Positions 1-51,831 of a stretch of DNA of 51,831 nucleotides are shown here, piece after piece; position 1 is the first letter of the stretch, and the number at the start of each line of letters is the position of its first letter. Position numbers and translations under genes: made by a program. The notes beneath the pieces were generated by a model that saw nothing but the letters and a program-made list of their open reading frames with translations, was not told where the DNA came from and did no database searches. Origin of the DNA: a virus (taxonomy: Duplodnaviria > Caudoviricetes); the IMG/VR virus record IMGVR_UViG_3300012200_000007, positions 1-51,831 of that record; one strand, given 5' to 3'.

Positions 1-88
1 GGAAGCGCTCACGGAAGCGTGCACGGAAGCGCTCACGGAATCGCTCACGGAATCGCGCACGGAATCGCGCACGGAAGCGCTCACGGAA
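1..88. repeat. 12-nt tandem repeat, mostly GGAA(T/G)CGC(T/G)CAC; identical to 51521..51608
   Basis: Direct comparison of the two window ends. Confidence 0.9.
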
Positions 89-303
89 CTATTCCGTAAA
101 AATCCAATCGTCAGCCATAGCGCCAATGGTGAAGTGCAAATCACTGGCTTAGGACATTCTTTTCCTACGATTCCATATAATTTCCGCAACGCATTGCACA
201 CCGAAACGCGATTCAATGGAGCAGTCGATAATCCAATATCTGTCCATTTTTTAACGTAATACGGAAAACGTTCGATCTGTTTATCTGTTAGTTTCGCAAT
301 CAT
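1..303 (-). CDS. N-terminal part of a DUF6745-like protein; continues across the circular junction into 50906..51831
   Basis: ATG at 303 overlaps the stop of the upstream ORF (ATGA). Reads MIAKLTDKQIERFPYYVKKWTDIGLST...SPLALWLTIGFLRNSSVSASVRDS and stays open to position 1 in the same S-V-x-D/A repeat as 50906..51820. Confidence 0.8.
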   Translation of the reverse strand, partial: MIAKLTDKQIERFPYYVKKWTDIGLSTAPLNRVSVCNALRKLYGIVGKECPKPVICTSPLALWLTIGFLRNSSVSASVRDSVRDSVSDSVSASVHASVSAS

Positions 304-551
304 ATTCTCAACTTCAACCCCGTCACCTTCCTCGCTACCCGCACCAGCAAAATTGCGGTCCCGAACCGAGGAGACCTGGACCGCTTCGGATCTCTCGAAA
401 GCCACGATTCAAGAGTCGGGCGCCATATCGGACGCTTTAGAACCAGATTCATTTCGCGCAGCAACTCGGCTACGGCACCCCGGTTCCGTTCGCAGTAACG
501 GCGGAGCGGTTCCAGGACTTCGGATTCAAGCTGGTCGGGATCGAGTTTCAT
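300..551 (-). CDS. small putative DNA-binding (Cro/HTH-like) protein
   Basis: Basic helical 83-aa ORF from MKLDPDQ, with a TLESWL...SPRFGTAILL pattern reminiscent of Cro-like proteins. Confidence 0.35.
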   Translation of the reverse strand: MKLDPDQLESEVLEPLRRYCERNRGAVAELLREMNLVLKRPIWRPTLESWLSRDPKRSRSPRFGTAILLVRVARKVTGLKLRI

Positions 552-735
552 CCATTTGAATCGTCTTAATTTTTTTCTCCGCATCGAAAACACTTGAACC
601 TGTGCGAATAATTTGCGCTCCGCACAACGGGCACATGAACATGTCACCCGGATAAACGTGTGCGTCACCGTAACGGACACCGAGCCCATTTTGTTCGCAA
701 CGCATCTCCCGGCGGCATTTGACGCAGATGATCAC
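526..735 (-). CDS. small Zn-ribbon protein
   Basis: CxxC...CPxC motifs. Confidence 0.55.
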   Translation of the reverse strand: MIICVKCRREMRCEQNGLGVRYGDAHVYPGDMFMCPLCGAQIIRTGSSVFDAEKKIKTIQMDETRSRPA

Positions 736-847
736 AACATTCCTTTCCTGACTGCCTCAGTTCTTTTCCGTTTCAAAAACGGTTTCAGTGCCTTGCTCAT
801 TACGCGCTGCCATTTCAGAGCGCATTTTTCCAACCGCTTTACGGGTT

Positions 848-1255
848 TCACAGCGGTTCCGTCTCCGGTCTTTTCTCCGCTTGCAGGATCGTGATTTCAA
901 TTCCGTCGAATTTCCCGTCATAGTCCCAATAGGAACAGTCCGAAGCCGAGCCGTCCCTGACCCAATTTGCGGAATACTTTTTCGCGAACGCTTTCCAGTT
1001 CCGGCCACGGTTCAGACTGGCGTGAATATAGACTCGGGCGACGGCGGGAGTGACCTGCATAATATCGGCGCATTCGAATAGTTCCGGGTTATCCGCCGCA
1101 ACACGCTTCAGCCGATCAAGGTTTGTCCGCGTGGCCGAAAGCTGCTCGGCGAATCGTTCGGATAGTTTTCCGTTTTGTTTCGCCGCGTTTTCGAGCGCGG
1201 CCTGCGCTTCACATTCTTCGGCTGCTGGCAACGGGGTTTCGATGATGTCGTTCAT
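848..1255 (-). CDS. hypothetical protein
   Basis: 135 aa, ATGA-coupled to the upstream ORF. Confidence 0.6.
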   Translation of the reverse strand: MNDIIETPLPAAEECEAQAALENAAKQNGKLSERFAEQLSATRTNLDRLKRVAADNPELFECADIMQVTPAVARVYIHASLNRGRNWKAFAKKYSANWVRDGSASDCSYWDYDGKFDGIEITILQAEKRPETEPL

Positions 1256-1458
1256 GCGACCTCGCTTTCCTTGCGTTCTGAAACTGGATAAATTACAAGG
1301 AAGTCCAAGCCCATCTCGGTTCCGTTTTTCTCGCCGCCGTTTTCAATCCGCTCGCGTTCGGAATCCGGCAACGCCCGGCTGAAATCAGCCCATTGTTTGT
1401 CCGCCTCGTCCGGCCGCAGCTTGGCTGCGGCGGCGAATGCTGTCAGGAATTCATTCAT
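1252..1458 (-). CDS. hypothetical protein, first gene after an early promoter
   Basis: AAACAAAACAAAATG start context. Confidence 0.6.
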   Translation of the reverse strand: MNEFLTAFAAAAKLRPDEADKQWADFSRALPDSERERIENGGEKNGTEMGLDFLVIYPVSERKESEVA

Positions 1459-1536
1459 TTTGTTTTGTTTCGGCCCGCCGGTTACTGGCCTGCGAACCTT
1501 ATGTAGTCAATGTAATGTATTTAAGAATCGGCGCAA
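1459..1536 (-). promoter_or_regulatory. early promoter/leader copy 1 (TTGCGC-16-TACATT, CCAGTAA-loop hairpin, A-rich start)
   Basis: Same architecture as 14249-14323 and 49414-49488. Confidence 0.7.
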
Positions 1537-1647
1537 CAACTTTCTGAAACTATTTTTTGGACTGCCGAGAACGCCAAAGGCAACGCTCCCAGCATTGCAC
1601 CTGCACCAGCGAACGGCGGCGCAACAAGTTTTTGAAACTATTTTTTG
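1529..1647. repeat. 31-bp direct repeat (1529-1559 and 1617-1647, 29/31 identical)
   Basis: cggcgcaacaa(c/g)ttt(c/t)tgaaactattttttg occurs twice. Confidence 0.8.
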
Positions 1648-1832
1648 ACTACCGGGTCTCGCTTGCTATCGCTGTAAGTCCGGTTGCATCGGGTGTCGGA
1701 CTTATTGACGTTGCCACTGTAATCCCAACACAACCGGAAACGCAAACGCAGCGCATGGCTGGCATAGCATTGCGTCCATTAGTTCAACCATACCCACTCA
1801 ATCCTCTCAAGCAGGCTCGCCGCGTTCGCAAA

Positions 1833-2030
1833 TTATTCCGCGCCGCTCATGGTGTCCGCCGCGCTCATTCGTTTTTCCAATGGATGCTCTGGCCGTGATG
1901 AACAATAACAGCACGGATCACCGCATTTTGATTCAAGCCATTGATTGCACTTCGGACAGTAATACGCATCGTGCTTTTCAGATCGCTCGGCTTTCTCGCC
2001 GCACACATGACAGACTATCAAGCCTTTCAT
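1833..2030 (-). CDS. Cys-rich Zn-finger hypothetical protein
   Basis: CxxC, YCPKCNQWLExKCGDPxCxYC. Confidence 0.65.
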   Translation of the reverse strand: MKGLIVCHVCGEKAERSEKHDAYYCPKCNQWLESKCGDPCCYCSSRPEHPLEKRMSAADTMSGAE

Positions 2031-2260
2031 TGGTAATCATTTTCCCAATACAGCGGTTCACTTTCCCGGTTCTCGTTCCACAGCGTCACGACCCGCGCTT
2101 CGGTTCCTTGAGGAATTGGTGCGTTGCACAAATCGCACTGACAATCTTTTGTCAAAGCCTGGATGCGATGCACTCGCCGCTTCCATCCGTTCGCTGAATC
2201 TTCATCGGGCAACAGTTCCAGTGACCGGAAACAATTCAGACATTCGATTTTGCGGATCAT
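2027..2260 (-). CDS. Cys-rich hypothetical protein
   Basis: Two CxxC motifs; overlaps both neighbours by 4 nt. Confidence 0.55.
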   Translation of the reverse strand: MIRKIECLNCFRSLELLPDEDSANGWKRRVHRIQALTKDCQCDLCNAPIPQGTEARVVTLWNENRESEPLYWENDYQ

Positions 2261-2670
2261 AAAAGACTCTCCACAACAGCCCGCGCTTCGTCGAGTGAAT
2301 GAACAACTTTTACAGCCCATCCATCGGACGACAGCCCGGCCATGACGCGCCGCTGATCTTCTGTCGGTTCACAACCGGGCAACTTCGCTTCCAAAGCAAC
2401 AGCTCGACCTTTAACGGCAAACGTAATGTCGGGCCAGCCAATCGTTGCTGTCAGGCGCCGATCCATTCGGGACCATAAGACCGTCACATTCCGAAGCCGC
2501 AACCACGAAACAATCTGGTTCTGTAATTCCTTCTCGCGTTTCAGATACGACTTGGCCACGGACTTCGCAGCGAGTTCTGAGATCGGCGGCGGAAGTCCGG
2601 CTGTCTTCCGGTCGGCGGGCGAAACACGGGCAAGCAGCCAGTCGGACAGCATGGATCGCTCAATTCCCAT
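2257..2670 (-). CDS. VRR-NUC family nuclease (putative resolvase)
   Basis: EKELQ...GWPDI...ALEAK...PTEDQ...GWAVKVVHS PD-(D/E)xK pattern. Confidence 0.8.
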   Translation of the reverse strand: MGIERSMLSDWLLARVSPADRKTAGLPPPISELAAKSVAKSYLKREKELQNQIVSWLRLRNVTVLWSRMDRRLTATIGWPDITFAVKGRAVALEAKLPGCEPTEDQRRVMAGLSSDGWAVKVVHSLDEARAVVESLL

Positions 2671-2912
2671 TTGTCAAAATTCTGGCGCTGGCGTTTTTGA
2701 AGTCATCGAGGTTCACGGATATTCTCGCAGCATTTCTTTTCCGCAAGCACGACAAGTAATCAAAACGCATTTTAGTTTCGATGCTCGCTCCAATGCCTGG
2801 AAAACTGTTTGAGTAGCCATCACTCCATACCATTTCCTCCCATTCCATTTCCAAAGCTGATAACCCAACTCACAGACTGTTTCACACTTGCAGGATATAG
2901 CCGTTCGTTTCT

Positions 2913-3170
2913 TCACGAAGTCTTGTTCAGTGTGTTGGATACTTCGGCAATTTGATCCGTTGACGGTGTTGCAATTTCAATGTCTCCAGAATCCATTTTT
3001 CGGAAACAGCCAAGGCATACAACACTGCAATTGTTTGCTGCGGCGGCTGTAATGCTGGCCAAACTGATCCACACCTCAACTTTGCAAATCTCACATGCGC
3101 GCGTCACGCTGCCGTTTATTGCGGGCACAGGACTGACGGATTTCGCCTGGCAAATTATGATGTTGTTCAC
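2913..3170 (-). CDS. Zn-binding hypothetical protein
   Basis: Two CxxC motifs; coupled to neighbours. Confidence 0.5.
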   Translation of the reverse strand: MNNIIICQAKSVSPVPAINGSVTRACEICKVEVWISLASITAAAANNCSVVCLGCFRKMDSGDIEIATPSTDQIAEVSNTLNKTS

Positions 3171-3475
3171 GTGTCAAGTTTGTCCGCCAACAGTTTGAGG
3201 CATGTTATGCCGCACACATCCCATTCGTTTTCTTGCTTGAGTTCGCGCAGACTCGTTCCGCCGCCTATCCTTTGAATCACAAACCATCCGCTATGTGAAT
3301 GTCCTCCAAGCATCATTTCGCCTTCATCGCTCACACGCTTCTTGCACACGTCACAGATTCGGACTGTCTCTTTTAGTTTCATGTCATCAACACTCCCGCC
3401 ACTCCATTCCGATACGGGCACGAATTCTGTTCGCCAAACAGACACGCGCAATTCAGGTCTCGGCAGGTCGTGCAC
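3167..3475 (-). CDS. Zn-binding hypothetical protein (true start may be internal)
   Basis: CDVC...DVCGITC pattern common in small phage ORFs. Confidence 0.5.
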   Translation of the reverse strand: MHDLPRPELRVSVWRTEFVPVSEWSGGSVDDMKLKETVRICDVCKKRVSDEGEMMLGGHSHSGWFVIQRIGGGTSLRELKQENEWDVCGITCLKLLADKLDT

Positions 3476-3554
3476 CGTTTGTCATCCGGCTTGTCCGATA
3501 TTTCGGTCAGGCCACGGCCCCACAACGTCAGTTTTTCGTCGTCAGGTTCGAGGT

Positions 3555-3974
3555 TCATTTCAGAATCGTTCTTTGTTTCGGCCCGACCATGATTGCCAGT
3601 GGTGTGGGCAGCTTTTCGACAAGCGGCCTCCACAAATGCAAACAGCCTTGGTGAAAATTCACGTATTCAGATTTTGCTGGATGGAACTGGCAAACCCAGT
3701 CCTCCGGTTCCCAAAACAAATCTTTGATGTAGCACATGATCGTCCAGCGCGGCGGGTGTTTGTCGTATTCGATTGAGACGCTAACATGTTGCCATTTCCA
3801 TTCCGGTCCTTCCGCATCGGTGCCGTCCGAAGCGATACAACGAATAATTTTTCCTTCGTGCGGGATGCGAAACAAACCATTGAATCCGTAGCTGTCATCC
3901 GACAAATACATTTCCGGCACAGTCGGCAGGATAACCCGGCAACGATGTTTATTTAGAAATTTCCAATCGCTCAT
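3555..3974 (-). CDS. conserved phage hypothetical protein
   Basis: WQHVSVS...PRWxxMCxIKDLFW...QFHPAKSEYVNFHxxCLHLWRP, a widespread phage family signature. Confidence 0.75.
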   Translation of the reverse strand: MSDWKFLNKHRCRVILPTVPEMYLSDDSYGFNGLFRIPHEGKIIRCIASDGTDAEGPEWKWQHVSVSIEYDKHPPRWTIMCYIKDLFWEPEDWVCQFHPAKSEYVNFHQGCLHLWRPLVEKLPTPLAIMVGPKQRTILK

Positions 3975-4001
3975 CGCATCCGCTCCGGTAACGGCTCAAG
4001 T

Positions 4002-4394
4002 TCAGGTCTCATTTTGTTTTGTTCCTTCTACGCATTTTGTTGCCCGCTCAAAATCGTTCCAGCATCCGACTTCACAAATCAATCCGAGTGCCCGAGCGTA
4101 CATGATGTTTGAGTGAATCCACACGCTTCCTTGCTGACTCACGGCCAGCCATCCAGGTTCCCACAACAGTAACCGCCCAATGCGGCCGAATTTGTGGTGC
4201 ACCTGCGAACTTGGAATCATCTGCGGCGGCACCTGCGCCAGCCCCCAGGCACAAAACGGATTTGCCTCAAGAAACAGATTCTTGGCTTTTATGTAGGCCC
4301 GCCGTTCCTTGCGGCGCTTGTCGGAAATTGGATTCACCGATCGGTAACGCACCAGAGCGCGGCCGCCGTGGGTCATGGTTTTTAGTCCGCTCAT
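4002..4394 (-). CDS. HNH-like small nuclease
   Basis: FLEANPFC...QVHHKFGR...WLAVS...WIH. Confidence 0.55.
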   Translation of the reverse strand: MSGLKTMTHGGRALVRYRSVNPISDKRRKERRAYIKAKNLFLEANPFCAWGLAQVPPQMIPSSQVHHKFGRIGRLLLWEPGWLAVSQQGSVWIHSNIMYARALGLICEVGCWNDFERATKCVEGTKQNET

Positions 4395-4597
4395 AAAGTT
4401 CTGAAACCGAGCAAAGGAAGTTCCTGCGCTTTCAATCCGTGCAACGCGATAAAATGCCGCGGCACCAGGTAGGTTTTGTCGCCGCACGAAACCGGAATCG
4501 TCGGGCCAAGCTCGCGAACAAATTTTTCAACCATTGCTCTGACTTGTTCCGATGAATAGTGCAATGGTTTGCCGCACCAGCAAAGTTCGTCGGTCAT
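4391..4597 (-). CDS. hypothetical protein
   Basis: Coupled ORF with LCWCGKPLHY. Confidence 0.55.
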   Translation of the reverse strand: MTDELCWCGKPLHYSSEQVRAMVEKFVRELGPTIPVSCGDKTYLVPRHFIALHGLKAQELPLLGFRTL

Positions 4598-5319
4598 AAC
4601 ACGCTCGTGTTCAGATGCCAGCCTATAAGGAACGTGACGCGCTTGTGCTCGCGGTAACCGGGCGGTCGAGGATCAATGATGCGCGCCAGAATCATCGGGT
4701 CGCCTTTGTGATCTTCAGGCAGAATTCCGAACTCATCGAAAATGTTCAGCGCCATCGCGCGCGAAGTCGCTTCCATGATCTGCGGTTTAGCCATCGTCAG
4801 TGGAAAATCAATGTCCTCATTGATACTGTCGGCCCGCCATTTCGTGACGGCGTTTCCTTTGTCGTCCCGGTCACTCACAGGTCTAACCAACGGAACGGGA
4901 TTAACCCACCTACCTTCGCCTTCGGGCAACGACTTCGCTTCGGTGTCCGGCACCTGGCTCTGATACGTCACAATGGAATACGGCACCGACTTCCGGTCCG
5001 TCCTGACGGCGAACAACTGCAACGGCATGTTCGGAATGATCGTGTAACCGGCCTCAAGCGCGTGAAGCATTTTCGAGTAGTATTCCGCGCGTTTGCCGAA
5101 CATGTCGGCCATGCGCTTGAACGGAGCACTTCGGAATTTGCTCTTGAGCGCGTGTTGAAAGTTTTCCTCGCTCTCGGCCTGCTCGCGTTTCATCAGCGCG
5201 ACCTTCCGTTTGCACCAGTCGATGAGCGCGTTCTGGCAGAGTGTGAACTCCTCCGGCATGATGGCTGTCAACGAGAGATTGCCGCCTTCGGTTTGTTGGA
5301 CTGCTTGTTCTGTGTTCAT
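4594..5319 (-). CDS. hypothetical protein
   Basis: Long GC3-rich ORF; start uncertain. Confidence 0.7.
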   Translation of the reverse strand: MNTEQAVQQTEGGNLSLTAIMPEEFTLCQNALIDWCKRKVALMKREQAESEENFQHALKSKFRSAPFKRMADMFGKRAEYYSKMLHALEAGYTIIPNMPLQLFAVRTDRKSVPYSIVTYQSQVPDTEAKSLPEGEGRWVNPVPLVRPVSDRDDKGNAVTKWRADSINEDIDFPLTMAKPQIMEATSRAMALNIFDEFGILPEDHKGDPMILARIIDPRPPGYREHKRVTFLIGWHLNTSVL

Positions 5320-5692
5320 AATTTCATCCATGGTTCTTGTAGATCGCTCGCCACTCGTCATATCCAGGCGGCGGAAGCATGTCTTCGAAGTCCAGAATCG
5401 AAAAACGTATACCCAACGAAAAAGCGACTGGTCCAGCAGCAAGATGCGGGAAGTTCTTGATCCTGCGCCTGACGGATTTTGGTTTTCGTGTCATTCGCAC
5501 TCTCTCAAAAATTTCCGTCGTTCATTTCCTGTTCGATGCGTTCGATTTCTTCGTGCAACGTTGAGGCAATTTTTTCAGCCGTCCAATCTGGATTGTGCCG
5601 TTTCATCCATGCCGCTATAGAATCCATTTCGATTGCAAGCCGCAAAGGACAATAAGGCTGCTTGCCCTCAAAAATATCTGTATCTTTGACGT

Positions 5693-5902
5693 TCAATCCG
5701 CAGCTCTCCTGAACTCCGCTGCCCTCATCCGCAAGGCGACAGCAAGAGCCTCCGTCAGCTTTGATTCCGGGCATTCTGGATTGACGATGTTCTGCGCGAT
5801 CCAGAAACAAATCGTCTGCGGCGCCGACAAGTCCCGGCCTCGAAGCGCGAATACTTCTTCGTCGTCAGCGATTTTTTCGAGTGCGGTTTTTTTGGTGCTC
5901 AT
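5693..5902 (-). CDS. conserved small phage protein
   Basis: DEEVFALRGRDLSAP motif typical of a common phage family. Confidence 0.6.
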   Translation of the reverse strand: MSTKKTALEKIADDEEVFALRGRDLSAPQTICFWIAQNIVNPECPESKLTEALAVALRMRAAEFRRAAD

Positions 5903-6036
5903 AATTTTCACGCGCGAATATGGCAGAGGCAACGCAGAGAACTCTATCTACTGGGCACTTCGTCATCATGCATTGATGGGTCCAGTTGCCGGCCTCGTTT
6001 GGGCCGTCTGGAGTTTGTTTGTAACCAAGCGCCCTC

Positions 6037-6384
6037 CTACGTCCCTTCCCGCAACGCCGCCCGCTGCTCTCGGGTGTGATGTTTCCCGTTCCCGTTAATC
6101 CGCGCCGCCAGCTTTGGCAGTACTTCCATATCCAACAGGTAGTTCCGAGCCTGACGCAGATGCCAACAGCGCAGACTGTCTGACGGTTCCGCGCCGGCCC
6201 GCAACAGTTTCATTGCCTTGCGACCTTTCACGTAATCGTCGCAATCGCAACGCCCGTTAAAATCGAACGCGCCAAGATCCACAACGTAGCTCACTCGGCT
6301 ATCTGTCCGGCTGCGAACGTGGAACCGAAGTAACTCGCCATTGATCGGCGTCACGAACGGGAACCGCTGTCGCTCAGGTCGCAT
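6037..6384 (-). CDS. SWIM-type Zn-finger protein
   Basis: YVVDL...CDCDDY...CWHL. Confidence 0.6.
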   Translation of the reverse strand: MRPERQRFPFVTPINGELLRFHVRSRTDSRVSYVVDLGAFDFNGRCDCDDYVKGRKAMKLLRAGAEPSDSLRCWHLRQARNYLLDMEVLPKLAARINGNGKHHTREQRAALREGT

Positions 6385-6923
6385 TGTTTTGTTTTGGTCG
6401 AATTGTCAGCATCAAGCCATTCATAAACCTCATGCCCTTCGACCAGCGGAACGGGTTCAGTTTCATCCATTGTGCTTCCGCAATGCGGACAGGTTTTGTG
6501 ACGATACCAGATGTTTTCGCTAACGGATGTTCCGTGCAATCCGATCGCCTCGACACCGCTGTTTTCTTCCAGCCATTTCGCCCACGCCGGCAAATGATCC
6601 ACGCCTTCGGATGGATGCTTTATGACAAACGAGCGCAAGTCGGAAACGAATCTTCCGAAGTGTTCCCTGCGGACATAGAAATTATCAAACGTGAAAGCGT
6701 GGACAGCTCGCTCGAACATCGGCAAATCTTTTCGCGTGGCAAGATTCCACAACCTCTGATCGTTTCCATTGTTACTGAGCCACGAATCGTATTGGTGTTC
6801 TTTTGGAACATAGGCGGCAAAAAGTGAATTCCAAATTCTTGCCGGCCCACCCCAGGCATTTCGGTATTCGATACCGCCATCCGCTTTTCCATCTTTGAAA
6901 ACTATCAATTTGCAGTAGCTCAT
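6351..6923 (-). CDS. hypothetical protein with C-terminal CPxC
   Basis: 190-aa ORF with an A-rich upstream context. Confidence 0.65.
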   Translation of the reverse strand: MSYCKLIVFKDGKADGGIEYRNAWGGPARIWNSLFAAYVPKEHQYDSWLSNNGNDQRLWNLATRKDLPMFERAVHAFTFDNFYVRREHFGRFVSDLRSFVIKHPSEGVDHLPAWAKWLEENSGVEAIGLHGTSVSENIWYRHKTCPHCGSTMDETEPVPLVEGHEVYEWLDADNSTKTKQCDLSDSGSRS

Positions 6924-7176
6924 AAGTCATCATTTTGTTTTGTTCACCGCGCTCCCGATGGCATCAGGTTTCAGTGGGGCCCAAACACACTGGCCATCCC
7001 GGCCGCATTATTTGCAATCGCCAAACACTCTGGGCAATCCGGTTTTTGAAAGTTAATACCAAGCGGCAAAATAACGAAGTAACCGCATTTGGTTCGGACA
7101 TTATTCGTGCCTTCCTCGGGTTTCGAGCCACCATCGATAACACACCACCCTTCCCGATGCCGAACGCACCATTGTT

Positions 7177-7800
7177 TCACAACTCCACCTCCCTCGCGAA
7201 CCTGCCCGCCGCGCTCTTGGGTTGCGGTGTTTCCGGTTCCTGTTCCGGTATCACGCCCACCTGCAACAATCGCCCTCTTCTTTTCCCTATCGCATTGAAA
7301 AGCGTGTTCAAATCGTTCGTCATTTCCAAGCACAGTTCCATCGGCTCATTGCGGGCCACCGACACGAAAAACATCGTTAGCGTTTGCGCGTTGTCATCCC
7401 GCTCGATGACCTGGATACAGTCTCCATTTCGGAAAACCATCCGGCATGTCTCCAGGAGCAATCGTTTGATGCCGGCCCGGTCCCAATTCCTGTCCGGCTT
7501 GAAACCCCACGTTGAAGGCGCGTCGGAATCTTCCAATCGTTCCGCTTCGATTGCATTCAACCGGATGAGCAGTTTATTTTTTGATCCGATGGCCTGGACG
7601 ATTCGCGTTAGAGCTTTGAAATGCGCCCCGCCTTTGCCGATGATCCGAGGAGCATCTTCCGCGTGGCACTCGATTGATACCGACACCAAAGACGCAACCG
7701 GCTTCACTTTCACGAACAAATCTTTTTCGCGCTGTGCCAGGTGAGTGACCAGTCCGGTGATGAACGCATGGAGTCTGACCGTGAGTTGGGAAACGTTCAT
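7177..7800 (-). CDS. KH-domain RNA-binding protein (KhpA-like N-terminus, possible second degenerate KH)
   Basis: EDAPRIIGKGGAHFKALTRIV GxxG loop; repeated AIGSK/AIGKR C-terminal helices. Confidence 0.75.
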   Translation of the reverse strand: MNVSQLTVRLHAFITGLVTHLAQREKDLFVKVKPVASLVSVSIECHAEDAPRIIGKGGAHFKALTRIVQAIGSKNKLLIRLNAIEAERLEDSDAPSTWGFKPDRNWDRAGIKRLLLETCRMVFRNGDCIQVIERDDNAQTLTMFFVSVARNEPMELCLEMTNDLNTLFNAIGKRRGRLLQVGVIPEQEPETPQPKSAAGRFAREVEL

Positions 7801-7813
7801 TGTGATTCCTGAT

Positions 7814-8089
7814 TCATGCGCTGAAATGGTTAGACATTTCCGCATTGTGATCTTCGCGGATTGCTTCGAGAGCTTTCATCACGACTGGCACGATGGTTAA
7901 ATGACAATCACAGCCGACAATCCCGCACGGTTTAACTTCCCGGAACTGCCGCCAGTATTCCTCGCTCATATTTCCGACTACGTTTCCGATAATGCCGCCA
8001 AAAAAAGTTTGGAACTCGCGAGGCGTAGCGATATTGGCGACTGCGGTAAGCGCCGACACAATTTCTCGTTGAGCTTCGTCGGCATTCAC
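7814..8089 (-). CDS. hypothetical protein
   Basis: PCGxxGCDCH motif; GTG start coupled to a mini-ORF. Confidence 0.55.
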   Translation of the reverse strand: MNADEAQREIVSALTAVANIATPREFQTFFGGIIGNVVGNMSEEYWRQFREVKPCGIVGCDCHLTIVPVVMKALEAIREDHNAEMSNHFSA

Positions 8090-8459
8090 GAATTCACACC
8101 ATTCTTCATTTTGTTTTGTTGAGCGAACCTAAACCGCAACCGCCCGCTTCGTCAAATCAATTTCCAGCCCGCCGCAGCTCACCCGGCACACACCGGGGAG
8201 CGAATGCTTTCTTTTCATTCTGTTTTGCGGCGGACTGAAATTCATTCCGATTTCTTGAATTCACTTATCCATTTTTCCAAACAATCCAAACTGCAAAAGT
8301 CTTTCGTTTGAGCGGTTGGAAGTTTCGCCAGTTTTGATTTCAAATAAAAGGTCAGATGAATTTGCTCCGTTTCATCTCCCTCCCGGTCCATCATTATTGC
8401 CAGTTCGCTGCGTTTCGGTTTCTGTTTTTTGCACTGGTCGCACTGGATCATTTCGATTG

Positions 8460-8654
8460 TCATTGAATTCCTTTCAGAGCGGCCTTCAGAAGTGTTTGGC
8501 GCATCCATTTTGATTTGTCCGTGCCAGCGGACCTCGACGCTTTTTTAATGGCATCCAGTTCGGAAACGTTCAGCTTTAGGACGGCCATGAACTTACGGAC
8601 GCGTCCCATCGGCAGAGGCGGCCGACCCATTCTTGTCTTTAACTGCTTTGCCAT
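8460..8654 (-). CDS. ribbon-helix-helix-like DNA-binding protein
   Basis: MGRPPL...LKLNxSELxAIKKAS...SKWMRQTLL. Confidence 0.6.
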   Translation of the reverse strand: MAKQLKTRMGRPPLPMGRVRKFMAVLKLNVSELDAIKKASRSAGTDKSKWMRQTLLKAALKGIQ

Positions 8655-8879
8655 GTTTTGTTTTGTTTGACCATCAGCACCGCGCTCTTAAGCCGGTGCA
8701 AATATTCGATCCGTTCCGCAAGCGCAATCAATCGCCGTTCCTGTTCCAGCCTGAGCGCATAATAATTTCCACGTCGCCAGTGACACCTGTTCAGCCGGTC
8801 GAACTTGTTGGTTGCCGAAACAATTTCAGAATTCAAACCGCGCACTCGCTCCGATTCACCTAGCAGCGATGCGGCCGTT

Positions 8880-9671
8880 TCAAGAGGAGGAAGGGTTTCG
8901 CCAGATGGTTTCATGCAATATGGTTTCGATCATTTGTCTTGTGCCACCCATTTGAACAAATTCGCGCGTGTCTTTCGCCGGCAAAACCAGCAACGCACAC
9001 GGCAACCCGATTTCCGACGCCAACCGTTGCGCCCCTTGAATACCCGGCTTGTCGTTATCAGCTAAAATCACTGCGCGACGAACACCCTTCCATTTGAACA
9101 ATGCCTTCAGGTGCTCAGTCCCGCCCAAACACGACGGTCGCCCAACCGCGTAGAGTCCGATGCTGATGGCTGCCGCGGTATCAGTCGGACCCTCACAAAC
9201 AAATCCAGTCTGCGCTGCCGGATAGGACGAACAGAACAGCCCTTGCTTCGATCCGCGAACGGCCCACTTTCTACCGGCATCGTTCCTTAACCTGATCCCA
9301 ATGACAGCCCATTCCCCATTCCTCATCGGCCACGCCCACGCCCGATACGGTTCTGCCCAAGCACACCCCATGGCCTCCAAAGCCTCCACCTTGACCCCCA
9401 GCGTGGCCGCAAATGCCGCAAGCCCGTTCCTTGTCCAACCTGCCAACAGGCCGACAAAGTCCTTTGTGGGCGAATCTGGCTGGTGTTGAACAGGCCGGTT
9501 GACTGGTAGGTCTCCGACTGGATGCAACCAGCCGCCATTCTTGCATGGCTTGTCGCTGGCGACTCTCATGCAGTTGATCCAACGTTCACCACTAGCACAC
9601 CAGTCTGGTTTGTGGCACACCGGACAGGGCTGCAATCTCGTTACGCGAATCCAGTTTTGGTGTTCGATCAC
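8880..9671 (-). CDS. primase-like protein (Zn finger plus Toprim domain)
   Basis: CPVCHKPDWC, VCEGPTD, ILADNDKPG, KD. Confidence 0.85.
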   Translation of the reverse strand: MIEHQNWIRVTRLQPCPVCHKPDWCASGERWINCMRVASDKPCKNGGWLHPVGDLPVNRPVQHQPDSPTKDFVGLLAGWTRNGLAAFAATLGVKVEALEAMGCAWAEPYRAWAWPMRNGEWAVIGIRLRNDAGRKWAVRGSKQGLFCSSYPAAQTGFVCEGPTDTAAAISIGLYAVGRPSCLGGTEHLKALFKWKGVRRAVILADNDKPGIQGAQRLASEIGLPCALLVLPAKDTREFVQMGGTRQMIETILHETIWRNPSSS

Positions 9672-9758
9672 GATTTTTTACGATTTTTATTTACTTCGAA
9701 TTTCGGGCATAACATAAGTACGTCATGTCAGTTGATGGTGTTGTGTAGGAGTCGTCAG

Positions 9759-11789
9759 TCAGGTCTTTCCGGTCAGTGCCTCAGTCTTCGGCTTCCAGTT
9801 CTTCGGATGATCCGGGTCCGACCAAGCCAGCGGTTTGAAGTTGTTGCTCTTGATTCGAAGGAACAACCGCAGAATCTCATCGGGCTTCATTGACTCAACT
9901 TTGTAATGGTAGTTCTTCCTCAACATCAACGCGCGCCCATCCAACGGCTCTGGTTTGACTGCTGGAACAGACACAAGGACAGGCTCGGCATCAGCCGGCT
10001 GGTCCAGTGCAGCCTTGGCTGTCTTGTAGTTGTAATCGAAAGGATCAAGTCCTCGTTTCTTCAATTGCCATGCCTGTTGAGCGCTGCACTGAGGTTTGTT
10101 GAGGATACGAGCGGCTTCTAACTCCCCGATGTTCGTTTCCTTTCCGACCTGTTTCAATTGCATCGCTTGGGCGACGGTGCACATACCCGAATCCCACCTG
10201 CGAAACTGTTCATCAATCAACTGCTTCTTTTGAGCGTAGGTGTATTCCGAAAATGCCGATGGATTGAAGCCGGTAATCAATTTCCAGACTTTTTGCTGTC
10301 CCTCTGTCAATTCTTTTTCCTTCTCCCATCCTCGAGTACGCCTTGGTGTCAATCCAGTGGCTTCGAAAGGACTGACCGCGTGAGTTGCGTATTGCGACTT
10401 GGCAACCAGCCGGGCTTTACGGGCTTCTTCCTGGCGTTCCTTTTCGGCTTTCTCAGCCGCAATTTCTTCCAATGACTTTTGGAGAAGGTCCGAAATGTTC
10501 TCGGGCTTGGCAGAGTCTTGGGCCTTCTTCTTCGCCCGTTCAATCACGTCCTCGCTCGCTTCACCCCCGAGAACATCTGCTGAACTGATGAGCTTGTGCT
10601 TGCCGCTGTTACCAACGAAATCTACAATCGTGCAAAACGGTTTGGAGCTTTTGACAATCGCCTCCCGTCGAGCTTCAACGGTATTCAGTCCGTCAATGAC
10701 TCCCGGTAAAGACCGCGTGGCCCTGCCGATTTGTTGGGTGTAAACCACGAGGCTTTCAGTCGGTCGCGCCTGGATGATAATTTCAACGGTCGGGTTATCG
10801 TAACCCTCGGTCAGAATCCCAACGTTGCAGATCGTGTGCAGGCGGTCCCCGGTGGCGAACTCGTGCAGGAGTTGTTTGCGTTCCGGTTTTGGAGTTGATT
10901 CAGAAACCCACGAAGCGGAATTCGGAATCGCCCGATTGATGATGTTCGAGAACATCTTCGCTTGAACAACGCTGGCGCAGAACACGATTGATTTCCTGGC
11001 TTTGCCGTTCGTCTTCAGGAATTCTCCCCATTGATCCACGGTCAGTTTTGAGAGTGAGTATTGAGGAACCGTCCAACTGATTTCCATGATTGGCTGAATC
11101 ATTCCTTGGATCGTTTCTTCCTGTTCCATTACAGCCTGCAAATCTTTCTGGTTTAAGTCCCCGCAGGTCGTTCGGACATGAGAATAATCCAGACCGCTGA
11201 CAGGAACGAAAAGCTGTTTGATGTCCACCAAGTAACCGTGTTGAACACCGTCGATGATTTCGTATTTGTGGGCGCACGATTCGAAGATTTCACCGAGAGC
11301 AGCTTCGTCAGTTCGATTCGGAGTGGCCGTCAACCCGAGAACTTTAAGATTCGGATTCTGGCGGTAGTGGTCGATGATCCGGCGGAAAGCGGGCGCAACG
11401 TAGTGATGGGCCTCATCCACGATCAACAAACCGAACGCATCCGGTTTGAAAACGCGGGCGTTGCCGTTCGCGTATTGGGTTTGGACGCTGGAAACGACTA
11501 CCGGAGTTCTCTGAAACAGTCCGCGGTCGGAACGTTCGAAAGCCATTTCGATTCCGCATTCAAGCCCGGTGAACTGCTCGATCTTTTCCTTGGCTTGATA
11601 GATCAGTTCGGCCCGGTGAGCGAGAAACAGGGTCCGTTTTGGCTGGCATCTGCGGATGATTTCAGCCGCCAGGATGGTCTTGCCCAAACCAGTCGCCTGG
11701 ACAATCAGCGTGGAGTTATGCGTTTTCCATTCTTCGAAGACCGCCTCGACAGCTTCACGCTGATAATCTCGCAGATGATTTGGTTCCAT
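9759..11789 (-). CDS. SF2 (DEAH-box) helicase
   Basis: LRDYQ, ATGLGKT, VDEAHH, GLTATP, LTEGYD, QQIGRATR. Confidence 0.93.
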   Translation of the reverse strand: MEPNHLRDYQREAVEAVFEEWKTHNSTLIVQATGLGKTILAAEIIRRCQPKRTLFLAHRAELIYQAKEKIEQFTGLECGIEMAFERSDRGLFQRTPVVVSSVQTQYANGNARVFKPDAFGLLIVDEAHHYVAPAFRRIIDHYRQNPNLKVLGLTATPNRTDEAALGEIFESCAHKYEIIDGVQHGYLVDIKQLFVPVSGLDYSHVRTTCGDLNQKDLQAVMEQEETIQGMIQPIMEISWTVPQYSLSKLTVDQWGEFLKTNGKARKSIVFCASVVQAKMFSNIINRAIPNSASWVSESTPKPERKQLLHEFATGDRLHTICNVGILTEGYDNPTVEIIIQARPTESLVVYTQQIGRATRSLPGVIDGLNTVEARREAIVKSSKPFCTIVDFVGNSGKHKLISSADVLGGEASEDVIERAKKKAQDSAKPENISDLLQKSLEEIAAEKAEKERQEEARKARLVAKSQYATHAVSPFEATGLTPRRTRGWEKEKELTEGQQKVWKLITGFNPSAFSEYTYAQKKQLIDEQFRRWDSGMCTVAQAMQLKQVGKETNIGELEAARILNKPQCSAQQAWQLKKRGLDPFDYNYKTAKAALDQPADAEPVLVSVPAVKPEPLDGRALMLRKNYHYKVESMKPDEILRLFLRIKSNNFKPLAWSDPDHPKNWKPKTEALTGKT

Positions 11790-12774
11790 AGGTCTTCTCC
11801 CTCATTTTTTGAATTTCAACCGGCGTGCAGTTTTCCCAAAAGTGTTTGTTCACCCATCCGAGTCCTTTTCCTTTTCCTTTTTCAGTCGCGCACGGATTAC
11901 ACGACTTGCAGCGTTCCGGTAGTTTCCCCTGGCAAGTTCCGCAGACCGCGTAAGGTACGGCCTGTTTCAGGTTCTCCCGGTAATTGGAATGGAGCGATTC
12001 AATCGTCGATTTGTTGATGTTGGCGACGGCGAAGTCCTGTCCGTGCGCTTCCATGACCTGTCGGTGCACTGCGTCGAAGGCACGTATCCAACCATTCGCC
12101 TGGTCGCTGGCTCGGTCCCATTCGGCAACCAGTTCAGGGGGGATTGGATAGCCGGTTTTGTCGTGCCGAATTTCCGGTTTTGTGTCACATGGAACATCCG
12201 GTTTTTGTGGGGTATTTTTGACCTTGGCAGGATACTTTTTACCGTCAGCCCCGACCCTCATTTCTACCGTCCCATTTTCGGGACGCTCCTTTGATTCTGA
12301 AATAGTTGCAGAAGTTGAGGGTGTGACAAACACATCCTGATTGTCTAGGGGAGAGCTTCTAATCTTGAGCACAAATGAACGATCTACCCCGCACATTTCG
12401 GCAATCACCGGGTCACTCAAATTCGCAAATTCTTTGAGCGCCATTTCAACCGCGTGCCGCTTGTCGGCATTGCTCATCCGCGCCCCATGGCAGGAGTTGA
12501 CCTTGAGCGCAAACTTGATGGCTGTCTTCTTGTCGCCGGTGTGAATCTCAACCTCGATCTTTGGCAGCTTCGCTTCCTTTGCCGCGGCGACCCGGTGGAA
12601 GCCATCAGCGAGCAGGTACGGGCCCCCAGGCCGAACGGTAAAAACGTCGATTGGCGGAAGGCCGTTTTTGTTTCGGTAGAGTTCCGCGTATTCGGTTATC
12701 AGATCCGGGCGCAGTTCAGCACGGATTTGGGTTTCGGCTGTTGCAAGGATGGATTCAATCGGCAGAGTTTTCAT
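11755..12774 (-). CDS. ParB/Srx N-domain protein with HTH and C-terminal Cys cluster
   Basis: PPIDV...LADGFHRVAA...NSCHG..MSNADKR, IAEMCGVD, CGTC...CKSC. Confidence 0.8.
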   Translation of the reverse strand: MKTLPIESILATAETQIRAELRPDLITEYAELYRNKNGLPPIDVFTVRPGGPYLLADGFHRVAAAKEAKLPKIEVEIHTGDKKTAIKFALKVNSCHGARMSNADKRHAVEMALKEFANLSDPVIAEMCGVDRSFVLKIRSSPLDNQDVFVTPSTSATISESKERPENGTVEMRVGADGKKYPAKVKNTPQKPDVPCDTKPEIRHDKTGYPIPPELVAEWDRASDQANGWIRAFDAVHRQVMEAHGQDFAVANINKSTIESLHSNYRENLKQAVPYAVCGTCQGKLPERCKSCNPCATEKGKGKGLGWVNKHFWENCTPVEIQKMREKTYGTKSSARLSA

Positions 12775-12899
12775 AACGGCACAAAAACGCCGCTGGTCCT
12801 GCGCTCAAGATGACCGGCGAAGTGGGCCGCGCGGGCAATCACAAGACCAACGGCAAAGGTTAATGTAACGAACAACCGGCCTCTTGAGAAGCCGTCACG

Positions 12900-12927
12900 A
12901 TTCTGCAAAATTCAACGCGCTCGTCAA
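12900..12927 (-). promoter_or_regulatory. putative promoter of the ParB/helicase/primase operon
   Basis: TTGACG-16-CAGAAT. Confidence 0.4.
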
Positions 12928-12934
12928 CGGAAAA

Positions 12935-13120
12935 TTAGTTGGCCGGTGGCTCAGTTCGGGCGTTCGATGCTTTTTCTTTTTGCATCACCACCACGTATCG
13001 CAGAGCCGCAGGACCTTCACCACCGGATCGGTACCGTCGTTTATTCACGCTTGCAACCAGCGCATCGAACAACTCACTGGAAGCCGTTTCGGGTGAAGCC
13101 TTGAAGTCAGGATTTGGCAT
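12935..13120 (-). CDS. mini-cassette ORF A
   Basis: Starts inside attC-like site 13065-13157 and ends across half-site 12946-12966. Confidence 0.45.
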   Translation of the reverse strand: MPNPDFKASPETASSELFDALVASVNKRRYRSGGEGPAALRYVVVMQKEKASNARTEPPAN

Positions 13121-13607
13121 TGTCAGTAGTCCGTCGTGGTTCACTTCGGTCGTTCGGGGAACGCGCGAGAAGCGCCTTTTGGTGAAGAAATTTACAGGAC
13201 CAGAGTTCGCAGAGGTTGTCGCAGATTGTCGAGTGTCCGAGGACACACCACATCTCAGCCTTCGGCCTGATACGGCCAGAGTCGCTTGTCCCCGAACCAC
13301 TCACTGGAGCACAACGCCGGGGAGCCACGCGAGTCGTGCCTTGATGTTTAGGTTTTGCTTTCATCGCGTCCCGTCGTGGCTCAGTTCGAGCGTTCGGCGG
13401 CTACCATTCGTGGTCGTCCGCTTGTTCGTCGCCTAGGTTCACGTCACATCCAACGTCACCGCTTCCGTCTTCGGGTTCGGTGTCGAGTTTCTCTGCTCTA
13501 CGCATGCACGCGGCGGTATTGTGGCACGTGTCGCCGAGTTGGATTTCTCGACGCAAGACTCTACCGCATCGCACGCACCGCCGCCGAACACTGCGCTGGA
13601 GGCAACC
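12946..13607 (+). repeat. array of integron attC-like sites: half-site 12946-12966, full sites 13065-13157 and 13292-13397, half-site 13584-13607
   Basis: Left arms (c/t)cgaac...ctgga; right arms gtgg(c/t)tca(g/c)ttcg..cgttcg. The arms pair as imperfect inverted repeats with a bulged G. Confidence 0.7.
13107..13364 (-). CDS. mini-cassette ORF B
   Basis: Starts in the centre of site 13292-13397 and ends in the centre of site 13065-13157. Confidence 0.45.
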   Translation of the reverse strand: MKAKPKHQGTTRVAPRRCAPVSGSGTSDSGRIRPKAEMWCVLGHSTICDNLCELWSCKFLHQKALLARSPNDRSEPRRTTDNAKS

Positions 13608-13652
13608 AGGCTGCGCCTTCGGTTTTGCCATAAGATGATCCGGTTGAGTCAT
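13401..13652 (-). CDS. mini-cassette ORF C
   Basis: Reads through half-site 13584-13607 and stops just before the next site. Confidence 0.45.
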   Translation of the reverse strand: MTQPDHLMAKPKAQPGCLQRSVRRRCVRCGRVLRREIQLGDTCHNTAACMRRAEKLDTEPEDGSGDVGCDVNLGDEQADDHEW

Positions 13653-13721
13653 GTTCCGTTTTCCTGTTCGTGTTTGTTCGCCTTGCCGATGGCTTCCAGG
13701 ATCACTTGCGAGAGGGTTCCG

Positions 13722-14234
13722 TCAAAATGGAATATCGCTGCCGCTTTCCAAGTCCTGAATTGCCGTTGCAAAATCTCCACTGTGTCTTTGGAGAATGTCC
13801 AGACCTTGCTTGCGATTCAGGCCAATCTGTTTTGCCGTTGTCCAGTAGCGGTTGATGAGTTCCTGGTCGGCGGCAACTTCGGTTCCGGTTTTGACGCCGG
13901 GAACGACGGGAGCGGTTTTCTTCGGCGCCTTGACTCGGATCGCATTTACCATTTCGCCGAAGGCTTCAACATCCATGACGAAAAGCACGATCTGTTTTCC
14001 AACCCAATCGTCGGACTCATCTCCGTGCTGACGAGCGATAATCGACCAGTTCGTTTTGTTGATGACCAGTCCCTTGTCGAGACCTTTGAAATACGCGACA
14101 GGTTTTTCCTGTTTGCCTCGGTCTTTGCTTTCGAGTGTTTCCATAACCACTCGTTCGATTGTTACAACAGGCTCGTCGTCACCGAGGTCTTCGGCCTTCA
14201 AATATTTGCTGGGATAAACTTCTCCACTTCTCAT
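13722..14234 (-). CDS. putative ssDNA-binding/recombination protein
   Basis: YPSKYLKAEDL...LVINKTN...DDWVGKQIVL...AIRV, with an acidic SDIPF tail. Confidence 0.7.
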   Translation of the reverse strand: MRSGEVYPSKYLKAEDLGDDEPVVTIERVVMETLESKDRGKQEKPVAYFKGLDKGLVINKTNWSIIARQHGDESDDWVGKQIVLFVMDVEAFGEMVNAIRVKAPKKTAPVVPGVKTGTEVAADQELINRYWTTAKQIGLNRKQGLDILQRHSGDFATAIQDLESGSDIPF

Positions 14235-14248
14235 TGTCTGCCTTTCAT

Positions 14249-14323
14249 TTTGTTTTGTTTTTACGGCCCGGTTACTGACCTGACCGTATGCAATCAATCT
14301 AATACATTCAGGAATTGACGCAA
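14249..14323 (-). promoter_or_regulatory. early promoter/leader copy 2 (TTGCGT-16-TAGATT, TCAGTAA-loop hairpin)
   Basis: Aligns with copies 1 and 3. Confidence 0.7.
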
Positions 14324-14350
14324 CTGTTTTCGGAAACAATTATCCGGCGT

Positions 14351-14611
14351 CTAACGTTTGAAAATTGTGGTGAACACTGCCAGAGCCGTTATCTCAATCA
14401 TAATTCCGGTGCTTTGAAGACAGATCGCCAGCACTTTGAATCGCGCGGGAATATCCTGTCTGCACCAATAGATTATTGTCCAACCAATCGGCACACCGAA
14501 AATCAAACCGATGCCGAAAAGGAAACGCACAATTTTGTTCTTCCACCAGGCGCTCATCAAATTGGCGAGACCAGAAAACCGTGCCTCGGCTAAAACAGTT
14601 GACAGGCTCAA
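14351..14611 (-). CDS. small two-TM membrane protein
   Basis: Two hydrophobic stretches. Confidence 0.5.
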   Translation of the reverse strand: MSLSTVLAEARFSGLANLMSAWWKNKIVRFLFGIGLIFGVPIGWTIIYWCRQDIPARFKVLAICLQSTGIMIEITALAVFTTIFKR

Positions 14612-14903
14612 GACGCCGCTTGCTGTTCACCGTCGTTCCTCGGCCCTTTATCCGAGTGTTTATCGGGTCACTAAATCGGCGGTCAATAGCGAACCATCCA
14701 CCCGGCTTTTGACACGGGTCTCGTGGTTCCAACGATGTTTCCATCTCCCACAGTTCTGCCGCCTTATCTTGATTTACGGCGCTTCAACGGCACTTTGTTT
14801 TCCAGTCCCGTAAAAATTGGCGCCGCGTTTGTCCACAAGGACAGCCGGAATTTTTTGTCTATTAGACCGTTGCACTTTGGACGTTCCGGCCCGCGGCGGT
14901 AAA

Positions 14904-15164
14904 TCAACTTTGCTCTGCCGGTGGAATCTGCGTCTGCGGCACAAGATCCCTGTAGCGCGTCCCAGCAATCTCCGTCCGCAACGCATCAATATCCGCGACC
15001 GTCACGCCCGGCTTGCTGAACAGCGCGGCCAGTTCCGCGAACATCTCCGGGGCGTGCCGCAGGAGTTCCTGCGTAGCGAACAGCGCGAGATCAAAAAGCG
15101 CGGATTGCGGAGTGATCGTTACCGGCGCTGGCGGAACTTCTGGAAATGGGATGTCTCCGTTCAT
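14904..15164 (-). CDS. hypothetical protein in the lysis-like region
   Basis: 86-aa amphipathic ORF. Confidence 0.55.
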   Translation of the reverse strand: MNGDIPFPEVPPAPVTITPQSALFDLALFATQELLRHAPEMFAELAALFSKPGVTVADIDALRTEIAGTRYRDLVPQTQIPPAEQS

Positions 15165-15194
15165 ATCAGCATGTGGTCTGGCCGTTCGGCGATT

Positions 15195-15437
15195 TCATCC
15201 GATGAAACCTTCAGGATGCGCAGATGTTGGCAATTGCCTCATCAACCACTCAAAGTCCAAAAGAAAATGATCGATGGCATCAGCCTGTCCTTCGTGCCAC
15301 TTCGCTTGATCCGGCATTCCGTGACGGCGGCAATTAGCTTCGCTGTCGCGCTCTTGCTTCAACTTGTCACGCCAGTAAATCAGCACTTCTTGCGGAGTGC
15401 GCACCACCGGCAGGGGCGTCATGAATCCCGTGCTCAC
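15195..15437 (-). CDS. hypothetical protein
   Basis: GTGA-coupled to the lipoprotein gene. Confidence 0.5.
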   Translation of the reverse strand: MSTGFMTPLPVVRTPQEVLIYWRDKLKQERDSEANCRRHGMPDQAKWHEGQADAIDHFLLDFEWLMRQLPTSAHPEGFIG

Positions 15438-15817
15438 AGTTTCGCTCCAAACTGCTGCACGAGCCCCACAAAATCCGCCAGCGCCGCCCCAGCCGCAGCC
15501 AGGGCCGCGTCAAACCGTTCCTGCACGGTCGCAGGCGGTGAAGCGCCGGCTTCCATGTAAGCCTTGGTGGCGTCCAGCAATGCCAGTTGCGAGAGTTTGT
15601 AGGTGTCCCAGGCGGCTTGGACCTTTTTCTCCTGCTCAACTGGCGGGTGCTTTTCCTTGACGAAGTCGTTCCACGATTTCAGGGCGGCGATTGCTGTTAT
15701 GTGTGTGGATTTGCTGACTTTATAGGCGACATCTTCCGGTTTAGATGTGGAACATCCCGACAGTCCGAGCAATAAAAACAGAACCAATAAAGCGTTGATT
15801 TTCGGAATGTTTCTCAT
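15434..15817 (-). CDS. lipoprotein (spanin-like candidate) with a replacement N-terminus
   Basis: Signal peptide II with lipobox LSGC and a helical body. Confidence 0.7.
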   Translation of the reverse strand: MRNIPKINALLVLFLLLGLSGCSTSKPEDVAYKVSKSTHITAIAALKSWNDFVKEKHPPVEQEKKVQAAWDTYKLSQLALLDATKAYMEAGASPPATVQERFDAALAAAGAALADFVGLVQQFGAKL

Positions 15818-15852
15818 TGAAATTTGCCGTCGTTTTTGCTTTTATATTCTGA

Positions 15853-16326
15853 ATGTCAGCCTCAAATCCAGCCTTATTTTGGACACACATTCGAAGAACC
15901 GAAGGCTGTTGGATTTGGATTGGAGCCAGACACGAAAAGGGATATGGGATTTTGACTGCTCACAACAAACGATGGCGTGCTCATAGATTCATGTGGGAAC
16001 TACACTTTAACTGCGCGGTCCCTCCGATGATGCAGGTTCTCCATTCTTGCGACAATCCGCCTTGCGTTAATCCAGATCACCTTTTCATCGGAACAAACTT
16101 ACAGAATCGACAAGATTCAGTCGCCAAAAATCGGCAGGCAAAAGGAGAAAACATTACTGCTTCTAAACTGACGGCAACGGATATTGAACAGATTCGCGTG
16201 ATGTGGAATTCAGGCCGGATGTCGCAAGTAGAAATTGGACGATTGTTCAATGTAGCTGGGTCAAATATATGTCGTATCGTATCAGGCGATGGTTGGAAAC
16301 ATGTTCCGAAGCCGCCGTCGCCGTGA
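15853..16326 (+). CDS. HNH homing endonuclease
   Basis: CWIWIG, GYG, RAHR, VLHSCDNPPCVNPDHL...N, and a C-terminal HTH. Confidence 0.9.
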   Translation: MSASNPALFWTHIRRTEGCWIWIGARHEKGYGILTAHNKRWRAHRFMWELHFNCAVPPMMQVLHSCDNPPCVNPDHLFIGTNLQNRQDSVAKNRQAKGENITASKLTATDIEQIRVMWNSGRMSQVEIGRLFNVAGSNICRIVSGDGWKHVPKPPSP

Positions 16327-16429
16327 CGTGCGCTGTTTTGCTGGTCCGATACGCGACGGTCTCAGGGGCCGTGTGGCACCCAATCAGAACCACGGCCAGC
16401 AGCAAGAGAAGCGGGTTGGCGAGTCTCAT
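16310..16429 (-). pseudogene. orphaned original 5' end of the lipoprotein gene
   Basis: LIGCHTAPETVAYRTSKTAHVTATAA aligns with LSGCSTSKPEDVAYKVSKSTHITAIAA of 15434..15817. Confidence 0.75.
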
Positions 16430-16641
16430 AATTCCAACGCAGCTTTGGCAACATCGATCCAGGCATCACTTTGTTTTTTCTTCGTCACGTCAGCGCGAAA
16501 CGTTTTCCAATCCGGCAACGGATCGTTGTTGAAGGCTTTGCCGCCAACGGCAGCGCAATAGCGTTCGTAAAGTCGGCCTGCGATTTCTTCGATTTCTGGC
16601 ATAGTTTTATTTTGGGTTGGCGAGATTGTTGATAAAATCAC
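16426..16641 (-). CDS. hypothetical protein
   Basis: ATGA-coupled to the orphan 5' end; likely start MPEIEE. Confidence 0.55.
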   Translation of the reverse strand: MILSTISPTQNKTMPEIEEIAGRLYERYCAAVGGKAFNNDPLPDWKTFRADVTKKKQSDAWIDVAKAALEL

Positions 16642-16807
16642 GGTTCACTATCCAGAAAGACAAAGCTGGCAACAGCCAGAACTCCGAGACCGAAGGCGGC
16701 ATCATCGCGTCCGACAATCGAGCAAGCAATGACTCCCGCAACTAATAACACTCGCATAGCCCAAATGCCGATGCAGTTTACGGTCTCTAGATCAGTGCGT
16801 TCCACCT

Positions 16808-17080
16808 TCATGGACTTTTTGGAACTCCGCGCAAAACGAGTTTGTGCTTGGCGATTTTGATGACACGGAAGGAGCCGCCACGAATCTCAATGATTTCTCC
16901 GACGGCGAAGATTGGACCGCGTTGCTTGACGGGAGGCAAGTTCTGTGCCTCACGCATACGCTGGTCAAAATCCTTTCGAAGTTCCCCGAATTGTTGGTCG
17001 AGATTTGCGCGACGTTTGAATTCGGCATCAGCCTGCGCTGGTGTAAGCGGAATCAAATCTCCTGTGACAGTATCTTGCAT
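16808..17080 (-). CDS. hypothetical protein
   Basis: 90-aa ORF with an SH3-like FAVGEIIEIRG pattern. Confidence 0.5.
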   Translation of the reverse strand: MQDTVTGDLIPLTPAQADAEFKRRANLDQQFGELRKDFDQRMREAQNLPPVKQRGPIFAVGEIIEIRGGSFRVIKIAKHKLVLRGVPKSP

Positions 17081-17084
17081 AGAA

Positions 17085-17177
17085 TCACCAATTCATTTTG
17101 CTTAAGCTCCAAACCATGAATCCGACAACTGCAATCGCGGCAACGACAATGCCGATTATGAGTCCGATCCAGAACAT
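17085..17177 (-). CDS. 30-aa single-TM peptide
   Basis: MFWIGLIIGIVVAAIAVVGFMVWSLSKMNW, read manually. Confidence 0.45.
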   Translation of the reverse strand: MFWIGLIIGIVVAAIAVVGFMVWSLSKMNW

Positions 17178-17216
17178 GCCTGCTGTCTATTCGTTGCGGG
17201 CCGGGAAGTCAAGGGT

Positions 17217-17657
17217 TCAAACCTCGCGCGGCAACAGTGGCAACCCAAGTTTATTCACCACTCGCCGAACGAACTCCGTTGAGAAATCTGTCGGCTTAGT
17301 TATCATGGAAAATACCATAAGAGCATTCGCCTTCCGGCTGAAATCATTCAGGCACACCGACCCTGACATGATGACGACGTGAGCGATTTTTACCGGCTTG
17401 CCTTTAGCTTCCGTTTCAATCTCGACCTCTCTCAGCGCCTCTAAAACTTCCATGCCACCGAGTGAATTTCCTTCCAGGTTCATGTCGATAAAAATCAAAT
17501 CGTAGAAAATAGCGCGCACTTTCTGAAGCGCCATCTGGACGGTCTCGGCAATATCGATCACGAATTTCGTTTGGCCGTCGAATGCCCGATGGAACGTATC
17601 GGCGATGATTTTTTCGTCGTCCACGATAAGGATAAGCCGCTGTTCGGTAAAGGGCAT
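17217..17657 (-). CDS. single-domain response regulator receiver
   Basis: LIVDDE, DLIFIDMNL, IMSG, TKP. Confidence 0.85.
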   Translation of the reverse strand: MPFTEQRLILIVDDEKIIADTFHRAFDGQTKFVIDIAETVQMALQKVRAIFYDLIFIDMNLEGNSLGGMEVLEALREVEIETEAKGKPVKIAHVVIMSGSVCLNDFSRKANALMVFSMITKPTDFSTEFVRRVVNKLGLPLLPREV

Positions 17658-18106
17658 CAGTCGTTTGTCGGAAACCGGAAAGCGCGCAAAATTTCCGCCA
17701 CTGATCCGAGCGAGAACGGTTTCAGCAGAACGCTCACAAACCCGTATTGCAACGCCGGCAGAATTTTATCCGGAGCGCCGCTGACGATGATAATGCGCAT
17801 TCCGCGTCTTCGTTCTTTGATGAGCCGGACAATTTCGCAACCTTGACTATCAGGCAAGCCAATATCGATGAAAGCAATCTGAAACTTACGGTTGGTCATC
17901 GCGAGACATTCAAGCGCCCCGGCAAGATTCCCGGCCCAAGTCACCAGAACATCCTGAAAGCGGAGTTGTCCGCAAAGAAATTCCGCTTCTGCGGCGACAT
18001 CTTCGACCACTAACGCCTCTACTTTGATTGGATACAATTCCGCAGATTCATTCGGCGCCGGTTTCCAGAATTTCCTGATGAGATTCACGTCATTTTGGTT
18101 TATCAA
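17657..18106 (-). CDS. single-domain response regulator receiver
   Basis: LVVED, IAFIDIGLPD..G, IVSG, LKPF. Confidence 0.85.
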   Translation of the reverse strand: MINQNDVNLIRKFWKPAPNESAELYPIKVEALVVEDVAAEAEFLCGQLRFQDVLVTWAGNLAGALECLAMTNRKFQIAFIDIGLPDSQGCEIVRLIKERRRGMRIIIVSGAPDKILPALQYGFVSVLLKPFSLGSVAEILRAFRFPTND

Positions 18107-18392
18107 TTTCCTGCTTTGAAATTATCTCAGTATCAGTCGGTCCTGGCAACGGGCTTTGTCGGAGAAACGCGATTGCGCCGAAAATACCAGACGAAAGAAA
18201 CACAACCCCGAGTTGCTGCAAATTGAGCGGTTGCACGTCCACACCGACTGAATGCGCCAACGCTGCGCCTGTTCCCGCTGTCACAGCAGTAGCCCCGCCT
18301 GTGATAAAATGGGAAATTAGTGCGTAAACCCACTTGGCGGTTCTGCGTTTTACAGTTGTATTCCATATGACCGCTGTGTTGTCTTCATTCAT
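18090..18392 (-). CDS. putative holin
   Basis: 100 aa, two hydrophobic segments, FLRQSPLP, located after the tail genes. Confidence 0.55.
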   Translation of the reverse strand: MNEDNTAVIWNTTVKRRTAKWVYALISHFITGGATAVTAGTGAALAHSVGVDVQPLNLQQLGVVFLSSGIFGAIAFLRQSPLPGPTDTEIISKQEIDKPK

Positions 18393-18434
18393 GTTTCGGG
18401 CATCAACATTTTCCATGCCATCCGGTTGAAAGTC

Positions 18435-18462
18435 TTGCATCGGACAAAGGACTTGAAATAAT
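18435..18462 (+). promoter_or_regulatory. putative promoter of the HNH-like gene
   Basis: TTGCAT-16-AATAAT. Confidence 0.35.
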
Positions 18463-18527
18463 CGCAGTGAGCGCCAGTTGGACGCTGGACGCCCACTGCT
18501 TAACACAACGTTGAAGGAACCAACGCC

Positions 18528-18914
18528 ATGCCAAATTATATTCACGGCCACAGGAAAACAGGACACACTTCCCCAACATATCGTTCGTGGAAATCCATGA
18601 TTACACGATGCACGAACAATAACACATCGTATTATTACAGGTATGGAGGACGAGGTATTACGATTTGTGAGCGTTGGCGACACTCCTTCCCGAATTTCCT
18701 CGCTGATATGGGAGAGCGTCCATCTGGGAAAACTCTCGACCGCTGGCCTGATAACAACGGCAATTACGAGCCTGGTAATTGCCGATGGGCAACACGTCTT
18801 GAACAATCGAAAAACAGACGACCCGCAAAACCTCATTCTAAAAAAACGCATCCAGAATCCAATTGGTTGACGCTCCTAAATAACCAAATTCTGTTCGCCC
18901 TGATTGCTCGATAA
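18528..18914 (+). CDS. HNH-like homing endonuclease (YGGRGI family)
   Basis: YRSWKSMITRC...YGGRGITICERW...TLDR..NNGNYEPGNCRWAT. Confidence 0.85.
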   Translation: MPNYIHGHRKTGHTSPTYRSWKSMITRCTNNNTSYYYRYGGRGITICERWRHSFPNFLADMGERPSGKTLDRWPDNNGNYEPGNCRWATRLEQSKNRRPAKPHSKKTHPESNWLTLLNNQILFALIAR

Positions 18915-18986
18915 AACATGGCTCGCTCATTGCTTGTTCATTTTCGCCGGCTCCATACCGGCATTTGTTGATCCTTGCATGACCGG

Positions 18987-19032
18987 GATGCGCGCCAGCC
19001 GTGCGGCCACGGACCACGCATCCCGTTTTTTC
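18987..19032 (+). terminator. hairpin plus T tract between convergent genes
   Basis: cgggatgcg...cgcatcccg followed by a T run. Confidence 0.5.
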
Positions 19033-19035
19033 ACT

Positions 19036-20157
19036 CTATGTCAGTGACGCGATAAGCGCGTAACCGTCCGACGGATAGACTTCCGCTATAGGATCAGGCT
19101 CGCCTATTCCAAGATTGCCGACGGTATAAAGTGGCGGCCACGCGCCTGACGGCCCGCCGGCGGGAACTTTCAAATGCAGGACTTGCTCTGTTTCGCCCCC
19201 GGTGGAAGTCGCGGCGCCGATAATTGCTTCAGCAATGCAGCCGGTTGAAAGATCTACAAAAAATCCGCCCAGAGGACTTCCGAGTAAGGTGAAAGGCGGC
19301 GGGTTGTAGGTGATGAGCGTGCCAGTGGATGGAATGTCTATCATGTCCAGGCTGCCGGCGACGAAGCGAACAACCGTCCAGGTCGGATCATCATTCGCAT
19401 CCTCACCCATGGCTGTCACGCTTACCGTCTCAACGCCGCCTGGACCCGTAATGAACGCTGGGAAAGGAAGGTCTGGAAAATTATGCGTGCCACGCCAGCC
19501 ATCCACCGGACTGATGTTATCCTTGTTGAGCGTCAAAAGAGTTCCGCTTGTTCCAGGCCATCCGCCGATTCCTTCCTTGACCAGAAAATTAACACTTAGG
19601 CCGAATACTCCGACCGTGCCTTCAATTCCGCCGCCCCCAGGCGCGCCGGGTGAATGCGGGAACGTAATACGTGCGGGGTACTGCCGCAGGATATAAGCCG
19701 TTGGCTCGGTGAAAACAAAACGCCCGACCTGCATCACGAGTTCGGTGGCCGCCTTTTTCGAATTGAAATCCGTCACGCGACTGACGATTGCAAACGCCGA
19801 TCCGAGATGGTCTGTAGAATTGTGAAACCCCGTGCTTCCAAAACTGGTCGAAGAGAAATCGTAAGGGCAGAAACCTTCGATGACCGCGGAGTTAGTCAGT
19901 GGGTCATAAGTGCCCGTCCAGGTGAATCCAGGCGGAAGTGTATCCAGATCGTAATTGTTAATGAAAGTTCGGAGCGCGTCCCAATCCAGTACCGGCTCTG
20001 TTTCGTCGTGGTAGTAGACACGCAGCCGCAACGCGACGTTGAACGAAATGCCGCGCTCCCTGGCGCGCAGCGCGCTTTCGACGAATGCGTTCTGATCTTC
20101 AAACCCCGTTCCATCACGCACAACATCGCCGGAGAAACCGTTGAAATCGGCGATCAT
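19036..20157 (-). CDS. putative tail/baseplate protein
   Basis: Last gene of the tail operon; G/P/T-rich. Confidence 0.55.
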   Translation of the reverse strand: MIADFNGFSGDVVRDGTGFEDQNAFVESALRARERGISFNVALRLRVYYHDETEPVLDWDALRTFINNYDLDTLPPGFTWTGTYDPLTNSAVIEGFCPYDFSSTSFGSTGFHNSTDHLGSAFAIVSRVTDFNSKKAATELVMQVGRFVFTEPTAYILRQYPARITFPHSPGAPGGGGIEGTVGVFGLSVNFLVKEGIGGWPGTSGTLLTLNKDNISPVDGWRGTHNFPDLPFPAFITGPGGVETVSVTAMGEDANDDPTWTVVRFVAGSLDMIDIPSTGTLITYNPPPFTLLGSPLGGFFVDLSTGCIAEAIIGAATSTGGETEQVLHLKVPAGGPSGAWPPLYTVGNLGIGEPDPIAEVYPSDGYALIASLT

Positions 20158-21137
20158 GTAATCGCCCGCGCCCAGGCCCGTGCGTGAAGGTTCAAGTCGA
20201 TATAATTCACCTGAACTTTCTTTTGAAGTTCGGTCTCCGGGTCAATGTCCGGTGTTCCGTCGGCCTTTAGCGCGTCGGCAAGAATCGGTTTCCAGAGCGG
20301 CTCGGTTGCTGATTCGGCGTCGTCATCCTCTCGCGGATCGTTGGGGATCATCGGTTGACCGGATACGGCCGCGATAACATCTCCCGGAAAAATATATTCA
20401 GTGCCGTAAACCGGATTCTCTTCCGAGCGGGTCAGGTATCGGGGAATGATGACTTGAAACTCGGACAGCGGAACGTTCAGCGAAGTCCGGACATCCTCGA
20501 AAGTTTTGAGTCCATACTTTATCGAGAGCGTCTTAATATCCGTGCTGCCTCCGGTGATGATGTAATCATCATCCAGTTCATTGCGCCCGGCCGAGATGCT
20601 GGCGGTGACATCGTAAGCACGGCGGATCGTTGCCGTGTAAAAATGATGAATGAGCCAGCGCGTGCTTTCCGTGATGGTTCCAGCGGCGTACAGATTCACC
20701 GCCGGATCTTCCAGACCGAATGAGTTCGAAACCATTTCAACCGGCACTGGCAAAAGAATGTGGTCGCTCATGCTCCGCCGCAGCGCGATGGGCTTGGCAA
20801 CGTAAATGTAATCTCCGATAACACCGCCGCTGAAACTCTTGCAGATCAGATAATCATCCGGGCTGTCGTCAATAACGACCGCATGAATGACATTCGCCGT
20901 TCCACCGTCGCCCATGGCCGATGCTCTCGAAAGAGTGATTAGAAAATTCCCATCGGTGATTTGCGCGTCGTCTTTTTCGCCCCAAACGATTCGCGGATTT
21001 GTCAACGCCCGCAACGTTCGACTGAAAATGTTCATCGTGCCGGCGCTGAAAATACTCGGACCATCCTTGCCGGCCCGGAATTCAGGCAAAGACATGCGAT
21101 TTCTGACCGCGACTTCCGCTGTTGTGCGTTCGCTCAT
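20154..21137 (-). CDS. putative minor tail protein
   Basis: DYLIC...YVAKP..LRRS...YIDLN..ARAWA; tail context. Confidence 0.55.
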   Translation of the reverse strand: MSERTTAEVAVRNRMSLPEFRAGKDGPSIFSAGTMNIFSRTLRALTNPRIVWGEKDDAQITDGNFLITLSRASAMGDGGTANVIHAVVIDDSPDDYLICKSFSGGVIGDYIYVAKPIALRRSMSDHILLPVPVEMVSNSFGLEDPAVNLYAAGTITESTRWLIHHFYTATIRRAYDVTASISAGRNELDDDYIITGGSTDIKTLSIKYGLKTFEDVRTSLNVPLSEFQVIIPRYLTRSEENPVYGTEYIFPGDVIAAVSGQPMIPNDPREDDDAESATEPLWKPILADALKADGTPDIDPETELQKKVQVNYIDLNLHARAWARAIT

Positions 21138-21138
21138 T

Positions 21139-22713
21139 TTATCTCACGTCATCACTGACCTCAAAACGGGAGGCACCAGTCAGCAACGTTACAGCAGGTC
21201 CATTCGTTCTGTTAGACATGAGTGATCCGTAAATCCTCAAGCTTGGAGTTGAGCCGTTAATCGAATTGGTTGCCGTCGTGTTGGAAATAAAAACACAGTC
21301 GCGAATCACTGTGTTAGTGTTGGCCGCCGCAAATGCCAGGCAGCGCGAGTTTGCATTTGCCCAGGTGTTCACCACGCGAGATCGATTGAGTGTAAAAGTT
21401 ACGCCAGTGTCTTCGATCAGAATTGTGTTTCCGGTGTCGGAAGCGCCTTCGATGCGTTCAGCTTCAACGGTCAAACTTCCGGCCCCTCCGTCAACAGCCG
21501 GATTTCCGCCCGCGATTGTCTTCGCCTTGACCTTGACCACAGACCCGGAGTTGGTGACATAGATCACGATGTAATTTCCGCTATCCCAAAGGTCGCCATC
21601 GCCAGTAATCGTCGTCGTGGCCGCACCGGCAACATCGTCAAAAAGACCCACGCTTCCCGAAGTATTAGTCACGCTGGCGCCGTTAAAAAAATGCCAGTTC
21701 ACTCCGTTCTTCATCAGGTTCGTCGCCGTGTAAGCGCCCGGCATGACGAAGATCGTGTCGCCGCTTAACGATGCTGTCTTGGCTGCGTTTGGTGTCAGGA
21801 ATGCTTTGGCAGGATCGCCTCTTTCGCCAGTCGAATCACTTCCGTTCTTCGCCACCCAAACCGTATTCGTGAGCGGCACACCACCACCACTGCTTGCAAT
21901 GCCGCCCGTGACACCGCCGCCGCTGGCCAGGATCGACCAATTCGTTCCGCCGCGGGAGCGCAGTTGCACCCCGCCGAAATTGTTGCTCACGACCAGATTC
22001 GTCAGGAGGGTGTCGATGCGGTCGCCGCTCGCCGGATAAATCTTGATCGTGTTCGTGCCGCCCGCCCCGCCTTCATCCTTGATAAGAAACAGGAGATTGC
22101 TCGCGTTCGATGCACTGGGCAGTGTCAAAATCAAATTCGTGTTAGAGCGCGTGTCCACGCCCAGGTAAAGGTCGTTCGTGGTCAGGGTGTAATTGGTCGC
22201 CACGAGATAACGGCCGTGTAATCCAAACCCGGCATCCAATTCGATTTTGCTTAGGCCCCGATTGCTTGAGAGCAAATCCAGATTGGTCCACAGTTGCGAC
22301 GCGTAAGCCGCCGAGAACGGCAATTGAAGCGCAGACGTGTTCGTGGACGGCGCCGATACACTGGACACACTCGCCCATGTTCCTCCTTGAGCTAACGTGA
22401 TGTCCAACCCACGAAACGTGACAACATTCGTTGCGCTCTGATAAACCGTGACTCCAACTTGCGGAAAAAACGACCACGACCGGAACAGGTTCGTTGCCGA
22501 TGCCGAAACACTCGCGCTGTTGGTTTGAATCCCCGTTGTACTCGCCGCGTTCGTCCAGTTCCGCGTGATGCCGTTAACGGTCAAGTTTGTTCCTGCACCC
22601 GGCAACGGTGTGTTCGTAATCGTTACCGTGTAGGTGACGAGAGCGGCATGAAGTCCGAAAGGAAACACGGACAAGACAACCGCGCCAATAAATCGAGCAA
22701 AAAGTTTCTTCAT
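21139..22713 (-). CDS. tail fibre/spike-like protein with a beta-helix-like C-terminus and an N-terminal signal peptide
   Basis: LTLPSAS...IKDEGG..TN.I.I...GDRID fibre module; WVAKNGSD...AFLT...GDTIFVMPGAY; TN-rich. Confidence 0.65.
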   Translation of the reverse strand: MKKLFARFIGAVVLSVFPFGLHAALVTYTVTITNTPLPGAGTNLTVNGITRNWTNAASTTGIQTNSASVSASATNLFRSWSFFPQVGVTVYQSATNVVTFRGLDITLAQGGTWASVSSVSAPSTNTSALQLPFSAAYASQLWTNLDLLSSNRGLSKIELDAGFGLHGRYLVATNYTLTTNDLYLGVDTRSNTNLILTLPSASNASNLLFLIKDEGGAGGTNTIKIYPASGDRIDTLLTNLVVSNNFGGVQLRSRGGTNWSILASGGGVTGGIASSGGGVPLTNTVWVAKNGSDSTGERGDPAKAFLTPNAAKTASLSGDTIFVMPGAYTATNLMKNGVNWHFFNGASVTNTSGSVGLFDDVAGAATTTITGDGDLWDSGNYIVIYVTNSGSVVKVKAKTIAGGNPAVDGGAGSLTVEAERIEGASDTGNTILIEDTGVTFTLNRSRVVNTWANANSRCLAFAAANTNTVIRDCVFISNTTATNSINGSTPSLRIYGSLMSNRTNGPAVTLLTGASRFEVSDDVR

Positions 22714-23315
22714 ACATTCGTCACGTTCACATTCCCATCGTCATCTATCCACAAAACTTTCGTCAGTCCGCTCGGTCTGCTCTTGAGAATAATCTGATCG
22801 CACGGTGTCGCCGAATTGCTTCCATCTTTCGGAACGAACAAAGCTATTCCGGTGCTCACACTCAAAGCAGTTTCAGTCGGAGGAACAACCAGCGTTCCGC
22901 CGTCAATAAACGGCTTTACCAGAGTAGCCGTGTTTCGATACGGATATTGCGGTCCTGTTGCGTCCTCAATCCGAACTTCAAAAACACACTTCACACTGGA
23001 CTCGGATGTCAACGCCGTGGAAATCGGACTTGTATTGAGATAAAAAACACCGGTCTTTTTCGATCCTGAATCCGAGAACGTGTTTTGGAAAGCTAGCTGA
23101 GTCCTGTCCGTGAAATTGAACAAACCGATTGAAAGAGAAAAATCGCTCGGCTCAACAATTGACCACGGCGCATTCGGATCTTCCGTCCGAGTCATCAACG
23201 TATATTCAACGGGTAGAATCTCGCTCCCGGTAAATGTCGGCAGTTGTTCCTGCTGCAACGCGGTGGCGGAACTGTAAATCTTGAAATCGTCGCCGTTGAA
23301 AAGTTTCAGAAGCAT
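22710..23315 (-). CDS. putative baseplate/fibre adaptor
   Basis: Tail context; beta-rich. Confidence 0.5.
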   Translation of the reverse strand: MLLKLFNGDDFKIYSSATALQQEQLPTFTGSEILPVEYTLMTRTEDPNAPWSIVEPSDFSLSIGLFNFTDRTQLAFQNTFSDSGSKKTGVFYLNTSPISTALTSESSVKCVFEVRIEDATGPQYPYRNTATLVKPFIDGGTLVVPPTETALSVSTGIALFVPKDGSNSATPCDQIILKSRPSGLTKVLWIDDDGNVNVTNV

Positions 23316-23321
23316 GGAAAT

Positions 23322-24008
23322 TTATTCGTAAAGCGGAATCCTGTAGGCGTTGGTGAAGCCGGATACCTGGACTGAAATCCATTTCGCGGCGGCGCCGGCT
23401 GAGACCGGAGCGGTGTTTGTGGCGCCGAATGTTACCTGGTTGGTTGTGCCAGAAAGCGTAAGTTTACCCGAACTGTCGATCGTCGCCACGAGAGTTGAAG
23501 CGTTGTAAAGGTTCAGCAGCGGAGCATTGGTCAGACTTTTGGAATTCAGAATGAACGGGGCAACAAATCCGTCCGAGACAGATGGATCAAACAGGAATCC
23601 AGGGAGGAATTGATTGTCCACGATGCCTTCGAGGACGGGTGTTCCATCAGCATTGTAGAATGCGTCCAGGTAACTGCCGTTCGTACTCTGAATGCCGAAC
23701 GTCGGGACTCCGCTGCCGCCTTTGATAACGAAAAAAGTGGAACCGTTGTCGCCGTTCAGGAGATAAGATTTTGCTGTTATGTTCGACAGCGTCACGTTCA
23801 AATTGCTCTGCGTGTTCAACACGTTGAGGATTTGTTGCACCGTAGCCAACCTCGCTTTCGTCGCGTTCGTCAGAACCAGAACCGCGTTGCTCGAAACGAT
23901 GGTGGTTGCCGATGGCAGAGTTGAAATGTTCACCTCGGTTGTGCTCGCGGCAATCAGGAGCAGCATGGCCGAGATGACCGATATGCCGAACAGGATTTTG
24001 ATTTTCAT
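23322..24008 (-). CDS. fibre-like protein with N-terminal signal peptide
   Basis: ISTLPSATT motif, C-terminal YRIPLY, hydrophobic N-terminus. Confidence 0.6.
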   Translation of the reverse strand: MKIKILFGISVISAMLLLIAASTTEVNISTLPSATTIVSSNAVLVLTNATKARLATVQQILNVLNTQSNLNVTLSNITAKSYLLNGDNGSTFFVIKGGSGVPTFGIQSTNGSYLDAFYNADGTPVLEGIVDNQFLPGFLFDPSVSDGFVAPFILNSKSLTNAPLLNLYNASTLVATIDSSGKLTLSGTTNQVTFGATNTAPVSAGAAAKWISVQVSGFTNAYRIPLYE

Positions 24009-24014
24009 GTTGTT

Positions 24015-24260
24015 CTACGTTGTGACTTTCAAACGGCCTTCGTCGGTGTCGAGATACGATCCTGCCAAAGCGATTTCCCATGTGCCGTCTCGGTTCGGAG
24101 TGTAATAAATATCCCCGGTCAGAGTATCGTGGTAAAAGAAAAAGAACGGACTCGCATTCGCACCGGGCGGTCCGGCGCCTTCCGTCAGAATGCCGGCGAA
24201 ACTCGGTGACGGCGGAACGCGAACGTTCAACCCCAACAGATAATCAGAAAATGCGCTCAT
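24015..24260 (-). CDS. small fibre-associated protein
   Basis: GAGPP...YHDTLTGDIY...GTW motif. Confidence 0.5.
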   Translation of the reverse strand: MSAFSDYLLGLNVRVPPSPSFAGILTEGAGPPGANASPFFFFYHDTLTGDIYYTPNRDGTWEIALAGSYLDTDEGRLKVTT

Positions 24261-24261
24261 A

Positions 24262-24951
24262 TCACTTCGCAACCACGTAACGGGTCTGTCGTAAATAAAA
24301 ATTCCCAAGCCACCTGCTAAGGCGACTATCTTCCGCGACGATCTCGTCTCCTGCGTTAATCATTCCGACGTATTCAGTTCGGCTCGGTGAGCTGGCCGGC
24401 GTGGATGGAACAAGAACCGCATCGTAAAGATAATCCGTGTCCAAAGGTTCAGTAGGTCCTGGTCCAGCGCCATTCAGATACCTCTGCGATTTGATGACGG
24501 GTATGGTTCCTGGTTCCGTGCTGTAAAAATAATCGTGGCGCACCCGAGATGTCACAACATGCGATTGGCGTGGACGGCCCGTTGCCTGGATGGATGTTCC
24601 GGTAAGATTGCCCACCGTCCACACACCCTGAAAACCGATGAACGAATAGGAATAGCTTTCGAATTCATCATGTGACGCCGGCAGTCTTGCATAGGTCCGG
24701 GTCCATTTAACCAGACCGCCGCCGATGTCTTGTCTTGGACCTTCCGAAACAAGTTTGAAAGATGAATCACGATCAAATCCGGTGCCTAATGGCAAAGTTG
24801 AAAATGATGAAATGTTTTGAACGAAATCCTGGCTCACCACGTAAGCCGTATTCACCGCCCGGATTGGACAGCTATAAATCGGCAACCCGACCGCGGCCGC
24901 GATGCTCAAATTACCGTCCGTATAAATCGGCTCTGGAAATGCGAGTGCCAT
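24262..24951 (-). CDS. putative distal tail/hub protein
   Basis: Immediately follows the tape measure gene. Confidence 0.55.
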   Translation of the reverse strand: MALAFPEPIYTDGNLSIAAAVGLPIYSCPIRAVNTAYVVSQDFVQNISSFSTLPLGTGFDRDSSFKLVSEGPRQDIGGGLVKWTRTYARLPASHDEFESYSYSFIGFQGVWTVGNLTGTSIQATGRPRQSHVVTSRVRHDYFYSTEPGTIPVIKSQRYLNGAGPGPTEPLDTDYLYDAVLVPSTPASSPSRTEYVGMINAGDEIVAEDSRLSRWLGNFYLRQTRYVVAK

Positions 24952-26573
24952 CAGGGTCCGTTCACGGGTTGCACGACGAGTCCTTCCTTGCTGGCCATGT
25001 CAATCAGGGCAGCCATATGTTTGTCGATTGATTCAAGCCGATCATCCGAAGTTTGCAATCCAGCGGCAGCCAGACCGCGCTTGAGCGATTCCAGTTTTTT
25101 GGCGTCTTCCTTGAACCGGGTTGACTCCGGTCCTTCAATGAACAGCGCCCGTTTCATTTCGTCCTTCAACCGCATCTCATCCTGGGCCTCGCCTGCATGT
25201 TGCTGGCCGAACGCCATCCCCATCCGCATCGTTATTGCGTCCTGCCGTCTCTGCGAATCAAACATCGTGTCCCGCTGCCACGGCATTGACTTCGCAAGTT
25301 CATCCAGGGTCGGCATGAACTCTTTTGTGACGGCCTCTTGCCGGTGCCGGCGCGAGTCGGATATTTCGCGGTCGAGCTTGGCTTGAGCCATCGCCTGATC
25401 CTTTTGCGCGGATGCCAAAGCCAGATTGTCTCTGCGCAAATTATTTTCGAATTGCAGCGCGGATTTTTTGTCGTTCGCGGCTTCGGCTTCCGCTTTGGCG
25501 ATTTGTTCGATGGCGATTTTCTCGGTCAGGAACGCAACTTGATTGTGTTCGTGCGCCGCCTTCGATTCCTCGATCTCCTGCTTGACTGACTCAGCTTTTT
25601 CTTTTCGCTGCGCGTCGAACAATTTCGCGTCGTCATCCTTTTCGGACTTCTGCATGTCCTTCTTCGCCTTGTGGAAATCCGTCACGTTACCCTTCGCTTC
25701 CGCAAGCGCCTCTTTGTCCTTTCCCATGGCCGTCTCTTTGTCGCGCAGTTCCGCTTCCGCTTGTTCGCGCATTTGTCCGTAAAGGTTCGCCCGGTCGGCG
25801 CCGATGGCTTGCGTGAGCGCGTTGTGCTCCTCCTTTGAAATCAATCCGAACAATTCGTTCTTTTCTTTGCCGCCACCGAACCCGGCCGTCGCGCCTTCCT
25901 TCTGCAATTCTTTCAGCGCGTTGACCTTGTTTTTCAAATCCTCAATTGAACGGATGCGCTCCTCATCATTCACTTTTGCGGACGCTCTCTGCTCCTCGCC
26001 CAGCGCGATTTCTTCCTTGCGCGCATCAATAAATTCCTCGTTCAAATCCAGCGCCTTTTTCTTGACAAGGAATTCACTGTCCGTCGACGATTCACGGCGC
26101 GCTTTTTCGATTTCTTCTCCATGCCGTTCCTTCTCGACTTCGGCGGGTTTTTCGCGCCCGATGTTCTTCTCGAAAGCTTCTTGTTCCTCCCGGCCTTTCC
26201 GGACTTCCTCGCGAGCTTTCGCCGATGCCTCGAAGGTTTTCATGTAACCCTCGGTTTCTTTTCGAGCTCGCGCCTCGGATGCCTTCACGGCTTTTTCCTG
26301 TTCCTCCTCGTAATCCTTAAACGCTTTGATGACCGAAAACATCACAGCCACCATGGGATCAAGCGCGGCCCGCAACGCAATGCCCATGAGCGGTGATGTC
26401 GCGCTGATTTCATGCAACACTTTGTGAAACGCCCGGCCCTGGCTTTCGGCGTGAATGAAACTGTGTTTGGCGTGTTCCCCGGTCTTGCCCATTTCGTTCT
26501 GAACATTTCGCAACTCCTGATTGAGTTGGTCCGCTTTCAACCCGAGCTTGATTTGGATTTCCTCAGTGTCCAT
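24951..26573 (-). CDS. tape measure protein
   Basis: IQIKLGLKADQL N-terminus, long E/K/A coiled coil, position. Confidence 0.7.
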   Translation of the reverse strand: MDTEEIQIKLGLKADQLNQELRNVQNEMGKTGEHAKHSFIHAESQGRAFHKVLHEISATSPLMGIALRAALDPMVAVMFSVIKAFKDYEEEQEKAVKASEARARKETEGYMKTFEASAKAREEVRKGREEQEAFEKNIGREKPAEVEKERHGEEIEKARRESSTDSEFLVKKKALDLNEEFIDARKEEIALGEEQRASAKVNDEERIRSIEDLKNKVNALKELQKEGATAGFGGGKEKNELFGLISKEEHNALTQAIGADRANLYGQMREQAEAELRDKETAMGKDKEALAEAKGNVTDFHKAKKDMQKSEKDDDAKLFDAQRKEKAESVKQEIEESKAAHEHNQVAFLTEKIAIEQIAKAEAEAANDKKSALQFENNLRRDNLALASAQKDQAMAQAKLDREISDSRRHRQEAVTKEFMPTLDELAKSMPWQRDTMFDSQRRQDAITMRMGMAFGQQHAGEAQDEMRLKDEMKRALFIEGPESTRFKEDAKKLESLKRGLAAAGLQTSDDRLESIDKHMAALIDMASKEGLVVQPVNGP

Positions 26574-27237
26574 TGCGTTTAGGCTGAGTCCGTAACCAGG
26601 CGGCTTTGATCCGGTCGGATGGATTACAGAGCGGAACCGGACTCCGGTGGTAATGGTTCATCTGGTTCAGGTATTGAAACAATCTCTTCAACGGTGTGTT
26701 GAGTGTTTCCTCCTGCGACCAGCCGAATTCGCGCCCGAATGTCGCGCAGAAATAAGCGGCATCAGAAAAATAATCATCCTCGAATCCGTGCTTCTGCGGA
26801 GCCGGCGGCCGGTCCTGCAACGCCTCGGACATGTAAGCTCTGGCCTTGTCGATTATTTGAGCGGCAACCGCGAGCTTTTTTTCTCGTCTGATTTCATGTT
26901 TCGCCCGCGCCCGTTTGGTGTTCCACAAAGCCCGGTAGGCCGGAGGGAAAAAGATTCGTTGGCAACGCCGTTCGAATTTCCGTTTTAGATTTTTGTCAGT
27001 GGTTGAAAACGAAGTTGAAAGCAGCCACAGGAAATTGAACAACTGATTCGGTGTTGGAATCCCGTCCTGAGACAGCAACGGATTGCGACCGGATCGAAGA
27101 ACGATTAAATGCCGCAGCGTGATTGGGACGGCTTCAAACGGACCAATAGATTCGGTAATATCCAGGAAAGCGGCGTCACGAACGACGCGCTCTTTGAGGA
27201 CCGCCTCGGCGAAACCTGGAATGTCCAAAATGTCCAT
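26563..27237 (-). CDS. putative tail assembly chaperone
   Basis: Between tail tube and TMP; FGWS.EE.LNTPLKRLFQ. Confidence 0.55.
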   Translation of the reverse strand: MDILDIPGFAEAVLKERVVRDAAFLDITESIGPFEAVPITLRHLIVLRSGRNPLLSQDGIPTPNQLFNFLWLLSTSFSTTDKNLKRKFERRCQRIFFPPAYRALWNTKRARAKHEIRREKKLAVAAQIIDKARAYMSEALQDRPPAPQKHGFEDDYFSDAAYFCATFGREFGWSQEETLNTPLKRLFQYLNQMNHYHRSPVPLCNPSDRIKAAWLRTQPKRNGH

Positions 27238-27243
27238 TCACGG

Positions 27244-27570
27244 TCAAGCGTTCTTGCGCCGAAGTGTGACGTTGCACTTGTAATAATCGGCGATGGCAAA
27301 GGGCCGGGTAATATCCACAATGACCCAATCCCCGCCGGGAAGATCCGTCAACACCTCACCGAGTGCCGGAACATCGTTAACGGTTGCGATTTGCACCGTA
27401 GCTGTTCCATGCGCGAATCCAGCCACGGCAACCCAGCCGTTAGGCCCTCCGATTTCATTCGGGCGTTCGATGATTTTTGTCGGGAACGTCAGGCTGAGGT
27501 GCTCGATGATCCGTCCGCCTGAGACAAAACTGCCGAACGGAACCGCGCCGTCATTGTAAGTTTCTGCCAT
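27244..27570 (-). CDS. putative tail tube protein (short)
   Basis: Position; beta-rich, 108 aa. Confidence 0.45.
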   Translation of the reverse strand: MAETYNDGAVPFGSFVSGGRIIEHLSLTFPTKIIERPNEIGGPNGWVAVAGFAHGTATVQIATVNDVPALGEVLTDLPGGDWVIVDITRPFAIADYYKCNVTLRRKNA

Positions 27571-27573
27571 AAA

Positions 27574-28053
27574 TCAAATCTGCGTCCACGCGTCCTGCTG
27601 AATGCTCACGTCAATCGTGAACGGGAACGTGGTCTGTTGGTATCCGTCCGCCGACCTGACTCCGGTTTCTTCGTTTCCGGTCTGGATAAATTGAACCTTG
27701 TGCAAGGTCAGTTGCGTTCCGTTGATTGCCCCTTTCAACGCCGCAATTCCATTCCGAACCATGGCCCGATAGGTCGAGTGCGCGAGCTTCCCGGCAACGT
27801 CCGCGTCGGTTATCGCGTGCAATTTGAGTTCGCCGCGGAAACAGGAAACGCGCTGGGTTTGATCCGGTAGTATTGCCAGCCGTTGCGGACTCGCCTCGCC
27901 GATATGCTTGTAAACAATCTCGACCCGCGGCCGGATTTTCTGAAAGTCGATTGGATCCTCGATTGTGAAACACACCAGGTCCAGACCGGAAAGAACGGTC
28001 TTCACCGCAGTCGGTATAATCGACTCGAAATTGTAGACAGCGATAGCGCCCAT
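27574..28053 (-). CDS. putative tail terminator
   Basis: Synteny and size. Confidence 0.45.
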   Translation of the reverse strand: MGAIAVYNFESIIPTAVKTVLSGLDLVCFTIEDPIDFQKIRPRVEIVYKHIGEASPQRLAILPDQTQRVSCFRGELKLHAITDADVAGKLAHSTYRAMVRNGIAALKGAINGTQLTLHKVQFIQTGNEETGVRSADGYQQTTFPFTIDVSIQQDAWTQI

Positions 28054-28056
28054 TTT

Positions 28057-28902
28057 TCAATCGACAGTCTCCTCCGCTTCGGGTTTGTGTTTGTGCGCCT
28101 GCGTCTGGATTCGAATTCCGTCTGCAACATTCTTCGCGTAACCTGACACAACAAGTTGAATCCGTTTCAGGATGGTTTGGACCCGGAACTTCACCGCCCC
28201 ATTGATCTTCGATTTGTCCTGCGCGAAGTTCGGACCACGCCCGCCGAAAACAATGAACGGCGTTTCGCTGGCCAGATCCGCTTCAAAAACGGTGTTGCTC
28301 GACACGTAACCGAAATGCCGCGCTATCCATTGCGGGTATTTTCCGTCTCCCAATTGCGCTGCCGCGTAAGCCCATTTTGCTTTCCACCGGCCCACGTGCG
28401 ATTTGATTTTGTCCACGTAAGGCTGGCGGATTCCTTTCTCGACCACGATTCTTGCCCGCCATTCAGTAGGTGAAACGGACTTCATCCGGCGTGGCCGACC
28501 AGTTCCAGGATAACGATAGGAATTGTGCAACTCAGGCAGATTACTCCCGCTCGGATTCAGGTTTTCCCAGATGAGATGTTGTCTTCCACCGGCTGTTGTG
28601 CGCCACGTGTCGATGTCTTTCAATCCGAACTTGGAACCGATCCGGTCAATCGTGCGCGGGTCCGCTTCGCTGATGAGCGAATACAAATCTTTTTCAACGG
28701 CTTTCTCGCCGCGTTGCCTGGCTTGTTTGGCCGGAATCGGAGGCGTGAAATTCACAATCGTCCGCGTCAACATCCGCTGCTCATCCACCAGAACTTTTGA
28801 CACGTCCTTGCCCTGGCCGATCAATGCCTCGCGCAACCCCGTCAGAACGATGTTCAATCGCGAGGTGTCAACGTCCACCGAGATCATCTGGTCACTGGGC
28901 AT
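28057..28902 (-). CDS. putative neck/tail completion protein
   Basis: Basic; FTPP motif; synteny. Confidence 0.5.
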   Translation of the reverse strand: MPSDQMISVDVDTSRLNIVLTGLREALIGQGKDVSKVLVDEQRMLTRTIVNFTPPIPAKQARQRGEKAVEKDLYSLISEADPRTIDRIGSKFGLKDIDTWRTTAGGRQHLIWENLNPSGSNLPELHNSYRYPGTGRPRRMKSVSPTEWRARIVVEKGIRQPYVDKIKSHVGRWKAKWAYAAAQLGDGKYPQWIARHFGYVSSNTVFEADLASETPFIVFGGRGPNFAQDKSKINGAVKFRVQTILKRIQLVVSGYAKNVADGIRIQTQAHKHKPEAEETVD

Positions 28903-29260
28903 CTTGATCTGTAATTTTTACAAGCCACCATTTCACAGCAAAATTTGCGGGATTGTCGTCCCGCCGCACCGCGCGCCACTTTGGTGATGGAACATCTTCG
29001 TTCGGGTCAGCCCAAAACGGTTTCAATTGCAGAATGACATCACCGTATTTGATTTCCGGCACATGACCGCGGCGGCCTTCCATCGTCGCCATTTCACGCC
29101 AATCGCTCCCGAGTTCCAACTGTGGATCGATTGGATTGAGCGGCAGCAAAATAGCTTTGAACTGTTCGCCCGTCTTTTCCAACTCCATCACCTGACCCAA
29201 TTGCGTGACGCGGTTTTTGAATCCGTCCATCAACGCCCGCATTGCCAATGTGATCGCCAC
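28892..29260 (-). CDS. putative head closure protein
   Basis: Synteny and size. Confidence 0.45.
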   Translation of the reverse strand: MAITLAMRALMDGFKNRVTQLGQVMELEKTGEQFKAILLPLNPIDPQLELGSDWREMATMEGRRGHVPEIKYGDVILQLKPFWADPNEDVPSPKWRAVRRDDNPANFAVKWWLVKITDQDAQ

Positions 29261-29266
29261 GGATTT

Positions 29267-29713
29267 TCACGGGGCTGAAATCTTGACGCCGTAATAGACG
29301 CTCAGGTTCGTGATGTAAGTCGCCGGATCATCCCATGCATACGTTGTCAATTTGATAAACCTTGCGCCGTAACTCGGCAGATTCGTCAGGATAGATTTTG
29401 TGTTCGTGCCGTTGGCGATGAACGTAACGGTCTGACCTACCGTATCGTATTGAGAACCGTTCACCGATCGCGTGAACGTGAACACCAGATTTGAGATAGT
29501 GGCCGCGCTGGCATTGCAAGTGATTTGAACACCCACACCCGCCTGCTTGCCGACATCCATCACGAAGTTGCGCGTGGTCGTTGTCGTGGCCACGCAACTG
29601 GCCCCGCTGAATCCTTCAACGCCATCCGTTGGAGCTTGCGCCGTCACGAAATAAATCGTGAAGGCCGCAATGAAGCCGGCCAGAATCACAATCGGGAGAA
29701 TTTTGTTTTTCAT
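29267..29713 (-). CDS. virion-region protein with signal peptide
   Basis: MKNKILPIVILAGFIAAFTIYFVTAQA followed by a beta-sandwich-like body (SVNGSQY, GARFIKL). Confidence 0.6.
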   Translation of the reverse strand: MKNKILPIVILAGFIAAFTIYFVTAQAPTDGVEGFSGASCVATTTTTRNFVMDVGKQAGVGVQITCNASAATISNLVFTFTRSVNGSQYDTVGQTVTFIANGTNTKSILTNLPSYGARFIKLTTYAWDDPATYITNLSVYYGVKISAP

Positions 29714-29741
29714 GTTTGGTCTTTCAGATTCTCTGGATTGT

Positions 29742-31901
29742 TTATTGACTGGTGAGCAACACGCCGGCGCTTTCATCCAGGAGCGTTGAGCCGAACATGA
29801 GATCATAGCTCATCCAATAAGTGCGCGTCGCCAAACTGAACCAGCTATAGGCCGCGATGCTGATGTTCACTTGCGGCACCGTGATGGTGCTTTCCTGTAG
29901 CGTGTTCCCCGGAATCGCTGGAGGTGTGAGCGGCAGACCAGCCACCGCACCCATGACCTGCGGATTGCAGAACAATCCCCGGATGTGCTGGTCATCCGCG
30001 CCAGCGTGCGTCCCGGTCCAGTTCGTGTTAGTCCAGACTCCGTCCCAACCGAACCTTTTCCAACCGTCCACCTCGCCGTCAGCGGTGCCGGTCATCTGAT
30101 AGAACACCGGCGAATTGATGATGCGGGCCATGTATTCGCCGTCCATGACCGCATATTTGATGGGAGACTTTTTCAGTTGGCCCCAGGCCGTCGCCATGTC
30201 GGAAAACGAAAATGCGGAAGCTGCCCGCGTAATGGCCGTGTTCGTCGTGAACGATCCGGTTGCCAGCGGTGAGAAAGCAACCTTGAGGATATTGTCCGCG
30301 CATTCGGCCGTCTTGATGTCCACGAGGTTTTCCATCCGCAGACCGGAATTCAACTCGTCATTGGTGACGTGAAACGCGGTCGAGTATTGGTCAACGTCGA
30401 TTTGTTTGTTCGTGATCGTCGCGTCACCGGACTCGAAATTGGTTGCGTTCTTCTGCGTGGTTCCGCCAGCCGTTACAAACTTGAGTTGCGCACTCGCGCG
30501 CGGCTTGTATCGGTCCTGGCTGTAATCCCGCGTGAACACCCGAAGAGGTGCCCACAGGTTTTGCAGCTTCGTCACCGCGCCATCCAAAAGGAATTGAGTA
30601 ACGAGCGTCGCGCTGTATGTGTTGCCTGCGACGGGATACATACGAGACGGTTGACCTGGTCCCATTGACAACGGAGCGGCCATTCCATGCCGGCTGTCGC
30701 GCAATAGCGCATCGGCAATGAGTCCGTCGTATTCGAGCGAGAGAATTGCGAAACGTTTGGAAGCTGATCGTTCCTTGCGAATTTCTTCCAGGCGGTTTTC
30801 CACAATCGAAACACGTCCGCCGATGGGCGGTCCTCCGGGCATCTGGCTTGGCAGCGCGTCAATCTGCGCGAATGTCCCGGCCTCGTCCTTCATGGCCAGG
30901 TCAATCCACCAGTTCAGATTTTTGTTTTCGATTTTGTTGTCACCGCGCCGCTTAACTTCGGCGGTCACACGGACCCGGCGCTCGTCATCAAGCTGTTTGC
31001 GCAGCGCCTTGATTTCGGCGTCGTTGTTCGCTGGCGTGGGCGGTTCGGTAGGCGCTGGCGGCGGAGCAGGAGGCGGCGTCGAATTCAACTTGGCAAACGC
31101 CTCAAGGATCGTTTCCTCGCTGGCGTCTTCGGCGAGTTCGACACCGCGCGCCTTCAGCGCGGCAAGGATTTTTTTCTTGTCCATAAGTTCTGGTTTATTT
31201 TTATCTCCCGCCGCCATTGCCGGCGTCGAAATTTTCTTCCGGCCATTGACCGCTTCTACGATGTGTTGCGGAACATTTTTGAACGGTTTCAGGTCCAGCG
31301 TTTTCAGATTGTCCTCGACCAGTTCCTCTTCCTGCGTTTCTTCCGGGTCTTCAGGGTCGGTCTCGCTGAATCCAAACTCAGACGCTTCCGCCCCCGTGAA
31401 CCATGTCTCGGTCTTCATCGCATCGCGCATTTCAGAAGCCGGTTTTCCGGTCTTGCGCGCGTAAATCTCCGCGATGGTGTCGCCGTGTTTGGCCAGCATT
31501 TGAGCGGCCTTGAGGTGGTCTCCCTCATCCCCGACCGTCATGCTCCAGGGCTCGTGAATCATCGTCAGCGATGCGTGCGGCGTGACGGCCTTGCCGCCGG
31601 CGCACAAAATGATCGAGGCGCTCGACAGCGCGTAACCGTCGTTGAAAGTCGTCACGTCCTCTTTTCGCGCTTGGATGCAATTGTAAATTTCAAGCGCGTC
31701 GGAAACACTGCCCCCTTCGGAATTGATCCGGACATTGATCTTCTGGCCTTTTGGGATTGCGGAAAACTTCTCTCGGAACTCCTTCGACGTGGTTCCTGAA
31801 TCGTCATACCACGAAGCTCCGATGTGGCCGGATATAATCATCTCCGTCATGTCCGATTCGTTGCGGACGGTCAGCCATGGTTTGTTTTTTGGCAGTTTCA
31901 T
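29742..31901 (-). CDS. ClpP-type head maturation protease fused to major capsid protein
   Basis: INSEGGSV, ALSSAS, MIHEPW, ETWFTGAEA; Pro-rich linker; capsid-sized C-terminal domain. Confidence 0.85.
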   Translation of the reverse strand: MKLPKNKPWLTVRNESDMTEMIISGHIGASWYDDSGTTSKEFREKFSAIPKGQKINVRINSEGGSVSDALEIYNCIQARKEDVTTFNDGYALSSASIILCAGGKAVTPHASLTMIHEPWSMTVGDEGDHLKAAQMLAKHGDTIAEIYARKTGKPASEMRDAMKTETWFTGAEASEFGFSETDPEDPEETQEEELVEDNLKTLDLKPFKNVPQHIVEAVNGRKKISTPAMAAGDKNKPELMDKKKILAALKARGVELAEDASEETILEAFAKLNSTPPPAPPPAPTEPPTPANNDAEIKALRKQLDDERRVRVTAEVKRRGDNKIENKNLNWWIDLAMKDEAGTFAQIDALPSQMPGGPPIGGRVSIVENRLEEIRKERSASKRFAILSLEYDGLIADALLRDSRHGMAAPLSMGPGQPSRMYPVAGNTYSATLVTQFLLDGAVTKLQNLWAPLRVFTRDYSQDRYKPRASAQLKFVTAGGTTQKNATNFESGDATITNKQIDVDQYSTAFHVTNDELNSGLRMENLVDIKTAECADNILKVAFSPLATGSFTTNTAITRAASAFSFSDMATAWGQLKKSPIKYAVMDGEYMARIINSPVFYQMTGTADGEVDGWKRFGWDGVWTNTNWTGTHAGADDQHIRGLFCNPQVMGAVAGLPLTPPAIPGNTLQESTITVPQVNISIAAYSWFSLATRTYWMSYDLMFGSTLLDESAGVLLTSQ

Positions 31902-32395
31902 TATCCTCCCACCAAATAAACGTCCAACGCCTGTGCAAGCGTTCCGCTCAGGTCCAGAGTTTTTGCGCCGCTGCCGACATCAGGAGACGTGTCCAGTCCT
32001 TTATAGGTCCATTCCTCGCCGGGAGCTATGGTGAGAGAAAAATCCGCACCATTCAGGTCGTAACCATTCGAGGCTCCGGCCACGATGGTAATGTTGTTCG
32101 CGTTCGTGGCCGGGTTGCGGAACTTGGCGAGTTGAATTTTCAGCCCTGTGAAATTGACCGTGACACCGTTGGTTCCAAGAACAGAAGTCAAATCAATCGT
32201 AGCGGAACCTCCGCTGAGAGCTTTTTGGAACGCCGCGAAAGTGGTTACTGGCGGAGTCGATCCGGAATTGAGAGTTGCCGAAGTGTCGAACTGGTCATGC
32301 GTGACAACTTTCTTTGAACTTGAGGCAAACGGCGCGTTGCCAGTCAGGGTTTCAGCGACAGTGACGGTGGACTTGTAGGTGACTGATAAACTCAC
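31901..32395 (-). CDS. putative virion structural protein
   Basis: T/S/G-rich; abuts the capsid gene. Confidence 0.55.
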   Translation of the reverse strand: MSLSVTYKSTVTVAETLTGNAPFASSSKKVVTHDQFDTSATLNSGSTPPVTTFAAFQKALSGGSATIDLTSVLGTNGVTVNFTGLKIQLAKFRNPATNANNITIVAGASNGYDLNGADFSLTIAPGEEWTYKGLDTSPDVGSGAKTLDLSGTLAQALDVYLVGG

Positions 32396-32649
32396 GCCAG
32401 AACGCTTGCACGTTCAAGTGGGCATTGACAAATGCTAGTTACACCAATTCCAACCACTTAGGGGAAAATTAAGAACAACCGCGAATGCAGTGTTCAGATC
32501 GCGGCCAGAATCAACGCCGATATGACTCCGGCCAGAGCGAAGAACCAGACCAGAAATTCCGCACCGCTAACGTGACGGTTCATGTCCATACCTTCTTATA
32601 CGCTCTGGAAAGGCGGGTTCTTTATACAATTTTGAGGCGGTGTTTGTAA

Positions 32650-33162
32650 TCACCGGATCAGCAACAAAAGTTCCTCCGGTTGGTTCTCGATTCCAACCGG
32701 AGACAAAACGCATTTCGATTTTCCGATCATTTTGACGCGCATGGCCATTGTCGCGCCCGCCTGAATCCGCATTTCAGATTCTGACTGAGCCCGCATTGCG
32801 ACAGGAGCAACAGCGACAAGTTTCATCGCAGAAATGGTTCCCGGTTTCCTGAGATTTGTTTTCGCGCGCGCCCGTCCTTTGACACTGGCCGACATTCCGT
32901 TTGCGCGTTTGAATTGCGCTTTGATTGCCGCGCGAGCCGATAGCGTTGCCTCGAATGTTGACGCCCCTTCAAACGTGGACGCGATGGAACGGTGCGTGAT
33001 TGCGTACTCGAGCGGTTCGGATTTGCGGTCGAAAAAGTAGCGCGTCAATCGTCCCGACCCGCCGCCGGTCGTTAAAGAACGCTCAACTGGTTGACTTATT
33101 GGAAGTGAAACAAATCCAGATTGGCCGAATCCACCGCGACCAAATTGAAAGTTTCCGAACAA
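32650..33162 (-). CDS. hypothetical structural-region protein
   Basis: 170-aa ORF in the operon. Confidence 0.5.
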   Translation of the reverse strand: MFGNFQFGRGGFGQSGFVSLPISQPVERSLTTGGGSGRLTRYFFDRKSEPLEYAITHRSIASTFEGASTFEATLSARAAIKAQFKRANGMSASVKGRARAKTNLRKPGTISAMKLVAVAPVAMRAQSESEMRIQAGATMAMRVKMIGKSKCVLSPVGIENQPEELLLLIR

Positions 33163-33168
33163 GGAAGA

Positions 33169-33726
33169 TCAAACAAGGTCCAACTCAAACGTAGTCAGGA
33201 CGGCGGCATTACTCGCATTGGTCGCACTGAAAAGTCCGGTCACAAAAAAAGCAAACGCGCTTGCCGCACTGGTCAAAGACGTTCCAGGATTGGCAAGCAC
33301 GGCGCGGGCAATAAGAGCTGGCGAACCGCCAACCGCATCCGTCACCCCAGAATATTCCCCTATCATTCGCTGAGATGTCGCGTCCCAGTAAACCAATCCT
33401 TCGAGTCCGAACACACGAGTTGCGCTATTCACCGCAACCGCGCCACTGGTCATAATGTTAATGTCGCTCGTGAACGTCGTCAGGTTTGTGTTGCCCCCGT
33501 AATTGCCATAAGCCTTGAGCGTGTAATTTGTAGTTGTGCCGCCAGTCACCTTTGCGACTACCCGGATGCGCAATGCATGACCCTCAAAAACAGCGGTAAA
33601 CACCGGCGCTGGCGGTGAAAGAACAGCGCGAACAGAACCGCCCGAAGCGGAAGCAAACGCAGCCTCAGTAGTTACGTTGCCTTGAGACAGATTCTGGAAA
33701 GCAGCAATGGTGTTCGCGTTGGGCAT
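33169..33726 (-). CDS. putative virion structural protein
   Basis: A/T/G-rich beta protein. Confidence 0.55.
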   Translation of the reverse strand: MPNANTIAAFQNLSQGNVTTEAAFASASGGSVRAVLSPPAPVFTAVFEGHALRIRVVAKVTGGTTTNYTLKAYGNYGGNTNLTTFTSDINIMTSGAVAVNSATRVFGLEGLVYWDATSQRMIGEYSGVTDAVGGSPALIARAVLANPGTSLTSAASAFAFFVTGLFSATNASNAAVLTTFELDLV

Positions 33727-33729
33727 GAA

Positions 33730-34353
33730 TTACTGAACGATTTCTTCCCAGGCAAAACTCGCCACAACCGTCACGGCAGTCGTTAGCGCCTGAAGTGAAA
33801 TGCAGGTTCCCGGTTGCAATAGAATCAGTCCGCTTACTTCATCCCGGATGAATGGCTGGTATGCCGTCGAAGTCGCCATTGTCGCCGCACCACCGGCGCC
33901 GATGATGCGGACGATGTTGGCGTTCGCAATCGTGGCCGAACTATCAGCGAACGCGACAGAGTTCTGACCGCCTCCAAGCAAAGCGTTGCGGATCGTCAAA
34001 GCAACGCTATGAGTCGTTGCGGTGGCAATCGGATTAAGATTGCCGGTGAGCAGAAGATTGTATTGGCCAGCCGGTAAACTCGCAATGGCAACGCACACTT
34101 CGAGCAGTGATAAGTTTTTGCCCGACCCTGCCGGGTTGCTGAGTATAAGTCCGGTGGCAGTCGTGCTGTTAAGACTCAAAGCTTGCGTGGCAGTGTTCGC
34201 CGCAAAAAACACATTGCCGCGAGAAACCGCTTCGTGATAGCGGCCATGACACTGACTAATTATCAGGTCGCTATCCCGACCCTGACGTAATGGTGTGTCA
34301 CTGCCATCCTGACCGCGATAGGGACCGACTGAACCTTTGACAAGTGTTTCCAT
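33730..34353 (-). CDS. putative virion structural protein
   Basis: HGRYHEA..RG..F...LSNPAGSGKNL...LQPG...WEE, a recurrent phage family pattern. Confidence 0.6.
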   Translation of the reverse strand: METLVKGSVGPYRGQDGSDTPLRQGRDSDLIISQCHGRYHEAVSRGNVFFAANTATQALSLNSTTATGLILSNPAGSGKNLSLLEVCVAIASLPAGQYNLLLTGNLNPIATATTHSVALTIRNALLGGGQNSVAFADSSATIANANIVRIIGAGGAATMATSTAYQPFIRDEVSGLILLQPGTCISLQALTTAVTVVASFAWEEIVQ

Positions 34354-34356
34354 TTT

Positions 34357-34542
34357 TTATTCCTCCAATAATTCCTGCGGCACTTCGATTCCCTGTCCGT
34401 GAAGCAATTGAGCTAAAGTTTTTACCTGTTCAGTCAACCAATCGACTCTCTCCGTTACCGGCGTAGCAATGTCATCAGGATCTTGCAATTGCTGGATGCT
34501 TGCCGTGTCGGACAGGACTAATGGTTTTCTTTGGTGACTCAT
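34357..34542 (-). CDS. small protein sharing its N-terminal motif with the upstream gene
   Basis: RKPLVL....IQQLQ..D occurs in both ORFs. Confidence 0.55.
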   Translation of the reverse strand: MSHQRKPLVLSDTASIQQLQDPDDIATPVTERVDWLTEQVKTLAQLLHGQGIEVPQELLEE

Positions 34543-35018
34543 AACAAAATCGGGTCTTTGATCCCGATGGCCAGTTCGGTGGTCGAAACAGCAATCCCCA
34601 ACCGCACAACATACTGGCCAACCGTTGACGGAGCCGTACCAGTCCCAAGCCCGGCAGTTGCGGCCGATAGAAAATAAATCGTGCCAGCCGTCAATCCGCC
34701 CGATGTTCCGAAGGCCGTATCCCATTGGCCGGTTGTGAGCGACAAAATTCCATCCGTTGCATACACGCCAGCCACTCCGTTAGTCACCGCGATTGAAGCC
34801 AGAGCAAAAGCATAAGCGGTCCCCGCAGCGTCCGCCTTGGCTTTCTTCACGCCGTCATTTGCGTCCAGGTAAACGATCTGACCGGGAATGTGCGAGCCAA
34901 CATCGTCATTCGTTAGAGAAATTTCCTGAGCTCCCGCAAGAGGAGCTGATAAAGTGTCACCGGATTGAAGCTGCTGAATGATTCCCGCATTCAACACAAG
35001 AGGTTTTCTTGAAGCCAT
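34539..35018 (-). CDS. capsid decoration/cement-like protein
   Basis: GQIVY...AKADA...GLTAG..YFLS..G..T.P...VVRLG.A.S.TEL. Confidence 0.6.
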   Translation of the reverse strand: MASRKPLVLNAGIIQQLQSGDTLSAPLAGAQEISLTNDDVGSHIPGQIVYLDANDGVKKAKADAAGTAYAFALASIAVTNGVAGVYATDGILSLTTGQWDTAFGTSGGLTAGTIYFLSAATAGLGTGTAPSTVGQYVVRLGIAVSTTELAIGIKDPILL

Positions 35019-35024
35019 AACGCA

Positions 35025-35660
35025 CTAAATCAAAATAGGTGTTTGCAGGTCAACCAGTAAAATCGTCGGTCCCAATGCCGTTCCAATAGCCTGAACAAAT
35101 CCAATGACCGGCGGACTCGTTGACAAATTAGTTCCGTTCAGGAAAACCAAATCACCCGCCGTCCACGACCAGTCTGGATTCTCCACCTCGCCGGACTCAA
35201 TCACATCGCCGCTAAAACCGTCCTCAATTGCCGCCGGCACAACTCCGATTACTTTTCCAAACGCGCCGCTTGGATTGCCGCTGTCGGCAACCTCGCCCAA
35301 ACTTGTGACAGCCGAAAACGCAGGGATGTCTTCCTCGGCCACAATCGAAACAAGCCGAATCGCGGTTTCGATGTCCTCCAAACATTTCGCCGTCAGAGTC
35401 AAAGCAATTAAATCACCAACAGCTATCGCTCGGGCTGTGGTTCCCTCTTGATGCCGTTGAATCGTCAGCACGTCACCAACGATTCCTGTCACGCGAACAA
35501 TCTCAGGCGTGCCTGTTCCGTTGACGGTGCAGTTGAATGGCGCCGTTGGAAATATCGCGCCGTGCCCGGATTGGACCGTCAGAGAAAGCCCGCTCGTTGC
35601 CGGGCTGGGTGCCACGGCCACGGTCGATGCGACAAAGTTGCCGTGCGCGTCAAAGGCCAT
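35025..35660 (-). CDS. virion protein (decoration-like C-terminus)
   Basis: EIVRVT...LTIQR.QEGTTA module plus WSWTAG..VFL...LST.PP..GF.Q.IG.A. Confidence 0.6.
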   Translation of the reverse strand: MAFDAHGNFVASTVAVAPSPATSGLSLTVQSGHGAIFPTAPFNCTVNGTGTPEIVRVTGIVGDVLTIQRHQEGTTARAIAVGDLIALTLTAKCLEDIETAIRLVSIVAEEDIPAFSAVTSLGEVADSGNPSGAFGKVIGVVPAAIEDGFSGDVIESGEVENPDWSWTAGDLVFLNGTNLSTSPPVIGFVQAIGTALGPTILLVDLQTPILI

Positions 35661-36118
35661 TAAGATTCTGTCAGGGCCAAGTCTCCAATTCTGAACTCGG
35701 GAATGATGCCCGCCACAACTGGAATTTTCGTAACCAGTTTTCCTGAATACAACATTTTTCCAGTTCCACTCGCCGAAGTCCCGACCGCCGCGTATTTGAT
35801 TTGATTTTCTCCACCCGTTGCTTCCGGGAAAGCAACCAGCGTCGCGTTGCTGACGCGCACCGGGCCTATATCACTGTCAATCACAGTTATGGTCCAGCGC
35901 GCGCTGCTCCGGGGCACCGCGACTCTGGCGTAGCCTGAATAGTTCGCCTCGTTTTTTGTCTGCGCGCCAGACCGTCCCGGGTCGGCCGTGTGAAGCGACA
36001 CGTAAATATTGCCCGCAACCGATGAACCAAGGAGCCCGACCGCATCACCCAGCAACGCGCAAGCCGTGTTATGGAACACGAGCTTGAACAGGTCCATTGT
36101 CCAGTCGTTTGATTTCAT
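35660..36118 (-). CDS. conserved virion structural protein
   Basis: YVSLHTADPG...EA.Y.GYARVAV...SN...FP.ATG family signature. Confidence 0.7.
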   Translation of the reverse strand: MKSNDWTMDLFKLVFHNTACALLGDAVGLLGSSVAGNIYVSLHTADPGRSGAQTKNEANYSGYARVAVPRSSARWTITVIDSDIGPVRVSNATLVAFPEATGGENQIKYAAVGTSASGTGKMLYSGKLVTKIPVVAGIIPEFRIGDLALTES

Positions 36119-36367
36119 GTCACGTCACCGTTTAACATGCTCTGCATGGAAAACATTGCGCTTTGAATTTCGTCAACCGTCCCCACCGGAGCGATTGCGG
36201 ACAGAGTAGCCGCTCTGCCAATCAGTTTGGCCCGGCACAAAGAACAAATGGTGTAGAACAAAGTCAGATCGTCTCCTTCCTCCATACTGAAAGAAACGAA
36301 TTCGGGCTTGCCTTCCTTCCGGTTGTGGCACAGCGAGCATTCATTATCGTAACGGTGGTCGCTCATT

Positions 36368-38056
36368 TTATGCCGGCAACGCTTTGTATCGGACAATTTT
36401 TCCTTGAGCATCCCGGACAATTTCCCAGTCGTGCAATGCCGCCGGTTCAATCTTCTTCTTGTCCGGATCGCGCGTCGCTTCCTCCTCGGCGGTCGGCAGG
36501 ATCGTTTCCTTGACGCTCATCGTCTGTTTGGCCAGTTGGGCAATCTGCTCTCGCGTCACGCCGAACTCGTCCACCAGCCCGTTGATGAAAGCAGCTTCAA
36601 CCGCTTTCTGTCTAAGCACGTGCCGCCAATCATGGCCCATCTCGGCGCACACGTCCTGATAGGTTCGGATGCCGCCTTCCAATTCTTCCAAAATCGCCTG
36701 GCTGTTCCGGCCGACATCCACCGTCACCGAGCGCGGCGGCCTGACAACGGTATGCCACCATTCACGCGGCGCGCCGTCAAGCTGCCGGTCGAACTTCACC
36801 GCCCATGACATCGTCCACAAATAAATTTCACGCAGAATCGCGGCAATAATGGCGGAACGCGAACGGAAGAACGAAGCGGCAACATCCAGGTCCGCGCGCG
36901 TCACGGTCCCTTGAAGGGAGAACGGCAGGACAAGAAGCGAACTGATTCCGACACCGGCGCATATTTTTCTGACCAGATAATCCCAGTAATCCTTGGTCGC
37001 AACGGATGGCCTGTCGCTCTTGAATTGCTCGAACTTTTCACCGTTCGATACGTAAACGTTTCGCCCGCCCATCGTAGTCTCGTAAAATAGCGGTGGTGTT
37101 TTCACGGTCGGATTTCCAGCCGCATCCTGGCTTTGAATCTGCCAGCGTTGTCTTCGAGAACTTGTGGTTGACGCCTCTCCGGTTTTGTTCGTGATGACGT
37201 TTGCGACTTCCGCCGCCGCTCTTGCGGCTTTGGATTCTAGAAATTGCAGATCATCCAGATCGTGCAAATCGTTCATCACCGGGTAAAGCATCGGCGGGCC
37301 GTGAACCATTCCTGGCCGTGATGGCTCGAACAGGTGCAACATCCGGTCCCCGTCAATCGGCGCCCAAGTCTGTCCTTTTCCGGATGACCACTGGCCTGAA
37401 TAAAACGAAATACTGTCCGTTCGCACCCAGTAACGTTTCGGACGGCCAATCGGTTGGTCGTTCGCGTCAACGTTGAATTCGATCCCGTCAATGATTCCAC
37501 GCCCCTCGCTGCTCCGCATTTCCGGCGGCGTTCCGATCCGGTGCGATTCGATGAGTTGAATTCTTGGTCGCCCGCTATCGGGTGAAAAAGTTTTGTAGAT
37601 GAACGATTCTCCGTCAACCGCCCATGACCGAGCCATCAGACTTTGCACGACACCCATCGCGAGTCCGTTGTCAACGCACGGCCATTTGCACCAATTGTTC
37701 CACCATTGGCTTGCGGCCTGGTTCCAATCCTCCTCATCCGGGCAACTCGGAATGACTTTAAGACCATCGGGCCCGACCGTGTATTGCTCGAAAACGTCAC
37801 AGAGCCGGTTGACGATTGCGTTGTTTGCCTCCCAGTAGCGGGAACGCCGAATCAGTTCCAGACGGGTTGAGCTGTCAAAATCAAACCGGGCATCCTGAAC
37901 GGAAGCGGGCAGCCATGATCGATCAAAGAAATTTGTCGATGCACCCTCGTAACGGGCTTGCGGTGTCTTGCGCTTACGGGCTTTCGTTGGCCGGCGAGCG
38001 GGACGTTTTTTGGCGCGTGGTTTCATTCCGGTGGCAATCTTTTTTTGAAATACCAT
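36368..38056 (-). CDS. lambda-type portal protein (start possibly at 38026)
   Basis: ARYEGA, RSRYWEANN, DGESF, IQLIESHRI, DGIEF, HLFEPSRPGMVHG.P, VDVGR. Confidence 0.9.
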   Translation of the reverse strand: MVFQKKIATGMKPRAKKRPARRPTKARKRKTPQARYEGASTNFFDRSWLPASVQDARFDFDSSTRLELIRRSRYWEANNAIVNRLCDVFEQYTVGPDGLKVIPSCPDEEDWNQAASQWWNNWCKWPCVDNGLAMGVVQSLMARSWAVDGESFIYKTFSPDSGRPRIQLIESHRIGTPPEMRSSEGRGIIDGIEFNVDANDQPIGRPKRYWVRTDSISFYSGQWSSGKGQTWAPIDGDRMLHLFEPSRPGMVHGPPMLYPVMNDLHDLDDLQFLESKAARAAAEVANVITNKTGEASTTSSRRQRWQIQSQDAAGNPTVKTPPLFYETTMGGRNVYVSNGEKFEQFKSDRPSVATKDYWDYLVRKICAGVGISSLLVLPFSLQGTVTRADLDVAASFFRSRSAIIAAILREIYLWTMSWAVKFDRQLDGAPREWWHTVVRPPRSVTVDVGRNSQAILEELEGGIRTYQDVCAEMGHDWRHVLRQKAVEAAFINGLVDEFGVTREQIAQLAKQTMSVKETILPTAEEEATRDPDKKKIEPAALHDWEIVRDAQGKIVRYKALPA

Positions 38057-38135
38057 TCCGTTCCTCGTTCACGAAGAAATTCACGCATCGTTTTAGATCG
38101 TAATTTTTTACGTGGATGTTTCTTGATGCGTTTCA

Positions 38136-38423
38136 TCAAGTGAAAGTGTGTTTTACTGCGCTCTCATTTTTAAGTTCTTCACGCATCACGCGCTCGCCAA
38201 TCTGGTCAGACAATTCCAACATTTTGTCCGCAACCGTAACGGCGTTCTTGCAAAGGTCGTGAAGATGGAAATTAGGATTTGCCCTGAGCGTGGAAGAAAT
38301 GACAGCCAGAGCGTAAGCGTCCCAACGATCTATTTCACGTTGCCGCGCTCTCCGCCGATCTTCATTCACGGCATCGCGAGCATGTAAACGCTCCGCTTCA
38401 ATCATGGCTCCTGGATTTGGCAT
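38136..38423 (-). CDS. hypothetical protein
   Basis: WDAYA...AV.VADKML pattern. Confidence 0.55.
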   Translation of the reverse strand: MPNPGAMIEAERLHARDAVNEDRRRARQREIDRWDAYALAVISSTLRANPNFHLHDLCKNAVTVADKMLELSDQIGERVMREELKNESAVKHTFT

Positions 38424-38424
38424 A

Positions 38425-38871
38425 TCAATACCTCTGGTTCCAGCGGAGCAAAACAAAATCACGCTGCAAACTTGTAACCGTTTGCATTCGGTCATCGCTC
38501 ATCATCACCGACAAAAGCGTCGCGTCATTCGGAGAACTGTTCCCCTGTCCTGCCAGTGTAATAATCGCGTCGTTGTAAACCTCGCGGAATTCCTGCGCCA
38601 TGCCGAACACTTCATCCTCGGAAAACGCCCGCCACACCATCGGCGATGTCCATCGTGTTTCGTGCCCGAGACCGGATGTTTGGAAAAGCGTTTTGCCATC
38701 CTTGACGTTGCCGAAACAATAATGTTGAAACGCTTTCAGCGCATCCTCGAATGTAACAATCGCCGGTCCCTCCGTGTCTCCGGTCAAATCAGCCAGCAAC
38801 GTTTCCGCCTTATACGCGTCATAAAGACTTTGCAGAAACGACCGTTTCAATTCGGCTTTAAGCGCGGCCAT
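38425..38871 (-). CDS. putative head completion protein (gpW position)
   Basis: Between terL and portal. Confidence 0.4.
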   Translation of the reverse strand: MAALKAELKRSFLQSLYDAYKAETLLADLTGDTEGPAIVTFEDALKAFQHYCFGNVKDGKTLFQTSGLGHETRWTSPMVWRAFSEDEVFGMAQEFREVYNDAIITLAGQGNSSPNDATLLSVMMSDDRMQTVTSLQRDFVLLRWNQRY

Positions 38872-38875
38872 GCAA

Positions 38876-39076
38876 TCAACTTTCCGGCCATTGCTGGCGC
38901 ATCCGCAATTCGCGTTCTGCGATTGACGCAATATACCGGACCATCCGTGAATTCAGATCGCGCCGCGCCACATCCAATCCGAGCCGATGCTCGTTGCGTT
39001 CAACTGTTCGGACACTCACCTCCAGAACTTGAGCGAGTTCTTTGCGAGTGATGAAATTGCGTTTCGGAATGTTCAC
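38876..39076 (-). CDS. small HTH (excisionase/MerR-like) DNA-binding protein
   Basis: FITRKELAQVLEVSVRTVER. Confidence 0.7.
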   Translation of the reverse strand: MNIPKRNFITRKELAQVLEVSVRTVERNEHRLGLDVARRDLNSRMVRYIASIAERELRMRQQWPES

Positions 39077-39270
39077 GACGGAAGGATTCGTTTCACCGGC
39101 AAAATCGTTTGTTGCATCGGTTGTGAAACGATGACTGCTTTCGCCGCCGACAGCATCCCGAGCGCGATGATTTTGTTCACCGGAGCATTGACGGTCAGGC
39201 TTCCGTCCATCGCCAGCACGATCACGATTTGCTGCGCGCCGTCACCGTTGGTTTGTGGAAGCGGGTTCAT
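39073..39270 (-). CDS. hypothetical protein
   Basis: Coupled by 4-nt overlaps. Confidence 0.5.
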   Translation of the reverse strand: MNPLPQTNGDGAQQIVIVLAMDGSLTVNAPVNKIIALGMLSAAKAVIVSQPMQQTILPVKRILPS

Positions 39271-39434
39271 TCAGCAAAGGATTGTTCATCTGGCTGTGAA
39301 GTATCGAAATCCAATTCACGCAGAGCCACCAAAATAAGATTTTCCCTTACCCGTTCTTCTTCGGATTTTTTTGCGAGCACCGTTTTCCAATCCGTTCCAG
39401 GCTCGGCGAGACATTCCTTGAGTGTCTTCATCAT
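39267..39434 (-). CDS. hypothetical 55-aa protein
   Basis: MMKTLKECLAEPGTDW..., read manually; ATGA overlap with the next gene. Confidence 0.45.
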   Translation of the reverse strand: MMKTLKECLAEPGTDWKTVLAKKSEEERVRENLILVALRELDFDTSQPDEQSFAE

Positions 39435-39439
39435 AACTG

Positions 39440-39757
39440 TCACAACGTTTCATCCAGCCAAATACCGATCCGATCCCCGAACTGTTTCATTGTCCATTCG
39501 CGGAAATTATGCGCGCCTTCGGATTTGAACGCTTGGGTATCCCGAACCATGCGCAAGTGATTCAGAAAGTTTTTCGTGCTCTCAATGCTGACACCGACAA
39601 TCGGAGGCTCGGACGCCCGGACAAGCTGAGTCGGCAACGTAGCCGAACTTGAAACAGCCGGGCCCAGGACAATCGCGCCAAGTTTCATGTCGGCTGGAGG
39701 AGGATTAGCGGTCAGGGCTTTCGCCATGTTCGGAAGTTTAGCGGGCTTTGATCTCAT
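39440..39757 (-). CDS. hypothetical protein
   Basis: Internal ATG of the 212-aa track ORF; the upstream extension is antisense to the repeat tract. Confidence 0.5.
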   Translation of the reverse strand: MRSKPAKLPNMAKALTANPPPADMKLGAIVLGPAVSSSATLPTQLVRASEPPIVGVSIESTKNFLNHLRMVRDTQAFKSEGAHNFREWTMKQFGDRIGIWLDETL

Positions 39758-39775
39758 TCGCAACGGGCAATTTAG

Positions 39776-39805
39776 TTGACAAACCGGAGGCTTCAAAGGT
39801 AAAAA
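39776..39805 (+). promoter_or_regulatory. putative promoter of the RAMP-like island
   Basis: TTGACA-18-TAAAAA. Confidence 0.4.
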
Positions 39806-39905
39806 CGCGACATCGGTTCTACACCCGATGTCTTCACAACATAAATTTGGCACTCGTTTGCGGGTTGGGTTTGCTTCCCAGCTTTCCCGTGTAGAAATCA
39901 ACAAG

Positions 39906-40000
39906 CGGGTGCTTTGCGTCAAGGCGTGTCTCGGTCTGTCTTGCCGGGGTGGTCTATGGTGGGGCTTTGTTGGACTGGGTATGTCGGGGCGCGGTAAGGT
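39906..40000 (+). ncRNA. NN-GGY pentamer tract 0 (putative guide RNA), 19 units
   Basis: All 19 units end in a pyrimidine; 10 have an exact GGY triplet. Confidence 0.65.
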
Positions 40001-40004
40001 TCCC

Positions 40005-40640
40005 ATGTTAAAAACAAAAACAAATCGGCTCACTGAAATTTCTGGTGAGAGTCCAAGCAACGGCGCGGAAACATTCATAGAAATGCAAAGGCCATATCGG
40101 GTTCAAGTTGAACTCGAAGGTATGTGTCCGATGTTGTTTCACCGATGGAATAACGAAAGCGTGGCGGCAAAGGCACGCGCAAAGAAAGGCAGTGATGAGA
40201 AAAAAACTGACGATACGGAAGCGTTCATGTGGAAAGACGAAAGAGGTTTCGTTTGTATTCCAGGCGAATACGTTCGTCAGTCCATTATTCACGCCAGCAA
40301 ATACGAGCAAGACCCGCGTAGTCCAAGAAAGTCCATGATGGATTTGATGAAGGCTGCGCTCGTTTCGTTGACTGAACTGGCGAATCTCGGAGTCAAGCAA
40401 CCGGACTTTATTGACCAGCGGCGAGTCGTGATTCAACGGTCAGCAATCACGCGCTCTAGGCCAGCAATGCGGACTGGTTGGAAAGCGAAGTTTGTTTTGA
40501 TGGTTAATCTTCCAGAATACGTGCCGCCGCAGAAACTAAATCATCTCATTCAACAAGCGGGTCGGATAATCGGATTGGCGGATTTTCGACCATCGTTCGG
40601 AAGATTTTCAGTCGTAAAATTTGAAGTACTTGGCGATTGA
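40005..40640 (+). CDS. stand-alone Cas7/RAMP-like protein (VIPR-like effector candidate)
   Basis: VELEGMCPMLFH first strand, IPGEYVRQSI..A, D.RRVVI...R.RP...W...F, and C-terminal G-rich loop AGRIIGLADFRPSFGRF. Confidence 0.7.
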   Translation: MLKTKTNRLTEISGESPSNGAETFIEMQRPYRVQVELEGMCPMLFHRWNNESVAAKARAKKGSDEKKTDDTEAFMWKDERGFVCIPGEYVRQSIIHASKYEQDPRSPRKSMMDLMKAALVSLTELANLGVKQPDFIDQRRVVIQRSAITRSRPAMRTGWKAKFVLMVNLPEYVPPQKLNHLIQQAGRIIGLADFRPSFGRFSVVKFEVLGD

Positions 40641-40645
40641 TTTAC

Positions 40646-40947
40646 GGGGTCGGGCAGGTTTCGGTCATCTTAGGTGTGGTTGGCCAAACTCCGGTTGTGC
40701 CTGTTTCGGTTTGCTTTGGTCGTGTATGGTTTGTTCTTCGCTCTGGTTTTGTATGGACAGGTGCGCCGATGTAAGTTGAGTTGATGTGGGCTGAGTCCTG
40801 ATCCGGTCAGGCTGGGTTGAGCCTGCTTTGTAATGGACAGGCGAGCTATGGTTCGGGCCAGAAATGGCCGGTGATGTTTGGTAAGGCGAGCCACGTTCCG
40901 GTCAGCTTTGATTGGCCGGGGAGTGCTATGGTCAGGTGAGTTTTGGT
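40646..40947 (+). ncRNA. NN-GGY pentamer tracts 1-3 (putative guide array): 40646-40735, 40743-~40857, ~40863-40947
   Basis: 5-nt period with one register shift near 40736-40742; the variable dinucleotides decode to terL-like peptides. Confidence 0.7.
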
Positions 40948-42812
40948 GCCGGTGCGGGCGATGAGTCCGTGCCGGTTTTTTCTTCAACTAGGTCTTCACC
41001 TGCACCGGCCATCTCGAACCACAACGCCAGATATGCAGCGCACATATACAAATGATCCGCAGCTTTTTCCGATGCCTTTTTCCAACGCAGTTCAATTTGA
41101 TTCGTCGCCGGAACGCGATAAGATTCCAAACTCCACGGCAAAAAATGCGCTTTGAAATCTTCGGACACATCCGCGGGAACCTCATATGTTACATCCTTTC
41201 TAGCACGCAAATGAGCCAAGGCATCCATCGCGCCTGACTGGGAAAAATTCCAAAATTCCGGTTCCTCATTTGGATTTTCTTTGGTCGGTCCTTGCTGCCC
41301 AGGAGCTCGCGGCCAGAGTGGTTCCGGTTCCGACCATGCCCGTTTAACCCCATCCTCGTGAGTAAACAACCTTTCACCGCCCCCTTTAGCGCCATGAATT
41401 TTGATCGCATTGAAGCCGTGTTTGAGACAGAAAAAATAAACGTATCGGTCCTCGCCGAGCCATGAAGCGTCAACCGCAACGCAAATCGGTCGAACAGAAT
41501 GTCTCCGCAACACGTCCAACACTTCACCTTCTGATTCCATCTTTCCCTCCCACACTATCAGACAATTTCCAGATTGATCGCAATCTTGAATGATTCCCCA
41601 AAAATGACTTACTTCATTCAGTTCCTTTCGGCCCGTCTGATAATCCAAAACCGCCAGTCTCCATTTCCTGTCAGGCAATCCTTTACGGTCCTTTTTCCGG
41701 CCTGACAAAACAATCGGCGCCGATTCGGGAATGCGGTCATCGGTCCCGATGAACTGGCACTCGCGTTCCCGTAAATAATTCAACCATGGCAACGGATTAC
41801 CCATGCGGCGCGCGCGCAGCGCCACGTGTTTTTGCCGGATCAAATCCATCCACGAAATGTAATCCACGGATACCGATTCCAACGCGAAACTTTTCCAGCC
41901 GGCCTGCGCGCGTTTGTTCCGAGGTTCTCCGTATCGGCCCGACATAGAAAGTTTCCGGCGTTCGCGCACATCATCGTGAACCAGATAACCGCACGGCATT
42001 TGATAGCGGATCTGTATCTTTGAGTAATCCGGTTCATCGCCTTCTTTACGGTCCCCAAGCTCGTAGCGCAAACCTCCCAGGTGCGGATATTCCTTTTCCC
42101 AGCGCGTTCGCATCACGTGAAACTGCCGGCAACCCGGACACTGAACCTCCCAATGTTGCTGCGTGCCCGACATGAACGCCTGGTGCAATTGATCCCCTTT
42201 CCGGCCGGCGTTGCTGATGTTGAAAACGACGCTGTTCCAAAACGCGGTCGTGCGTCCATAGGCTTGTTCCAATCTTCCAGGAATCCAATTGTCGGCATCG
42301 TGCAGTTCCTCGTTCACCTGCCCGCGAATCGTATCACCCGTCACGCTCCGCTCGGTACTGATTCCCTGAACGATGAAATTAAGGTGCGGAAAAATAACCA
42401 ACCCGTTCGTCCACGCGAACCTGTCAGCCGATGTCCTGGCCATCACCGGAGCGCACGCCAGCAACTTTTTCTCGATGTGCTTTTTCCAGCGCGAATCGGC
42501 GTGCAGATCATTCGGCCAATTGTATTGCACGTCACCGCTCGACCAGTTCGCCAGCCAGAACAGAATCACAATTTCTCCGACCGAAGTTCCACCAGCCTGA
42601 ATCGGTTTGATGAACGTCATCCGCCGTGTCCCGTCGTTCCCGCACTCAATCGGCTCGCGCGTCCAAGGAGTTATGTTCGCGCGAAACTGTTCAGACCTTG
42701 CGGACCCGACCAGTTTAACGTTGGTTTCGGCCCAGTCCACGACCGAAGCCGGCGCGGACTTCGGCACGGCCTCGACCATCTGAGAGAACAGCCATTGCGA
42801 AGCGGCGCTCAC
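40932..42812 (-). CDS. terL: terminase large subunit (lambda GpA-like)
   Basis: DWAE..V.L, TPW.REP, KPIQAGGT, RTTAF, CPGC, nuclease-domain LDYQ...HFW, DHLYMC. Confidence 0.88.
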   Translation of the reverse strand: MSAASQWLFSQMVEAVPKSAPASVVDWAETNVKLVGSARSEQFRANITPWTREPIECGNDGTRRMTFIKPIQAGGTSVGEIVILFWLANWSSGDVQYNWPNDLHADSRWKKHIEKKLLACAPVMARTSADRFAWTNGLVIFPHLNFIVQGISTERSVTGDTIRGQVNEELHDADNWIPGRLEQAYGRTTAFWNSVVFNISNAGRKGDQLHQAFMSGTQQHWEVQCPGCRQFHVMRTRWEKEYPHLGGLRYELGDRKEGDEPDYSKIQIRYQMPCGYLVHDDVRERRKLSMSGRYGEPRNKRAQAGWKSFALESVSVDYISWMDLIRQKHVALRARRMGNPLPWLNYLRERECQFIGTDDRIPESAPIVLSGRKKDRKGLPDRKWRLAVLDYQTGRKELNEVSHFWGIIQDCDQSGNCLIVWEGKMESEGEVLDVLRRHSVRPICVAVDASWLGEDRYVYFFCLKHGFNAIKIHGAKGGGERLFTHEDGVKRAWSEPEPLWPRAPGQQGPTKENPNEEPEFWNFSQSGAMDALAHLRARKDVTYEVPADVSEDFKAHFLPWSLESYRVPATNQIELRWKKASEKAADHLYMCAAYLALWFEMAGAGEDLVEEKTGTDSSPAPAPKLT

Positions 42813-43129
42813 GATTCCGAAGTCTGAACGCTGACAATTGCGTTTCCGATTTTGATTTTTTCCTCGGTCGATTCGATAATCTCATTTGCCTTGTCGAGCG
42901 CTGTCTTGACTGCTTCAGGATCGTTCTTGTCCGCACAAATGTTCGCCGCCACGCATCGCAACGCCAAAGCGTAATAGAGTTGTTTCCAATCCGGTTCGCG
43001 CGGCGTGAACGGTTCCAGTTTGCCAATCGGTAACGGGTTTTTATATGCCTCCGCAATTATTCGATCTGCATGTTGTTCCGGTGTCATCTCGCATCCTTCG
43101 CCTCTCCGTTCCTGGCCAGCAATGACCAT
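42809..43129 (-). CDS. hypothetical protein
   Basis: Between terS and terL; likely start MTPEQ. Confidence 0.5.
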   Translation of the reverse strand: MVIAGQERRGEGCEMTPEQHADRIIAEAYKNPLPIGKLEPFTPREPDWKQLYYALALRCVAANICADKNDPEAVKTALDKANEIIESTEEKIKIGNAIVSVQTSES

Positions 43130-43797
43130 TCGCTCAACAGATGGTTCTTCATTTCGTCGTCGCTCTTAACCAGCTCGTGTTGAATTTGAACCGCGTTCAA
43201 TCCTTCAAGGGCAGGCGGCAAGTCCACGTTGCTACGCTGGTCGAGCATCCGAAAGAAACCCGCCAGCCCGCGCTTGATCGTCTGCGATGCTTCCGATTTT
43301 TCAATCCACATTCCGTCCTCCTGCTCGAATCTGCGCTTCTCCCGCAGCGCGGAAAACTTGCTCTGCATCTCGGTCCAGTTTTCTCCGCGCGATTCAAACA
43401 TGACCTGCAACAATGTCTCCAATGAAATCCGGTTGTCACCACCAGGTCCGAGCAACTTCACTTTGCGCGCCTGCGTGATGACGTCCACCGGAATCCCGGT
43501 CATCGCGGAGCACTGCGCCGCGTTGTCGTAAGTCGGCAGTTTGTCGGCCCGCGAATTGAAATACTTGATAATTCCGAGCAATGCCGGTCCGAGCTGGTAT
43601 CGGCCTTTCACCGTCGCCGCTACGAATCCCTCCCGAACCGCCTGCATGATCCGGCCCTGCGGAACTCCAGTAAGCACGATCAGTTGCGGAAGCGACCGCA
43701 ACCCGGTATCAGAATTGTTTTCCTGCGGTTTGTCCGATTCCGACGCCGGTTTTGAACCAGCTTTACGTGGCGATTTCCGTGCCGGTTTGCGTGCCAT
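43084..43797 (-). CDS. terminase small subunit candidate
   Basis: Two HTH-like segments, then coiled coil and LPPALEGL; upstream of terL. Confidence 0.65.
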   Translation of the reverse strand: MARKPARKSPRKAGSKPASESDKPQENNSDTGLRSLPQLIVLTGVPQGRIMQAVREGFVAATVKGRYQLGPALLGIIKYFNSRADKLPTYDNAAQCSAMTGIPVDVITQARKVKLLGPGGDNRISLETLLQVMFESRGENWTEMQSKFSALREKRRFEQEDGMWIEKSEASQTIKRGLAGFFRMLDQRSNVDLPPALEGLNAVQIQHELVKSDDEMKNHLLSEWSLLARNGEAKDAR

Positions 43798-44103
43798 CCG
43801 CTAACGTTATACTGCCCATTTCGACTTTTCGGAAGCGCATAAACTCACCTCGCAAGTCCACGACCTGTCGGCCGCTGCCACAGGAAAATAGATTCCTTTC
43901 AAAAATATTAGAAGCTGACACCACCGCGCAGGAGCGCCCAAATTTGTGCGCCAATTGACTTGAGACGCGTTTGTTCATTTGAATCGGTTCAATGTTGCGA
44001 CCACTTGTCCGGCTTCAGGCGCGTTTTGTTTCCGGCCGCTGTTCTGAGCCGGTTTGGGCTTTGGAACGCGCTGGGGATTGGCTGGCGGGCGCACAATAGG
44101 GTT

Positions 44104-44637
44104 TTAACGTGACTTTGAATCGGCGGCAAGACTGAACAGATCGTGGTATTGGACGCGATAGGCGAACGGACGAAATATCACGATGGCGGCAGCGAATGGC
44201 CAACTTTGCCCGTTTGAACCTTTGATTCGGCCTTTAAGAAAACGCACTTCGCCTCGTGCAGCATAATCATGCCACCAGTTCACATCCACGCGGGCAGGCA
44301 CGAGACACACAACGAGCGCGCCGCGTTTGCTTTCCTCGAATGCCTTTTTCATCCAGCGTGGCAATTCAGGGCCATACGGAGGATTCATAAACACACGTTC
44401 CATGTTCCAATCCTGTTTCAATCCGTCCTCTTTTGCCGTGTAGAATTTGCGGCACTTCGCCGTCATTGGAACGCAACATGGATCAAGCGTGAAACCGAAT
44501 TCCAGATTGAGCGCATCGAAAACGTATTGCGGAGTCGGCCATGCCATGTCCGCCGAAGAATGAAGCACCCTGCGATTGTGCTCCCGGTCAGAATCAGTTT
44601 CAGATTCAAGACTAAGAACATGGATCGTTTCGCTCAT
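44104..44637 (-). CDS. phage N6-adenine DNA methyltransferase
   Basis: W.TP...FTLDPC...DGL..DW...VFMNPPYG...LVPAR.D..WW...RFLKGRI. Confidence 0.9.
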   Translation of the reverse strand: MSETIHVLSLESETDSDREHNRRVLHSSADMAWPTPQYVFDALNLEFGFTLDPCCVPMTAKCRKFYTAKEDGLKQDWNMERVFMNPPYGPELPRWMKKAFEESKRGALVVCLVPARVDVNWWHDYAARGEVRFLKGRIKGSNGQSWPFAAAIVIFRPFAYRVQYHDLFSLAADSKSR

Positions 44638-45164
44638 TGATTGAATGCCCAATGTTTGCCATGCAGAACATTGTAGATCGTTCCATTGCTCACTCCGAAC
44701 CGTTTTGCTAACGCCTTTTGCGACAGTCCAGGATACAGACTTCTGATTTCCTTCGCTATCGCATTGTCTAGGACAGCTAAATAATGGTTTCTACCGCGCT
44801 TCAATTTTTCGGGATGCGTCCTCGACCCGCTGCGGTCCCCCCTTGCGGTGTTGCCATCTTTTTCCCTGTCCGCCGCGTTATCAGCATCGGTGCCAGTAGC
44901 AAGATGCTGCGGATTGCAGCATATTCTGTTTCCGCAAACAAAGTGACGCACCAACAAGTCTCCAGGGTCTCCGTTCGTTAAAATCCATGCAACACGATGA
45001 GCGTGCAAACTTATGTGACTGTTGATTCCTCGTCGATATTTGAATACTCCGTATCCGTCAGCATCAGTCTGCGCTGTCCACGGCCAACATTGATCCAGAT
45101 TATTACGTAGTACTTTCTCCCAAAACCGATCACTCTGATTCCTTACAGGTCTGCCAGTTCTCAT
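44634..45164 (-). CDS. HNH homing endonuclease
   Basis: RFWEKV, CWPW, GYG, AHRVAW, CGNRICCNPQHL, C-terminal HTH. Confidence 0.9.
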   Translation of the reverse strand: MRTGRPVRNQSDRFWEKVLRNNLDQCWPWTAQTDADGYGVFKYRRGINSHISLHAHRVAWILTNGDPGDLLVRHFVCGNRICCNPQHLATGTDADNAADREKDGNTARGDRSGSRTHPEKLKRGRNHYLAVLDNAIAKEIRSLYPGLSQKALAKRFGVSNGTIYNVLHGKHWAFNQ

Positions 45165-45778
45165 TTTGTTTTGTTGCCCGCATCATTGACGCGGTTTCGG
45201 GCCGTCGTCAACATGTTCCTCTTCGTCTCTGATGATTTCGCGCAACTGCCGTTCGATGTCCGCGAGGCAGAATCGAAAAACAACCAATACAATCGAAGCG
45301 CCAAAAAGGAAACCGGAAAAGAAAATGATCCAGAGATTCATTTTTCAGCAAGACGCTGCGCAGCTTCGTTTGTTGGCCAGTCATGTTCGACGAGCCAGCG
45401 CGTTTCCTCCGGTTGCAGCCAGTTCTTTCGGACATGATTCCAAGTGATGTCCGAGCAGTGTTGTTCCAGGACACGATCGCGAAGGGCTCGGATGTCAGAC
45501 TCGGTTAGTGGTTGTGGTACCATTAGTGAATTCTCTATCAGGCTGATGTTCGATTCGCTGGATTTCATTTCGCATTTGTTTAGCAAGTTCCATCCATAAT
45601 TTCGTTTTCAAAGTAATTTCTTCTTCGAGCGCATCAGCGTACTGTTTGACTGGAACAACCAACGGTCCTCTGAGATAAGCGTATCTGCATTGTTTGAGTA
45701 ATCGTTTTTCCTTCTTCTGATCCGTGCGTTTCTCACACCATTTCGCGACAAGAGATAAAGCCCACTGACTGTTTGGTT

Positions 45779-46042
45779 TCATTCTAGTTCGATGGTGATG
45801 GGCAACAGTGCCGGGTCTTTGTGGGCGCGTTTGAGACGGGCTTCAATCTTCAGGTCGTAAGAATAATCCAATCCTCCAACCTCCACTTCACCAGGCCAAA
45901 CAAGCGCTGTGCGCCGGAGTTTCCTGCGAATGGCTCGCGCCAACAAACAACCGCAGGGCCGTTGGTATTCGATTCCCTTCTCCCAATCCTTGCGTGTGAT
46001 GGTGATTTTCATGGTGCCTTGAGGTTCTGAATGGCATTGCAC
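45779..46042 (-). CDS. hypothetical protein
   Basis: MKITITRKD...C.LARAI.R pattern; likely internal start. Confidence 0.5.
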   Translation of the reverse strand: MQCHSEPQGTMKITITRKDWEKGIEYQRPCGCLLARAIRRKLRRTALVWPGEVEVGGLDYSYDLKIEARLKRAHKDPALLPITIELE

Positions 46043-46788
46043 ACCGTGTCGCGTTCGCCTTTGATCTTCTGCAACTCGGCTCGCAGGCTGTCACGTTCAG
46101 CCGTGAGCGAATCGATGATCCGTTTGCTGCTCTCGGACATTTCGCTGGCGGTCTCTTTGGCCAACCGCAGTTCATTGCGCACCTCAAGCAACTCTCTCAC
46201 GGTTGCAGATCGGGCCCTGCGATGAATATCGGAAGATGCTTTCCATGCGGCTTTGGTTTCTTCAAGTTCCTTCCGCAACTCAGCCGTGACGCTGTCGGCG
46301 TATTGATCGCAAGCTTCACGGATGATCCGCTCCACATTTTCGTTCAATGAAGCCAATCGAACCCGCGTTGCCGCCACAACCCACGGCTCCGGGTTCGACG
46401 TAACCGGCAGCGCAATGCCCATCCTGTTCGCTTCCTCGATGCACTTTAGATGCGCGTATTCAGTGCCCCAATGCAGCACCAACGGATTTTCTGGAGACGG
46501 CACGGCATCAATCTGGCAGAACCGGCAGACGTTACGCCGTTGCGCCTCGGCGACGGAGAGCGGTGGTTTGTCGAGCTTGGGTGTCATATTCTCTTGTTGT
46601 TTTCTCCACTCGTTCCAATCGAATAAATCACTTGACTCACTCATGGCGCAAGCAGCAGGTCGTAAAGCCAGCGGCGGAGTGAGCGGCGTGGAGGTTTCGG
46701 CGGCCGTTGCTGCCATGCCCGGAGTTCGGTCCCGCAGTAATCCTGCCAGCGCACGGCTAAAGAGCAGTACGTGGAAAAACGAGCGCAA
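46009..46788 (-). CDS. hypothetical coiled-coil protein (start probably internal, MSESSD)
   Basis: CRFC...HLKC and a coiled-coil C-terminus. Confidence 0.55.
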   Translation of the reverse strand: MRSFFHVLLFSRALAGLLRDRTPGMAATAAETSTPLTPPLALRPAACAMSESSDLFDWNEWRKQQENMTPKLDKPPLSVAEAQRRNVCRFCQIDAVPSPENPLVLHWGTEYAHLKCIEEANRMGIALPVTSNPEPWVVAATRVRLASLNENVERIIREACDQYADSVTAELRKELEETKAAWKASSDIHRRARSATVRELLEVRNELRLAKETASEMSESSKRIIDSLTAERDSLRAELQKIKGERDTVCNAIQNLKAP

Positions 46789-46904
46789 TGATCGAAATGG
46801 CTGAAGTCACTCGATGGCTTGCAATGCGCGCACGTGTGGCACGACCGCACCGGCGAATTGAGATAGGTCTCGGTCTTCATTTCTTGTACGTATTGTCGTT
46901 TTGG

Positions 46905-47258
46905 TCATCCGCACATCTCGCCAATGGTGCCTTGTGCTTTCGTTTTGGCGCCGGCACCGCGAAGGATACGATCAGCCTCTGCTCGCAACGTGCGTTGAGT
47001 ATCGTTAACAGAGAACATTTCTGCCGTATCGGCTGCATGTCGCAACGCTTCAGCCTGGCACTCCACGAATAGGCGTTCGAGTTCTTCCAGCGTCGGAGGC
47101 GGATCGTGCAGCGACCGCGCAAAGGCCCGGTCCGCGTAATGGCTGGCGGAGTTCATATTTTCTTTCGGTTGATTGAATTCGAATCTGGACTGAACAACCG
47201 GCTGACACGGCGTCCTGTGCGTAAACCAGGCCTCGCCGCAGTTGGGACAACAGTTCAT
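46905..47258 (-). CDS. hypothetical protein
   Basis: ATGA-coupled ORF. Confidence 0.45.
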   Translation of the reverse strand: MNCCPNCGEAWFTHRTPCQPVVQSRFEFNQPKENMNSASHYADRAFARSLHDPPPTLEELERLFVECQAEALRHAADTAEMFSVNDTQRTLRAEADRILRGAGAKTKAQGTIGEMCG

Positions 47259-47524
47259 GGCGCAGGCGGGCGGTTGGTGGTGATGGCGTTCGTAGACACG
47301 TAACCAAGATCGGTTTGCATCTTCAGAATGACATCGGTAATGCGTTCAACGTACTCGAAATATTTGCGTTGACTGGCTTCGACCGATTGCAGGCGCTTCT
47401 CAATGGAGTCAAGACGATGATTATGATAGAAATTCCAAATCACCAGCACAGTTAAAGTTCCAAGCACCAGCAATGGGATTCCGAAGTCAACCCTGATGCG
47501 TTCGTTGTTCATGGATGTCCTCAA
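47255..47524 (-). CDS. single-TM coiled-coil protein
   Basis: FGIPLLVLGTLTVLVIW. Confidence 0.55.
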   Translation of the reverse strand: MRTSMNNERIRVDFGIPLLVLGTLTVLVIWNFYHNHRLDSIEKRLQSVEASQRKYFEYVERITDVILKMQTDLGYVSTNAITTNRPPAP

Positions 47525-47786
47525 ACTCGCGCAGCATCGACTTCACTTCCTCAATACATTCACGGCACATTCGCATCTCGAATCCGCCGTTGTGCCTGGG
47601 TGAAATAACAAGCACCTTGTCGCCAACCGACCATCGACGGCACGAAATGCAGGTTCCAACATAGTGCGCCATTCGCCATTGAAGTTCCGGACCTTCGTTC
47701 ATACTAAATCAATCTGCGGCTCGCACGTTCAACCCGTCGGAGGTGCCCGACACAAGAAGATTGCCGCCGCACGACGCAGGAAATAG

Positions 47787-47899
47787 TGAGCGCGATAGAC
47801 AATTTCAGTCTATAAGGGACGTTATGCCCAGTCTGCATTGTCGTATCTGGTAGCCTCACAGGCGACACTTGCAGATGCGTCTTATTCCGCCACGCGCTC
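47787..47899 (-). ncRNA. tRNA-like cloverleaf with an enlarged anticodon arm
   Basis: GAGCGCG/CGCGCTC acceptor, TG-GCG-GAATAAGA-CGC D arm, variable arm, ATAGAC-TGAAATT-GTCTAT T-like arm; no CCA. Confidence 0.45.
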
Positions 47900-47908
47900 A
47901 TAAATCAA

Positions 47909-47971
47909 TTGACCGGCTGCGCCAGTAACGCAACCGGCCAGGGCCGTGCTTTAGGGAGGTGGGTTGCACGG
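47909..47971 (-). ncRNA. two-hairpin element with loops AACCCACCUCCCUAAA and UUACUGG
   Basis: ccgtgc/gcacgg and tggccggttgcg/cgcagccggtca stems. Confidence 0.45.
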
Positions 47972-48328
47972 TCAAAGTTTCGGTTCAGTATCTGGTGTCA
48001 AATCGTGTTCGCTCTCTCGACTCAACGCCTGAAAGAGTTTTGCCCGCAGTAAAATTGATTTGATGCGCCGTTGTTGTGCTTCCTTTGCCGCTCCAGCCAT
48101 TTCAGATTTCACTTCAGCGACGAATTTTTCTTTCGGATCTTCAGTTTTGCGCGTCATCACACTGAGCATGGAAGACATTATTGCCGCTTGATGAGCCTCC
48201 TTCTCCCAGGTTTCCGGCGCGGTATCGATCAATTCGATTTCGTTTTTGTTCAGTTCGATTTGCATGGTGTTAATCAGCCTTTCTTGACGGTCACTGATCC
48301 ATACGGTTGCGGTCCAACCCGACCTCAT
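47972..48328 (-). CDS. hypothetical protein (likely start MQIELN)
   Basis: Helical ORF. Confidence 0.55.
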   Translation of the reverse strand: MRSGWTATVWISDRQERLINTMQIELNKNEIELIDTAPETWEKEAHQAAIMSSMLSVMTRKTEDPKEKFVAEVKSEMAGAAKEAQQRRIKSILLRAKLFQALSRESEHDLTPDTEPKL

Positions 48329-49152
48329 GCCCCCCTACCCCCCTCTCTCCGATTCCGAGAAAGGCGGTGCGTCCAGGGGAGTGCCCCACACGACCAATTT
48401 TTCAGTTGCCGGCGGCGTTCTGGCTCTGCCATTGACCTACCCTTAACGGGAGGCAACCCACGGTTATCAAAACCGCTGGATGAAATACCGAACCTTTTAA
48501 CTGTGGCCGGTATCGAACAGGTCAATGAATGCTGGTGAACCTCGCAAATTGGCGGCCCCTTAGTGCCTCCCTTGGCAGAGAGGGAAACGGGTGTGCCATG
48601 TTCCGTTTCGGGGCCGTTCTGTTCGCCAGCACTAACTGACGGGCAAATTGTTAAAACAACGGCATCCTGTTTGACAACAAAAATCTTCATGTCCGCAAAT
48701 TCAATTCCGTTTGGCCTTCGATTCGCTTTTTCGGCGCCGTATCAACCACGATTTCAGTTTTCGATGGCTCGTTTTGTTTCGTTTTCTCGGCAACCAGCTT
48801 GCGGACCTGTTTCCGTCCCAGGTCCCGGCCGCGCTTGCCGCTTCCGGCGAAATAGGCGTAGCTCATGGCCACTCCAATTCTATTCCGAAGTCGTACTGGT
48901 GATTGCGTTTTATTTGATTCATGCAATACGCGATTTCCGAATTAAATACTGAAGGATTGTCGCTGTATCGACGCGCCTGGATTAACTTCAAAAGAGTCAG
49001 AGCAAGTGTCGCGTGCGCGGCATAATGTTTGGCGATTATCTCGGCTTGCATCTCAGGCAAACGCTTCAATCGTTCGTAAGCAAGCGCCATACTTGCCATT
49101 TCATGCCGGATGGATGACGCACCGCGATTATCATAGCCGTTCAAATTCATTT

Positions 49153-49413
49153 CTATCTCCCGTCTGTAATTTCCGTTTGCGCCATCGCGCGGTCGATGCG
49201 GGCCATGATGCGGAGCGCGTTCGGGTCGCGCCTGATTTCCGGGCTGATCCGAATCTCGATCACGCCCGGAGAAATGACGGTCAACTCGACCGTTGAGCCG
49301 GGAGCGAATCCAGCCGCCCGGAGCCACTGGCCTTTAAGCCGGATGCTTGCCGGGCGTTTGGCCGGGTTGTAGCGGGTCCCAAGCTCCTCCACTTTCAATT
49401 TGCGTTTGCTCAT
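49153..49413 (-). CDS. SymE-like (AbrB-fold) protein
   Basis: IRLKGQWLRAAGF.PG..V...V...G.I.I. Confidence 0.75.
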   Translation of the reverse strand: MSKRKLKVEELGTRYNPAKRPASIRLKGQWLRAAGFAPGSTVELTVISPGVIEIRISPEIRRDPNALRIMARIDRAMAQTEITDGR

Positions 49414-49488
49414 TTTGTTTTGTTTTTCGGTTCGCGTTACTGGCGCTTACCGATACAGTCAATGTAATGTATTTGCGGCGGTTGTCAA
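49414..49488 (-). promoter_or_regulatory. early promoter/leader copy 3 (TTGACA-16-TACATT, CCAGTAA-loop hairpin)
   Basis: Aligns with copies 1 and 2. Confidence 0.75.
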
Positions 49489-49505
49489 ATGGTTGTTTTC
49501 GTGCT

Positions 49506-49721
49506 TCACGCTTCTTCTGTTAAAATGCCAATCACTTTTGGTTCCCCGACTAATTTGAACGACTTTCCGCCCGCATGTATCGCCGTAATGAGTGATGATT
49601 TTGCGGATTCAGCCGCTTGTCTATAAATCTGGCCTACGGTGCATTCCTCACCCCATCCATTGCCAGCTTCGACTTCGACCGTGATTTGCACGCGGGCATG
49701 TGCTTTAGTTTGTTTGTTCAT
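49506..49721 (-). CDS. hypothetical protein
   Basis: WGEECTVGQIYRQA pattern. Confidence 0.55.
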   Translation of the reverse strand: MNKQTKAHARVQITVEVEAGNGWGEECTVGQIYRQAAESAKSSLITAIHAGGKSFKLVGEPKVIGILTEEA

Positions 49722-50587
49722 TTTGAATCACGTTTCAGTTCCGAAAAAAAACTACACCACGGCGCCGCATTGCAATAATTCTCACACCGCACCTGCTCAC
49801 CGGGCCGCAACTCGATCCGGTGTTTCTTGTCCAGTGTCGCGAGGTGCGCCAAGGCACCCGATTCCGTGTCGTGCAGCTTCACCGCGCGCTCCCGGCCTTC
49901 TTTGTGGATTGCCCACTTGGCCGGTTTCTCCCAGCGCTCTTCGCTAGTGCATTCAGGCAATGCTTGTCCACTTTCCAATGCGGATTTTGCATTCTGATGC
50001 AAACAAACTCTCGTCATCATCCACGCTGCCGCTTTTTCCATCGGCCACAACGGAACATCAAACACCTGAACCTGATGTTGCGGATAATCAGACGAACGAC
50101 GGGCCTCCAGTTTCGACCAGTCTCTGTAGAGCGCGATAATCTGAGCGGACTTCAATTCGATACCGTTGCGATGCGCCAGCCATCTCAGCGCGTTCAATTG
50201 CTGTTCCCATTCCGGCTTCAAACCGTTCTTGCAACTCCAGCAAGTTGTGAACTTGTAATCGATCAGCAAGTCAGGCGGAATCAGGTCCGCTTGACCGCTC
50301 ACTTTCCAGCCGTTGACTTCCGCAAACAGCCGCCGCTCGACCATGCCTTCGACCGCCGCGCGTTCCAGGATGCTGTGACCGATCTGGCCGACGAGCGACC
50401 AGAGCATTTCGGATGCGTCCTGGACAATTTCTTCGCGGTGTTCGCGTTCGAGTGCGACGGCGCGCGGGGGCTTCAGGAGCGAAGTGACTGTGATGTCGCT
50501 TCCTTTGCTGTCGTAGGGATCTCGACGCACGGCGTTGACCAGCGGTTCAGGGAGTCCGAGGCGGTTGGTAATTATTTTATCAATCAC
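49718..50587 (-). CDS. Cas4/RecB-like PD-(D/E)xK exonuclease
   Basis: G..GHSILE, E.RL, SGQADL, IDYKFT, QLN, C-terminal C..YC...WC. Confidence 0.85.
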   Translation of the reverse strand: MIDKIITNRLGLPEPLVNAVRRDPYDSKGSDITVTSLLKPPRAVALEREHREEIVQDASEMLWSLVGQIGHSILERAAVEGMVERRLFAEVNGWKVSGQADLIPPDLLIDYKFTTCWSCKNGLKPEWEQQLNALRWLAHRNGIELKSAQIIALYRDWSKLEARRSSDYPQHQVQVFDVPLWPMEKAAAWMMTRVCLHQNAKSALESGQALPECTSEERWEKPAKWAIHKEGRERAVKLHDTESGALAHLATLDKKHRIELRPGEQVRCENYCNAAPWCSFFSELKRDSK

Positions 50588-50909
50588 AAACTTGGCGTTC
50601 CATCATTGCGAACCAATCAAACTCGCGCACTCGGCCAATCTCCCAAATACCCGCTGCCAACGTAATCGATTTGTGTTCCTCATGTTGAACTGTTGCCTGT
50701 CTTGTGAGATTCAAAATCATCCGATCTCCAATGCGAATTAGTTCTGCATCGTCATCCTCGATAACGTGCGAGTGACCCGATTCGCCATGCGCCAGAACAA
50801 GTCTCTTGCGCCCTATAATTGTCACCGTTCCATCCGGCATTGATTGCAACCGACGACCGACCACGTCCCCTTGTTGGAAAGTTTTATTTGCTGTTTTGTT
50901 TTTCTTCAT
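50580..50909 (-). CDS. His-rich partner protein typically found beside DUF6745 genes
   Basis: QQGDV...LAHGESGHSH...HEEH..I.L..G.W....REFD. Confidence 0.7.
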   Translation of the reverse strand: MKKNKTANKTFQQGDVVGRRLQSMPDGTVTIIGRKRLVLAHGESGHSHVIEDDDAELIRIGDRMILNLTRQATVQHEEHKSITLAAGIWEIGRVREFDWFAMMERQVCD

Positions 50910-51831
50910 GTGAGTATTTCCGCATTTATTTGCCAGTTGTTATTTCGCCAGTTAAGAGCTTTTTCTACCGTGTCACATTCCGCGGGGATTCCTTCGAGAT
51001 GCCAGCAACCGACTGACGGATTCAACATTCTAAGATAACGCGCATCATTGACTTGTTCGGATAGCTTCACTTTAAGAACTTCGTAAGTTCCTCGTTTCTC
51101 TAAAACTTTGTGTTCCAGCTTGTCCAGCATCCGCTCAATACCGATCTTGCGCAGTAACTCCCGTCGCACATCGACATTAGTTTCTTGCAAGACAATCTCA
51201 GGCTTCAATTGTTCCGCTGGAGTCAATACGTAATCAGCCTTCATTCGGATTCCGTTCAGCGCATACACTCCCCATCCATCCGAATATTCAACCGATGGAG
51301 CGCCGTCCTTATGAAGCCTGCCAGCATTATTCCTATGAATCGAGATTGGTTTCTCTCCAATGAATGCAAGTTTCCAAAACAAAACACTCCAACCAGCCGA
51401 CAAACACAATGCTTCATTACCGTCCAATTTACTGGTGTCTTGATCCAGTTCCATTCGCATAAAATCGTAAAACGACAACCAATAAGCAATGAACTGTCCG
51501 AAATCGTAATACCAATAAACGGAAGCGCTCACGGAAGCGTGCACGGAAGCGCTCACGGAATCGCTCACGGAATCGCGCACGGAATCGCGCACGGAAGCGC
51601 TCACGGAAGCGCTCACGGAATCGCTCACGGAATCGCGCACGGAATCGCGCACGGAATCGCGCACGGAATCGCGCACGGAAGCGCTCACGGAATCGCTCAC
51701 GGAATCGCGCACGGAATCGCGCACGGAAGCGCGCACGGAATCGCGCACGGAAGCGTGCACGGAATCGCTCACGGAAGCGCTCACGGAATCGCTCACGGAA
51801 TCGCTCACGGAATCGCTCACGGAATCGCGCA
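50906..51831 (-). CDS. C-terminal part of the DUF6745-like protein with a tetrapeptide repeat
   Basis: GQF...WLSFYDF, GRLH.DG.P..EY.DGW..YALNG, E.N...RR, NPS...H.E.IP. Confidence 0.8.
   Translation of the reverse strand, partial: RDSVSDSVSDSVSDSVSASVSDSVHASVRDSVRASVRDSVRDSVSDSVSASVRDSVRDSVRDSVRDSVSDSVSASVSASVRDSVRDSVSDSVSASVHASVSASVYWYYDFGQFIAYWLSFYDFMRMELDQDTSKLDGNEALCLSAGWSVLFWKLAFIGEKPISIHRNNAGRLHKDGAPSVEYSDGWGVYALNGIRMKADYVLTPAEQLKPEIVLQETNVDVRRELLRKIGIERMLDKLEHKVLEKRGTYEVLKVKLSEQVNDARYLRMLNPSVGCWHLEGIPAECDTVEKALNWRNNNWQINAEILT
51521..51831. repeat. ~26 copies of a 12-nt unit encoding S-V-(S/R/H)-(D/A)
   Basis: Read directly from the sequence. Confidence 0.9.

Follow-up and report, generated by a model that had tools for sequence, protein, structure and literature searches.

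A probable stand-alone VIPR cassette in a phage genome, with guides that decode to terminase and helicase motifs of other phages

Results and Discussion

A plus-strand island in the phage genome analysed here is very probably a stand-alone VIPR cassette. In its pentameric repeats, the dinucleotides (NN) encode motifs found in terminases and helicases of other phages, and a Vipr-coated RNA made from it likely silences competitors. VIPR is a CRISPR-related RNA-guided silencer that was first described in 2026 (10.64898/2026.04.26.720920). The protein family, the phase of the repeats, decoded matches and a modular exchange of blocks between relatives were observed directly; the fold of the protein is a modelled one. 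A preliminary description of this DNA had pointed out a resemblance to VIPR, and homology to SUSP1 Vipr, the RAMP fold, the pentamer phase and targets read with a 1-nt skip all agree with it. The leader, hairpin, terminator and targets reported below go beyond what was recorded there.

The Vipr protein

The vipr gene (40005..40640, plus strand) is an intact open reading frame of 211 amino acids, as listed previously, and encodes a single-RRM RAMP protein. PDB entry 36PP, the Vipr protein of Escherichia phage SUSP1, was the only solved sequence matched (E 1.4e-7), and a profile of 69 sequences matched it with E 1e-10. Homologs number 2910 at E up to 0.001. Vipr matched 121 GenBank phage records (best 52% identity), vipr-like ORFs of Escherichia phages share about 27% identity with the island protein, and neither Pfam nor PADLOC provided a family match. 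A Cas7/RAMP-like protein had been proposed before, with structure prediction and Foldseek as a way of checking it. The predicted fold (pLDDT 87) found its best Foldseek and VIA-align matches among Cas7, Csm3 and Cmr proteins (Z 10-12, rmsd 3-4 Å, about 150 residues aligned) and is modelled as a RAMP fold with an RRM core, a thumb and a G-loop, which together with the homology to 36PP bears the proposal out.

In the SUSP1 structures, the residues contacting GGY and DNA have been mapped, and one protomer occupies each pentamer and grips its triplet (10.64898/2026.04.26.720927). The SUSP1 contact residues D177, R138, R179, E71 and K82 align to D193, R152, R195, E88 and K99 of the island protein, and the columns aligned to the GGY- and DNA-contact residues are invariant or nearly so among the homologs. 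At the position of SUSP1 W178, the island protein carries F194, likewise an aromatic residue. By analogy with SUSP1, one Vipr protomer may sit on each pentamer of the island and grip the triplet.

Genomic setting of the island

The window, i.e. the whole stretch of 51.8 kb that was analysed, is identical with the complete virus record. Among the 30 window proteins scanned against PHROGs, a lambda-type portal, a GpA-type terminase and a head protease are encoded on the minus strand, and the vipr island is located on the plus strand, flanked on one side by the terminase gene and on the other by three small ORFs that precede the portal gene. Gene calls and PHROGs matches thus agree with the earlier picture of a plus-strand island in a minus-strand region, which is one of head and packaging genes. 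The absence of CRISPR repeats and cas genes also stood up: of the 48 families of direct repeats in the window, the 20 largest include none resembling a CRISPR repeat, and Rfam gave no match anywhere in the window. For seven local proteins, PADLOC returned a weak HTH match and nothing else.

The entire island is present in two public runs, both of them soil metagenomes from which it may originate, and no RNA dataset containing it is among the public runs listed. No Vipr relative was found in GTDB genomes, and Atlas matches are of viral taxa only; the terminase has one match on a contig filed under Saccharibacteria. Vipr is absent from the 48 terminase loci compared, and the gene for the closest Vipr protein (91%) adjoins a different gene. 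Judged by these neighbourhoods, the island is accessory and mobile.

Some features elsewhere in the window deserve mention. An ORF at 50909-51820 contains a 12-nt tandem repeat encoding S-V-x-D/A that is found at both contig ends (1-88 and 51521-51831); the first 88 bases of the window recur exactly at 51521, which would fit a circularly permuted assembly. Just upstream of minus-strand start codons, a T-rich motif is dispersed through the window (1454, 4008, 6925, 8101, 14244, 45156 and 49409); its copies have the tail downstream of them in common (repeat families D3, D5 and D7), and it is possibly an early-gene leader or RBS module. Two adjacent ORFs at 17220-18106 have PHROG matches of unknown function; going by motif, we take them to resemble response-regulator receiver domains.

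Promoter and leader RNA

A probable promoter is situated at 39776..39805 on the plus strand, with TTGACA at 39776-39781 and a weak -10 element. The candidate promoter noted earlier is upheld insofar as TTGACA is present and TTGAC is conserved in relatives, where it lies 33-40 nt before the leader in 16/25 parsed loci, but a consensus scan gave no full site.

Directly behind the promoter, covariation and a fold z of -4.0 point to a pseudoknotted 5' leader RNA of 104 nt (39809..39912, plus strand). It is made up of helix P1 (39809-39832), an A-rich linker, P2 (39850-39860 with 39902-39912), P3 inside the latter and a 7-bp pseudoknot, in which loop 39817-39824 pairs with 39889-39896. Among 23 leader sequences, 87% of cells are paired, with 93.8% in the pseudoknot, and 6/7 pseudoknot pairs are changed on both sides. 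Covariation amounts to 0.59 versus 0.18 in shuffled and at most 0.14 in slid controls, for a structure derived from the same 23 sequences. A known RNA family or ribozyme was dismissed, as Rfam contained no match.

The leader model gave 30 strong sites in 95 sources, every one immediately ahead of vipr and the majority in training rows or duplicates, and no match in 75 non-vipr loci. On 50 whole records out of 65 considered, it returned 15 strong matches at vipr and two weaker ones elsewhere. These two feature a complementary pseudoknot, TTGAC boxes upstream and no pentamers, and precede an HNH endonuclease gene (L203:186-285) and a DNA methyltransferase gene (L204, minus strand, ~252-452). Two copies ahead of unrelated genes rule out a VIPR-specific leader and point at a general phage 5' module, probably with a stabilising or translation-setting role. 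The G-rich P2 strand of both copies lies about 10 nt before the start codon. In two other loci, L087 (~3860-3975) and L105 (~3880-3975), a different leader with two crossing helices was seen by eye ahead of vipr, and the upstream tract is lacking there.

Pentamer tracts and array architecture

Upstream of vipr, the phased GGY test and unit parsing define a tract of 17 pentamers (39916..40000, plus strand). The 19 units given for it in the preliminary description can be counted from 39906, but the first two belong to the 3' strand of the leader, which leaves 17 of the guide type. Its final unit probably also serves as the ribosome-binding site of vipr. Downstream, 60 in-register units were counted at 40646-40947, in line with the previous figure of about 59; two of them are taken up by a hairpin. 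A single 2-nt register shift occurs at 40736-40737, and arrays of relatives contain several 1-nt insertions. Of the genome-wide check for a period of five nucleotides that had been suggested, one half succeeded: autocorrelation at lags 5 and 10 peaks at the downstream array (z 6.1 at 40626-41025; best window elsewhere z 3.5) but missed the short upstream tract, which does not rank with the top 40 windows of 150 nt. The phased test caught it, with 9/17 consecutive units being GGY at the locus, a count that does not exceed 6 in any of 101,096 windows elsewhere.

Altogether, 75 units are of the guide type, 17 upstream and 18, 24 and 16 in downstream blocks A, B and C. Their triplets are more degenerate than strict GGY, as already remarked: GGY is found in 32 (43%), the first G in 64, the second G in 44 and the final pyrimidine in 70, resulting in a consensus close to G-N-Y in which the first-position G and the last-position pyrimidine are what stays. 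Degeneracy is similar throughout the clade (53% GGY in 1485 units).

Neighbourhoods of homologs had been proposed as a place to look for similar tracts, and homologs indeed carry them. Loci L136 and L141 have vipr genes without a pentamer tract in the parsed flanks, the leader being kept in L136. In L002, L015 and L018, only a few units of the upstream tract are left, and these lie over the ribosome-binding site, an arrangement that suggests translational autoregulation by Vipr.

In 19 cases, NN runs of at least eight units recur between arrays. Where such strings recur in distant loci, 43/157 triplets agree (three near-copy pairs left out), which is close to the ~18% calculated from the unit composition of the clade. 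NN strings are thus retained while triplet letters appear to carry little information, and on this comparison the triplets are a scaffold.

We parsed 82 other distinct loci, and in a quick tree restricted to the loci gathered here, the window falls into a group of 24 rows with an SH-aLRT of 99. As far as its sequences go, this clade is vap-less and has long arrays punctuated by tetraloop hairpins. The hairpin of the island (40856..40869, plus strand; 5-bp stem, GAAA loop) sits in the conserved flanks of the clade. Among arrays of at least 30 units, a hairpin is present in 20/22 of those with a leader versus 5/35 others. Flanks are fixed in the clade hairpins, base changes in the stems of 4-7 bp compensate each other, and most loops are GNRA or UUCG; the arrays contain 41 such hairpins, where shuffling of the units produced 0.4 on average. 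A hairpin resembling an intrinsic terminator, followed by a T run (40948..40982, plus strand; 12-bp stem, z -5.2), ends the array, and its hairpin part (40948-40976) overlaps the 3' end of the terminase gene on the other strand. A strong hairpin has this position in ~21/27 clade loci. The terminator and the three guide units before it lie opposite the final codons of the terminase gene (window positions 40932-40987). No partner gene was found, the plus strand from promoter to terminator holding vipr alone here and in the clade loci inspected.

In contigs from three other runs, the sequence is the same over the end of vipr and block A but goes on with different in-register pentamers from 40737, and two contigs of other runs share the leader and differ from 39916 on, all of them at low depth. 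Shared ends with abrupt divergence, together with the recurring NN runs, argue for blocks that are exchangeable modules.

Decoded targets

Decoding followed the published 1-nt-skip rule, i.e. NN dinucleotides were read as two bases per codon with the wobble position skipped. Blocks C and B decode, yielding three guide segments (C, B1 and B2), and the skip falls at the wobble position in all of their matches. These matches substantiate the earlier idea that the dinucleotides carry the target information.

Guide C (40873..40947, plus strand, 15 units) reads D/E-L-N-E-T-P-H-F-W-G-V-I-Q-D-F and decodes to the same terminase motif as in close relatives. Compared with 28 terminase homologs, it agrees in residue class at 15/15 positions with P0124, at 14 with P0123 and at 13 with P0122, and 60 shuffles of the guide reached at most 9 of 15. 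Among the DNA sequences of 48 terminase loci, L032 comes closest with 25/30 bases (83%), P0124 being known as protein only. A seed scan of viral contigs with guide C gave nine matches from one family (21-23/32) that did not extend and were judged to be chance.

Block B holds two overlapping guides. Guide B1 (40738..40802, plus strand; 13 units, block B units 1-13) reads S-L-L-I-Q-A-E-N-D-E-G-D-L and decodes to an AAA_25 primase-helicase motif. Its 10-unit seed is exact in 27 viral contigs, 8/27 reach 25/26 bases, and the AAA_25 domain is present in 3/3 tested ORFs matched by B1. Guide B2 (40788..40852, plus strand; 13 units, block B units 11-23) overlaps B1 by three units, reads G-E-L-P-H-W-W-L-L-I-Q-D-I and decodes to a GpA-type terminase motif at the site that is also that of guide C, here in more distant phages. 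Residue classes agree at 11/13 positions (at most 7 in shuffles), and the best DNA matches, 23/26 bases (88%), are those of L031 and L036, i.e. two of the 48 terminase loci; a B2 seed scan of viral contigs gave none. Neither C nor B2 has a perfect target at the DNA level. A single terminase guide in block B was rejected, as units 1-10 miss invariant residues of the terminase and fit the helicase. Read in this way, block B is a chimera in which a helicase guide runs into a terminase guide via three units that fit both. Past these units, helicase matches drop to 4-7 of 22. The shared units belonged to the helicase seed, so the helicase fit there is given by construction; yet they are the natural continuation of the motif.

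Units 2-11 of the upstream tract are exact in five related viral contigs, antisense and wobble-aligned to a small unnamed phage ORF to which no family was assigned and which lacks a homolog in the window. The match to those five contigs does not continue into units 12-17, so that 10/17 units are covered, and since one chance family is expected for such a seed, this ORF is a candidate target only. Block A (40646..40737, plus strand; 18 units and a stranded dinucleotide) has no target in the terminase loci or the seed scan of viral contigs. The scan hit two contigs of a single family, in which stop codons interrupt either reading and which were judged to be chance, and the 7/11 reached antisense against the terminase is also reached by shuffles.

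A control with 888 twelve-unit windows from 30 clade loci (cut-off at least 21/24) resulted in 36 matches at skip 1, many of them homologous sites of few guides, but in a single one each at skip 0, at skip 2 and with shuffled blocks. Three guides in the clade decode to vipr genes of other phages, namely in a downstream block of L011 (22/24), the upstream tract of L021 (23/26) and a downstream block of L093 (25/28), a kind of target also known from phages of the SUSP1 family.

Mode of action and alternative readings

Leader, tract, vipr and array would be part of one transcript from promoter to terminator, and Vipr would polymerise on the pentamers of the guide RNA. As in SUSP1, the dinucleotides may then pair with double-stranded DNA, with every third base skipped, and transcription of terminase and helicase genes of rivals would be blocked without cutting. 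Targets would be co-infecting or resident kin, and skipping the wobble position on conserved motifs would enable one guide to cover many rivals. GGY substitutions are among the changes that abolish silencing by SUSP1 (10.64898/2026.04.26.720920); with GGY in less than half of the units, the island Vipr must tolerate more, or some units are dead. The lack of a vap gene counts against silencing, as SUSP1 needs vap1 against its satellite (10.64898/2026.10.15.759431).

The phage's own guide C site in the terminase gene (41580..41624, minus strand) matches at 23/30 bases (77%). It is the best guide C match in the window, at skip 1 only, and 0/100 shuffles are as good; candidate self-targets at skips 0, 2 and 3 did not rise above shuffles. 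A cassette that is partly self-regulating is therefore conceivable: guide C would damp the late-operon terminase, on which the island transcript converges, and Vipr bound to the upstream tract would cover its own ribosome-binding site, over which the tract ends and which it still covers in the three loci where it is too short for a guide. We nevertheless consider this improbable. The own site stays below 80%, the cut-off for natural targets (10.64898/2026.04.26.720920), three terminase homologs fit guide C better, and B1 (17/26) and B2 (16/26) do not match the phage itself either. Under the preferred reading of silenced competitors, the carrier would escape guide C by the 7/30 read bases at which its own terminase differs. 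Even less credit is due to a decaying VIPR relic with a microsatellite-like tract. Degenerate triplets, the register shift, the missing vap and one block without target would fit it, but the reading frame is intact, contact residues are invariant, decoded matches are near-perfect, leader, hairpin and terminator are conserved and the degeneracy is alike across the clade, all of which makes a relic highly implausible.

How guides mature is a separate matter, compatible with silencing of competitors in either case. We lean towards guides that are cut out as hairpin-capped blocks. The small hairpins and the terminator would cap the 3' ends of guide blocks and replace the pseudoknot tail of type II, and a block would hold one to three guides of ~12-16 units each, joined by recombination. 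Covarying stems and stable tetraloops argue for such a role, and so do guide C, which exactly fills the stretch from hairpin to terminator, and B2, which ends at the hairpin. Variable distances between hairpins (10 to 55 units), the overlap of B1 and B2 without any boundary and the two leader-bearing arrays devoid of a hairpin would rather be expected if the long array stayed unprocessed, with hairpins as neutral spacers or recombination scars and one filament presenting several guides; we regard this as a serious possibility, if not the favoured one. More tentatively still, the island may represent an undescribed VIPR subtype, in which the array resembles a primitive pre-crRNA, tetraloop hairpins are repeats for processing or capping, and existing guides recombine at short stretches common to both to yield new ones, as in block B.

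Relation to known systems

Judged by every feature that sequence can test, the island is a member of VIPR and not one of type II. With the type II systems of Escherichia phage SUSP1 and a Pseudomonas fulva prophage, it shares a single-RRM RAMP protein with thumb and G-loop, a vipr gene preceded by one tract and followed by an array, the GGY/NN phase with a 1-nt skip at the wobble position, and targets in rival elements and other vipr genes without a self match at 80%. In contrast to type II, it lacks vap1 and the 40-nt 3' pseudoknot tail after each tract of 9-16 units; its array is continuous, with 60 units interrupted only by the 14-nt hairpin and the terminator, and the 5' pseudoknot leader, F194 in place of W178 and the 43% GGY set it further apart.

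The stand-alone vipr gene, degenerate repeats and the tail-less continuous array, all three published features (10.64898/2026.04.26.720920), are shared with types I and III-VII as far as the text describes these. Relaxed repeats (NNNGG, YNNNG, NNNNG) are given there for types I and III-VII (10.64898/2026.04.26.720920; 10.64898/2026.10.21.760802). The 1-nt skip, wobble alignment and targeting of rival elements and other vipr genes have likewise been reported (10.64898/2026.04.26.720920), so the literature already covers VIPR as such, degenerate triplets and the targeting of rival phages in wobble alignment. Types are defined in figures and data files, which lie outside the text searched, and the clade of the island may therefore be one of the published types I-VII.

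Unlike hammerhead-interspersed VIPR arrays, the island does not contain a hammerhead: none is among four Rfam matches at E up to 10, and a hammerhead core pattern matched only inside vipr genes, in 3/31 loci. Staggered arrays have vrRNAs overlapping by 1 nt, according to a figure legend; the island has one 2-nt shift, and its relatives have the 1-nt insertions mentioned above. The fold resembles the Cas7/Csm3/Cmr backbone of class 1 CRISPR systems, but the island has neither a CRISPR array nor a cas operon and uses a gapped 5-nt code instead of contiguous pairing with 6-nt periodicity. In the text portions of the VIPR papers that were searched, figures and data files aside, neither arrays punctuated by tetraloops nor a 5' leader, terminase targets or overlapping chimeric guides are mentioned, and no mechanism of guide acquisition is given. 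A literature search found no further VIPR papers.

Implications

Through the island, the VIPR code now also covers a vap-less clade whose triplets are loose. Concrete targets can be named as well: they are motifs conserved in the packaging and replication genes of kin phages, whereas the copy of the carrier itself would lie just beyond the guide's range. The leader represents a separate, uncatalogued phage RNA fold. A compact tool would result from a single-protein system that tolerates degenerate triplets and combines several guides on one transcript. Both the fused guide and the breakpoints that relatives have in common are informative on how guides are acquired. The best lead of this analysis is the fused guide of block B; recombination, if it is indeed at work, would be a testable route by which VIPR gains guides without Cas1.

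Follow-up and report, generated by a model that had tools for sequence, protein, structure and literature searches.

Guides of a soil-phage VIPR array match a terminase nuclease-domain site more closely in relatives than in the phage's own gene

The stretch of DNA analysed here (hereafter, 'the window') is a complete virus record of 51,831 bases. Its sequence is present in X1 and X2, two soil metagenome runs from which it may come; a Logan contig of run X1, a possible source of the window, is identical across 39950-41800. The minus strand bears most of the genes of the window, among them those for the primase, a helicase, structural proteins, the portal, and the terminase large subunit (terL). 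A plus-strand cassette, in which a single gene is preceded by a repeat tract and followed by a repeat array, lies between terL and the genes before the portal gene; in the related phage L008, which is without the cassette, terL is followed directly by a homolog of the 39443-39556 region of the window. The cassette opens with an upstream tract of 14 GGY/NN units (T0; 39933-40002), the last of which likely serve also as the ribosome-binding site of the gene that follows, vipr (40005-40640), which encodes a protein of 211 aa that a profile match to PDB entry 36pp identifies as a putative RAMP-like guide-binding protein. Downstream of vipr lie tract 1 (40648-40737; 18 units; common to related strains in runs X4 and X5), tract 2 (40735-40854; a single phase throughout), a 5-bp spacer hairpin with a GAAA loop (40856-40869) that splits tract 2 from guide 3, guide 3 itself (40870-40944; 15 units), and a terminator-like 12-bp hairpin with a T run (40948-40985). 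Tract 2 comprises two overlapping 13-unit guides, 2a (40735-40799) and 2b (40785-40849). The gene terL (40932-42812, minus strand; 626 aa; gpA-type; PF05876, E 2.5e-14; PHROG 15) is convergent with vipr, and array and terL overlap at the terminator, which lies on the strand opposite to the last terL codons. The hairpin at 40948 folds with a z of -4.5 (0 of 200 shuffles as good) and the spacer hairpin with a z of -2.0 (9 of 200 shuffles fold equally well); judged by eye, similar hairpins also split the arrays in the five closest relatives among those listed. RNA sequencing runs containing the window were absent among the runs listed. Elsewhere in the window, distant from vipr, an exonuclease (49718-50587, minus strand) gives a weak match to a Cas-associated PHROG family.

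The protein encoded at 40005-40640 has 2816 homologs and no Pfam match. A profile of 40 of the homologs, searched against 177,635 PDB sequences, gave a sole significant match, to 36pp, 'SUSP1 Vipr protein' (E 9.5e-10; next match, E 0.31). The residues that align to SUSP1 E71, R138, D177, and R179 are invariant in the 40 homologs, so that RNA-binding G-loop and thumb residues are conserved, and the equivalent of SUSP1 W178 is F here; the available text of 10.64898/2026.04.26.720927 reports that loss of SUSP1 R138 or D177 abolishes silencing. GGY/NN runs occur within 800 bases in 78 of 80 viral loci with vipr relatives (the best 80 of 355), whereas the terL loci, 1.14 Mb in total, contain 11 such runs, and all four GGY/NN tandem runs in the 51.8-kb window flank vipr. 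The three decoded guides are 13, 13, and 15 units long, vs. a range of 9-16 units for VIPR tracts. The GGY scaffold is degenerate (exact in 7 of 16 units from 40870), and the protein is ~27% identical to the Vipr of the Escherichia phage matches. A search of Rfam gave no family at gathering score, and the single sub-threshold match was rejected as chance. Judged from sequence, the cassette is a VIPR system, and a RAMP fold is predicted for the vipr product by homology to the solved SUSP1 protein.

According to the available text of Yoon et al. (10.64898/2026.04.26.720920; PMC13142463), in which the code and the wobble argument are already set out along with inter-phage targets, VIPR systems share with this locus a ~210-aa Vipr RAMP homolog, an upstream tract plus a downstream array, GGY/NN units, a one-base wobble skip, in-frame targets in other phages, and self matches below 80%. 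Unlike the VIPR systems described there, this locus has no apparent vap gene beside vipr and no SUSP1-like repeated 3' tail or pseudoknot seen in the array, where hairpins come after tract 2 and after guide 3; neighbouring guides in it abut, share three units, or have a short hairpin between them; its scaffold is degenerate; and the targets found are terL and helicase. The code itself is therefore not new, and the locus is a further case of VIPR. Its contributions are a target in the terminase, a single site matched by two guides in different clades, guides that overlap, and a modest sign of possible amino-acid escape in the phage's own terL.

The original prediction was that the repeats from 40868, read as dinucleotides that skip every third base, spell a divergent terL allele. 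Both the dinucleotides that it listed (16, starting at 40868) and the terL codons that it quoted (minus strand, 41583-41624) are exactly as it gave them: 10 of 14 dinucleotides are the same, in codon phase, and the remaining four comprise one that can be synonymous (Leu), one I/V difference, and two at codons 401 and 402, at which all four read bases of the phage's own terL are unlike guide 3. The first dinucleotide, cc (40868-40869), does not belong to the guide as had been supposed; it is the 3' arm of the 5-bp spacer hairpin at 40856-40869, and guide 3 is accordingly 40870-40944. The best-matching relative (see below) has Lys, not Pro, at the codon under this cc, and the search pattern put forward with the prediction, which opens with CC, would have missed it. 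Guide 3 has the sense of the terL mRNA, its skip base falls on the wobble position, and the phage's own copy of its target site is 41580-41624 (minus strand), encoding terL residues 397-411 in the nuclease domain.

With a one-base skip, the 16 units find their best match within the window at terL 41581-41627, where 23 of 32 bases agree. The self match withstood the shuffle null that had been proposed for it: 23/32 was reached by 2 of 1000 order shuffles, and the 22/28 obtained with 14 units was reached by 1 of 1000 shuffles of bases and by 0 of 1000 shuffles of whole dinucleotides. The corrected 15-unit guide 3 matches the phage's own terL at 23 of 30 bases (77%), a score reached by 3 of 500 shuffles; four of the seven self mismatches are adjacent, and the nine units at the 3' end match at 16/18. 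When 212 natural guides of 15 units, drawn from related arrays, were scored on the window, none reached 23/30 (best, 22). Reading with skips of 0, 2, or 3 bases, in reversed order, or in parallel orientation gave at most 19-21/32, the level of shuffles (mean 19.75), and the self match thus exceeds shuffles with a one-base skip only.

The further claim that the guide is aimed at a related phage's terL, which would fit better than self, held at the level of protein, and on DNA no better fit was found among 67 terL loci. The first two codon bases are fixed for most residues, so relatives' proteins can be scored against guide 3, and the scores for 16 relatives are bounds derived from their proteins; kinship is given as pairwise identity to the phage's own terL. 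Relative P0004 (74% identical) must match guide 3 at 29-30 of 30 bases, P0003 and P0287 (77%) at 28-29, P0008 at 26, P0002 (79%) at 25-27, and P0010 and P0012, which are only 57-61% identical, at 24. By lower bound, 3 of the 16 relatives match at at least 28/30 and 8 at at least 24/30, with 8 below that score, vs. 23/30 for self. At each of the four residues where guide 3 departs from self, P0004 agrees with the guide, and it also has the guide's Leu-compatible position. Within the footprint, four positions do not vary across the 16 sequences aligned. Pfam family PF20454 spans the aligned region in homolog P0014, placing the target site in the gpA nuclease domain; a search for a solved structure matching the terL profile found none.

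On DNA, none of 67 terL loci fits guide 3 better than self (best, 21/30); these loci are mostly 30-55% identical to the query, the closer ones stop short of the site, and they include no close-relative DNA covering it. The terL loci comprise 26 viral loci, 41 metagenome loci, and 1 genome (a MAG with 46% identity); vipr occurs in none of them, and this terL family occurs in none of the vipr loci. An exact scan of viral contigs with the 5' ten units of guide 3 gave 0 matches. The same scan with the 3' ten units gave 7, all of one unrelated family with in-frame stops and without terL homology, which were rejected; they match at 22-23/32 overall and indicate that short gapped matches can arise by chance. 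Run X5 contains a contig of 574 bases that is 82-87% identical where it flanks the target site and is strongly diverged over 41491-41631. The C-terminus of P0003 resembles the terL stretch opposite the array terminator (40932-40976), and a close relative with a guide-matching allele may therefore carry the same cassette.

The same terL site is matched, in a distant relative, by a second guide. The 12 units at 40785-40844 match the terL DNA of locus L034, which encodes a terminase 56% identical to the phage's own, at 24 of 24 bases, and the 13 units of guide 2b match it at 25/26; the match site is orthologous to the target of guide 3. Guide 2b matches the phage's own terL at 15/26. On the same 68 loci, 0 of 452 foreign 12-unit windows scored above 20/24, and with the full tract 2 searched against 147 loci the ten best matches were all at the terL site of guide 3. 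The 13-unit cut of guide 2b was picked once the motif had been seen; the unselected 22 units match at 31/44, a score reached by 1 of 200 shuffles. Guide 2b has as its basis one perfect DNA match, in a 2.9-kb contig, and two exact scans of viral contigs with this guide returned 0 and 0 matches.

These results bear on whether the match of guide 3 to terL is an accident of a G/T-rich repeat. The chance family recovered with an exact 10-unit core speaks for an accident; the shuffle and foreign-guide nulls, the better fit of relatives at the positions where self differs, and the presence of a second guide on the same terL site speak against it, and we regard an accident as extremely improbable.

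Guide 2a has a target of a different kind. This target was first found in L008, in a gene for an AAA_25 helicase (22/24). A 10-unit core of the guide gave 27 exact matches in viral contigs, all 27 in frame and all in one AAA_25 helicase family (Pfam AAA_25), representing 22 distinct contexts; each of the two upstream units that were not part of the search fits in 13 of the 27. The best match is 25/26 over 13 units, at a conserved helicase site. The phage itself lacks a gene of this kind, as a tblastn search of the window gave no match to the AAA_25 helicase. Guides 2a and 2b have in common three in-phase units (40785-40799) that fit both targets; the shared units may mark a point at which guides recombined or may reflect overlapping processing.

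Tracts 0 and 1 gave no comparable result. Neither had a target with up to three mismatches in any of 31 virus records, both were at shuffle level on the 147 loci, and an exact scan of viral contigs with tract 1 gave 0 matches. Read on the reverse strand, tract 1 matches the phage's own terL at 16/36, which was rejected, as were weak matches of T0 at the start of terL in L012 and L066 (20/28 and 19/28), which were equalled by 94 of 200 shuffles. In the strains of runs X4 and X5, vipr and tract 1 are kept and the repeat sequence after 40737 is different. This is the pattern that turnover of guides would produce, with the array changing beyond one constant point, and it suggests a recent origin of guides 2 and 3.

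In the published SUSP1 system, as described in the available text of 10.64898/2026.04.26.720927, one Vipr subunit per repeat holds GGY, NN pairs with the complementary DNA strand, and every third target base is flipped out in an R-loop triplex that is first resolved at the 3' end. Binding by SUSP1 VIPR is reported, in the same body of partly available text, to block transcription from either strand, without a PAM and without cutting, and the skip of the wobble base to prevent escape by synonymous change (Yoon et al., 10.64898/2026.04.26.720920). Two elements of the original prediction, a gapped, wobble-skipping code with an anti-phage aim and a same-sense guide that pairs with the template strand, thus coincide with the published VIPR mechanism; each of the three decoded guides is sense with respect to its target mRNA and would therefore pair with the template strand.

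By analogy with SUSP1, the array would be co-transcribed with vipr and end at the 40948 terminator, the NN pairs of guide 3 would bind the terL template strand with Vipr subunits lined up on GGY, and transcription of terL of co-infecting kin would be blocked without cutting. The seven mismatches, four of them adjacent, would keep binding at the phage's own terL from reaching the threshold and so spare self; at 77%, self falls just below the 80% cut-off of Yoon et al. The array would be layered, with guide 3 directed against close kin, guide 2b against distant kin at the same site, and guide 2a against AAA_25-helicase phages, such that packaging and replication genes of competing phages would be repressed. 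We consider it highly probable that guide 3 is a VIPR guide that fits the terL of close kin better than the phage's own and so directs Vipr repression of the packaging gene of co-infecting kin, with preference among alleles resting on proteins for guide 3 and on DNA for guides 2a and 2b.

The same numbers admit a reading in which guide 3 binds the phage's own terL weakly by design, damping or timing expression of the packaging gene. The self match is significant; at the 3' end, the part of SUSP1 filaments that is resolved first, it reaches 16/18 and may permit weak self-binding; and the convergent array and terL overlap at the terminator. However, relatives fit far better than self, including P0010 and P0012 despite their distance, and, according to the available text of 10.64898/2026.04.26.720920, no self match reaches 80% in the guide sets tested there (P. 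fulva, type III, and type V). We judge self-regulation very improbable.

Repression of kin by guide 3, the preferred reading, raises the matter of how the phage's own terL came to differ at the target site. Relative to the majority of seven close relatives, the phage's own terL is changed at 4 of 12 conserved columns in the footprint (T401V, P402S, V407I, and F411C, at columns 401, 402, 407, and 411) and at 25 of 400 elsewhere (Fisher p 0.007); under a stricter three-relative rule the values are 3/12 and 18/394 (p 0.02). A comparable excess is absent in P0002, P0003, and P0004, and P0002 has Ser at 402, like the phage's own terL, and also differs at position 407. In a ranking of 15-residue windows the footprint ties as most changed with another region (window starts 325-330), and the substitution signal is therefore modest. 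The footprint changes may reflect drift, pressure from the phage's own guide, or pressure from rivals' guides. We advance tentatively, and hold somewhat less probable than its converse, the proposal that two guides converge on one nuclease-domain site and that the phage's own terminase changed amino acids there, wobble changes being no escape. If this is true, VIPR would discriminate among kin and in doing so drive the amino-acid evolution of a core viral enzyme, and a substitution footprint under guides would be a detectable trace of VIPR pressure.

That the phage's own allele is the odd one is also what would be seen if guide 3 were a relic, that is, if it fitted the ancestral terL of this phage, the own gene has since evaded it through amino-acid changes, and no competitor of today is involved; a possible route is acquisition of the cassette from a rival, and the cassette lies between terL and the next gene, which adjoin in L008. 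Against a relic, relatives with matching alleles exist now, the divergence of the X4 and X5 strains after 40737 suggests recent guides, and for guides 2a and 2b the fit is confined to foreign genes. We consider a relic unlikely.

Related work touches several of these points. The available text of Lopez et al. (10.64898/2026.10.15.759431) describes solo and kin-directed vrRNAs of SUSP1-family phages that resemble the guides here in being directed against relatives, in having self-match scores below non-self scores, and in targeting codon-determining positions of a conserved catalytic region. The kin targets named there are vipr, vrRNAs, and satellites, whereas the target here is a core gene for packaging, on which the phage itself depends, and, unlike in that work, the own copy here is set apart by amino-acid changes. 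The word 'terminase' occurs twice in the available text of Lopez et al., in the methods, 0 times in the main text and supplementary PDF of Yoon et al., of which the Data S3 tables and figure images may list such targets, and 0 times in the available text of 10.64898/2026.04.26.720927 and of a fourth preprint, on bulk recovery of VIPR arrays (10.64898/2026.10.21.760802). Searches of mostly open literature found no paper on terL-directed guides or on amino-acid escape in a carrier's own gene. Phages also carry mini-CRISPR arrays, whose guides are directed against related phages and competitors and act by contiguous pairing with host Cas proteins. Unlike those arrays, this phage uses a gapped code and its own effector. 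The locus provides a natural VIPR case beyond enteric and Pseudomonas phages, in a soil phage with three guides decoded, and the matched series of alleles at one site (own, close kin, and distant kin) makes mismatch tolerance and amino-acid escape directly testable.

Several minor observations concern arrays and Vipr proteins in other loci. In L148, L109, L134, and L083, unbroken GGY/NN runs of 47-70 units adjoin vipr relatives; these are well above the 9-16 units of single vrRNAs and are likely abutting guides. In L056 (11-165; 11 units) and L057 (812-966; 20 units), GGY/NN runs lie upstream of a small gene before terL, no vipr was found within the DNA of either locus, and the runs are possibly solo guides. 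Two longer Vipr relatives may be fusions: P0142, of 336 aa with two matched stretches, and P0273, of 553 aa with a match at 380-511. Phage DSL-LC04 (OR003939.1) encodes at 22435-23010 a Vipr homolog 52% identical to that of the window, annotated as 'helix-turn-helix transcriptional regulator', and is an isolated phage whose Vipr is closer than that of SUSP1.

Follow-up and report, generated by a model that had tools for sequence, protein, structure and literature searches.

Genomic context of the vipr gene

The window, meaning the whole stretch of DNA analyzed here (51,831 bases; G000), is an entire virus record estimated by CheckV to be 68% complete. Pfam and PHROG scans place a lambda-type head module in it, with a portal gene (36368-38056) and a large terminase gene (terL) of the gpA type (Pfam GpA_ATPase, E 2.5e-14), and a plus-strand cassette sits between terL and the next gene. 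The central gene of this cassette, vipr, encodes a RAMP protein (Table 1). A search with a profile of 108 homologs gave SUSP1 Vipr (PDB 36pp_D) with E 1.4e-10, and none of the four other matches listed fell below E 0.2; the model of the protein (pLDDT 86; a single-sequence fold with pLDDT 35.8 was left unused) has Cas7/Csm3 as its best Foldseek matches (TM about 0.45-0.54); and D193, R195 and R152 align, in an alignment read by eye against the SUSP1 structural report, to the G-loop Asp/Arg and the thumb Arg of that protein. By profile, fold and alignment, the locus is a VIPR system. As for an accessory vap gene, no other plus-strand ORF of at least 80 aa was found in the vipr-terL interval or in the leader.

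None of the terL-family loci checked (59 that include the C-terminus and 57 that extend 1.5 kb or more downstream, with some contigs counted twice) carries vipr, and the cassette thus looks like an insertion. Among these loci, the taxon labels are one Verrucomicrobiota and one Saccharibacteria. In annotated phage genomes no close terL was found (8 records, best 24% identity), and none of the sequencing runs listed is an RNA run carrying the window sequence. Elsewhere in the record, genes for a Dam-type methyltransferase and an HNH endonuclease (44104-45164) lie directly upstream of the packaging genes. Related 12-nt tandem arrays occupy both ends of the record (1-88, 7.3 copies; 51519-51828, 25.8 copies, the latter inside an ORF at 50906-51820 with DUF6745), and the genome is possibly a circle that was opened within this repeat.

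Architecture of the array

Four pentamer tracts flank vipr, and the best period-5 sites of the plus strand all lie beside the gene; among related loci, vipr is flanked by pentamer tracts in 82/83 (opposite strand, 24/83). The scaffold is degenerate, the 15 core units of tract 2 having G at position 1 in 12/15 and a pyrimidine at position 3 in 13/15, and a strict GGY in 4/15. The 22 units of the tract 2 module are closed by a conserved GNRA hairpin (the hairpin proper, 40856-40869), which is also present in the arrays of 13/15 of the closest Vipr loci (at least 60% identity). Over 83 Vipr loci, 37 such hairpins were observed against 13.4 expected, their usual context being GGTTC-G-stem-GNRA-stem-GGT. 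Related Vipr arrays commonly have 20-50 units from one separator to the next, and a long run with several targets therefore seems usual for this clade.

Table 1. Positions in the window of the features of the vipr cassette and of the corresponding terL site.
Feature	Position	Strand	Evidence
Structured leader upstream of tract U and vipr	39849..39913	+	Fold z -2.78
Tract U, GGY/NN pentamer run, putative vrRNA	39908..40002	+	Pentamer scan
vipr gene, 211 aa RAMP protein	40005..40640	+	Homolog profile, model, Foldseek, phrog_4652
Tract A, 18 pentamers, common to relatives	40648..40737	+	Pentamer scan, relatives' contigs
2-nt phase slip, 5' edge of the tract 2 module	40738..40739	+	Phase parse
Tract 2, 5' reading, 12 units, match to LLIQAENDEGDL of AAA_25 helicase	40740..40799	+	Viral and genome scans, Pfam
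Units GG GA CT common to both readings	40785..40799	+	G-D-L in helicase, G-E-L in terL
Tract 2, 3' reading, 13 units, match to GELPHWWLLIQDI of gpA-type terL of related phages	40785..40849	+	Homolog alignment
Separator of tracts 2 and 3, GGTTC-G, then 5-bp stem with GAAA tetraloop	40850..40869	+	Fold
Tract 3, 15 units, same terL codons in closer relatives	40870..40944	+	Protein-level fit
Intrinsic-terminator-like hairpin and T run, array end	40948..40984	+	z -4.5, 0/200 shuffles
Own terL counterpart of the target site, KELNEVSHFWGIIQDC	41580..41627	-	Inside terL (40932-42812)

In the leader, the fold of 39845-39920 was equaled in stability by 2/200 shuffles; stems resembling it by eye precede vipr in L055-L057, and the leader shows indel variants in run X3, which diverges from the window after 39916, within tract U. 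No Rfam family matched the leader at gathering level, two weak matches below the gathering score being rejected, and no sigma-70-like promoter was found. Tract U is strongly self-folding (39890-40010, z -3.2) and extends into the start of vipr. Regarding its target, no match above shuffles was obtained in the collected loci, and one 12-unit pattern had matches in 0/301 genomes. At the other end of the array, the terminator hairpin overlaps the final terL codons (SSPAPAPKLT end) on the opposite strand.

The terL reading of tract 2

A preliminary description of this DNA had read 15 dinucleotides from 40773, in a 5-nt register, as a terL motif belonging to a more distant phage. Both the dinucleotides and their gapless alignment to K396-D410 of the own terL (41627-41583, minus strand) were reproduced, with 8/15 dinucleotides and 19/30 nt identical. 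This own-terL site is the top window site of tract 2 at a 1-nt skip, yet its 19/30 is no better than shuffles, the best of which reach 19.0 ± 0.7 (p 0.74, 300 shuffles). The terL reading is significant only against homologs, not against the own terL alone. A metagenome scan with the back-translated motif, two of its codons being left free, returned four loci, 4/4 of them terL homologs; the free codons were LL in 3/4 and exactly CT TT in one. The terL of L064, 55.7% identical to the own protein over 488 aa, matches tract 2 at 13/15 dinucleotides, 12 of them consecutive, and at 27/30 nt, a match that is only partly independent because the search pattern was built from tract 2 itself; the corresponding null best is 20.4 ± 0.6, with a maximum of 22 (40 shuffles), and the match appears only under skip 1, skips 0, 2 and 3 giving at most 20/30. 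Thus tract 2 does correspond to a terL motif of more distant phages, and the proviso that no terminase homolog might carry a compatible sequence is contradicted by the GELPHWWLLIQD alleles of L064, L062 and L065.

The extent of the motif needed correction. Read as terL throughout, the first three units (AA GA GA) fit at only 7, 9 and 4 of 39 sites; these "K E E/D" units belong mainly to the helicase discussed below, where 119/120, 118/120 and 36/120 homologs have N, D and E/D, respectively. The gapped-pattern check that had been proposed, with the exact 15-unit terL reading, gave 0 matches in viral contigs, since those three units belong to the helicase reading, and an exact 10-unit terL pattern (20 bases) also gave 0 matches in viral contigs. 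Restricted to 13 units, the terL reading scores 25/26 in L064, 24/26 in L062 and L065, 23/26 in L001 and 15/26 (58%) in the own terL, and, independently of the pattern used in the metagenome scan, tract 2 has the modal dinucleotide of the family at 5/7 departures from the own terL (39 distinct sites, 50 loci). All terL matches are in codon register. Extension of the reading 5' to 40743 or 3' past 40849 was rejected, as these flanks, which are the helicase reading and the separator, misfit terL; reversed orientation and skips 0, 2 and 3 yielded nothing above chance. No other array with this terL guide turned up when one was searched for (0 matches).

Two putative guides on one terL block

The target lies just after the Asp of LAVLDYQ, invariant in 32/32 aligned homologs, which we take to be the likely catalytic Asp of the terL nuclease domain. 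The target block holds 7 of the 42 invariant columns of the alignment within 21 residues, in a homolog set that was selected on this very region. The target site itself varies among the 32 homologous proteins, and the own terL has Ser where 29/32 aligned homologs have Pro, a Ser also found in P0002.

Tract 3 meets the own terL at the same codons with 23/30 nt (77%, p 0.003), its best site in the window. At the protein level only, its residues are compatible at 15/15, 14/15 and 13/15 positions with P0004, P0003 and P0002, which are the nearest relatives and 72-80% identical across this region, and tract 3 matches L002 at 25/30 nt. The convergence of tracts 2 and 3 on one conserved terL block, as first described, holds, with common codons and 8/14 aligned dinucleotides in common (6/14 units, or 10 nt, differ). 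So tract 3 would cover near and tract 2 far alleles of one block, and from the comparison of alleles we infer that the own one would escape the guides. At a threshold of at least 80%, no self-target was found in the record, which is 68% complete: the own terL stays at the 58% and 77% given above, and the best window site of the helicase reading at 17/24.

Two origins had been proposed for this convergence, namely a targeting hotspot or the duplication and diversification of one guide. Neutral tandem duplication of tract 3, suggested as a possible full explanation of the similarity, is unlikely: when 10 nt of tract 3 were changed at random, 0/100,000 trials attained 27/28, and 73/100,000 did so when the same positions were changed. 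Among 37 sites found without a tract-derived pattern the best score was 24/28, reached by 1/100,000 trials with random positions and 4,137/100,000 with the same positions randomized. The scaffolds of the two tracts are identical in register at 23/42 bases against 22.8 when shuffled, and their triplets at 1/14 positions against 1.5 expected. These comparisons leave no trace of a recent duplication between tracts 2 and 3, whose scaffolds show no sign of common descent. The hotspot fits better than neutral duplication, but it is supported within this array only, none of the 194 tracts of 83 other Vipr loci having a terL-site guide at 22/26 or better, in a comparison that is weak in that those loci carry no terL of this family. 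The duplication signal, for its part, is found within tract 2, as a four-unit repeat 80 nt apart, and not between tracts 2 and 3.

The helicase reading of tract 2

The preliminary description missed a second reading, in which the 5' 12 units of tract 2 match a helicase gene. This match was first noticed by a sliding scan of the tracts, outside terL, in the related phage L001, with a score (22/26) that was also reached by 2/194 shuffled tracts. The L001 gene encodes a RepA-like DnaB-N plus AAA_25 helicase (Pfam). The 12 units from 40740 read LLIQAENDEGDL, with 22/24 nt identical to L001, in coding-strand sense and with the skip on the third codon base. L001 is thereby matched by both parts of tract 2, the helicase reading at 22/24 and the terL reading at the 23/26 already mentioned.

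In viral contigs, an 11-unit gapped pattern with one base relaxed had 15 exact matches, 15/15 of them in this helicase family and in codon register, scoring 22-23/24 nt over 10 distinct sites, and the match ends after the unit at 40799. In bacterial genomes, 7/401 of the phylum Verrucomicrobiota match with at most 2 mismatches (reversed control, 0); 8/8 sites fall in the helicase, in codon register throughout, and one of them is 24/24, this best site adjoining a phage-type DNA polymerase. The commonest base has a frequency of 0.90 at the first, 0.98 at the second and 0.65 at the third codon position of 21 helicase sites. The three units common to both readings have a background unit-frequency product of 2.6e-4. 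By hmmsearch, no AAA_25 helicase was found in the window, a record that is 68% complete. Since terL homologs occur in 2/301 genomes at the level of the order and helicase sites in the 7/401 of the phylum, a Verrucomicrobiota host is proposed, and the target phages likely infect Verrucomicrobiota.

Origin of the overlap and exchange of modules

Within tract 2, the units CT TT AT CA recur 80 nt apart, and both protein motifs contain LLIQ. A four-unit repeat of this kind arises in 550/100,000 shuffles and in 1/97 stretches of related arrays. Both copies use TT at the second Leu, as do 3/21 helicase sites, and in both GGA precedes CA, as in 16/133 related units; plain duplication of the last 16 units (40770-40849) would give 10/12 helicase units. 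Taken together, these features favor a shared ancestry of both halves, through duplication in register (in either direction) followed by retuning, over independent guides, an argument drawn from one locus.

On the other side of the module, contigs X3 and X4, from two other studies (depth 2.5 and 3.3), agree with the window across vipr and tract A. Past 40737 both turn to one and the same different pentamer run, which locates a module boundary precisely where tract 2 starts. Contigs X1 and X2 match the window without a single difference and are possibly its source, so they were not counted as independent. The arrays at L056:6879-7310 and L057:10624-11140 contain common guide modules in different order and copy number, an in-register shuffling.

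Further candidate targets

A 10-unit core of tract A matches, in antisense, a Multi_ubiq plus Prok-E2_E fusion gene (L180-L195): among 9 full-length homologs, 4 are matched at 19/20 nt, 3 at 18/20 and 2 at 16/20, and the first scan with this tract gave 4 matches against 7 control matches. The next ORF in L183 resembles JAB-E1 by eye, which corresponds to the type I Bub operon layout (PMC11601596). A Ubl-E2 (Bub-like) host gene as the target of tract A is a lead only; such a fixed host target would fit, because tract A is kept in relatives. Besides, guides in two other VIPR arrays (L083:10149-10230 and L138:3119-3200) match vipr genes, one of them the vipr of the window (from 40197, 23/26 nt). 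The VIPR papers report guides directed against vipr.

Comparison with known systems

According to the two SUSP1 reports, each Vipr subunit takes one pentamer, its NN reads DNA while the third base is skipped, and transcription is repressed (10.64898/2026.04.26.720920; 10.64898/2026.04.26.720927). The window resembles these VIPR systems (10.64898/2026.04.26.720920) in its small RAMP gene with one upstream and several downstream GGY/NN runs, in the 1-nt skip on the wobble base, in having its targets in other phages and in the lack of self-targets at 80% or above. It differs in having no vap, which is typical there without being stated as universal, in splitting its guides by a short GNRA hairpin where the described systems have a 40-nt pseudoknot tail, in a more degenerate scaffold with one 22-unit run that holds two overlapping readings, and in its candidate targets, a terminase and a helicase here against satellite recombinases, lysogeny regulators and vipr there. 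Like the staggered VIPR arrays, as far as a figure legend describes them (10.64898/2026.04.26.720920, fig. S18), it has tightly packed guides with a phase slip at the boundary, whereas the overlap of processed RNAs is 1 nt in those arrays and three whole units (15 nt), in the same phase, in tract 2.

A further parallel is found in SUSP1 vrRNA4, directed at the recombinase of the F5 satellite, which is reported to match the first two bases of each codon in a conserved motif that is likely catalytic (10.64898/2026.10.15.759431), so that escape needs an amino-acid change. That guide has been tested by infection, in contrast with the predicted targets presented here, where two guides would split near and far alleles. 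In the literature examined, with its limited coverage of subscription journals, overlapping dual-target vrRNAs, GNRA separators and a mechanism of guide birth are unreported; the text of the supplement of 10.64898/2026.04.26.720920 has 0 mentions of terminase, helicase or tetraloop, and its data S3 may list such targets.

With class 1 CRISPR, the likeness lies in the RAMP fold of Cas7/Csm3, at the TM values given above. A CRISPR repeat search of 38000-44000 and a tandem scan were both negative, the search for a contiguous spacer match (skip 0) gave nothing above chance, and none of the 20 proteins scanned is a cas operon gene. One Cas4-like PHROG match falls on an exonuclease distant from the locus. 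TIGR-Tas, whose units are 36 nt long, was dropped given the array period of 5.

Proposed mechanism and alternative explanations

The module is, on the matches described above, a real VIPR guide module; the preliminary description was right on terL and on the convergence with tract 3, and missed the helicase overlap. In our analysis, tract 2 is best explained as a two-target VIPR module, Vipr likely silencing the helicase and terL of other phages, an explanation that we regard as probable with considerable room for doubt. By extension from SUSP1, Vipr would coat the RNA with one subunit per pentamer, the NN pairs would invade double-stranded DNA with every third base skipped, and transcription of the target gene would be blocked. 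The RNA, having the sense of the coding strand of both targets, would pair with the template strands, and the targets would be silenced in co-infecting or resident phages. The terL part of tract 2 and tract 3 would be separately selected guides for distant and close alleles of a block that is hard to mutate, the own allele falling below the 80% match used to call targets (10.64898/2026.04.26.720920). The overlap would have arisen by in-register recombination or by an 80-nt duplication, followed by the retuning of a few dinucleotides.

The chief doubt, in our assessment, concerns the reading of the 5' half, given 3'-first engagement and the length of 22 units. In the SUSP1 structural report the subunits are resolved beginning at the tail and proceeding 3' to 5' (10.64898/2026.04.26.720927), and vrRNA guides are reported at 9-16 units (10.64898/2026.04.26.720920). 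Without an internal cut in the RNA, reading of the 5' helicase half may therefore be poor. It is thus conceivable, and in our view unlikely though a serious contender, that only the 3' terL half guides and that the helicase half, though it looks intact, is a silent remnant of a guide that was older or inserted separately, joined to it at three units by recombination, which would agree with the 3'-first engagement of the SUSP1 structures, with a tract exceeding the typical vrRNA length and with the module swapping seen at the 40737 breakpoint. However, sites that exist today are still matched by the helicase half at 22-24/24, and the runs of 20-50 units between separators in related arrays show that such length is common. 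Alternatively, one match might be a coincidence, in that a 16-unit terL guide, partly duplicated in tandem, happens to resemble the helicase motif. This has in its favor the 10/12 helicase units that duplication of 40770-40849 alone would produce, besides the post hoc nature of a helicase match whose first score was also attained by shuffled tracts. It appears very improbable, since the two units that depart from the plain duplicate are those that the helicase needs (A 92/120, E 119/120), and the matches of the follow-up scans all belong to a single gene family (15/15 and 8/8), include a site at 24/24 and have no counterpart in the control.

Other explanations concern the relation of tract 2 with tract 3 and with the own terL. 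The terL part of tract 2 and tract 3 might come from one guide that was duplicated and then diversified under selection on two terL clades, an origin to which the 8/14 common dinucleotides, the same codons, the adjacency and the single phase of the two tracts would lend themselves. We consider it quite unlikely: the common units are mostly conserved codons of the family, the scaffold triplets agree no more often than expected, and the purely neutral form, very unlikely in itself, reached the observed score in the 0 and 73 of 100,000 trials reported above; an old duplication whose scaffold has since been erased is nonetheless conceivable. Finally, the array might regulate the own terL through weak self-targeting or through antisense overlap at the terL 3' end, as the own gene is the best window site of tract 3 (23/30) and the array ends within the last terL codons. 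This is barely credible, with tract 2 matching the own terL at only 15/26, both guides fitting alleles of other phages far better, and no self-targets of at least 80% being reported for VIPR (10.64898/2026.04.26.720920).

Returning to the two-target module, a broader reading can be formulated in which a compound vrRNA would silence two essential genes of one rival phage via overlapping registers, the guide having been born without spacer acquisition, by an 80-nt duplication and tuning, with modules swapped, and tract A being aimed at host Bub. One cassette would then act against rival phages and against host defence. Taken jointly, this is a tentative proposal that is more doubtful than probable.

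Significance

The making and change of guides are not addressed in the text of the VIPR report (10.64898/2026.04.26.720920), and the locus offers a testable case, with its common units, its internal repeat and its mapped swap point. If one RNA serves two sites, target prediction needs sliding windows and not whole tracts, and a single small protein could work with multiplexed guides; should just one half be functional, the locus would be a new VIPR case of the ordinary sort, its targets well supported. A division of the alleles of one terL block between two guides, the own rare allele escaping both, would amount to kin discrimination between related phages.
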